Position numbers and translations under genes: made by a program. Of a stretch of 34,062 nt of DNA, positions 1-34,062 are shown piece after piece. The stretch comes from Planctomycetia bacterium (GTDB lineage Bacteria; Planctomycetota; Planctomycetia; Gemmatales; Gemmataceae): contig JANXSH010001052.1 of the NCBI GenBank assembly GCA_025356615.1, positions 1 through 34,062 on the forward strand, given 5' to 3'. The notes under the pieces were generated by a model, which saw nothing but the letters and a program-made list of their open reading frames with translations, searched no databases and was not told where the DNA came from. How positions within the stretch are numbered: position 1 is the first letter of the stretch; every line of letters begins with the position of its first letter.

Positions 1-566
1 TTATCGACGGAGTCGCCGACGAGCGTCTGGAGGTCCACGACTTGCTCGGGCGTGATGCCCCAGTCGGCGAGCAACTCGGCGCGGCCGAACTCCTCGCGCT
101 TGCGCAGGTTGAACAGGCGGACGCGGTCGGTGATGAGCTGCCGACAGTCCTTGTCGCTGGTGCAGATGAAGACCTCCATCCCGCGCCGATTCGCGGCGAC
201 CGAGAGCGTGGCGAGGAGGTCGTCGGCCTCGTAGCGCGGGTGGCTGAGGACCGGGATCGCCAGCGACTCGAGCGCCTGCTGGATCAGCGGGATCTGGAGG
301 ACGAGGTCGTCGGGCATCGGGGAGCGGTGGGCCTTGTAGTCGGGATAGAGGTCACTGCGGAAGGTCGGCTCCGAGCGGTCGAAGGCGCAGATGAGGTACG
401 TCGGGTGCATTCCGCGCAGGAAGAGCATGTCGCGGACGAAGCCGAAGATGGCGTTCGTCGGCATGCCGGTGGGGCTGCTCATGCCCTTGATGCCGTGGAA
501 CACTTGAAAGATGAGCGAGTGCGCATCGACCAGATAGAGGGTATCAGCGGCGGACGCCTGCGACAT
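1..566 (-). CDS. polA: DNA polymerase I, N-terminal 5'-3' exonuclease (FEN-like) domain; only the 5' part of the gene is present, and it continues past the window start
   Basis: Absent from the ORF track because it runs off the window edge. My minus-strand translation from the ATG at 566..564 reads MSQASAADTLYLVDAHSLIFQVFHGIKGMSSPTGMPTNAIFGFVRDMLFL...FICTSDKDCRQLI...LVGDSVDN. This matches the conserved blocks of the Pol I 5'-nuclease domain. The overlapping + ORF 42..689 is an antisense shadow. Confidence 0.85.
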   Translation of the reverse strand, partial: MSQASAADTLYLVDAHSLIFQVFHGIKGMSSPTGMPTNAIFGFVRDMLFLRGMHPTYLICAFDRSEPTFRSDLYPDYKAHRSPMPDDLVLQIPLIQQALESLAIPVLSHPRYEADDLLATLSVAANRRGMEVFICTSDKDCRQLITDRVRLFNLRKREEFGRAELLADWGITPEQVVDLQTLVGDSVD

Positions 567-824
567 GGCAACGAGGATCCAGAGGATGAGGAGGGCGACT
601 CGATCGCGTCGGGGCCGGATGAGGGCATCCGGGCATCGGTCGGACTTACGGCATTTCCACCACGGCCCGCGAGATGGAGGATGGTATAGGGGACAGGACG
701 GAGGATCGTAGAGATCGTGACTCGCGGGCAGGATTGGTGGATATAGGAAGTCTATGGGGGCCGATGGGGGACTGTCAAGGGGAGAAGAGAGCGAGAGGAG
801 GGAAAACGGAACCTCCTGGCCGTC

Positions 825-2261
825 CTACACCGCGACACTCTCCCCGCGCTCGGCGACGGCGACATCCGTGAAACCCGCCGCCGTCAGCGCGGCGGCGAGG
901 GTCGCCGCCGGGGTCGGCTCGCCGTGGACGAGCCGGACGCGCTGCACCTTGCCGACGAGCGGCGCGAAGCTCCGCAACAAGTCGCGCTGGTCGGCGTGGC
1001 TCGACAGGCCGTTGAGGACGACGACCTCGGCCTTCAGCGGGAAGCTGCGGCCCAAGATTCGCACCTCGGGAAGGCGATCGACGATGCGCCGGCCCAGCGT
1101 GCTGGGAGCCTGGAATCCGACGATGAGGATCGTGCTTCGCGGATCCTCGATGTTGTGCTTGAGGTGATGGACGATGCGCCCCGCCTCGCACATGCCGCTC
1201 GCGGAGATGATGACCGCCGGGCCGGGCATGCGGTTCAGCGCGATGCTCTCGTGGACCTTGTCCACATAGCGGATGCGCCGTTCGCCGAAGATGTCCGGGT
1301 CGTGTTCGAGTAGCCGGCGCGTCTCGTCGTCGAAGCACTCGGGATGCGCGTGATATGCCTCGGTGGCGCGCACGGCCATCGGGCTATCCACGAAGATCGG
1401 CACCTCCGGCAGTCGGCCCGCCTTCATGAGCTGGTGCAGGAAGTAGACGACCGTTTGCGTCCGGCCCACGCTGAACGCCGGGATGATGAGCTTGCCTCCG
1501 CGCGCCGCCGTCCGCCGGACGACCTCGCCGAGTTGCTCCGCCGTCTCCTCGACCGGCTCGTGGATGCGCCCGCCGTAGGTTGACTCGCTAATGAGAAGGT
1601 CGCACTCGGGCACCGGCTCCGGGTCGCGCAGGATCGGCAGGCCCGGCCTGCCGAGGTCGCCGGTGAACGTCAGTCGGCGCGTCCCGGCGGGCGTCGTGAT
1701 GTGGACCCGCACCATCGCGGAGCCGAGCAGGTGGCCCGCGTCGGAGAACGTCGCCTCGACGCCGCGCACCACCTCGAACGGCTCGCCGTAGGGGACGGCC
1801 TTCAGCTTCAGGAGCGTCCGGTAGACGAACGGCCCGTCGTAGAGCGGCTCGATCTTGGGTTCGCCCTTGGCGCGCTTGCGATTCAGGTACTCCGCGTCCT
1901 CGCGCTGGATCTTCGCCGAGTCTCCGAGCAGCACGCCGGCGAGGGCGCGGGTCGCGGGGGTGCAAAAGATCGGCCCGGTGAACCCCTGCGCGAGCAACGT
2001 CGGCAGGTTGCCGCAGTGGTCGATGTGGGCGTGGCTCAGGACGACCGCGTCGATCTCGCGGGGGCGGAAGGGGAACTCGCGGTTGCGCCGCATGCTCTCC
2101 GCGCGCGACCCCTGGAACAGGCCGCAGTCGAGCAGGATCGACTTGCCGCAGGCATCGAGCCGGTGCATCGAGCCGGTGACGGTCTGGGCCGCACCCCAGA
2201 AGGTGACGGTCGGCTCGGCGTGTGGGGGATGTTTCTTCGCCATGCGGGGAGGCAGAGCCAT
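825..2261 (-). CDS. MBL-fold beta-CASP family ribonuclease/hydrolase
   Basis: 478-aa ORF with the metallo-beta-lactamase motif LSHAHIDHCGNLP, a beta-CASP-like middle region and a C-terminal GLSSHADQRDL motif. ATG at 2261; an alternative ATG at 2243 gives MAKKH.... Confidence 0.9.
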   Translation of the reverse strand: MALPPRMAKKHPPHAEPTVTFWGAAQTVTGSMHRLDACGKSILLDCGLFQGSRAESMRRNREFPFRPREIDAVVLSHAHIDHCGNLPTLLAQGFTGPIFCTPATRALAGVLLGDSAKIQREDAEYLNRKRAKGEPKIEPLYDGPFVYRTLLKLKAVPYGEPFEVVRGVEATFSDAGHLLGSAMVRVHITTPAGTRRLTFTGDLGRPGLPILRDPEPVPECDLLISESTYGGRIHEPVEETAEQLGEVVRRTAARGGKLIIPAFSVGRTQTVVYFLHQLMKAGRLPEVPIFVDSPMAVRATEAYHAHPECFDDETRRLLEHDPDIFGERRIRYVDKVHESIALNRMPGPAVIISASGMCEAGRIVHHLKHNIEDPRSTILIVGFQAPSTLGRRIVDRLPEVRILGRSFPLKAEVVVLNGLSSHADQRDLLRSFAPLVGKVQRVRLVHGEPTPAATLAAALTAAGFTDVAVAERGESVAV

Positions 2262-2271
2262 AGAGAGGGGT

Positions 2272-2313
2272 AAAAAAAGTGCCCGCGAGCGAATACCTCT
2301 TCGCTCGCGGTGC
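2272..2313 (-). terminator. Rho-independent terminator on the minus strand
   Basis: Minus strand reads GC-A-CCGCGAGCGAA / GAGGTA loop / TTCGCTCGCGG-GC, a roughly 13-bp GC-rich stem with one bulge. It is followed by AC and TTTTTTT (2278..2272). Confidence 0.75.
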
Positions 2314-2486
2314 GGGTTGTGCCGGTCTACACACGCCTACGTTGCCGTTTAATCCGGACCTCATTCATGAAGTCGCCCCGCTCGACCATTGAGCTACCCC
2401 CGCATGGGAAGAAAGAGCGGGGGACGGGAATTGAACTCGTATCTAAGCGACGGTTGGGTTTCGGACCTCGATTCGGCGATCGGCAC
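2272..2486 (-). ncRNA. Permuted tRNA-like ncRNA, unit 2 (candidate YrlA/Y-RNA-like tRNA mimic)
   Basis: Minus-strand order: T-arm ACGAG-TTCAATT-CCCGT (2440..2424, one A-C mismatch), then CCCCCGC (2423..2417), then a 13-nt loop. Next come GCGGGGG (2403..2397, a perfect 7-bp complement), TA, and D-arm GCTC-AATGGTC-GAGC (2394..2380). GGGCGAC (2378..2372) pairs with GTCGCTT (2451..2445) in place of an anticodon stem. A long-range closing helix pairs 2486..2470 with 2354..2351, 2347..2344 and 2327..2319. The unit ends at the intrinsic terminator. The boundaries are approximate. Confidence 0.55.
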
Positions 2487-2642
2487 CAATACTGAGCTTC
2501 GAGTGATAGCCTGACACTAAGCACCTGCCTCTACCGTTGGGCTACCCCGACGAGTGTAGATGTCGGGGGCAGGAGTCGAACCTGCACTGTCGGCGCGGAT
2601 GAGCCTGAGATTGAGTCTGAGACTGCACTCGTGGAGTGTATC
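2487..2642 (-). ncRNA. Permuted tRNA-like ncRNA, unit 1
   Basis: Minus-strand order: GCGCC (2596..2592), variable GACAGT, then T-arm GCAGG-TTCGACT-CCTGC (2585..2569). Next come CCCCGAC (2568..2562), a 10-nt loop, GTCGGGG (2551..2545, a perfect 7-bp complement) and TA. The D-arm is GCCC-AACGGTA-GAGGC (2542..2527), followed by A and GGTGC (2525..2521), which pairs with GCGCC. The unit starts directly after the stop codon of CDS 2643..3380. The distal closing stem is weak (CGAGTG/CACTCG) and the boundaries are approximate. Confidence 0.5.
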
Positions 2643-3380
2643 TTACGCCTGGCCGAAGAGGTATTTCAAGACCGGCGCGCCGATTTTCTTCGACACGACC
2701 TCGAGGTTGTTGGCCTCCTCGCGGGCCGACTTGACCGCCTCTTGCAGCTTGCGGACGCGGGCGAGGATCTCGTTGCGCTCCTTGGCGGGGATGGCACCGC
2801 TGAACTTGATCGTCGTCCAGTAGCCGACGATCACGTCCTCGGTGTAGGTCTCGACCTGGGCGGGGTGTTCCTTCGTCGCCTCGCTCTTGACGTGGTTCTT
2901 GAGCACCTTCCGGGTCTTCGTGGTCTGGTTCGACTCCGAGGCGTGGTAGTCCACGTCGGGGCTATAGTGCCAGGTCTCGCCGGGGTCGAGCGTGGAGAGC
3001 TTCTCGACGAACGTGTGCAGGTCCACGAGTTGCTTCTCGACGAAGAGCAGCGTCGTGACGGGGATGTCCTTCAGGATCGCGTTGCCGTCCACGACGACGT
3101 TCGCCTTGGCGAGGCAGTTGGCCTGGTCCTGCGTCGCCACGATGTCGAACAGTTCGACGAGGGCGGTCGTGACGCCCCCGATGGCGTCCCAGGCCTTGAG
3201 CTGGACGAGCTTCTTCTCGGGCGGCAGCTGCTCGCCCTCGTCGTCCTTGGGCTTGTAGGTTCGGCTGATGCCCTCGAGCTGGGCAGACTTCTGAAGACTG
3301 TGGTGGGCCTCGGTGATGGCCTTCTGGGCCGCCGACTTCTTGCCGGCGGAGATGGCGATGATTTGGTTGAGCTTAGGCAT
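2643..3380 (-). CDS. Hypothetical protein, 245 aa, charged and helical at both ends
   Basis: Clean ATG-to-TAA ORF with native GC3-rich codon usage (MPKLNQIIAISAGKK...VLKYLFGQA). I recognise no catalytic motif. It lies on the same strand as, and directly upstream of, the tRNA-like RNAs with no terminator between them. Confidence 0.8.
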   Translation of the reverse strand: MPKLNQIIAISAGKKSAAQKAITEAHHSLQKSAQLEGISRTYKPKDDEGEQLPPEKKLVQLKAWDAIGGVTTALVELFDIVATQDQANCLAKANVVVDGNAILKDIPVTTLLFVEKQLVDLHTFVEKLSTLDPGETWHYSPDVDYHASESNQTTKTRKVLKNHVKSEATKEHPAQVETYTEDVIVGYWTTIKFSGAIPAKERNEILARVRKLQEAVKSAREEANNLEVVSKKIGAPVLKYLFGQA

Positions 3381-3492
3381 CGGAGGGATCCTTAAGAGAG
3401 AACGTTTTGGTAGGAGGACACTCGACGGAGGAGCGAGGTTCGATCCAGGGATGAGCGAATCAATGCCTACCGCTCTACCCTTCGCCGATACC

Positions 3493-5385
3493 TCACTCCT
3501 GTTCCTGCACCCACGACAGGGCCAAATTCACCGGCCCCGACGCCATCGGGATCGTGACTTCTTCGCGTGTGGCGTCGTCCTGGCGACGGCGATCGACGAA
3601 GTCGGGGATCGCCCGCAGGCATGCTTCCAGCAAATTCAGCTCCCGTGCCGCCGCCAGGCGGAACTCCGTTGCCGAGTCCGTGTGGATCACCTTCGGGTAG
3701 GCGTCCTCGCGCGCAATCGGCCAGCCGTGATGCTTCGCCACGTCGAGGTCCGTGACCGACATCGTCCACTCCTCGCCGTAGAGGAGGGCGGTGCTGACAT
3801 TGATGGGTTCGTCGTCCTCGATCACGTCCCGCCTCCACACCCTTTGCAGCCCGCTCAGGTCGTCGTACAACGCCAGCCCCGTCGTCATGCCGGCTTGGCC
3901 CATGACCACGGCGAACCAGGGGCCGCCTGGGAACGTGTCGCACTCGACGCGGAGCGCGCCCTCGTGGCCGACCTTCTTCCAGGGAGTTCGACGGAAGAAC
4001 AGGGCCGCCGCGTCGTAGAACGCGCCCAGCAGGGCCGGCGTGACGCCCGCGATGTCGATCTGGGCCGGTCGGGGTGGTCCGCCGACGTGTTCGTAGAGAC
4101 CCGCAAATACCTCGTCGAGGTCCGGCAAGTCCGGCTTCGCGACCAGCCGGACGCCCACCTCCTCGAAGTGACGAGTGAGCGCCTCCCAGGTTTCGCCGGG
4201 CGGAACCTGGATCTCGGTCGGACGATGGGGCGTGCCCGCCGCCGGGTGCTGCATCGCCTTCATGATCGTATCCCACAGCAGGGCCGAGGGAGGCTGATCG
4301 AGGGGCATCTCGTGGGCGAGCAGGTAGCCGTGGGCGGGGTTCGTCACGAGGACGATCCACGGGCGCACGAATTCGCCGCCGATGCGGAGCCAGTTGGGCA
4401 TCCGCCGAAAGTCGGCCTGCCAGACGCCCTCCTCGAGCGGCAGATGGGTCGTCAGCCACTTCTTGACGAAGCCGAGTGGCCCCCTCGGCTCGGGTGTTTC
4501 GGCCTTCTTCTTCGGCTTTACGTTCGCCCACAGCCAGGGAACCGCGCCGGCGGTGTCTTTCCACCCGGCCAGGCAGTGGTCGATGTAGACTAGTGCCTCG
4601 CTCTCGGCACCGCGCGTGTAGTGGTTGGGCTGTTTGCCCGAAGGCATCTTGTTGCCCAGGAGATAGTCCGGCACATGAGTGTTACTCTTCCGGGCCGTTT
4701 TCAGGAGTCGGCGCGCGTCGATCGTGTCGCCCTCGCGGCGGAAGGTGAGCAGCGCTCGGGTATAGGCCCACGACGCCGAGTCCTCGTCAAACTTGCCGAG
4801 GAGACGTGCCAGTTCCTCGTCCCGGTCCAGAAAGAGCAGGTAGCCGGCGAGCGTGTGGCGAACTCCCTGGTTGTCTTGCGGATTCAGCCGCAGCAGTTCT
4901 TGCAAGTGCTGGACGGCCTCCTCACGCCGGGCCAGCTCCCACAGGACGATGGCGAGGCCGAGCCGCGCTCGCATGTACGGCCGGGTTTCGACGACGCCCC
5001 AGAATCGGCCGACGTTTCGCGCGAACGCTTCCCGCCCGATCGCACGTTCCCCGGCGGCGACGCCCTTCTCGTAAAGATCGAGCCGCTGCTTGCGACCGCT
5101 CGTGAGTTCCGCGAGCAGGACGAAGGCGTCGGCGCAATCGGGGTCGATGGCGAGTGCGTCGTGGGCCATCCGGGCACGCCGCTTCTCGTCCAACTCCCCG
5201 AATGCCCGGTACATCATCGACTGTGCCTGGGCGGACGGCGTCGGTTTCTCGCCAAGCCCCTGGATCTGGGCGTTCAACTGCTGGATCACGCCCTCCATCA
5301 CGCGCGGATCAGGCAGACCTTCCGGGGAAGGTGTGGGCCGAAAATGCGGCCTCCTACCACCGGGCCGGGGCTTCTTTTTCGCCAT
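3493..5385 (-). CDS. Hypothetical protein with an N-terminal TPR-like helical-repeat region and an uncharacterised C-terminal half
   Basis: The track ORF is 3493..5424. The more likely start is the ATG at 5385 (MAKKKPRPGG...). The helical-repeat stretch includes AIDPDCADAFVLLAEL and LRLNPQDNQGVRHTLAGYLL. The large + ORFs overlapping it are antisense shadows. Confidence 0.75.
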   Translation of the reverse strand: MAKKKPRPGGRRPHFRPTPSPEGLPDPRVMEGVIQQLNAQIQGLGEKPTPSAQAQSMMYRAFGELDEKRRARMAHDALAIDPDCADAFVLLAELTSGRKQRLDLYEKGVAAGERAIGREAFARNVGRFWGVVETRPYMRARLGLAIVLWELARREEAVQHLQELLRLNPQDNQGVRHTLAGYLLFLDRDEELARLLGKFDEDSASWAYTRALLTFRREGDTIDARRLLKTARKSNTHVPDYLLGNKMPSGKQPNHYTRGAESEALVYIDHCLAGWKDTAGAVPWLWANVKPKKKAETPEPRGPLGFVKKWLTTHLPLEEGVWQADFRRMPNWLRIGGEFVRPWIVLVTNPAHGYLLAHEMPLDQPPSALLWDTIMKAMQHPAAGTPHRPTEIQVPPGETWEALTRHFEEVGVRLVAKPDLPDLDEVFAGLYEHVGGPPRPAQIDIAGVTPALLGAFYDAAALFFRRTPWKKVGHEGALRVECDTFPGGPWFAVVMGQAGMTTGLALYDDLSGLQRVWRRDVIEDDEPINVSTALLYGEEWTMSVTDLDVAKHHGWPIAREDAYPKVIHTDSATEFRLAAARELNLLEACLRAIPDFVDRRRQDDATREEVTIPMASGPVNLALSWVQEQE

Positions 5386-5546
5386 CGAACACTCCTTCGG
5401 CAGACAAGGGATGAATATTCTCATCCTAGAACTTGCCTCGATACAGGCGAGTGTGGAGTGTCAGTTCTCTAGGTGCGGGCTGAAACATGGATTGCTGCCA
5501 CCCCAGGTCTCCGGCCCTGACACGTTCAGCCAGCAATACAGGTCCA

Positions 5547-5591
5547 GCCCGCGAATCTGCGCCTTCAGGGTGTCGGAAGCGGTTCTCGACG
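5547..5591 (-). pseudogene. Displaced or duplicated fragment of the pheT 3' end
   Basis: About 45 nt align with pheT 8993..9039. A 22-nt block, gcccgcgaatctgcgccttcag, is identical, and the fragment is about 85% identical overall with two indels. It translates as VENRFR / DTLKAQIRG in two frames, against pheT ...VENRLRQTLKAQIRGQDA*. Confidence 0.5.
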
Positions 5592-5655
5592 GCCTTAGGG
5601 GTCGGGTGCGAGCATCGTTTCGACCCGCGCCACGAGGTCGGCCTGCGGATGCGAT

Positions 5656-5705
5656 AGCCGCGACACGACGTGGAGCGCGAGACGCGCTCCGCGTCGTGTC
5701 GCGGC
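5656..5705 (-). terminator. Long GC-rich hairpin downstream of the MBOAT gene (possible terminator lacking a U-tract)
   Basis: AGCCGCGACACGACG-(T)GGAGCGCG-AGA-CGCGCTCC(G)-CGTCGTGTCGCGGCT forms a near-perfect stem of about 22 bp. There is no flanking T-run on either strand. Confidence 0.4.
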
Positions 5706-5748
5706 TAAAACAATCGCTCGGATCGAGCCCCACTAACCCGTACCCGCA

Positions 5749-7197
5749 CTAAAACTGGAAATAAATGAAAGGTGCCGCAGCGCCTCCTGGTGACAAAAGA
5801 GCCGCCAGAACCAGCATCGCCCCGCGCATCCCCCAACGACAACCCGCCGTGAACCCCAATTCCTCCGTCTTCGCCCAATGGTCCAGGCCCGCCACGAACA
5901 ACGACACCAGCACATACGCCGCCAGTAGCAGCCCGAGCGATGGGTCGAGGAGCGCAGGCGAAAGGAACGTCGCCGAATCGAACACGACCCATTTTTGGAC
6001 ACACAGGAGGCTATCGGAAAGCAGCGTGAGTCGGAAAAAACACCACGCCAGACACACGCAATGAAACGTCAAGAGGACCGCGAACGCCTGCCACACCCCC
6101 CCGATCACGCCCCGCCGGCTCGCCAACCAGGCGGCCAACCCCGTCTCCGACCAGAGCCGATGCACGACCAGAAACGCTCCGTGCAGGCCACCCCACAACA
6201 AGAACGACCAGGACGCCCCGTGCCAAAGCCCACCCAGGAGCATGGTAATCATCAGATTGAGACAGGTTCGCCACGGCCCCAGCCGGCTACCGCCTAGCGG
6301 GATGTAGAGGTAATCTCGCAGAAATCGAGACAAGGTGATGTGCCAACTTCGCCAGAAAGCTGCCACGTTGGAGGCCAAATAGGGCCAGTTGAAGTTATCC
6401 GGCCAGCGATACCCGAAGAGCATTCCCAGCCCGCGGGCGATGTCGGTGTAGGCGGAGAAATCGAGGTAGATCTGGAGTGCGTACAAATAGACATAGGGCA
6501 ACGACCACACCCCGGCCGTGGTCGGGTCGGCGACATGGGCGAAGTAAGGATCGATGAGCGTACCGATGCGGTTCGCCAGAACCATTTTCTTGAAGTAGCC
6601 CCGAGCCAGTAGCCAGCCGGCCTCCAGATGCGCCTCCCCCCGTGTTGGCATCTTCCCCTGGGAAAGAGAGGCCAGGAACTCGTTGGCCCGCAAGATCGGA
6701 CCGGCGACGAGGTGTGGGAAGAAGATCGCCGACAAAGAGTAGCGCACCAGGCTACGCTCGGCGGGATACTCGCGACGATAGACATCCACCATATAGGCTA
6801 TGCCAGTAAACGCATAAAACGAAATGCCGTAGGGGATGCTCCAGGCTGGCGAGGCGAGACGCTCCGCAGGCCACAGCCACACGTTCGACCACCCAGCCAG
6901 TGTCGAGACGATCAGGGGCGTGTACTTGAAGAAGCTCAAGACGACGAGGTTGAAAGCGACTCCCAGAGCGAGGATCCAACCCTTCTTGCGCAATCGCTCT
7001 ATCCCGACGCCGACGCACCAGTTCAGGAGGCAGTAGATCAGGATTACGGGCAGCAGCCGCCAGTGGTTGAGTCCGTAGAAGATCACGCTCGCACCGAATA
7101 GGAGCGCGACGGCGGCGGACTCGCGGCGGCGCACCAACAGCCAGACCCCGTAAGTGACGGCCACCAGGATCAGGAACGCTTGGTCCTCGAAACTCAT
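5749..7197 (-). CDS. MBOAT family membrane-bound O-acyltransferase (AlgI/DltB-like)
   Basis: 482-aa polytopic membrane ORF with the MBOAT blocks WRSWHITLSRFLRDYLYIPLGG and GGLWHGASW. Its ATG overlaps the upstream gene's stop (ATGA at 7194..7197). Confidence 0.9.
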   Translation of the reverse strand: MSFEDQAFLILVAVTYGVWLLVRRRESAAVALLFGASVIFYGLNHWRLLPVILIYCLLNWCVGVGIERLRKKGWILALGVAFNLVVLSFFKYTPLIVSTLAGWSNVWLWPAERLASPAWSIPYGISFYAFTGIAYMVDVYRREYPAERSLVRYSLSAIFFPHLVAGPILRANEFLASLSQGKMPTRGEAHLEAGWLLARGYFKKMVLANRIGTLIDPYFAHVADPTTAGVWSLPYVYLYALQIYLDFSAYTDIARGLGMLFGYRWPDNFNWPYLASNVAAFWRSWHITLSRFLRDYLYIPLGGSRLGPWRTCLNLMITMLLGGLWHGASWSFLLWGGLHGAFLVVHRLWSETGLAAWLASRRGVIGGVWQAFAVLLTFHCVCLAWCFFRLTLLSDSLLCVQKWVVFDSATFLSPALLDPSLGLLLAAYVLVSLFVAGLDHWAKTEELGFTAGCRWGMRGAMLVLAALLSPGGAAAPFIYFQF

Positions 7198-8213
7198 GGC
7201 CCCTTGCCTCCGTTGCCGGCCATCCGCTGTCGCGGAGAGGTGTCGTCACTCAGATGGGCCAGTAGGGCCGTCAGCAGCAGGCGATTCCCTCGCTCGGAAT
7301 AGTGCTTGTCGGGAATGAACAGATTTTTCTTGTCCTCGGCCTCGAGGAACGGCTGACGCACATCGCAGACATCGAGGCCGGCTTCCCGGCAGATGGGCGA
7401 CAGCTGATCCTGCAAGCCGAACTTGACGCCTCGCAAGATCTGCTGATGATCGGGGAGCAGGACGACCGTGATGGGCACGGCATGACGGCGGCCTGCCTCA
7501 CCCAAGCCCGTCAGGATCTGCCGTAGGTCCGCCAACACCCCCGAGGGGACTCCCTTGGCACAGTAGCGATGAGGGAACATCGGCACCGCTTGGTGCCTGC
7601 CGGTGCGAACCCAGGCCAGCATTCCCAATCTACAGCGAGAGAGGATGGCACCGCTCGAACCGTCGGGGACATGGGGAGTGTAGGCGATCCCACCTCGAGA
7701 GGTGACGTGGATCTGAGATAGAGAATGTGCGGTCAACGGCCAAGCGTCTCCTGGGATCAGGACGAAGAAGATCCGTTCCGGTTTCATTCCATGATCGAGC
7801 AACAACTGGATCTGAGCGGCACGGATGAAAGGCAGTTCATTTCGCCCAAGATTGAACACCGGGCGATCCGGCAAGGACGCGCGAGTGGTGTCGGCCAAGG
7901 CTCCAACCATATGCACGAAAGAACTGCCGAACATCGCCCAACAGCGCGGCGACTGGGAGACATCGCGCAACTCGTCGATACGCCCTCGGTAGTCTTCCTC
8001 GAACTCCTCCCACGACCGATACTGAACGCCATAGCGGTTATCGGCTCGAAACGGCCCAGTAAGCCCAGAATCGTCACCGAGGTAGGGGCGGAAATCCCTG
8101 GGCGGGAAGCGGCGTAAGAAGAACTCACTCGCGGCCAGCAAGGCCAGCGATACGACAGCTACTCCCCCCGCGAAGGCTCCGAGGCGCCTGAGCCGCAAGA
8201 ACGGTGCCTTCAC
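7194..8213 (-). CDS. Membrane-anchored partner of the MBOAT (AlgX/AlgJ- or SGNH-like, tentative)
   Basis: GTG start at 8213 with an AGGAGG Shine-Dalgarno sequence about 6 nt upstream. It has an N-terminal hydrophobic anchor and a C-terminal IPDKHYSERGNRLLA resembling the D-x-H block of SGNH/AlgJ-type proteins. It is translationally coupled to the MBOAT gene. Confidence 0.65.
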   Translation of the reverse strand: MKAPFLRLRRLGAFAGGVAVVSLALLAASEFFLRRFPPRDFRPYLGDDSGLTGPFRADNRYGVQYRSWEEFEEDYRGRIDELRDVSQSPRCWAMFGSSFVHMVGALADTTRASLPDRPVFNLGRNELPFIRAAQIQLLLDHGMKPERIFFVLIPGDAWPLTAHSLSQIHVTSRGGIAYTPHVPDGSSGAILSRCRLGMLAWVRTGRHQAVPMFPHRYCAKGVPSGVLADLRQILTGLGEAGRRHAVPITVVLLPDHQQILRGVKFGLQDQLSPICREAGLDVCDVRQPFLEAEDKKNLFIPDKHYSERGNRLLLTALLAHLSDDTSPRQRMAGNGGKGP

Positions 8214-8380
8214 TGTCTACCTCCTGGCCTCTTCCGTGAGGATTGGTCCTGTCCTTCTGCGTCAGAATCCAACGCCCCTTACATAGCGACCCTCGACTTC
8301 CTGGGCAATCCCGATCTTGATTTGGAGTGTGACTACGGAAGTAGGCGAAGCCCATCGGTTGCAACCGGTAAGCTCTAATA

Positions 8381-8536
8381 GACGTTCCCGGTGAGGATGC
8401 CCCGTCCGGTCCCCTCGCCCCTGTACTCGGGGGAGAGGGGTTAGGGGTGAGGGGTTCTTAGCAGGCCATGCCTCTCCCCCTCTCCCCCGAGTACAGGGGA
8501 GGGGAGCAGGAGATCGGATACCCTCAACGGGAACGT
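8381..8536. repeat. Imperfect palindromic intergenic element, about 156 nt
   Basis: Outer arms are GACGTTCCCGGTGAGG (8381..8396) and CCCTCAACGGGAACGT (8521..8536). Inner arms are CCCCTGTACTCGGGGGAGAGGGG and CCCCTCTCCCCCGAGTACAGGGG. This is the G/C-rich motif that translates as ...SPL..RGEG.... Confidence 0.7.
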
Positions 8537-8560
8537 GTAGAAGGGCCTGTTTTCGCTTCC

Positions 8561-8934
8561 TTATTACCCCGGCCCGGAAGTATCGCAGTAATCTTAGCCC
8601 GACGCGCAAGCGAGGGATTGGGGTAGCCAGGCAAATACCCTCGCTCGCGCGTTTTGAAGTTGCGCGTTTGGAGCGATCACGGACGGACACGACCGGAGCG
8701 GCGATGCGTAAGCACGCCGGTGCAGGCTCGGGCCGGAAGGTCGACCACCGATCGCGTCGTCCCGTCCCCGGCGAGGCGACGATCCGGTCCCAGCCTGCAC
8801 CGGCGTGCTCACGCATCGCCGCTCCGGTATCCCAGCCGCCCCGTGGATCGCAGCTCGCCCAAACGCGCAACTTCAAAACTCGCGCGTCGGGCTAAGACTT
8901 CACTTCGTGATCTTCTTCCGGGCCGGGGTAATAT
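8561..8934. repeat. Large imperfect palindrome, about 370 nt (MITE-like or structured element)
   Basis: The arms are nested. TTATTACCCCGGCCCGGAAG (8561..8580) pairs with CTTCCGGGCCGGGGTAATA (about 8916..8934). TCTTAGCCCGACGCGC (8592..8607) pairs with GCGCGTCGGGCTAAGA (8882..8897). Inner pairs are TTTTGAAGTTGCGCGTTTGG / CCAAACGCGCAACTTCAAAA and CCGGAGCGGCGATGCGT.AGCACGCCGGTGCAGGCT / its complement. The left arm carries an extra hairpin of about 38 nt. The mirror-image ORFs on both strands (both starting MKLRVW...) confirm the symmetry. Confidence 0.7.
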
Positions 8935-8981
8935 TGCATATCGCGTTCGACTTTGCCGTCTCTGATCGGCAATCGAAGCGA

Positions 8982-11489
8982 TTACGCATCCTGCCCGCGA
9001 ATCTGCGCCTTCAGCGTTTGTCGCAGCCGGTTCTCGACGACTTTGTGGGCCTTCTCGATGTCCTTGTCCGTCAGCGTGCGGTCGTCGGCCTGGTAGGACA
9101 GAGCGTAGGCGAGACTCTTCGTTCCGGCGGGGATGCTGTCGCCGCGATATAGGTCGAACAGGCGCACGCTGCGTAGCAGACCGCCCCCGCCGGTGCGGAT
9201 CTCGGCCTCGACGCGCTCGGCGGGCAATTCTTCCGGGACGATGACGGCCACATCGCGCAATGCAGCCTGGAACCTCGCCACGGGTTGATAGGCGAAGCGT
9301 GCGGGCAACACCTGCCGCAGCACCGCGAGGTCGAGATCGAGGACGAGGACCGCCCGGCCCGCGAGGCCGAACGCGGGGGCCACCTTCGGATGCAGTTCGC
9401 CCATCACGCCGAGGACGATCGAGCCGGACGCCACCTCCGCACTCTTGCCGGGGTGCAGCATCGGCGACACCGTCGGGCGGAAGGTCACGCCGACGACGTG
9501 CAGGTCGGCCAGCAGACTTTCGACAAGCCCCTTGAGGTCGAAGAAATCCATCGTCCGGGTGTCGTTCATCGCCCCATCAGCCCAGAATTCCGGGCGGCGC
9601 TTGCCGCACAGGACGACGGCGAGTTTGCGCGGCTCGTCGGGGAGCTTCTGCCCCTCGCGAGGGACGTAGACCGAGCCGACCTCGAAGAGGCGAACCGCTT
9701 CGGCGTTCTCGAGATTGCGTTGCGCCACTTCGAGGACGCCGGACAGGATCGTCCGCCGCATCGAGGTGCGCTCACTCGAGATCGGGTTGCGCAGCGTGAC
9801 GTATTCGCCCGTCACGCCGAGCGGCTTCTCGCGCTCCGGGGTCGTCAACGAATAGGTGATGACCTCTTGCAGTCCGACGCCGACGAGTTGGTCGCGGAGT
9901 GTCTCCTCGAAGGCGACGGCCTCGTTGCCGAGTTGGGCGGGCAACTCCTCGGCGAGCATGGTCGAGGGGAGCCGGTCGTACCCCCAGAGCCGGACGAGAT
10001 CCTCGATGAGGTCGGCCGGCCCCTCCTGGATATCGAGCCGATGCGTGGGGACCGTTACCCGAAGCCCTCCTTCGACAGGCTCCACGCCGAATTCGAGCGT
10101 CTTCAGGATGCGCTCGCACTCGGTCGCCGGGATGTCGATGCCGACGAGGCGGCGGATCTTTGCCATCCGTAAGTCGATGACGCGAGGCGGCACCGGAGAC
10201 GGGTAGTTATCGACGACGCCTTTCGCCACCACGCCGCCCGCGTGCAGGCGCATCAACTCGCTGGCCCGCCCCAGCGCGATCGGCACCATCTCGGGGTGGA
10301 TGCCCTTGCTGAAACGCTGGCTCGCCTCGCTGATGAGGTCCAGACCTCGCATCGTGCGGCGAATGTTGAGGAAGTCGAAGCTCGCCGACTCCAGCAAGAC
10401 GCGCTTCGTCGTCAGGCTCACCTCCGTCTCGGCCCCGCCCATCACACCCGCCAGGGCGATCGGCCCGACGCCATCCGCGATGACGAGCATCTCCGGCGTC
10501 AACTCTCGCTTCATCCCATCGAGTGTTACGAGCGTCTCCCCCGCGCGGGCCGACCGCACGACGATGCGTGGCGCTTTGCCTCCCGCCCGGCGCTCCAACA
10601 CGTCGAGGTCGAACGCATGCAGCGGTTGGCCCCACTCGAGCATCACATAGTTCGTGATGTCCACGATGTTGTTGATGGGCCGCATCCCCGCGTAGGTCAA
10701 TCGCCGCTGCATCCACCCCGGCGCGGGGCCGACGGTCACGCCTTCGATGATCGCTGCCGCGTAGCGCGGCGAGAGCGCGACATCGTCGATGACGACCTCG
10801 ATTCGGCCCACGATGGCCGGGCCGTCGGTCTTGGGTGCATACGCGGGACAGGTCAGCGGTTGACCTGTCAGGGCAGCCACCTCGCGCGCGATGCCGACCA
10901 TCGAGAGACAGCGGGCCATGTTCGGTAACACGTCGGCCTCGAGGACGATGTCGCCCATGAAGTCGGCGAGCGGCACGCCGACGGGGGCATCTTCCTCGAG
11001 CAAGATGATGCCCTCGTGTTCGTCGCTGATGCCCAGTTCGTAGGCCGAGCAGACCATCGAATCACTCAACACGCCGCGAATCGTCGTCGGGCACAGTTCG
11101 CTAAGCCTCTTAGGTGTCGCGTGCCCGTCGAACAGCACCGAGCCAGTCAGCGCGAGAATGACCTTCTGCCCGCTGTCGCCGACGCTCAGGTTCGGCGCGC
11201 CGGTGAGGATCGTCTTCTCCGCGCCGACGGGGTACTCGACGACGGGCAGTTTGAGACGCTCGGCGTTGGGGTGTTGCCCGACGGAGAGGACGCGGGTGAT
11301 GACGATCTTGTCGCGGTCCCACACCGGGCCAGGCTCGTCCTGCCTCACGCGCAGTCCGTTGGGGACGGGCAAGCCGTAGGAGCGGAACCCGGACACCTCC
11401 AGGCCGGCGAGCGTGAGGCGCTGGGCCAGCTCGGCGACGGGCAGGTCGAGGGGGACATAGTCGGCGAGCCACTTCAGGGGGATCTTCAT
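8982..11489 (-). CDS. pheT: Phenylalanine--tRNA ligase beta subunit
   Basis: The track ORF is 8982..11678. The canonical N-terminus MKIPLKWLADYVPL begins at the ATG at 11489, giving 835 aa. Typical PheT tRNA-binding, B3/4, B5 and C-terminal FDX-ACB regions are recognisable. No pheS gene is adjacent. Confidence 0.92.
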   Translation of the reverse strand: MKIPLKWLADYVPLDLPVAELAQRLTLAGLEVSGFRSYGLPVPNGLRVRQDEPGPVWDRDKIVITRVLSVGQHPNAERLKLPVVEYPVGAEKTILTGAPNLSVGDSGQKVILALTGSVLFDGHATPKRLSELCPTTIRGVLSDSMVCSAYELGISDEHEGIILLEEDAPVGVPLADFMGDIVLEADVLPNMARCLSMVGIAREVAALTGQPLTCPAYAPKTDGPAIVGRIEVVIDDVALSPRYAAAIIEGVTVGPAPGWMQRRLTYAGMRPINNIVDITNYVMLEWGQPLHAFDLDVLERRAGGKAPRIVVRSARAGETLVTLDGMKRELTPEMLVIADGVGPIALAGVMGGAETEVSLTTKRVLLESASFDFLNIRRTMRGLDLISEASQRFSKGIHPEMVPIALGRASELMRLHAGGVVAKGVVDNYPSPVPPRVIDLRMAKIRRLVGIDIPATECERILKTLEFGVEPVEGGLRVTVPTHRLDIQEGPADLIEDLVRLWGYDRLPSTMLAEELPAQLGNEAVAFEETLRDQLVGVGLQEVITYSLTTPEREKPLGVTGEYVTLRNPISSERTSMRRTILSGVLEVAQRNLENAEAVRLFEVGSVYVPREGQKLPDEPRKLAVVLCGKRRPEFWADGAMNDTRTMDFFDLKGLVESLLADLHVVGVTFRPTVSPMLHPGKSAEVASGSIVLGVMGELHPKVAPAFGLAGRAVLVLDLDLAVLRQVLPARFAYQPVARFQAALRDVAVIVPEELPAERVEAEIRTGGGGLLRSVRLFDLYRGDSIPAGTKSLAYALSYQADDRTLTDKDIEKAHKVVENRLRQTLKAQIRGQDA

Positions 11490-11720
11490 CGTCGTCTCCG
11501 GGTCGGTACTCAGGAGGTAGTTGTAGGGACGGAGGGCGTGGCGGGTATCACCGGGCGCGAGGTTTTCCATACCGACCGGCAACGCGAAGTTGCGAGACGA
11601 GCCGGGTTTAGGAGAATTGTCGGCGGACGGGAGGAGACGATTGACGACTGCGGGAGGGACGGATAGGATTATCCGCAAGATGAGGCCGAATCAGCGGTGA
11701 GGCGACGGAGGGGCGACCGG

Positions 11721-12077
11721 ATGGGCGACGGCCAGCCTACAGACATAACGCTCCTGCTCGACAACCGCAATAACCCGCCTGCGCGGTGCGAACCAAACGA
11801 GGCGGGCTGGGTGCTGGACGGTCGGTGCGCGGCATATCGGGCAGACGGCACGCTACTGCTGGAGATCACTTACTGGCGGGGTGTCGCCCACGGCCCGTAC
11901 CGCGACCACTGGTCCAATGGCCGACTGGCAACCGAGGGACAATACGCCGACGGCATGCAGGAGGGCGAGTGGCGGTTCCACGACACGGTGCCGGGTAAAC
12001 CGCTGGAAGTGATCCAGTTCGTGGCCGGGCGGGAGGTCGTGGACGGGGATGCGTTCTTCGGGCGGCCACAGGGGTAG
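11721..12077 (+). CDS. MORN-repeat / YwqK-like protein
   Basis: Repeats of the form G.W..Y..NG.L..EG.Y..G...GEW.F are present (YWRGVAHGPYRDHWSNGRLATEGQYADGMQEGEWRFHD). The ATG at 11721 has a GGAGGGG Shine-Dalgarno sequence. The track ORF instead starts at the GTG at 11697. Confidence 0.65.
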   Translation: MGDGQPTDITLLLDNRNNPPARCEPNEAGWVLDGRCAAYRADGTLLLEITYWRGVAHGPYRDHWSNGRLATEGQYADGMQEGEWRFHDTVPGKPLEVIQFVAGREVVDGDAFFGRPQG

Positions 12078-12104
12078 CATAGACACGCGGCGAGCGGAGG
12101 TCGG

Positions 12105-12320
12105 ATGTACGCAACGGCAATGACTGTGATGCTGATCGGACTTGGGATGGTGCTGGTCGGTTGGCTGTTCTTCCGTAAGCCGGGAGTAGGGTTGTGGACG
12201 TTTGCCCCCGTGTGGCGGGCGAACCAATACCTCGAGCCACCAGGCGCGGCCCTCTGGATAGCGGGTTTGGTCGTCGGTTTCGTCGGCGTGGCCCTGCTCT
12301 GGACGTACGGCCTCCCCTAA
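12105..12320 (+). CDS. Small membrane protein, 71 aa, with two predicted TM helices
   Basis: ATG preceded by GGAGG 5 nt upstream. Two hydrophobic segments are present (MTVMLIGLGMVLVGWLFF and ALWIAGLVVGFVGVALLW). Confidence 0.55.
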   Translation: MYATAMTVMLIGLGMVLVGWLFFRKPGVGLWTFAPVWRANQYLEPPGAALWIAGLVVGFVGVALLWTYGLP

Positions 12321-12387
12321 CCAAACGCTGCATTTGACCAGCCGCCACAGCAGTCGGCGGCCAAGATACGAGTACGAGGAGAAAGCC

Positions 12388-12603
12388 ATGTTCGACCGCA
12401 TTACGTTCGAGCCACAGATCATGTGTGGCCGAGCTTGCATTCGCGGCATGCGAATTCCGGTGTCGGTCGTCGTAGGCCAGATCGCCCACGGTGCCACTTG
12501 GGACGAAATACTGCAAGGCTATCCCGACCTGGAACGGGAGGACATTCAGCAGTCGCTCGAATATGCCGCCTGGTTGACACACGAGGAAGTCCGGACCGCT
12601 TGA
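12388..12603 (+). CDS. DUF433-domain protein (antitoxin-like partner)
   Basis: MFDRITFEPQIMCGRACIRGMRIPVSVVVGQIAHGATWDEILQGYPDLEREDIQQSLEYAA is a typical DUF433 sequence. The ATG at 12388 has a GAGGAGAAA Shine-Dalgarno sequence. Confidence 0.85.
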   Translation: MFDRITFEPQIMCGRACIRGMRIPVSVVVGQIAHGATWDEILQGYPDLEREDIQQSLEYAAWLTHEEVRTA

Positions 12604-12615
12604 CGGAGAGAGCCT

Positions 12616-12984
12616 TTGCGATTCCTGGCAGACATGGGTGTATCGCAGCAAGTCGTAGAGTGGCTGCGCACGAATGGACATGACCTGGTTCATCTGCGCG
12701 AGGAGGAACTGCAACGCTTGCCGAATGGTGAGATTTTTCAGAAGGCAGCCCGCGAACAGCGGATCGTGCTGACACTCGACCTGGATTTCGGCGAAACACT
12801 CGCCGCGAGCGGGGACCAAATCGTCAGTGTCATTCTGTTTAGGCTGCGGAATACGCGGACCACTTTCGTGATCCAACGCCTCGAGGACGTGCTGACCCAT
12901 TCGAGCGCCGATCTGACACAAGGAGCTATTGTAATCGTCGAAGACGGCCGGCATCGCGTGCGCAGCCTTCCCATCCGCAGCTAG
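12616..12984 (+). CDS. DUF5615 / Mut7-C PIN-like protein (toxin-like partner of DUF433)
   Basis: TTG start giving MRFLADMGVS..., the usual N-terminus of this family. It lies 12 nt after the DUF433 gene, which is the conserved two-gene arrangement. Confidence 0.8.
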   Translation: MRFLADMGVSQQVVEWLRTNGHDLVHLREEELQRLPNGEIFQKAAREQRIVLTLDLDFGETLAASGDQIVSVILFRLRNTRTTFVIQRLEDVLTHSSADLTQGAIVIVEDGRHRVRSLPIRS

Positions 12985-12985
12985 A

Positions 12986-13063
12986 GCCAACGATCAGTAC
13001 CGCGTCTGCTCCCGTTGGGAGGGCGGCGAGGCGCACGAGGTGGAAATCGTCGTTTACTACTGA
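12986..13063 (+). pseudogene. higB: C-terminal remnant of a HigB (RelE/ParE-fold killer) toxin gene
   Basis: The frame ending at the TGA at 13061..13063 reads ...ANDQYRVCSRWEGGEAHEVEIVVYY*, matching the HigB C-terminal block (QYRICFRWEDG.A.DVEIVDYH). Everything upstream is replaced by the 3' end of the PIN-like gene. Confidence 0.6.
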
Positions 13064-13072
13064 GGAACTGCC

Positions 13073-13369
13073 ATGCCACGCCGCAAACTGCCGACGATCC
13101 ATCCCGGCGAAATATTATTAAAGGAGTTTCTCTCCCCCTCGGCGTCAGCCAATACCGGCTAGCAAAGGAGACGAGTGTGCCGCCACGGCGGATCAACGAG
13201 ATCGTGCGGGGGTTGCGGTCCGTCAGCGGACACGGCTCTGCGGTTGGCGCGATACTTCGGTACGTTAGAGCGGTTCTGGCTCAACCTTCGAGCACGCTAC
13301 GATCTGGAGGTGGAGAAGGACTGGCTTGGGAAGCGTCTCATTAGTTCTACTGTGCCGGTTCAGGCATGA
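13073..13369 (+). pseudogene. higA: HigA-type HTH antitoxin interrupted by two frameshifts
   Basis: MPRRKLPTIHPGEILLKEFLSP lies in frame 2 from 13073. LGVSQYRLAKETSVPPRRINEIVRGLRSVS lies in frame 1. ADTALRLARYFGTLERFWLNLRARYDLEV... returns to frame 2. The first shift falls in a C5 run near 13135 and the second near 13225. These could instead be sequencing errors. Confidence 0.6.
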
Positions 13370-13397
13370 TTCGAGAAGACGGCGATCAGGGATAACA

Positions 13398-13449
13398 GTA
13401 GGCCCCGCGAGCCGAGCGGGGCTGGTCCGGCTCGGCTCGCCGGACCTAC
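13398..13449. repeat. REP-like 52-nt hairpin element, copy 1
   Basis: GTAGGCCCCGCGAGCCGAGC-GGGGCTGGTCCG-GCTCGGCTCGCCGGACCTAC has 20-nt arms with 2 mismatches. A second copy at 18618..18669 differs by 1 nt. The flanking AACAGTAG/CTACTACTGTT extends the inverted repeat. Confidence 0.75.
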
Positions 13450-13571
13450 TACTGTTACCCCCCTCGAACCATCCCAACGGCACTAACTTTACTAAAGTCT
13501 CGAAACATCTCGAGGTAGACGATTCCGCGCGACGCTGCGAAACGGTCGCGCTTCTAACCCCGGTCGTTCCC

Positions 13572-14162
13572 TCACATCTCCGGCAACTGCCCCCCCAGCA
13601 AGGTGCTGATCTGGAGCGACGCTGCGGTGTACCGTCGTCGAACGGTGCGGACATCGATGTCGAGCAGGTCGGCGATCTCTTGCTGGGGCCAGCCGTGATA
13701 CAACACGAGGCTGAAGACCTCGCGTTCCTCGACGGGGAGTTTTTCGACGGCCTCGTGGAATCGGCTCCAGAGTTCGAGTTCGGCGGGTGCGATCGATTCC
13801 GGAGCCTTGGGTTCGCGGGCGAATCGCTCGTCGCCGCCTGCCTGGATCTTGCCGCGATAACGCCGCGCGAGGTCGAGCAACTCGCGCCGGACGTGGACAG
13901 CGGCCAGATTGAAGAAGTCGCGCGTCGTGGGAGGGTTGAGTTTCTTGAGCGTGTTGAGGAGTCGGCACACCGTCCCCTGGAACACGTCACTCGTATCGGC
14001 CCAGGTACGGACGTTGGGGTAGCTCTTCAGCATGCGCCGGGCCAGGTTTTCGAGGCGATGGCCGATAGCGCGGAAGAGTTCGTCGGCGGCCTTGGCGTCC
14101 CCCGCCTGCCAGCGCTGCACATATCCATGTAATTGAACGGAGTCCAGGCCTGGCTCTGACAT
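13572..14162 (-). CDS. ECF-type sigma-70 family RNA polymerase sigma factor
   Basis: The likely start is the ATG at 14162 (MSEPGLDS...); the track ORF extends to 14234. The region 2-like part is TSDVFQGTVCRLL. The region 4 HTH is EREVFSLVLYHGWPQQEIADLLDIDVRTVRRRYTAA. No anti-sigma gene is adjacent. Confidence 0.85.
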   Translation of the reverse strand: MSEPGLDSVQLHGYVQRWQAGDAKAADELFRAIGHRLENLARRMLKSYPNVRTWADTSDVFQGTVCRLLNTLKKLNPPTTRDFFNLAAVHVRRELLDLARRYRGKIQAGGDERFAREPKAPESIAPAELELWSRFHEAVEKLPVEEREVFSLVLYHGWPQQEIADLLDIDVRTVRRRYTAASLQISTLLGGQLPEM

Positions 14163-14292
14163 GCGAAAGACCTCCGACCGTGCGAAAAAGAGAAGCATGA
14201 TAGAGGATTGTATCGCGTCTCCTGGGAAGGACAATCGTCCCGGATCGGGAGAATCTCGAATCTCTGGGATGGCACCGAGGCTCTCCCTCGCG

Positions 14293-14298
14293 TATAAT
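14293..14298 (+). promoter_or_regulatory. Candidate -10 box (TATAAT) for the DEAD-box helicase gene
   Basis: A perfect TATAAT lies 45 nt upstream of the ATG at 14343. The -35 candidate is weak (TGGCAC at 14270..14275, 17-nt spacing). Confidence 0.35.
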
Positions 14299-14342
14299 CA
14301 CCTATGCGTCATCTTGATTTCGATCGCTCTCGCGAGAATGTA

Positions 14343-15584
14343 ATGCCTTTTCAGAAGTTCGACCTTCCCGCCCCCATCCTGCGGAACGTCCGCGCCCTCG
14401 GCTATACAGCCCCCACCCCCATCCAGGAACAGGCCATCCCGCTGATCCGCGCCGGCAACGATGTCGTCGGCGTAGCCCAGACCGGCACCGGAAAGACGGC
14501 CGCGTTCCTGCTGCCCGTCATCCAAAAGCTCCTCGAGAAGCCGCGCGGCTCGACCGGAGTTCTCGTCCTCGCCCCGACGCGCGAACTGGCCCAACAGGTC
14601 GAGAGCTGCTTCCGTGGCCTCGCCGCCGGGACGGCCCTCCGCTCCGCCCTCGTGATTGGCGGCGTCCCCGAGTCGCCGCAAGAGCGCGCCCTTCGCGCCG
14701 GCGTCGATCTCGTCGACGCCACGCCGGGCCGGCTGCTCGCGCTGCTGCGCGGTCGTTGCTCCATGCCGAACTTGCACACGCTCATTCTCGACGAAGCCGA
14801 TCAGATGTTCGACCTAGGCTTCCTGCCCGACATCAAGCGCATCGTCGCGATGCTGCCCGTGAAGCGCCAGACGATGCTCTTCTCGGCCACCATGCCGCCG
14901 GATGTCGCCCGCCTCAGTGCTGCGATCCTCACCAACCCGACGAACGTGACGGTCGGCGCGCAGGGCACGCCCATCGAGACCGTGACACAGATCGTCTACC
15001 CGGTGCCGAGCTACCGCAAGACGGCCCTCCTCGAACACCTACTCGAGCAGATGGAGCGGCCCTCCGTCCTCATCTTCACGCGCACCCGGCACGGTGCCCG
15101 CAAGCTCGCACGCACCCTGAACGACAAGGGCCACAACGTCACCGAGCTACACAGTGACCGCACCGCCGCCCAGCGGACGCGAGCCTTGCAAGGCTTCCGC
15201 GCTCGGATCTACCCGATCCTGGTGGCGACCAACATCGCCGCCCGCGGCCTCGACGTGCGCCACATCACGCACGTCATCAACTTCGACGTGCCCGCCGCGT
15301 CAGAGGAGTACGTCCACCGCATCGGTCGCACGGGCCGGGCCGGCGACGCGGGCGATTCGATGGTCTTCATGTCGCCCGACGAGAGTTCGATCCTCGCCCG
15401 CGTCGAGCGGCAACTCAAGTGCCGCCTGGCTCGCAGGGTTCTCCCTGATTTCGACTACGGCGCTCCGCCCCCTCCCAAGCACCAACCCGTCGGCACTGGA
15501 CAGGGCAAGCCCCGACGCCAGCCCGTCGGCGCGGGCGTCGGCGGTCCGAGCCGCAAGCCGTCGCGCGGCCAGGGACGCCGATGA
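14343..15584 (+). CDS. DEAD-box ATP-dependent RNA helicase (RhlE-like) with a basic C-terminal tail
   Basis: It carries the Q motif and AQTGTGKTAAF (motif I), LILDEADQMFDLGF (DEAD), SAT and HRIGRTGRAG (motif VI). The start is taken as MPFQKFDL at 14343. Confidence 0.92.
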   Translation: MPFQKFDLPAPILRNVRALGYTAPTPIQEQAIPLIRAGNDVVGVAQTGTGKTAAFLLPVIQKLLEKPRGSTGVLVLAPTRELAQQVESCFRGLAAGTALRSALVIGGVPESPQERALRAGVDLVDATPGRLLALLRGRCSMPNLHTLILDEADQMFDLGFLPDIKRIVAMLPVKRQTMLFSATMPPDVARLSAAILTNPTNVTVGAQGTPIETVTQIVYPVPSYRKTALLEHLLEQMERPSVLIFTRTRHGARKLARTLNDKGHNVTELHSDRTAAQRTRALQGFRARIYPILVATNIAARGLDVRHITHVINFDVPAASEEYVHRIGRTGRAGDAGDSMVFMSPDESSILARVERQLKCRLARRVLPDFDYGAPPPPKHQPVGTGQGKPRRQPVGAGVGGPSRKPSRGQGRR

Positions 15585-15589
15585 CGATT

Positions 15590-15639
15590 GCGCATGAGAA
15601 AGGGGCGACTCCAACCGGAGTCGCCCCTTTCTCATGCGC
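15590..15639. terminator. Perfect 23-bp hairpin between convergent genes (bidirectional terminator candidate)
   Basis: GCGCATGAGAAAGGGGCGACTCC-AACC-GGAGTCGCCCCTTTCTCATGCGC. It sits 6 nt after the helicase stop codon and 9 nt from the stop of the convergent Uma2 gene. Confidence 0.65.
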
Positions 15640-15647
15640 GGAGGACA

Positions 15648-16208
15648 TCAGGGGAACAGATCCGCGACGAGGCAAGAGAAACCCGGCAACACGTCGCCGC
15701 CCGTGAGGGTTTCGCCGTTCGAGAGGATGACTTGCTCCTGTCCAGGCCGACAGACGGCGACGCTGCGATCTTCCGGGACAGCAATCCAGACTTCGCGCGT
15801 GCCGGCTCGTAGATATTGCTGGACCTTGCGGAGCAGTTGCGTAAAGACATCGCTAGGCGACATCACCTCGACGACGAGATCGGGCGCGATTTCCGCGTAG
15901 CCCTTGCGGGGTGGCTCCGGCATACGCTCGCGGCTCCAGAACGCGATATCCGGCCCGCGCACCGTGTCAGGCCGATGCGCGAGAATGACGCCGCTGTCAT
16001 TGCTCGTGATCCATCCTAGCCGATGGTCGTCGATGAACCCGCCGAGTTTGCGGTCGAACTTCGAGCAAACCTGTCCGTGGTAGAAACTGGGCGGCGGCAT
16101 GGTGATGAGGACTCCTTGGACCAACTCCTGTTGTGTCCCGTCTTCGGGTGACGGCAAGAGGGCGAAATCCTCTGCTGTCATCAAGGGGATCGTCGAGATC
16201 GTGGACAT
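15648..16208 (-). CDS. Uma2 family (DUF820) PD-(D/E)xK endonuclease
   Basis: MSTISTIPLMTAEDFALLP...ELVQGVLITMPPP...GPDIAFW...APDLVVEVMSPSD... matches the typical Uma2 blocks. The start is taken at the ATG at 16208; the track ORF extends to 16292. Confidence 0.85.
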   Translation of the reverse strand: MSTISTIPLMTAEDFALLPSPEDGTQQELVQGVLITMPPPSFYHGQVCSKFDRKLGGFIDDHRLGWITSNDSGVILAHRPDTVRGPDIAFWSRERMPEPPRKGYAEIAPDLVVEVMSPSDVFTQLLRKVQQYLRAGTREVWIAVPEDRSVAVCRPGQEQVILSNGETLTGGDVLPGFSCLVADLFP

Positions 16209-16507
16209 TCCGTGTTCTCCCTGGTTGGCGCGAATCCATTGAATCTTACTTCGCTGCCTCCTGTTTGACCATCCCGAGTGAGGCGGAGCCACATCCCCGC
16301 AGTGAAGACGGAGCAGTTCCGCGCTTCACACTGGGTAAGTGGTGCAGCGATAGGTGCCTATCCTCGGTCTACCCATTTCGCCTGTTCTCACCCGAGGCCC
16401 GCTCCCCATTGGGGCCGAAGGGGAATGATTCAACTCCGAGAGGCCGAACGGCTGATGTTAAGGGAGACATTGCGTTCATTCCATCGGAAGGCTCTGGAGG
16501 GTGCCCC

Positions 16508-17269
16508 ATGCGAGGCGTCCTGTTCTCGATGCTCCTGGTCGGCGGATCGCTGCTCGCCACGGCTGGAGCGGCATGCGCCGAGGAATCCTTCCTCTATCAG
16601 CCCGCCTTCTGCATCGATCATGCGTTGCGCGGCCCGGCAGAAGCCTATCTTCCCCAGCCCGGCGATATCCTGTTGCGCCTGGACCGCTCGATTTTCTGGA
16701 GAGTCACGCACTACATGGCGCTGGCCTTCGACCCGAACGGCTCCGCCATCGTGTTCGCCCGGCCCGATGGCAGCCTGGCCATTCTCGAGGCCGGGCCGAA
16801 CGACACGCAATGGGTGGGGACCCTGGATCTGTTGCCTCACCTGCGAGAATACGAGGCCGTGGGAAGGGTGTGGATCCGCAAGCGGAAGGTGCCCCTGACC
16901 AAGGAGGAGTCGTGCCGGCTGACGGCGTTCGCCCTCGCGCAGGAGGGCAAACGCTTCGCCCTGATTCGCCTGGCCGGGCAGCTCACGCTGCTGCGGAGCC
17001 GAGGCCCGATCCGCACACACTTCATGGGCGAACCGCGCGGCGATCGCAAATCCTACTTCTGCTCCGAGTTGGTGTGCGAGTCGTGCGTCGCCGCCGGCCT
17101 GCTCGAGCGGGAGCGCACCCGCCCCTCCGCCACTTACCCGCGTGACCTCTTCTTCGGGCGGTCGTTCAATCCGGTCGTCGACCGCATGCTCGATGTGAAC
17201 TGCGGCTGGTATCCCCCGGCACGCTGGGTCTCCACTCCCGCCGGGAACTGCCCCTGCCTGAAGCCGTGA
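16508..17269 (+). CDS. YiiX/YaeF-like permuted papain-fold (NlpC/P60 superfamily) hydrolase, secreted
   Basis: The start is taken at the ATG at 16508, giving a signal-like N-terminus (MRGVLFSMLLVGGSLLATAGAACA). GDILL and the catalytic-Cys block KSYFCSELVCESCVAAGLL are present. The track ORF 16133..17269 has an implausible N-terminal extension. Confidence 0.7.
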   Translation: MRGVLFSMLLVGGSLLATAGAACAEESFLYQPAFCIDHALRGPAEAYLPQPGDILLRLDRSIFWRVTHYMALAFDPNGSAIVFARPDGSLAILEAGPNDTQWVGTLDLLPHLREYEAVGRVWIRKRKVPLTKEESCRLTAFALAQEGKRFALIRLAGQLTLLRSRGPIRTHFMGEPRGDRKSYFCSELVCESCVAAGLLERERTRPSATYPRDLFFGRSFNPVVDRMLDVNCGWYPPARWVSTPAGNCPCLKP

Positions 17270-17432
17270 CAGGACAAATCGGATCCCGGAAGCCGGGGGC
17301 ACGCGGGCGCGCAACCCGCATCGGGCGGCTGCCCTCGGGCACCCCCGGCTCGGTCGCAGCGCATTTTCGTTAGACAAGGCACGGCATGTGCGACGACCGT
17401 CATCCATCTCCGGGTTTTCCGGAAATCATGGG

Positions 17433-18611
17433 ATGGGGAGCAAGCGCATGAACCTTCGACTCTTGGGAATCACCGTGCTGTCCGCTGCCTTCGCTGTCGG
17501 CGGGGAGGAGCGGAAGCTCACTACCGCAGAGCCTGTCGGCACGATCGAGGCGGTGGCGACCTTCGACGGCCCGATGCCGACCGGCGTGACCGTGTCGCAC
17601 AAGGGCCGCATCTTCGTCAACTTCCCCCGCTGGGGGGACAAGGTGGAATTCACCGTCGCCGAGATGAAGGGCGGCAAGGCGGTCGCCTACCCGAACGAGG
17701 CATTCAACCGCCTCGACAAGGACCGCCCCGCCGAACGCCTCGTGTCGGTGCAGAGCGTGGTCGTCGATCCCGCCGACCGGCTCTGGATGTTGGACACGGG
17801 CAGCGTCGAGTTCGGCCCGACCTTGCCGGGCGGCCCGAAGCTGGTCGGCGTCGATCTCGCCACGAACAAGGTCTTCCGGTCGATCCCGTTCCCCCCCGAC
17901 GTGGCGCTGAAGACGACGTACCTCAACGACATCCGCTTCGACCTGCGCCGCGGCAAGTCGGGCGTCGCCTACATCACCGACTCCTCCCTGAACGGACCCA
18001 ACGGCATCATCGTCGTGGACCTGGAGACGGGCAAGAGCCGGCGGCGGCTCAACGACCACGCCTCGACCAAGGCGGACAAGGCGTTCCTTCCGATCGTCGA
18101 AGGGCGACCGCTGATGAACCGGCCCAAGGGGGGCGAGCCGACCCACATGACCTTCGGCGCGGACGGGATCGCGATCGGCCACGACGGCAAGTACCTCTAC
18201 TACTGTCCGCTCTCGAGTCGCCGCCTCTACCGCGTCGCCACGGAGGCCCTCCTGGACGAGAAGGCGACCGAGTCGGACGTGGCGAAGGCCGTGGAAGACC
18301 TGGGCGACCGGGGCTTCGCCTCCGACGGCCTGGAGTCCGACGACGAGGGGCGGATCTACCTGACGGACTACGAACACAACGCCATCCTCCGGCGGGGCGC
18401 GAACGGTCGCTACGAGACGCTGGTCTACGACCCGCGCGTGCTGTGGCCCGACACGATGTCCCTGGCGACGGACGGGCACCTCTACTTCACCGCGAACCAG
18501 TTGAACCGGCAGGCGCAGTTCCACGAGGACAAGGATCTGCGACGAAAGCCCTATGTGCTGTTCCGCGTGAAGGTCGATGGAGGCCCCGTTCTGCTGAAGC
18601 GCAAGGGCTGA
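17433..18611 (+). CDS. Major royal jelly protein / yellow family beta-propeller protein, secreted
   Basis: It has a signal-like N-terminus (MGSKRMNLRLLGITVLSAAFA). MRJP-like blocks include VAYITDSSLNGPNGIIVVDLETGKSRRRLNDH and HLYFTANQLNRQ. Confidence 0.75.
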   Translation: MGSKRMNLRLLGITVLSAAFAVGGEERKLTTAEPVGTIEAVATFDGPMPTGVTVSHKGRIFVNFPRWGDKVEFTVAEMKGGKAVAYPNEAFNRLDKDRPAERLVSVQSVVVDPADRLWMLDTGSVEFGPTLPGGPKLVGVDLATNKVFRSIPFPPDVALKTTYLNDIRFDLRRGKSGVAYITDSSLNGPNGIIVVDLETGKSRRRLNDHASTKADKAFLPIVEGRPLMNRPKGGEPTHMTFGADGIAIGHDGKYLYYCPLSSRRLYRVATEALLDEKATESDVAKAVEDLGDRGFASDGLESDDEGRIYLTDYEHNAILRRGANGRYETLVYDPRVLWPDTMSLATDGHLYFTANQLNRQAQFHEDKDLRRKPYVLFRVKVDGGPVLLKRKG

Positions 18612-18617
18612 CCGAAG

Positions 18618-18669
18618 GTAGGCCCCGCGAGCCGAGCGGGGCTGGTCCGGCTCGACTCGCCGGACCTAC
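18618..18669. repeat. REP-like 52-nt hairpin element, copy 2
   Basis: The same element as 13398..13449 with one substitution (GCTCGACTCGCC). It begins 7 nt after the MRJP gene's stop codon and is followed by a C-run, as in copy 1. Confidence 0.75.
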
Positions 18670-18811
18670 TTCTATTATTCCCCCCCCTTCGTTCCGGCGA
18701 TCGGCCCGAGGTTTGGGGATGGTAGGGTTTTTTAGGCGTGAGGGAGTATACCAACCTAACCGATGATGCGTTCCTTCGCCGGCCTGAAGCACCCCGCGTA
18801 ACGGAAACCCC

Positions 18812-20026
18812 ATGGACGTACCCCCTGTCAAGCCTCCGATACCATCGACCCCCTCCCACGCCGACCTGGAAATCAAGGACGCCCAGCTGATCTTTTCGGC
18901 CGTCTGGGCCGACCTGGAGGAGCAGCACGGCCGCGACAAGTTGCGGTTCCCCCGCGAGTTCATCTGGCTCGGCGGCGCGCCGGGCGCGGGCAAGGGAACC
19001 AACACCCCCTTCATCGCCGAGGCGCGCGGCATTACCGCCCCGTCGATCGTCATGAGCGACCTGCTGACCAGCCCTCACGCCCTGGCGATCAAGAACGCCG
19101 GCAAGTTGGTGGAGAACCGCGAGGTGATCGGGCTGCTCTTCGAGGAGTTGCTCTCCCCGCGCTACCACGAGGGCGTCATCATCGACGGCTTCCCCCGCAC
19201 CAAGGTGCAGGTGGAGTGCCTCAAACTGTTCTACCACGAGATGCTGACCCTGCACAGCGAGTACCGCTCCACGCAACTCTCCCGCTACTTCCGCAAGCCG
19301 ATGTTCCGCATCGCGCTACTCTTCGTGAGCGAGGAGGTAAGCGTCCAGCGCCAGTTGAAGCGCGGCACGGAAATCGAGGCGAACAACCGGCAGGTGCGAG
19401 AGTCGGGCAAGGGTCAACTGCTGGAACTCCGGGCCACGGACATCGACCCCAGCCTCTGCCGGAACCGCTACCGGATGTTCAAGGAGACCACGTTCGACGC
19501 GCTACAATCGTTGCGGAAGATCTTCCACTTCCACTTCATCGACGCCGAGAACGCCCTGCCCGAGGTGCAGCAGAACATCTCGCAGGAGTTCAGCTACCAG
19601 AGTTCGCTGGAACTGAGTCCCGAGGTGTACGAGCTGATCCGCGACATCCCGGCCGCCAGCCAACTGGCGCTGCACGCACGCCAGGAGTTGGTCGAACGCC
19701 TCGAACTGTACGAGGAGCAACACCGGCCCCTGTTCGAGCGGGTGGTCAAGCTCGTCCAGGATAAGATGATCCCGATCGTGCGGACCCACGCGATCTCCGG
19801 TCACGCCCGCATCAACCGCGAGGACGAGTTATGGGATGACCCTTTGGCCCTGCGCATCATGATCGATGTCCTCTCGGAACGCGGGTTCCACGCGACCGTA
19901 GACATCCACCGCATGGACGTGCCCGAGCGGATCAACCCGGACACCCGGGAAATCATCTGCCGAACCAAGAAGGTCTATCGCATCGAAATTCGCTACCAGG
20001 CGTCCGACATCCGGCGCGGGCACTGA
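18812..20026 (+). CDS. Adenylate-kinase-family NMP kinase domain fused to an uncharacterised C-terminal region of about 200 aa
   Basis: The P-loop is LGGAPGAGKGT. An NMP-binding-like stretch and the IIDGFPRT block are present. The last 200 aa or so (…HARINREDELWDDPLALRIMIDVLSERGFHATVDIH…) carry no motif I recognise. Confidence 0.75.
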   Translation: MDVPPVKPPIPSTPSHADLEIKDAQLIFSAVWADLEEQHGRDKLRFPREFIWLGGAPGAGKGTNTPFIAEARGITAPSIVMSDLLTSPHALAIKNAGKLVENREVIGLLFEELLSPRYHEGVIIDGFPRTKVQVECLKLFYHEMLTLHSEYRSTQLSRYFRKPMFRIALLFVSEEVSVQRQLKRGTEIEANNRQVRESGKGQLLELRATDIDPSLCRNRYRMFKETTFDALQSLRKIFHFHFIDAENALPEVQQNISQEFSYQSSLELSPEVYELIRDIPAASQLALHARQELVERLELYEEQHRPLFERVVKLVQDKMIPIVRTHAISGHARINREDELWDDPLALRIMIDVLSERGFHATVDIHRMDVPERINPDTREIICRTKKVYRIEIRYQASDIRRGH

Positions 20027-20241
20027 GCATATCGCCCTACGAGGTTCGAGTCCCCCCGACCGTGGGGCCGAACGCCGCCGACGACGACGAGAGTTCGGTC
20101 ACGGAGACGGTTCGGGTAGAGCAGCGCTGACGAGGGCCAATCGGAAAAGAATCGCCCAGTGGACGCTTCCGCGAGGTGGCTGTGCTTTGTACGATAATCC
20201 GCATCCTCTCGAGTAGCCAGTCGCTTCCAAGGAGACCTCCT

Positions 20242-20745
20242 ATGGCCGAACTCTTCGGCAACTTCTACTTCTTGCTCTTCGGGAGGATCACCATCATGGT
20301 CGTGATCACGATACTCGCCACGGCGTGGACGACAACGCGCCAGGCGAATCTCGATGCCGACCTGAAACGCGACATGATCCAGCGCGGCATGTCAGCCGAG
20401 GACATCGAGCGCGTGATAGCTGCCTCGGCCAATTCCAACCCTCGAGACCAGCCATCGAGTGCCCAGGGCATCAGTGAGGACTCCCTCAACGAGGTCGTCT
20501 CGGTCCTCGGCCAAGTCGGCGCTTCGCCGGAGGTCATCGAGGAGGTGCTTTCGGCGTTTCGCTCTGCCGATGTGCCGACCCAGGAGGTCGTCTCCGAGGC
20601 GATCCAACACCTGGTCGAGAGCGCCGACGAGGTAACGGGTGAGCAGATCCTTGCGGTCGTCCGCGCTCTACGCCAGCAGAAAGAGGCCGCGAACGCCCAC
20701 CTCATTCCGATTCGCGACGAACGCATCAAAGCGGACGGGCAATGA
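20242..20745 (+). CDS. Hypothetical membrane-anchored acidic protein
   Basis: The ATG at 20242 has an AAGGAGA Shine-Dalgarno sequence. An N-terminal TM segment (FYFLLFGRITIMVVITILATAW) is followed by an acidic helical region. Confidence 0.6.
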   Translation: MAELFGNFYFLLFGRITIMVVITILATAWTTTRQANLDADLKRDMIQRGMSAEDIERVIAASANSNPRDQPSSAQGISEDSLNEVVSVLGQVGASPEVIEEVLSAFRSADVPTQEVVSEAIQHLVESADEVTGEQILAVVRALRQQKEAANAHLIPIRDERIKADGQ

Positions 20746-20749
20746 GAAC

Positions 20750-20768
20750 GAGGACATGCCCCGTCCTC
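20750..20768. terminator. Short hairpin between convergent genes
   Basis: GAGGAC-ATGCCCC-GTCCTC, followed on the + strand by ATTGTTGGCTTTCT. The stem is weak (6 bp). Confidence 0.3.
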
Positions 20769-20788
20769 ATTGTTGGCTTTCTGGCGGC

Positions 20789-22414
20789 TCACTCCGTCTC
20801 GGCGAACTCGGCGAGGCGCTGGCTGCGTAGGGGCTGGCGCAACTTGAGCAAGCCCCTCGCTTCGATCTGGCGGATGCGCTCGCGGGTGATGCCGTAGGCG
20901 CGGGCGACCTCCTCGAGCGTTTTGGGCTGGCCATCACGGAGGCCGAACCGCAGTTCGATCACCTCGCGTTCGCGCGGCGTGAGGGAGCGCAGCACCTCGC
21001 CGATGCGGTCGCGGAGCAGGTGTTGATCGACGGCCTTGCCGGGGTTGGTCGCGGACGGGTCGTCGAGGAAGTCCTCGAGGGCGCGTTCGCCGTCCCCGCC
21101 GAGCGGTTCGTGGAGACTCACCGGGTGCCGGGCGACGACGCGGAGGGACAGCGTCTCTTCGGCGGTGACGCCGAGGGCGGCGGCGATCTCCTCGATGGTC
21201 GGCTCGCGGCCCTGCGCGATGGACAACTCGCCCCGGACGCGCTCGACGCGGGCCAGCGCGCCGACCTGATGGCAGGGAACGCGGATCGTGCGGGCGTGGT
21301 CGGCCAGCGCGCGGGTGATGCCCTGACGGATCCACCAGGTGGCGTAGGTGCCGAACTTGAACAGGAGGCGGTGCTCGTACTTGTCCACCGCACGCATCAG
21401 GCCGCGATTGCCCTCCTGGATCAGGTCCGAGAAGGGCAGCCCTCGGCTGCGGTAGCGCTTGGCGATCGACACGACGAGGCGGAGGTTGCCCTCGGCCAGT
21501 TCGCGGCGGGCCTTCTGGTAGAGCCGGCGGCGCGTCTCGAGGATGGTGGCCCCGCGGGCGAGGTCGTCAGGCTCGGAGCGGGCCTCGTACATCAGTTCAC
21601 GGAGTTGCTTGTTCGCCTTGTTCCGGCGCTCGCGGTCGGCGGCGGAGTTCCCGCCCGCCTCGGCGAGGTGGGCCAGGTCGCTCATTTGGCGCGACAGGCC
21701 CCGCAGGTCGTCGGTCCAGTGGTCGAGCAGGTCGATCCGGGGGGACAATTCCTCGGCCAGGCGGCGCGTCTTGTAGAGCTTGCGCCACAGTTGGCGGCGC
21801 AGGCGGGCGCGGGAGGCGGCGGAGGTCGCCTTGAGCATGTCGCGGAAGTCGGCGTCGGCCTCGCGGACGAGGGTCCGCATCGTCGGGATGTGGTGCGGCA
21901 TCCGCTTGAGGATGTTCTCGCGGGTCAGGCCGAGCGTGTTGACCACGTCGATCGTGGGGTCGAGCGCCAGGTCGCCGTGCAGGACGCGGTCGAACGCCTC
22001 GACGACCTTGGCCAGGGTGCGCCAGGACGAGAGGGCGGCATGCCGGTAGCGCGAGCGTCGCATCTCGAGTTGCTGGGCGAGGTGCAATTCCTGCTTGCGG
22101 TTGAGCAGCGGGATGGCCCCCATCTGACGAAGGTAGAGGCCCAGCGCGTCGTCGGGCGAGTGCGAATCGTCTTCCGGTTCCTCGACCTCGCCGACGGGCA
22201 ACTCATCGACGAGCGGCGGCTCGCCGTCACGCGGCACGGCGAGGACATCGTATTCGGATTCCGTGCCGTCCCCGAAGAGGCCACGCCCCTCGTTCTGGGG
22301 GCGCTCGGCGACTTCCGGTTCGTGGTCGAAGCCGACCGCGTCCTCGAAGGGTTGTGGGAGGGGTTGGGCCACGGGGGGCCGACCTCCTCGTTTAGTAGTG
22401 CGTTGTGTTGGCAT
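20789..22414 (-). CDS. rpoD: Primary-type sigma-70 factor (RpoD/SigA-like) with an acidic N-terminal extension
   Basis: The region 2 sequence is [49 protein letters not shown]. The region 4.2 sequence is [28 protein letters not shown]. The start is taken at the ATG at 22414 ([11 protein letters not shown]...). Confidence 0.9.
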
Positions 22415-22579
22415 GAGCTTCCGTCCTGTCGTAATGTCTCGAATCCTTGAAACCAGCAAGCAAAAGGACCGCCTTCGATTCCACCCATTCGTGTCCTCGG
22501 ACAGGACTCGTGCGAAGATGCGATGGGAGTGAGGTACGGTGGCGTAAGTGCCGGTGCGATTGCGATCCTGCAATCGCCG

Positions 22580-22652
22580 CCAGGAGTTTTATCGTCCGCA
22601 TGGTCCCTCACCGGACAGTATCGGTGAGGGTTGCGTCCGGTGCTACTCCTGG
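22580..22652 (-). promoter_or_regulatory. Structured element in the putative rpoD 5' leader
   Basis: The helices are nested. The outer pair is CCAGGAGT (22580..22587) with ACTCCTGG (22645..22652). The inner pair is CCCTCACCG (22605..22613) with CGGTGAGGG (22622..22630), a perfect 9-bp stem with an 8-nt loop. A minus-strand TATAAT lies at 22686..22681, upstream of the element. Confidence 0.35.
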
Positions 22653-23155
22653 TCCTAACAAGGAATCCACCCAATATAGGATTATAGGCCCTCTCTGGAA
22701 GAGGTGCCTCACAAAATGTTCACGTTCGATACGAATACGAACGGGGAAGAGGAAAGAACCACAGAATCACAGAGGAATACACAGACAGAAAGTTGAGTAG
22801 TGTGCGGGTGAGTGAACGCCCCGTATTCTCTCCTCTACAACTATATTCTACGCATGCCGACTTGCTTCGTGATACGATTTCATCGCCTTCTCCTGGGAAA
22901 TCGGCCCCCGAAACGGCCATTCTTTCGACCATCCGTCGCGTCTGAGGTGCGTAGAGGAGCGCCACCCCACCGTCTGGAACTCGCTACCCCGTTCGGCTGG
23001 GCCTCGCTTCGTTCGCCTGGGCCGTCGTCGGTAGGGTTCTCGCCGCCTCCGCCCCGTGCCTGGCGTTCTTCCCCAACGTCGAAGTTTGCAGCTGGTCTTG
23101 CTGACCTGGATCTGAACCACGCCCCTACGGATACGGACTGGGTCTCTGTCGTCCT

Positions 23156-23590
23156 CTATAGCGGTCGCTTCATCACGAAGACGACAATGCCATAGAGGTC
23201 GCCCTCCAAATCATGCAAATCGTGTTCGATGTCTTCCGCCTTGCCGAGTTTGCTCGTCCAACGGCCACTCGGCAGCTGGCGTGCGGCATGAGTTGGCCGG
23301 TCGAGCGCGTCGGCGAACAAAGCAACTTTCTCGAAACCAGGTTCCGCGTCCTCGCCCGAGCAATCGACGTAGCCGAGGGTTGCGAAAGCGGCACAGAATG
23401 CCTCCCGCGTCCGGACTCGCGCCAGGCCGTCAGGCCAATGGGCTTCGGCTGGATTTTCCAACGGCCACCACCAATGGTTCGTAACGCCAGCGGCCCAGGC
23501 GATGCAGTTGTAGACGGGATCGCGTAGGCTCGTCACTCGGAAAGAGCTTGTGCCCAGTTTGGGGAAAAGAGCCTTGATATGCTCTACCAT
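23156..23590 (-). CDS. Hypothetical protein, 144 aa, with a possible Cys/His hydrolase signature
   Basis: The ATG at 23590 (MVEHIKALF...) overlaps the upstream gene's stop by 7 nt (ATGGTAG). Conserved-looking blocks are PVYNCIAWAAG, HWWWP, PTHAARQL and RWTSKLGK. The functional assignment is speculative. Confidence 0.65.
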   Translation of the reverse strand: MVEHIKALFPKLGTSSFRVTSLRDPVYNCIAWAAGVTNHWWWPLENPAEAHWPDGLARVRTREAFCAAFATLGYVDCSGEDAEPGFEKVALFADALDRPTHAARQLPSGRWTSKLGKAEDIEHDLHDLEGDLYGIVVFVMKRPL

Positions 23591-23922
23591 TGGTAGCCGT
23601 TCTCCCGCCCCCAGCGCAACCAGGCTTCGCTCATTTTGCGCAGGTTGCCACCATCGGCTAGTGGAACCGGATTGGCACCTGTGATCCGCGCGAGCGCCCA
23701 GACCCACTGACGCGGTCCCTTCTCCAGGTCATGAAGCATAAACGGGATGACGGCTTCGCCAAGCGAGAGGATCTCCTGAAACGTAGGATGCTCGATGATC
23801 CGGTGCGAGTCGGAGAGAAACAACGTCTCCGCTTCCCACTTGGCTTCGAGTCGGCGAAACCGTTGCTCGAGGCTCTCGAGTGGTTGGATCGACAGGGTGT
23901 GTTCGATAGCACTCGTGACCAT
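23584..23922 (-). CDS. Hypothetical protein, 112 aa
   Basis: The ATG has an AGGGAGAAA Shine-Dalgarno sequence (MVTSAIEHTL...). The C-terminal block is QWVWALARITGANPVP...AWLRWGRENGYQW. It is translationally coupled to 23156..23590. Confidence 0.65.
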   Translation of the reverse strand: MVTSAIEHTLSIQPLESLEQRFRRLEAKWEAETLFLSDSHRIIEHPTFQEILSLGEAVIPFMLHDLEKGPRQWVWALARITGANPVPLADGGNLRKMSEAWLRWGRENGYQW

Positions 23923-23964
23923 GCCAATTTCTCCCTTACTCGGGTGAGGCGAACTCTCGAGTAG

Positions 23965-23970
23965 ATTCTA
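23965..23970 (-). promoter_or_regulatory. Candidate -10 box (TAGAAT) for the 23922..23156 operon
   Basis: The minus strand reads GGTAGAATCTACTCGAG, placing the hexamer about 43 nt upstream of the ATG at 23922. It lies inside the palindrome GTAGAATCTAC. Confidence 0.35.
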
Positions 23971-24104
23971 CCTGTTTTTCTCACCCTCGCCACTCCGAAT
24001 CAGTCTACGATCGATGTCGTCGAACTGCTCGATCACGGCGGCCCGCTTGGCCAAGAGAATCGTCGCGCTGACGATCATCGGGTTTTCCTATCAGGTCTTT
24101 CGAG

Positions 24105-24110
24105 TAGAAT
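24105..24110 (+). promoter_or_regulatory. Candidate -10 box (TAGAAT) within the conserved leader of PD-(D/E)xK paralog A
   Basis: TCGAGTAGAATGCCGGTATCGGTGTCTCGAG lies 38 nt upstream of the ATG at 24148. The same leader recurs before paralog B. Confidence 0.4.
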
Positions 24111-24147
24111 GCCGGTATCGGTGTCTCGAGGATGAGGAGGAATCGCG

Positions 24148-24774
24148 ATGGCATTTGGCGGATTCAAAAGTCTCGGTGCGGTCGCGCTGACGTATCAGAT
24201 CGTGCTGCGGCCCGAGCCGTTCGTCCAGCCGGTTCCCATGGTCGTGGACGAGGCGTTTCGGCGACGGCTGGAATTCGACCGGCTGAACGCTCCCGTCACT
24301 GTCTCCGAGCAAGCGATTTCGGAGTTCCTGATCGCCCCCGTACTCCAAGAGATGTGGCGGGCCTACAGCGATTCCCTGATGATCTGGAGCCATGTCGCTT
24401 TCGGAGAAGCGTTACCGTTGAAGGGCTTTCCCGATTACTTCTTCGCGAAGCGGTCTCCCCTGGGGCGGGTTCTCGATCAGCCCTATGTGCTATTCGTCGA
24501 AGTCAAGAGCGACGATTTCGATGCCGCCTGGGCCCAATGCCTGGCGGCCATGCTCGCCGCGCAACAGATGAACAAGCAGCCGGACCAGGTGATCTTTGGC
24601 AGTGCCTCCAGCGGCGAAGTCTGGTTCTTCGCCAAACTGGAAGGCAAGACGCTTCTCCAGGATCCCCGTTTGTTCACCGTGTCTCATCTCGACGAGCTGT
24701 TCAGCGCCTTGAATTACGTGTTCCAGCAAGCCAAACAAGAGGCACTATCCGCCACTGCGGGAGGCAGCTCCTGA
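24148..24774 (+). CDS. PD-(D/E)xK nuclease-fold protein (HsdR-N-terminal-domain-like), paralog A
   Basis: 208 aa. The motifs are SEQAISEFLIAPVL, GFPDYFF (D96), LFVEVKSDD (E118-x-K120) and WAQCLAAMLAAQ. I estimate about 90% identity to 25420..26043. Confidence 0.75.
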   Translation: MAFGGFKSLGAVALTYQIVLRPEPFVQPVPMVVDEAFRRRLEFDRLNAPVTVSEQAISEFLIAPVLQEMWRAYSDSLMIWSHVAFGEALPLKGFPDYFFAKRSPLGRVLDQPYVLFVEVKSDDFDAAWAQCLAAMLAAQQMNKQPDQVIFGSASSGEVWFFAKLEGKTLLQDPRLFTVSHLDELFSALNYVFQQAKQEALSATAGGSS

Positions 24775-24850
24775 ACGGACAGTATCCCAAGAAGCAGCTG
24801 CGGCCCAGTCTGCTTCGATAAACGAGATCGCCAGGATAGGAGAACCGATC

Positions 24851-25102
24851 ATGCTGACCGAATACCTTGGTGCCGCGATGCACCAGGCCATGTATGACCT
24901 GTTGCCGGATGGCGAGGGCTATTATGGCGAAATCAACGCATTCCCAGGAGTTTGGGCTAATGCGCCGACTCTGGAACTCTGCCGTGAGGAACTGCGCCAT
25001 GCCCTAGAAGGTTGGGTTGTTTTGGGGTTGCGGCTCGGCCATACTCTGCCCGTGCTCGGCGGAATCGATCTGAACGCGCCCCTGGTTGCGGAGACCGTAT
25101 AA
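24851..25102 (+). CDS. hicB: HicB-like antitoxin (UPF0150 fold)
   Basis: YYGEINAFPGVWANAPTLELCREELRHALEGWV follows the HicB N-terminal-domain pattern. It has an AGGAGAA Shine-Dalgarno sequence. Its stop overlaps the next gene's start (TAATG). Confidence 0.7.
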   Translation: MLTEYLGAAMHQAMYDLLPDGEGYYGEINAFPGVWANAPTLELCREELRHALEGWVVLGLRLGHTLPVLGGIDLNAPLVAETV

Positions 25103-25320
25103 TGCCGCCGTTCGGGCCGATCAGCCGTGCCAACCTGATTCGCGCCCTGCATGCACTGGGATTTGTTGGCCCTTTTCCGGGCGGACGCCACGCCTTCATG
25201 GTCCGTGGCGAGCGCCGCCTTACCATCCCGAATCAACATCCAGGAGTGATTGGCGTAAATCTGTTAGGGCGCATTCTTCGCCAAGCGGGTATTAACCGTC
25301 AAGAATGGGAGTCCGTGTAG
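25102..25320 (+). CDS. hicA: HicA-like (YcfA family) mRNA-interferase toxin
   Basis: ISRANLIRALHALGFVGPFPGGRHAFMVRGERRLTIPNQHPGVIGVNLLGRILRQAGI follows the HicA dsRBD-like pattern, including the conserved His. 72 aa. Confidence 0.7.
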   Translation: MPPFGPISRANLIRALHALGFVGPFPGGRHAFMVRGERRLTIPNQHPGVIGVNLLGRILRQAGINRQEWESV

Positions 25321-25376
25321 GCTTGCTGCCTGGGTCGTTACTCGCGATCCCAAGGCGCAGGCGAAAATGCCTCGAG

Positions 25377-25382
25377 TAGAAT
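25377..25382 (+). promoter_or_regulatory. Candidate -10 box (TAGAAT) within the conserved leader of PD-(D/E)xK paralog B
   Basis: The leader is CTCGAGTAGAATACCGGTATCGGTGTCTCGAG. It contains the perfect 10-nt palindrome ATACCGGTAT flanked by two CTCGAG sites, 38 nt upstream of the ATG at 25420. Confidence 0.4.
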
Positions 25383-25419
25383 ACCGGTATCGGTGTCTCG
25401 AGGATGAGGAGAAATTGCG

Positions 25420-26043
25420 ATGGCATTCGGCGGATTCAAAAGTCTCGGCGCGGTCGCGCTGACGTATCAAATCGTGCTGCGGCCCGAGCCGTTCGTCCAG
25501 CCGGTCCCTATGGCCGTGGACGAGGGGTTCCGGCGACGGCTGGAATTCAACCGGCTGAACGCGCCTGTCGCGGTCTCCGAGCAGGCGATTTCGGAGTTCC
25601 TGATCGCCCCCGTACTGCAAGAGATGTGGCACGCCTACAGTGATTCCTTGATGATCTGGAGCCATGTCGCATTCGGGGAGGATCTGCCGCTGAAGGGCTT
25701 TCCCGATTACTTCTTCTCGAAGCGTTCTCCTCTGGGTCGGGTTCTCGATCAGCCGTATGTCCTATTCGTCGAAGCCAAGAGCGACGATTTCGACGCTGGC
25801 TGGGCCCAATGTCTGGCAGCCATGCTCGCCGCGCAACAGATGAATAAGCAGCCGGATCAGGTGATCTATGGCAGTGCCTCCAGCGGCGAAGTCTGGTTCT
25901 TCGGCAAACTGGTAGGCAAGACGCTCTTCCAGGATCCCCGTTCGTTCACCTTGACTCGCCTCGACGAACTGTTCAGCGCCTTGAATTATGTGTTCCAGCA
26001 AGCCAAACTAGAAGCACTAGCCGTCACCACAGTCCAAGGATGA
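25420..26043 (+). CDS. PD-(D/E)xK nuclease-fold protein (HsdR-N-terminal-domain-like), paralog B
   Basis: 207 aa with the same motifs as paralog A (GFPDYFF, LFVEAKSDD, WAQCLAAMLAAQ). About 20 substitutions separate the two, mostly in the C-terminal third. Confidence 0.75.
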   Translation: MAFGGFKSLGAVALTYQIVLRPEPFVQPVPMAVDEGFRRRLEFNRLNAPVAVSEQAISEFLIAPVLQEMWHAYSDSLMIWSHVAFGEDLPLKGFPDYFFSKRSPLGRVLDQPYVLFVEAKSDDFDAGWAQCLAAMLAAQQMNKQPDQVIYGSASSGEVWFFGKLVGKTLFQDPRSFTLTRLDELFSALNYVFQQAKLEALAVTTVQG

Positions 26044-26112
26044 CGAAGAGCTATCGAGCAGATCCGCAACAAGGAATCAACGGGCCACGATTTCCCAGAA
26101 GGTACTGTCGTC

Positions 26113-28320
26113 ATGCGTCTCCTATCGACCTTCATGCTGGCCCTGATCGTCACCTCCCTCGGGGCGGTCGCCCCGCCCACGCCGACCCACTGGGCCTTTC
26201 GTCCACCGAGTCGGCCTTCTCTCCCCTCGCTCCAAAATGCCGCCCGTGTCCGCACGCCCGTCGATCGCTTCATTCTCGCACGCCTCGAGGCGGCTGGCCT
26301 CGGCCTCAGCCCGGAAGCGAGCCGGGCGGTCCTCCTGCGCCGGTTGACTTTCGACCTGCTCGGCCTGCCGCCGACGCCGGGGGAGATCGACGCCTTCGTG
26401 GCCGACACCCGCCCGGACACCTACGAACGGACCGTCGATCGCCTCCTGGCCGACCCGCGCCACGGCGAGCGCTGGGCGCAGCACTGGCTCGACGTGGCTC
26501 GCTATGCCGAGACGAACGGCTTCGAGGCCGACGGCGAACGGTCGCAGGCGTGGCGCTATCGTGACTGGGTCGTCTCGGCGCTCAACGCCGACCTGCCCTA
26601 CGATCGCTTCGTCACCGAACAACTCGCCGGCGACCTGCTCGGCAAGGACTCGGTCATCGCCGCCGGGTTCAACCGCTGCGGCCCGATCCATCAGGTGTCC
26701 GGCAACGTCGATCCGCTCGAGACGCGCCACGAGATGCTCAACGAGATGACGACCGGCTTGGGGGCGACGTTCCTCGGATTAACGCTCGGCTGCGCCCGCT
26801 GTCACGACCACAAATTCGACCCGACGAGCCAGGCCGACTACTTCCGCTTCGAGGCGTTCTTCTCCGCTTCCCGAGAGAAAGAGGTCGATCTCGCCGCGCC
26901 TGCCGATCGTCTTCGGCACGCGGGCGAACTCGCCGCCATCGAATCAAAGATCCTCCCGATCCGCAATCAGGTGGCCGCCATCGAGTCGCCGTATCGCAAC
27001 AAGATCCGGGCCGACAAGCTGGCGAAGTTGCCCGCCGACGCCCGCGCCGCGTTCGCGGCCGAGGCCAGCAAGCGCACCCCGGCCCAGCAGAAACTCGCCG
27101 CCGAGTTCGGCCAGCTCCTCAAGGTGACGTGGGACGAAGTCGTCGATGCCCTTACCGAGCCGGATCGAAAGAAGCGAACCGCCTTGCGTGACAGGATGCA
27201 CGCGATGGGAGCCGATGCCCCCGCACCACCGGCACGCGCCTGGTCGCTCGAGGAAGGCAAAGATCCGCTCATGGCCCACGTCCTCAAGCGAGGTGATATC
27301 CACAAACGCGGCAAACGGGTCGAGCCTGGCTCTCCAGGCTTCCTCGGAGTCGCCGGGCCGGGTCCGAACAATCGCCTCGGGCTGGCTCGCTGGCTCACAC
27401 GGCCCGGCCACCCGCTGACTTCGCGCGTCATCGTCAACCGCCTCTGGCAGCACCATTTCGGCAAGGGCATCGTCCGCACGCCGAACGATTTCGGCCTCCG
27501 CGCCGACCCGCCGACACATCCCGAATTGCTCGACTGGCTTGCCGTCGAACTCGTCGAGTCGGGGTGGAGCCTCAAGCACATCCACCGGCTCATCGTCCTG
27601 TCGAGCGTCTATCGCCAATCGGGGAAGGCACCCGGCCTGCGCGGGGGCACAGTGGACCCCGATAATCGGCTCCTCTGGCACATGCCGCGCCGGCGGCTCG
27701 ACGCCGAGTCACTGCGCGACAGCGTCCTCGCGGCCTCCGGGATGCTCACTCCCAAAATGGGCGGCCCGATGGTCCGCGTCCCGCTCGAGCCGGAGGTGTA
27801 CGACCTGATCTTCACCGAGGACGAGCCGGACGGCCTCTGGCCGGTGACGCGCGACACCCGCGAACACACCCGCCGCAGCCTCTACTTGTTCAACAAGCGG
27901 ACCGTTCGGCTGCCGATGTTAGAGTCGTTCGACCAGCCCGACACGCTCACGTCGTGCGCCGTCCGGCCCGTCAGCACGTTCGCCCCGCAAGCGTTGATCC
28001 TCCTCAACAGCCCCTTCATGCACCAGCAAGCCGGGGCGTTCGCCGTTCGACTGACGACCGAAGCAGGTGATGACCCGAAGGCGCAGGTGACGCATGCCTA
28101 CCGCCTCGCCCTGGGCCGATCACCGAGCAAGGCCGAGCTGGAGGTGTCGCTAGCGTTTCTGAGTGACCAGGCCGGGTTGTTGCGCGATCGGCTGAGGGCG
28201 CTCGAGACGGTGGCCTTGCCCGACGCGATTCCCGACGGCGCGGACCCCGCGAAGGTCGCGGCGCTGGCGGACCTGTGCCTGGCGCTGCTCAATCGCAATG
28301 CGTTCGTGCATGTGGATTAG
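26113..28320 (+). CDS. DUF1549 / DUF1553 domain-containing protein (planctomycete PSD1-type)
   Basis: It has a signal-like N-terminus. The DUF1549 block is DRFILARLEAAGL...RRLTFDLLGLPPTPGEIDAFV...RWAQHWLDVARYAE. The DUF1553 block is NRLWQHHFGKGIVRTPNDFG...HPELLDWLA. No DUF1501 partner is adjacent. Confidence 0.9.
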   Translation: MRLLSTFMLALIVTSLGAVAPPTPTHWAFRPPSRPSLPSLQNAARVRTPVDRFILARLEAAGLGLSPEASRAVLLRRLTFDLLGLPPTPGEIDAFVADTRPDTYERTVDRLLADPRHGERWAQHWLDVARYAETNGFEADGERSQAWRYRDWVVSALNADLPYDRFVTEQLAGDLLGKDSVIAAGFNRCGPIHQVSGNVDPLETRHEMLNEMTTGLGATFLGLTLGCARCHDHKFDPTSQADYFRFEAFFSASREKEVDLAAPADRLRHAGELAAIESKILPIRNQVAAIESPYRNKIRADKLAKLPADARAAFAAEASKRTPAQQKLAAEFGQLLKVTWDEVVDALTEPDRKKRTALRDRMHAMGADAPAPPARAWSLEEGKDPLMAHVLKRGDIHKRGKRVEPGSPGFLGVAGPGPNNRLGLARWLTRPGHPLTSRVIVNRLWQHHFGKGIVRTPNDFGLRADPPTHPELLDWLAVELVESGWSLKHIHRLIVLSSVYRQSGKAPGLRGGTVDPDNRLLWHMPRRRLDAESLRDSVLAASGMLTPKMGGPMVRVPLEPEVYDLIFTEDEPDGLWPVTRDTREHTRRSLYLFNKRTVRLPMLESFDQPDTLTSCAVRPVSTFAPQALILLNSPFMHQQAGAFAVRLTTEAGDDPKAQVTHAYRLALGRSPSKAELEVSLAFLSDQAGLLRDRLRALETVALPDAIPDGADPAKVAALADLCLALLNRNAFVHVD

Positions 28321-28360
28321 TTCTACGAGAAGCGATTCCGCGAGAACGGTCCGTCGAGTC

Positions 28361-28383
28361 GCGGAGCGCGCCTCGCGCTCCGC
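28361..28383. terminator. GC hairpin between convergent genes
   Basis: GCGGAGCGCG-CCT-CGCGCTCCGC is a perfect 10-bp stem. It lies between the stop at 28320 (+) and the stop at 28446 (-). There is no U-tract. Confidence 0.45.
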
Positions 28384-28445
28384 GTCGAGTCTAACCCCCG
28401 GATCGTGGGATCAAACGCGGGCTTCCCGAACTCGCCGAACGCACA

Positions 28446-29942
28446 TCAGGCGTTGCCCCAGGCGACCCAGATCTGGCAGGCCGCCAGGTCCGCACCGGAC
28501 AGGTTCACATACGGGTTGCCGTTCGTGTCGTTCTCGCCCCACGGGTTGCGAACCATGATCGATGTCACCTGCCCGGCGGCGTTGCGAGAAACCGACACCA
28601 CCGTGTAGACGTGGCTTCCCACCAGCTTGGACCCCGCCGGGACCGACCCCGTGCCGATCGAGCACGACTGGTGCGAGTTCCAGTGGTCGAAGATCGAGTT
28701 GGCCACCGGGGCCGAGTTCCACGACGGGGCGAAGTAGCTCTCGCCCACCGAGTTGAGATTGTACGCCCGCAGCGCATCGGTCTGGTAGCCGTAGCTGAGT
28801 GAGTCGTAGGTGTTGGCCCCGGTGCGGTAGCTGGCGTAGGCCTTCTCCACGATCGCTACCCACAGGCTTCCCTCGCGACCCAGCCCGGCCATCGTCGGGT
28901 TGGTGCTGCTGGCGCTCCCGGTCGGTAGGTCCGCGTCCTCGCGGTAGAAGTTGTTGCCCAGCCGCACTCCGTAGGTGCCGTCGCCGAAGTCGGCCACCAT
29001 CGAGCGGATCGTGCCGGGGCTGTCCTGTGCTACGGATCCCATTGGGGCCATCAGCCAGCAGTCGGCCAGGGCATTTTGATCGATGTCGGCGGCCTGCGGG
29101 CCGACGCTACTGAACAGCGGGTTGGCCGAGAAGTTCTTGTAGAATTTCCCATCCGTCGGGTCGGCGATCGAGTCGCCGTCAAGGGTCCGGTCCGCGCCGT
29201 TGGCGAACGAGCCGACGGCCTGGATCTTCTCCGCGTAGACGTTGTCGTAGTTGTAGGAATTCCCGTACCAGTGCCGCACCGTGTTCTTGTCCTCCCAGAC
29301 GGTGTCTCGGCCGGCCTGACCGTCGGCGTAGTCGGTCGTTCCGCCGTCGATCGTGACCAGGGTGTCGTCGCCGTTGCCGCCGTACAAGGAATCAGTCCCC
29401 GCCCCGCCGATGATGCTGTCGTTGCCGTCCCCGCCGTAGAGGGTGTCGTTGCCGTCCCCGCCGACGAGCTTGTCGTCACCGCCGTCGCCATTCAGGGTGT
29501 CGTTCCCGGCCATACCCTTGAGGATGTCGTTGCCGTTGCCGCCCCACATCGTGTCGTTGCCGCCGTAGCCGACCAGCGTGTCGTTATTGTCGCCGCCGAT
29601 CAGAGTGTCGTTGCCGTTGTACCCCTCGAGGTAGTCGTCTCCGCCCTGACCCCAGGCGGTGACCGACAGGCTGTAGGCGTTGTTCACGAAACGGTCGTTG
29701 CCGGCCCCGCCCACGAACTGGACCTTGGTGACGCCGGCCTCGATGCGGGTGAAGCCGTTGGTGGAGTCGTAGACCTTGATGCTGGAGCCGGACTGCGAGA
29801 CGACGACGTTGCTGGCGGCGTTGTTGCTCCACATCGTCAGAACGCCGGCTGTCAGGGCGGAGGTGGTGACCGACAGGACAGTTCGGTCCTCGAGAGCCTC
29901 GAGGGTGGGGCGAAGACTACGACGAGTGGTACGAAGGGACAT
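28446..29942 (-). CDS. Secreted calpain-like (peptidase C2) cysteine protease with N-terminal RTX calcium-binding repeats
   Basis: The start is taken at the ATG at 29942 (MSLRTTRRSLRPTLEALEDRTVLSV). About 10 tandem GGxGxD nonapeptide repeats are present (GGDNNDTLVGYGGNDTMWGGNGNDILKGMAGNDTLNGDGGDD...). The calpain-like triad context is LADCWLMAPMGS (Cys), GSHVYTVVSV (His) and VRNPWGE (Asn). Confidence 0.8.
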   Translation of the reverse strand: MSLRTTRRSLRPTLEALEDRTVLSVTTSALTAGVLTMWSNNAASNVVVSQSGSSIKVYDSTNGFTRIEAGVTKVQFVGGAGNDRFVNNAYSLSVTAWGQGGDDYLEGYNGNDTLIGGDNNDTLVGYGGNDTMWGGNGNDILKGMAGNDTLNGDGGDDKLVGGDGNDTLYGGDGNDSIIGGAGTDSLYGGNGDDTLVTIDGGTTDYADGQAGRDTVWEDKNTVRHWYGNSYNYDNVYAEKIQAVGSFANGADRTLDGDSIADPTDGKFYKNFSANPLFSSVGPQAADIDQNALADCWLMAPMGSVAQDSPGTIRSMVADFGDGTYGVRLGNNFYREDADLPTGSASSTNPTMAGLGREGSLWVAIVEKAYASYRTGANTYDSLSYGYQTDALRAYNLNSVGESYFAPSWNSAPVANSIFDHWNSHQSCSIGTGSVPAGSKLVGSHVYTVVSVSRNAAGQVTSIMVRNPWGENDTNGNPYVNLSGADLAACQIWVAWGNA

Positions 29943-30429
29943 GGTGGTGGCTCCTTGGGTGGTCGATTCGGAAGGGGGGAAGGTTTGCACTTCCACTTAC
30001 TGCCGACCAGGAAATTCGTGATGGGGAGCGACAGGAAAATGTCGAAAAATGTGGACACGGCTCGCTCATCCCCTCCGCGTATTTTACGCAAGACCTTATG
30101 AGAGAACAAGTTATCAGCTTTTTTCAGGAGCGTGTCCGCTTCGCCAAAGAAAACAAAGCGGCGATTCTCGCGAATGGCACTTCCGCCGGGAAAAAGGGCA
30201 ATCGGCACGAGGATCTCAGGGGAGGAAGAGGCAAATCCTCGATCTCGCATCCCCAGCGGGTCGGCCCGCGCAGCACTCGACGCGGCGCGCACGCCAGCCC
30301 TTGTCGTGCTCCTCTCGGTTCCCCCTTCATTCCCCAGATCCTGGCGGCTCCCGAACCATTTGCTACACCCGCCCCATCGAATCGTTAGGAATTTCTGATT
30401 TGGGGACTGTTCCTCCGTGATGTGACTGC

Positions 30430-30435
30430 TAGAAT
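30430..30435 (+). promoter_or_regulatory. Candidate -10 box (TAGAAT) for the pseudouridine synthase / pyrK operon
   Basis: TGACTGCTAGAATGATCTAACTATG places the hexamer end only 9 nt from the ATG at 30445. This implies a leaderless or near-leaderless mRNA. Confidence 0.35.
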
Positions 30436-30444
30436 GATCTAACT

Positions 30445-31470
30445 ATGGAACGCCTCAACAAATATCTGGCGCACGCGGGCATCGGCTCGCGCCGCCACTG
30501 CGACGACCTCATCCAACACGGCCGGGTCTCGATCAACGGCCAGCCCGTTCGCGAGATGGGCATGCGTGTCGATCCCGCCGCCCACGCCGTCAGCGTCGAT
30601 GGCAAGCCCGTCCAGAGCGAGCCGCTCGTCTACTGGCTCGTCCACAAGCCGCCCGGCTACCTCTGCACGAATCACGACCCGGCGGGCCGACCCCGCGCGC
30701 TCGACCTCATCGACCACGTAGACGAGCGCGTCTACACCGTCGGGCGGCTCGACGAGGACAGCGAAGGTCTGCTCCTGATGACGAACGACGGCGACCTCGC
30801 CTTCCAGCTCATGCACCCGAAGTTCGGCGTCAGCAAGACGTACCTCGCCCACGTCGCGGGCAAGCCCTCGAACGAAGACCTCGACAAGCTCCTGACCGGC
30901 GTCTTCCTGAGCGAGGGCCACGTCAAGGCGAAGCGCGTCAAACGCCTCAAGACGCAGGGCGACAGCACCTGGCTCGAGATCGTCCTCAACGAGGGCAAGA
31001 ACCGCGAGATCCGCCGCATGCTCGCGGGCCTCGACCACAAGGTCATCCGCCTCAAGCGCATGTCGATCGGCCCGCTGCACATCGACCGGCTCCCCAAGGG
31101 CAAGTCGCGTCGCCTGACGCACGACGAAGTCACCCTGTTGCGCGAGGCGATGGACCGCCGGGCCAAGCGAGGCCGCGAGGCCGCCAACGACGGCCCCGAG
31201 GAGATGCTGCCGAGGCGTCCGGCCAAGCCGGCCCGCCCGCGCGTCGCCGCCGAGCCTGCGTCTCGTTCCATGCGGTCGATCCTCGACCCGCGCCCGCCGC
31301 GCCGGCCCGAACAGCGTCCGCAGCACCCGTCCCTTCATCCCGAGCCTCGCCCGGAGTTCGCCCCGCGCCCCGCCGCTCAGGGTCGGTCTCGCCCCGTGCG
31401 TCCCGACGGCCGACCGGGGAATCGCCGACCGCTCACCGACCGTCCCGGCCGCGACCGGCCCCAGTCATGA
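30445..31470 (+). CDS. RluB/RsuA-family pseudouridine synthase with an Arg/Pro-rich C-terminal tail
   Basis: The S4 domain is RLNKYLAHAGIGSRRHCDDLIQHGRVSING. The catalytic block is VGRLDEDSEGLLLMTNDG. A basic low-complexity tail follows. Confidence 0.9.
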   Translation: MERLNKYLAHAGIGSRRHCDDLIQHGRVSINGQPVREMGMRVDPAAHAVSVDGKPVQSEPLVYWLVHKPPGYLCTNHDPAGRPRALDLIDHVDERVYTVGRLDEDSEGLLLMTNDGDLAFQLMHPKFGVSKTYLAHVAGKPSNEDLDKLLTGVFLSEGHVKAKRVKRLKTQGDSTWLEIVLNEGKNREIRRMLAGLDHKVIRLKRMSIGPLHIDRLPKGKSRRLTHDEVTLLREAMDRRAKRGREAANDGPEEMLPRRPAKPARPRVAAEPASRSMRSILDPRPPRRPEQRPQHPSLHPEPRPEFAPRPAAQGRSRPVRPDGRPGNRRPLTDRPGRDRPQS

Positions 31471-32321
31471 GCGGGGCGGTGCATCAGACCATGCGCGTGC
31501 TGGAGCAGGTCCGCCTGGCACGCGACATGTATCGCATCCGCCTCCACGGCCCCGAACTGGCCTCGGCCATCCGCCCCGGTCAGTTCGTGATGCTGCGCCT
31601 GCCAAAAACCACCGACCCGCTCCTGGGCCGGCCGTTCGCCCTGTACGACACCGTCCTCGATGGCGATCGGCCCGTCGCCATCGACATCGTCTACCTCGTC
31701 GTCGGCAAGATGACGAGCCGGCTCGTCGAGGTCCGGCCCGGCGAGAGTCTCGAAGTCTGGGGGCCACTCGGCAACGGCTTCGCCGCGTTCGACGACCTGC
31801 CCCACGTCGCCCTCGTTGCGGGCGGAATCGGCCAGACGCCGTTCCTCGCCTACACCCGTCAGTTGCTCGGCACGCGCGGCTATGCGGGAGACGCCCCCCG
31901 CCGCATGGCGCGTAAGGTGTCCTTCTACTACGGCGTCCGAACGGCGGACCTCGCAGCGGGCGTCGAGGACTTCCGCGCCGCCGGGGCCGAGGTCCACCTT
32001 GCCAGCGACGACGGCACCCTCGGCGAGCGCGGCTACGTCACCGCGCTGCTCGCGAAGCACGCGCCGCCCGATCTCATCGTCGGCTGCGGCCCCGAGCCGA
32101 TGCTCCACGCCTTGAGCCGACTCGCCGAGGGCATGGCCCGGCCCTGCCACGTCTCGCTCGAGACGCCGATGGCGTGCGGCGTCGGCATCTGCTTCAGTTG
32201 TGTCGTGAAGGTGAAGACGGTTGATGGGGTGGACTACAAGCGCTGCTGCATCGACGGCCCGGTGTTCGACGCGGCGGGGGTCGAATGGGGGGGATCCCCG
32301 TTCGCGGGGACCACGCCATGA
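31467..32321 (+). CDS. pyrK: Dihydroorotate dehydrogenase electron-transfer subunit (FAD/NAD-binding, 2Fe-2S)
   Basis: It has an FNR-like fold (RPGQFVMLRL, GPLGNGF, VAGGIGQTP). The C-terminal cluster motif is MACGVGICFSCV...CCIDGPVF. It shares an ATGA overlap with the upstream gene. Confidence 0.85.
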   Translation: MSGAVHQTMRVLEQVRLARDMYRIRLHGPELASAIRPGQFVMLRLPKTTDPLLGRPFALYDTVLDGDRPVAIDIVYLVVGKMTSRLVEVRPGESLEVWGPLGNGFAAFDDLPHVALVAGGIGQTPFLAYTRQLLGTRGYAGDAPRRMARKVSFYYGVRTADLAAGVEDFRAAGAEVHLASDDGTLGERGYVTALLAKHAPPDLIVGCGPEPMLHALSRLAEGMARPCHVSLETPMACGVGICFSCVVKVKTVDGVDYKRCCIDGPVFDAAGVEWGGSPFAGTTP

Positions 32322-32812
32322 ATTTCGAGCAATCGATCGTCGTCTCGGCCCCTCGGCAATTCCTCTTCTCGCTGACGCAAGACTACTCTCGCCGACTCGA
32401 TTGGGATCCCTTCCTGAGATCCGCCGATCTCATCGATGGGGCGACGTGCGCGAACGTCGGCGTCAGGGCGTTGTGCGTCACCCATACCGGCCTGAGCATG
32501 GAGACCGAATACATATCTTTCGCCCCGCCGCGCGTGGCCGCCGTCAAGATGACGAGCGGTCCCTGGATCCTCGCCCGCTTCGCTGGCTCCTGGCGTTTCG
32601 AGGAGATCAGCCCCTTCGAGACTCGCATCCTATTCGAGTATCACATCGAAGCCCGGCTCTTGCGATGGTTGCTGACGCCGATCGTTGGCTGGATCTTCGC
32701 CCGTGATACTTGCAAACGCCTTGCCGCCCTGAAGGAGGCCGTCGAATCGGGGCGCACGCTCCGAGGAGGCCCGTTGTCCGGCCCAGGAGATCGGATCGAG
32801 ACGATTCGCTAA
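32318..32812 (+). CDS. SRPBCC (START/polyketide-cyclase-like) superfamily protein
   Basis: MNFEQSIVVSAPRQFLFSLTQDYSRRLDWDPFL... is a typical SRPBCC N-terminus. The ATG at 32318 overlaps the pyrK stop (ATGA). Confidence 0.7.
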   Translation: MNFEQSIVVSAPRQFLFSLTQDYSRRLDWDPFLRSADLIDGATCANVGVRALCVTHTGLSMETEYISFAPPRVAAVKMTSGPWILARFAGSWRFEEISPFETRILFEYHIEARLLRWLLTPIVGWIFARDTCKRLAALKEAVESGRTLRGGPLSGPGDRIETIR

Positions 32813-32844
32813 CGGCACTCCCGTTCCTTCATCCCCCGAAGGAG

Positions 32845-34062
32845 TTACCGCTTGTGGTCGGCCAGGAGCTTTTGCAAGCGGGCCAGTTCGACGGGCTTGA
32901 GGAGGTGGGAGTCGAAGCCCGCTTCGCTCGCCTTCAGTCGGTCCCCAGGCTGCCCTGAGCCGGTCATTGCGACGAGCAGGACGCTGGCACCCAGCGCCTG
33001 CCGGACCTGCCGGGCGACCTCGTAGCCGTTCAGCCCCGGCATGTGGATGTCGATCAAGGCCACCTCGGGGCGGAGCGTCAGGGCCGCCTCGACGCCGCGA
33101 GTACCGTCCTCGGCCACATCCACCCGGTGCCCCAGAAGCCCGAGCAGGGTGGCCAGGCTCTCCCGGCCATCCTGGTTGTCTTCCACGATCAGGATGTGAC
33201 GGGAAGGAACCGCGTCGTCGGTCCGCGCTTCGGAATCCAGCCGTTCCGGCCTGTCCGTGCACAGGGGAAGCCGGACGGTGAATTCGGCCCCCTTGCCGAG
33301 GCCGTGGCTGGTCGCGACGACCGACCCGTTGTGCAGTTCGACCAACTGGCGAACGAGCGAGAGGCCGATGCCCAGTCCGCCCGGAGAGTGCTTCCCGCCC
33401 TGGTCGATCTGGGTGAACAGCTCGAAGACCCGCCCCAACTGGTCCGGGGGAATGCCGACGCCGTCGTCCCGAACACGGAAAACAGCGTCCGACGCCTCGC
33501 CGGCGGCGTCGAGCCAGATGTGGCCCCCTTCGGGGGTGTATTTCGCGGCGTTATTGAGGAGGTTGACCGCGACCTGGACGAGCCGGTCCTGGTCCCCCTC
33601 GACCCAAAGGGGCTCCGCCGGAACCTGGGTCGAGAGCAAGTGCCGCCGGGCCTCCCGAAGTGGGGCGTTCATCTGGACCGCCTGCTCGAGGACGGTACGA
33701 AGGTCGCACCGCCCCTTGCGGAGTTCCAATTTCCCCTGCGAGACGCGGGACACGTCCATCAGGTCGTCTACGAGTCGCGTCATCTGGCCCACTTGCCGCT
33801 CCATGACCTCCCGGACCTGCCGGAAGATCGGGGGGATCGCTCCCCCGACCCGTACCAACTCCAGGGAGGTCCGCAGCGGGGCGAGGGGGTTGCGCAATTC
33901 GTGGGCCAGGGTCGCCAAGAACTCATTCTTGCGGCTGTCGACCGCGCGTAAGTTTTCCTCCGTCCGCCGCGCTTGCTCCTCGATATTGCGGACGTACAGT
34001 TCGACGCTCGTCTCGATCGCCTCGTCGAGGGCCAGCCCGATCGCCTGCATCTCGCGGAGCCG
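32845..34062 (-). CDS. Hybrid sensor histidine kinase / response regulator; the 3' part is present and the gene continues past the window end
   Basis: The HisKA H-box is FLATLAHELRNPLAP. The HATPase_c G-boxes are RDDGVGIP and GGLGIGLSLVRQLVELHNG. The C-terminal receiver is ILIVEDNQDGR...DIHMPGLNGYEVA...TGSGQP. The reading frame is still open at 34062. Confidence 0.9.
   Translation of the reverse strand, partial: RLREMQAIGLALDEAIETSVELYVRNIEEQARRTEENLRAVDSRKNEFLATLAHELRNPLAPLRTSLELVRVGGAIPPIFRQVREVMERQVGQMTRLVDDLMDVSRVSQGKLELRKGRCDLRTVLEQAVQMNAPLREARRHLLSTQVPAEPLWVEGDQDRLVQVAVNLLNNAAKYTPEGGHIWLDAAGEASDAVFRVRDDGVGIPPDQLGRVFELFTQIDQGGKHSPGGLGIGLSLVRQLVELHNGSVVATSHGLGKGAEFTVRLPLCTDRPERLDSEARTDDAVPSRHILIVEDNQDGRESLATLLGLLGHRVDVAEDGTRGVEAALTLRPEVALIDIHMPGLNGYEVARQVRQALGASVLLVAMTGSGQPGDRLKASEAGFDSHLLKPVELARLQKLLADHKR

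Follow-up and report, generated by a model that had tools for sequence, protein, structure and literature searches.

A covarying RNA with two permuted tRNA-like heads accompanies the DUF7873 gene in bacteria and phages

To our knowledge, only tmRNA-SmpB and Y RNA-Ro60 are well established as bacterial ribonucleoproteins (RNPs) built around a tRNA mimic. The genes of tmRNA can be circularly permuted, and tRNA-like elements can also direct RNase P cleavage of mRNAs. RNase P cleaves the M. smegmatis Y RNA YrlA, whose acceptor stem measures 7 bp, and this RNA also acquires CCA in vivo; almost every YrlA gene described so far has rsr on the same strand no more than 4 kb away, and Ro60 together with YrlA has been found in mycobacteriophages that have tRNA arrays (PMC4201824). 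Phage tRNA arrays have been described as counter-measures to tRNA-targeting host defences (PMC10264068). In addition, type I tRNA-Leu, which has a short variable loop, is a genuine substrate of LeuRS, and the set of features relevant to this enzyme consists of U8:A14, A15:U48, G18G19, a 5-nt variable loop, A73 and C74 (PMC6614811).

The locus considered here lies on the minus strand of a 34,062-nt stretch of DNA from a Planctomycetia bacterium (the window), in which a preliminary description had seen two tandem tRNA-like units of permuted order and proposed a Y RNA of the YrlA type. The order of the units, as read from the sequence, is indeed that described for YrlA (PMC4201824). However, the conserved RNA of ~360 nt nearly always follows a gene encoding a DUF7873 protein and is therefore probably part of a new tRNA-mimicry RNA-protein machine, not of a Ro/Y-RNA system. 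Positions 2633-2272 (minus strand) would then be a stand-alone gene for one structured non-coding RNA, the RNA partner of DUF7873, as part of a best explanation that we hold, as a whole, with moderate confidence.

Extent, fold and tRNA-Leu likeness of the RNA

The whole non-coding RNA gene is placed at 2272-2633 on the minus strand (~360 nt), as are all elements given below, and comprises domain 1, a linker, domain 2, a 3' hairpin and a U tract. A family HMM built from relatives gives a single match in the window, at 2274-2630 (minus strand; E 5.8e-80). Upstream, a consensus scan identifies a promoter-like element at 2640-2669, with a -35 TTGAAA at 2669-2664 and a -10 TAAGAT at 2645-2640, which overlaps the 3' end of the DUF7873 coding sequence. 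A positioned -10-like hexamer is found in 55/68 relatives; TANNNT, with a background frequency of 0.022 per position, starts 13-14 nt before the GAG of P1 in 35/68 and 20 nt before it in 15/68. The 3' hairpin P8, CCGCGAGCGAAG-AGGUAUU-CGCUCGCGG followed by GCAC and U7 (2272-2310), was located by terminator scan and covariation. In the window it is an intrinsic terminator (hairpin 2310-2283, T-run 2278-2272), in line with the strong terminator reported at the end of the region, and family-wide it is conserved as a covarying hairpin with an NGGNUAY loop, compensatory changes at 12/12 pairs and 97% pairing. No Rfam match at the gathering threshold was obtained for the window or for 11 + 20 related loci, and the ~360-nt RNA with its 13 covarying helices falls outside all Rfam 15 families.

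According to sequence and covariation, the RNA forms two long stems, each capped by a permuted tRNA 'top half' without an anticodon loop, and each cap consists of a T arm, a 7-bp acceptor stem, a D arm and a D-loop/T-loop elbow. Every motif listed in the preliminary description (both T arms, acceptor strands and D arms) was recovered on the minus strand at the positions assigned to it, and both units show the T arm, the closed 7-bp acceptor stem, U8-A9 and the D arm in the absence of an anticodon loop. The window contains two matches to the permuted order, captured as GTTCRAYTCC N15-45 GTAGCYCAA, compared with 0 in 100 dinucleotide-preserving shuffles, and ARAGORN reports 0 tRNA and 0 tmRNA genes, as had been anticipated for a tRNA caller. 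Across the family, the 80 pairs of the structure are 95.3% paired, compared with 75.1% in shuffles and 40-46% when slid, and double changes affect 67 pairs in 574 cells versus 171 cells in shuffles. The tRNA-like helices are 98-100% paired in an alignment with phage copies included, and even the tertiary contact G18:U55 covaries, being replaced by A18:G55 (71 versus 13, with zero mixed cases). A scan for extra covarying helices or pseudoknots gave nothing convincing. While both units are thus tRNA-like as described, they are not separate, since both are domains of one RNA that contains P1, a helix overlooked in the initial reading.

Domain 1 is closed by P1, in which the 5' strand CGAGUG (2626-2631; family consensus GGAGYR) pairs with the 3' strand CACUCG (2500-2505), with 94% of cells paired and compensatory changes present. 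Downstream of the 5' strand lie four in-phase hexamers, CUCAGA CUCAAU CUCAGG CUCAUC (2598-2621; family motif Y-U-N-A-R-N). In 46 anchored sequences, counting from GGAG, U is found at 12/18/24/30 and A at 14/20/26/32; the period is strictly 6 nt, with two positions of each repeat free to vary, and the repeats are retained in Vibrio phage D505. When the hexamers were examined for pairing among themselves or with further CUNAG units, hexamers 2-4 gave no signal and hexamer 1 a weak one (86% versus 81.5% in shuffles), and the N positions correlated with none of the features tested. The anticodon-stem-like helix P2 joins GCGCC (3'-side strand, 2592-2596) to the complementary GGUGC (5'-side strand, 2521-2525) exactly as proposed; equivalent nested helices are visible by eye in relatives, and P2 was left out of the counted structure. 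Module 1 itself consists of the 5-nt variable loop ACAGU (2590-2586), whose CAGU end is that of type I tRNA-Leu, the T arm GCAGG-UUCGACU-CCUGC (2569-2585; 99-100% paired, with compensatory changes), an acceptor hairpin (2545-2568) and U8-A9 with the D arm GCCC-AACGGUA-GAGGC (2527-2544), which is invariant in all members. The acceptor hairpin contains CCCCGAC (2568-2562), A73 (2561), a loop and GUCGGGG (2551-2545), with 99% of cells paired. Compensatory changes in the acceptor stems of relatives, which the preliminary description had suggested looking for, are found at 7/7 pairs in this module and again at 7/7 in module 2.

Domain 2 has a long closing stem with its 5' strands at 2445-2486 (P3 GUGCC, P4 CGCC(G)A, P5, P6 UCCGAAACC and P7 GUCGCUU) and its 3' strands at 2319-2378 (P7 GGGCGAC 2378-2372, P6, P4 GGCG 2337-2334 and P3 GGCAC 2323-2319), the latter including two conserved blocks, a UGA bulge region and UUAAACG (2352-2346). 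Helices P3-P7 are 78-99% paired with compensatory changes at every P6 and P7 pair; in P7, GTCGCTT (2451-2445) pairs with GGGCGAC as first drawn. The closing helix previously drawn for this unit survives in its outer part, GUGCC/GGCAC, but the segment paired there with CGGC (family-level CGCC, 2478-2475) pairs instead with GGCG 2337-2334, and relatives support neither AAUC/GAUU nor the alternative pairing of GAGGUCCGA with CGACUUC (CGACTTC 2375-2369). The stem is capped by module 2, with the T arm ACGAG-UUCAAUU-CCCGU (2424-2440; 99% paired, compensatory changes at 5/5 pairs), an acceptor hairpin (2397-2423; CCCCCGC 2423-2417, discriminator U 2416, a 13-nt loop and GCGGGGG 2403-2397; 99.6% paired) and U8-A9 with the D arm GCUC-AAUGGUC-GAGC (2380-2396), the stem of which covaries, e.g., from C-G to U-A. 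Head 2 is of a generic class I tRNA type. Comparison with 413 tRNAs gave no clear isotype, and a suspected likeness to tRNA-Gly/Trp found no support.

Head 1, in turn, resembles one particular tRNA. In metagenomes, its D-arm signature falls within Leu-anticodon tRNA genes in 109/116 matches; the signature-bearing tRNAs have A73 in 97/99 cases and a variable loop ending in CAGU in 65/99, compared with 8/279 other tRNAs. Head 1 displays all three type I tRNA-Leu features, namely the D arm GUAGCCCAA..AGAGGC, a 5-nt variable loop ..CAGU and A73, the last in 62/62 cellular copies of module 1. Judged by these features, head 1 is derived from a type I (short-variable-loop) tRNA-Leu that has been circularly permuted and stripped of its anticodon arm; unlike tRNA-Leu, it cannot decode. 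Head 1 is missing from some members (Streptomyces L076/L079 and about 14 viral loci), which means that mimicry of tRNA-Leu cannot form the universal core of the family. The descent of head 1 is also the one point in favor of viewing the units as the remains of two ordinary tRNA genes, scrambled or turned into pseudogenes, a view of negligible probability, which is excluded because more than 140 loci from various phyla and from phages retain the permuted order together with compensatory changes in every helix.

The acceptor ends carry traces that could reflect processing. Both acceptor loops retain the discriminator and C74, often as part of CCA. In module 2, 68/100 copies have U as the discriminator and 91/100 have C74. 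Among the 74-76 triplets of the modules, CCA is the most frequent, and a pyrimidine usually occupies position -1. CCA is found in 15-52% of modules, most cellular copies being without it, and its presence does not track CCA-encoding in neighboring tRNA genes (Fisher p = 1 and 0.24); in phages, module 2 keeps CCA although the tRNA genes of those phages mostly have no encoded CCA. RNase P/CCA processing is therefore a putative step.

The DUF7873 gene and its phage setting

The gene directly upstream of the RNA (2643-3380) encodes a 245-aa protein that matches DUF7873 (PF25283) with an E of 3.6e-102, scoring 341.7 bits where 27 is the cut-off and spanning positions 1-242 of a profile with 244. 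The preliminary description had treated this protein as an irrelevant flank, yet it proves to be the conserved partner. In 69/80 cellular loci, drawn from 8+ phyla, and in 77/80 viral contigs, the RNA comes straight after its gene in the same orientation, separated by tens of nucleotides. Groups with the RNA include Planctomycetota, Chloroflexota, Actinomycetota, Myxococcota, Acidobacteriota, Armatimonadota, Deinococcales and Clostridia. The pair is present in both cultured phages checked, Gordonia phage Phendrix and Arthrobacter phage Racecar, and a Vibrio phage with a protein of only 32% identity shows the same arrangement when read by eye. DUF7873 loci without the RNA within 6 kb amount to 11/80 cellular (mainly Herpetosiphon/Chloroflexia) and 3/80 viral ones. 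Approached from the RNA side, the two loci reached (L139 and L297) both have DUF7873; a D-arm pattern search of metagenomes returned type I tRNA-Leu genes and just one true RNA, and a UUAAACG-block pattern, searched among viral contigs, led to one true RNA, the other 28 matches being due to chance. No second conserved neighbor family was found, the next best occurring at 19/81 cellular and 16/80 viral loci, and the beta-CASP RNase gene, named earlier as the other flank, adjoins the RNA as a conserved neighbor in 0/80 loci.

DUF7873 comprises 2,617 protein clusters at 50% identity and is encoded in 74 cultured phage genomes, and phages carrying it infect Actinomycetota, Cyanobacteria and Proteobacteria. 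The protein shows about 60% identity across phyla without indels, and numerous invariant positions are occupied by His, Asp, Glu or Lys; essentially all representatives are single-domain proteins of ~245 aa, with no domain fusions found. Its conservation across phyla is ribosomal-protein-like, yet its greatest diversity is seen in phages. For arms-race genes, cellular copies as strongly conserved as these would be unusual, which counts against the best explanation given below. Searches of PDB sequences, Foldseek PDB, Foldseek BFVD, PADLOC, PHROGs and NCBIfam gave no significant relatives, and a lead toward Cas7/RAMP was rejected by hhalign, with no significant Foldseek similarity. In the literature on DUF7873, two-tRNA-like non-coding RNAs, phage tRNA mimics and the named phages, no earlier description was found.

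In phages, the DUF7873-RNA modules are embedded among array tRNAs, in arrays reaching 36 tRNA genes, and viral loci have terminase, portal, MuF and lysin genes as neighbors. The module accounts for a recurrent unannotated gap of ~400 nt in tRNA arrays, e.g., in Phendrix and Racecar.

Possible roles and rival explanations

The best explanation, held with the moderate confidence given above, is that DUF7873 and the RNA constitute an RNP with a double tRNA mimic that acts on tRNA-handling machinery. The RNA would be transcribed from its own promoter and recognized by tRNA-processing enzymes. By analogy with M. smegmatis YrlA, RNase P may cut 5' of G1 in each acceptor 'loop', after which the short 3' tail could be trimmed or repaired to N73-CCA. 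Together, RNA and DUF7873 would form an RNP that offers two acceptor/elbow surfaces to tRNA-recognizing machinery and also presents the four single-stranded Y-U-N-A-R-N repeats. As the module is common in phage tRNA arrays, it would most likely help to control or protect the tRNA pool, with the tRNA-Leu pool as the prime suspect target, by serving as a decoy or adaptor when phage and host are in conflict or during stress. A more specific version can be put forward only tentatively. Here, DUF7873 and its RNA would be an unrecognized, widespread RNP class in which RNase P cuts the transcript into three base-paired pieces, leaving two CCA-ended arms (one tRNA-Leu-like) plus hexamers resembling a Leu anticodon or codon, and which acts directly on tRNA-Leu or the translation machinery. 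If so, it may be charged, capture tRNA-Leu or decoy tRNA-targeting nucleases, and phages would use it alongside their tRNA arrays.

Several other explanations draw on the same observations. The starting proposal, a pair of genuine YrlA/YrlB-type Y RNAs that bind Ro60/Rsr encoded elsewhere, with DUF7873 as a mere syntenic neighbor, would account for the YrlA-like topology and for sub-threshold Rfam matches in the window solely to YrlA and tRNA, and tRNA-array mycobacteriophages carrying Ro60 and YrlA are known (PMC4201824). Also in its favor, GGUCCGA is present in the window copy within P6 (GAGGTCCGA at 2469-2461), and the bacterial motif GNCGAAN0-1G can be found anywhere along the RNA in 43/145 members, usually as GCCGAACG where domain 2 begins. 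The family assignment nevertheless does not hold: with the YrlA model of Rfam, the window scores 25.3 and 21.5 bits, in a local alignment to model positions 24-84, against a gathering score of 69, and relatives score 24-34 bits (maximum 33.6). As a control of two ordinary tRNAs placed side by side reaches 29.9 bits, these matches were not taken as a sign of membership. The suggested Ro-binding helix GGUCCGA, which occurs in metazoan and D. radiodurans Y RNAs, is shared by only 5/145 members and lies inside a covarying helix of variable sequence, and GNCGAAN0-1G falls in the first 80 nt, near the 5' end, in just 3/145. Neither Ro60/TROVE nor RtcB is encoded among the 18 window ORFs scanned, as already noted in the preliminary description, and TROVE is not a conserved neighbor within 6 kb at any of 160 related loci. 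With the linkage being to DUF7873 instead, the Y RNA proposal is very unlikely. Somewhat less remote, though still quite improbable, is a cis-acting 3' UTR or processing cassette in the DUF7873 mRNA, where tRNA-like RNase P 'punctuation' would release or stabilize the message. Such a cassette would fit an RNA that is invariably found next to the 3' end of the gene, in the same orientation and tens of nucleotides away, and tRNA-like elements that steer RNase P cleavage of mRNAs are known; however, the conserved and correctly placed -10-like hexamer just upstream of P1 argues against it, and ~360 nt with 13 covarying helices, invariant loops and hexamers far exceed what a processing signal needs.

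The likeness to tRNA also led to considering known tRNA-derived genes. A canonical tRNA was rejected (ARAGORN, 0 genes; RF00005, 19.7 bits against a cut-off of 29, in a match running from the unit 1 acceptor 5' strand to the unit 2 T arm), as was a tmRNA, whether standard or permuted two-piece, with no ARAGORN or Rfam match, no G3:U70 and no tag ORF with stop; at 3:70, module 1 has C:G in 33/34 copies, and module 2 has either G:C or C:G. The idea that the hexamers are coding sequence or a tag ORF was discarded as well, there being no conserved stop or frame and UUY codons occurring alongside UUR. An aminoacyl-acceptor RNA is unlikely, if less so than the proposals above. Here, after RNase P and CCA maturation, head 1 would be leucylated by LeuRS and head 2 charged by another synthetase, and the charged RNP would serve in tmRNA-SmpB-like rescue or tagging or as donor for a DUF7873-catalyzed transfer. 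Head 1 keeps the complete LeuRS-relevant set listed in the introduction (PMC6614811), phage module 2 retains CCA, the Y-U-N repeats can be read as Leu codons, permuted tmRNA genes exist and DUF7873 is rich in invariant His, Asp, Glu and Lys. On the other hand, no frame or stop is conserved after the repeats, no tmRNA is called by ARAGORN, the Ala identity pair G3:U70 is missing, most cellular copies are without CCA, head 1 is dispensable in some lineages, and DUF7873 is unlike the SmpB, Fem/GNAT and cyclodipeptide-synthase folds. Finally, the hexamers themselves may be the core, with a DUF7873 multimer placing one subunit per 6 nt in the manner of Cas7 on crRNA, the displayed CUNAG segments guiding the capture of tRNA-Leu or other RNA by pairing with complementary stretches such as tRNA-Leu anticodon loops, and the heads acting as structural handles. 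The strict period with two free positions, kept out to Vibrio phages, points this way, as do the complementarity of CUNAG to Leu anticodon-loop positions 32-36 (tRNAs read directly) and the top, albeit weak, Foldseek PDB matches to Cas7 subunits of three Cascade types. These matches reach a best E of only 5.9e-3, with a TM of about 0.14, a probability of 0.07-0.21 and none at E <= 1e-3; hhalign against E. coli CasC gives a probability of 0.4%, and the repeat N positions are uncorrelated with anything tested, leaving this explanation as improbable as the 3' UTR cassette.

Under the favored DUF7873 RNP, the locus points to a third bacterial RNP based on a tRNA mimic, DUF7873 gains its first functional lead in the form of an RNA partner, and the little-studied type I tRNA-Leu is now linked to a mimic. 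It would also allow RNase P-dependent maturation of a multi-piece RNA to be tested directly, and should the module protect or manipulate the tRNA pool, this would bear on why phages carry tRNA arrays.

Comparison with known systems

Head 1 has the same D arm, variable loop, T arm, A73 and C74 as type I tRNA-Leu of Actinomycetota and phage arrays (PMC6614811), yet it is permuted, its acceptor end is shut by a 10-nt loop, and it has neither an anticodon stem-loop nor free 5' and 3' ends. The genomic setting is shared with phage tRNA arrays (PMC10264068), the module sitting within the array, whereas the RNA is no decoding tRNA and a nuclease-evasion role is one that we can only infer.

Like tmRNA-SmpB in its permuted two-piece form, the RNA places a tRNA mimic without an anticodon arm on a long irregular helix, follows the gene order T arm, 3' acceptor strand, (CCA), spacer and 5' acceptor strand, and combines a dedicated small partner protein with a single-stranded codon-like tract. 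However, it has two heads, the first with identity features of tRNA-Leu rather than tRNA-Ala, and DUF7873 is unrelated to SmpB by sequence search.

With YrlA (RF02553; Chen et al. 2014, PMC4201824), the RNA shares the order of variable region, T arm, closed acceptor stem-loop and D arm, the replacement of the anticodon stem by a long stem joining the rest of the RNA, and the retention of the nucleotides that form tRNA tertiary pairs. It differs in having two heads in ~360 nt rather than one in ~110-150 nt, in lacking a conserved Ro-binding motif, in its additional hexamers, UUAAACG block and P8 loop, and in scoring far below the threshold of the Rfam model. Both RNAs are found in bacteria and in tRNA-array phages, and both have an adjoining protein gene on the same strand, which encodes a TROVE/vWA protein in the case of YrlA and DUF7873 here.

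An RNA gene coupled to DUF7873

The RNA locus falls in the minus-strand interval bounded by the stop codon of the CDS at 2643-3380 and a T-run at 2278-2272, and the motif coordinates in the preliminary description were all exact. A pattern for the permuted order (a T-loop, then GTAGCYCAA within 15-45 nt) matched twice in the 34-kb window and in 0 of 100 dinucleotide-preserving shuffles, while ARAGORN called no tRNA or tmRNA in the window and Rfam at gathering thresholds gave no match for the RNA region. The permuted tRNA-like modules, initially described as two separate units, are thus present, but both are domains of a single RNA, as an HMM profile built from relatives only gave one window match (2274-2630, minus strand, E 5.8e-80). 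Consensus scans placed a terminator hairpin of 11 pairs at 2310-2283, followed by the T-run, and a promoter-like TTGAAA-18-TAAGAT at 2669-2640, both on the minus strand. In relatives, a TANNNT hexamer resembling a -10 box begins 13-14 nt before the first helix in 35/68 cases and 20 nt before it in 15/68, against a background of 0.022 per position, and the RNA therefore probably has its own promoter.

The upstream CDS encodes a full-length DUF7873 protein (PF25283, E 3.6e-102). Drawn from one-genome-per-species bacterial contigs, 80 loci encode relatives with 57-77% identity to the window protein, distributed over Planctomycetota, Chloroflexota, Actinomycetota, Myxococcota, Acidobacteriota, Armatimonadota, Deinococcales and one Clostridia MAG. 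Using a profile seeded with the 371 nt of the window, a full-length RNA homologue was found directly downstream of the DUF7873 gene, on the same strand, in 69/80 loci, so the 245-aa protein, at first regarded as a mere flank, is the product of a conserved partner gene. When all ORFs within 6 kb on either side were clustered for 81 loci, no neighbour family other than DUF7873 was common to them; the next commonest (19/81) reflects lineage synteny within Dactylosporangium. RNA-first searches of public collections returned mostly tRNA-Leu genes or chance matches, and the two true RNAs were both beside DUF7873. The protein occurs without a nearby RNA in 11/80 cellular loci, mostly Herpetosiphon/Chloroflexia, and in three viral loci; an intact DUF7873 with no detectable RNA within 6 kb was noted in L006, L012, L014, L017-L019, L021 and L033 (Herpetosiphon/Chloroflexia) and in viral L201, L202 and L240. 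Taken together, these gene neighbourhoods show an obligate-looking genomic coupling, and the RNA is shown by comparison to be conserved and highly structured and is, as its predicted promoter and terminator indicate, probably independently transcribed.

DUF7873 itself is strongly constrained, with 16 sequences from eight phyla aligning without any indel at a mean column identity of 81%. At 90% identity the family falls into at least 7,991 clusters and at 50% into 2,617, the latter nearly all single-domain proteins of ~245 aa. The confident AlphaFold model (pLDDT 89.5, pTM 0.75) consists of long helices and a long beta-hairpin and had no PDB or BFVD match at E <= 1e-3, and none of the sequence libraries searched names the protein.

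The window surroundings are those of an ordinary planctomycete chromosome, including pheT, a sigma-70 gene, a DEAD-box helicase and PSD1/PSCyt2 genes. The beta-CASP/MBL RNase at 825-2261 (minus strand) has as its top NCBIfam match the type VII CRISPR Cas14 model (372 bits against a cut-off of 800), with aCPSF1 next, and none of the 80 related loci has a counterpart. Also on the minus strand are a 643-aa protein with ST7-like/TPR, DUF6930 and DUF7309 regions (3493-5424) and an ORF in which RTX calcium-binding repeats and a calpain-type (Peptidase_C2) domain occur together (28446-29996).

Fold of the RNA

The fold was derived from 34 non-redundant members aligned after each of the two acceptor loops had been cut back to four nucleotides at either end; the 13-helix structure came from RNAalifold on this alignment, minus one doubtful helix tested apart, and is hence not independent of it, while the six tRNA-like helices had been proposed beforehand from the window sequence alone. 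Over 80 pairs, 95.3% of cells were paired, compared with 75.1% in column shuffles and 40-46% when partners were slid; 67 pairs had changed on both sides (47 in shuffles), with double changes in 574 cells (171 in shuffles), and 0/500 shuffles attained any observed measure. In an untrimmed alignment with ten viral or phage copies among its sequences, the six tRNA-like helices are 98-100% paired.

Domain 1 is enclosed by P1 (2631-2626 with 2505-2500, minus strand) and comprises a large internal loop, the anticodon-stem-like P2 (2596-2592 with 2525-2521, minus strand) and a tRNA-like cap, head 1, made up of T arm, 7-bp acceptor hairpin, U8-A9 and D arm. A short linker leads to domain 2, where head 2 caps a long and irregular stem (P3-P7), and the final 3' hairpin P8, in which all 12 pairs covary around a conserved NGGNUAY loop, is the terminator in the window. 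The long closing helix originally drawn for the second unit stands in part: GUGCC/GGCAC is supported, AAUC/GAUU is unsupported by relatives, and the segment paired with CGGC (family-level CGCC, 2478-2475) has GGCG (2337-2334) as its partner. T-loop UUC always accompanies D-loop GG (71 distinct sequences) and UGC always accompanies AG (13 distinct sequences, one planctomycete clade), with 0 mixed cases; this switch from G18:U55 to A18:G55 fits a tRNA-type elbow, although it may represent one evolutionary event.

Head 1 is absent from the RNAs of Streptomyces L076 (6822-7099), where a plain hairpin takes its place, and L079 (6823-7106) and from those of about 14 viral loci (among them L212-L214, L237, L246, L249, L252, L262 and L264); the core shared by all members is apparently domain 2. 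Two Actinocatenispora loci (L059 7189-7256, L069 7454-7537) carry a third permuted tRNA-like module with a very short acceptor loop after domain 2. In the window RNA, GAGGUCCG occurs twice (2355-2362 and 2462-2469), and the 3' copy can form the hairpin GACUUCA-UGAA-UGAGGUC; the duplication was seen only among the closest relatives, the window copy and L001, and is no family feature.

Directly after the P1 5' strand are four in-phase Y-U-N-A-R-N hexamers (2621-2598, minus strand; CUCAGA CUCAAU CUCAGG CUCAUC). Across 46 anchored sequences, U is found at 12/18/24/30 and A at 14/20/26/32. Within each hexamer, positions three and six are nearly free, and the repeats persist as ACUAAA ACUCAA ACUAAA in a Vibrio phage whose DUF7873 is 32% identical. 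They can be read as Leu codons (YUN) or else as the stretch from position 32 to 36 in the anticodon loop of tRNA-Leu, and CUNAG is complementary to Leu anticodon loops. No convincing pairing partner in the family sequences and no conserved reading frame was found for them, and a protein-binding repeat is the simplest guess.

Kinship of the heads with tRNA

The head 1 D arm (GUAGCCCAA..AGAGGC, bulged A) is invariant across all RNA members. Scanning metagenome contigs with this pattern recovered mainly ordinary short (71-78 nt) tRNA genes, and 109/116 of those called by ARAGORN had Leu anticodons (UAA 47, UAG 30, CAA 21, GAG 6, CAG 4, AAG 1). A73 was present in 97/99 pattern-bearing Leu tRNAs, and the variable loop ended in CAGU in 65/99 versus 8/279 other tRNAs; head 1 likewise has an ACAGU variable loop, A73 and C74. 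These sequence features identify head 1 as a permuted copy of type I tRNA-Leu, a documented class leucylated by S. coelicolor LeuRS, for which U8:A14, variable-loop length and C74 are important (PMC6614811). Head 2 showed no clear isotype against 413 tRNAs.

The distribution of type I tRNA-Leu seems to reach far beyond what the Streptomyces literature implies. The pattern GTAGCCCAAN{2,6}AGAGGC matched ~100 distinct short Leu-anticodon tRNA genes in metagenome contigs L081-L200, many within dense tRNA arrays (e.g., L163 with >25 tRNAs), and contig L181 holds a DUF3800-IX RNA (2610-2670, 48.9 bits, above threshold) beside a tRNA array. In all 17 Dactylosporangium loci, DUF7873 is preceded at a distance of 50-400 nt by a same-strand tRNA-Leu(UAG) of type I, 74-75 nt long (L026 5607-5681, L028 5877-5950, L032, L039-L042, L044, L056, L064-L067, L071, L073, L074 and L077), and a genuine tRNA of the kind mimicked by head 1 therefore adjoins the module in that genus.

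The acceptor loops, 4 to 139 nt long, resemble the ends of tRNAs fused to tRNA leader sequences. Counted over all distinct copies, the discriminator of head 1 is A in 62/62 cellular and 25/32 viral copies and that of head 2 is U in 35/58 and 33/42, respectively; C74 occurs in 40/62 and 29/32 copies of head 1 and in 51/58 and 40/42 of head 2. CCA, the commonest triplet at 74-76, is found in 9/62 cellular and 11/32 viral copies of head 1 and in 12/58 and 22/42 of head 2. Pyrimidines predominate immediately before G1, with U in 31/42 viral copies of head 2, and minimal loops read N73-CCA-(N)-AU ahead of G1, e.g., ACCA-CAU-G and UCCA-CGU-G in Phendrix. Module CCA did not correlate with CCA encoding in neighbouring tRNA genes (Fisher p = 1 and 0.24), and several phages whose array tRNAs lack an encoded CCA keep it in head 2, which argues that it is selected there in its own right. 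In M. smegmatis YrlA, the sole YrlA with a 7-bp acceptor stem, RNase P cuts in vitro and in vivo, and the 5' half gains CCA (PMC4201824). By analogy, we infer that both heads may be RNase P substrates and that the mature RNA would consist of three base-paired pieces.

Phage occurrence, possible roles and relation to Y RNAs

DUF7873 relatives (39-61% identity) are encoded by 114 IMG/VR contigs, and the RNA lies downstream in 77 of the best 80. About half of the RNA-bearing viral loci have tRNA genes, up to 36 in 12.7 kb, and genes for terminase, portal, MuF, endolysin and dCMP deaminase are among the neighbours. The protein is also encoded in 74 genomes of cultured phages, in every case under the label "hypothetical protein"; sorted by how the organism name begins, these are Vibrio 29, Gordonia 12, Rhizobium 11, Klebsiella 7, Serratia 6, Arthrobacter 3, Pseudanabaena 2, Ralstonia 2, Rhodococcus 1 and Microcoleus 1. 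Gordonia phage Phendrix and Arthrobacter phage Racecar carry the gene mid tRNA array, and the unannotated 400-500-nt gap after it contains the RNA (E 2e-38 and 5.5e-52, respectively). The copies in cellular genomes may form a branch that has been domesticated and is under strong constraint.

These comparisons show two mimics of the tRNA top half, one of them tRNA-Leu-derived, and residence in phage tRNA arrays. In order of decreasing confidence, we propose that the RNA and DUF7873 form an RNP; that enzymes acting on tRNA (RNase P, CCA-adding or trimming enzymes, TruB/Dus) recognise the heads, with excision of the loops; and that the RNP engages tRNA-recognising machinery as decoy or adaptor, with LeuRS, EF-Tu or the ribosome, or tRNA-targeting nucleases as candidate targets. 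Such a role would serve phages alongside their own tRNA arrays, and phage tRNAs have been proposed to counter tRNA-targeting defences (PMC10264068).

Less probable readings of the same locus are genuine aminoacylation of the RNA, with a translation-linked or aminoacyl-transfer role, and a cis-acting mRNA element. Cas7 subunits bind RNA with a 6-nt period, and a Cas7-like guide RNP is a further alternative; Cas7 subunits were also the top weak PDB hits of DUF7873, but with a TM of ~0.14, and hhalign against CasC gave 0.4% probability, so that these hits carry no weight as evidence. Less probably still, the RNA could be a Y RNA bound by a Ro60 encoded elsewhere in the genome, in keeping with the YrlA/Y-RNA-type mimic of the preliminary description, but apart from its topology the tests of YrlA membership went against this. 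The Rfam YrlA model scored the window RNA and its relatives at 21-34 bits (cut-off 69), and two adjacent ordinary tRNA genes (L139 2576-2671) reach 29.9 bits, so such sub-threshold hits are not to be read as Y RNA evidence. GGUCCGA, suggested as a Ro-binding helix, occurs in only 5/145 members and sits in the covarying helix P6, and GNCGAAN0-1G near the 5' end in 3/145. As already noticed, neither TROVE nor RtcB is encoded in the window, and neither is conserved near any related locus. Among the papers searched, none mentions DUF7873 or such an RNA. What does hold is the permuted tRNA-like topology, in which, as in YrlA, a long stem bears the permuted domain.
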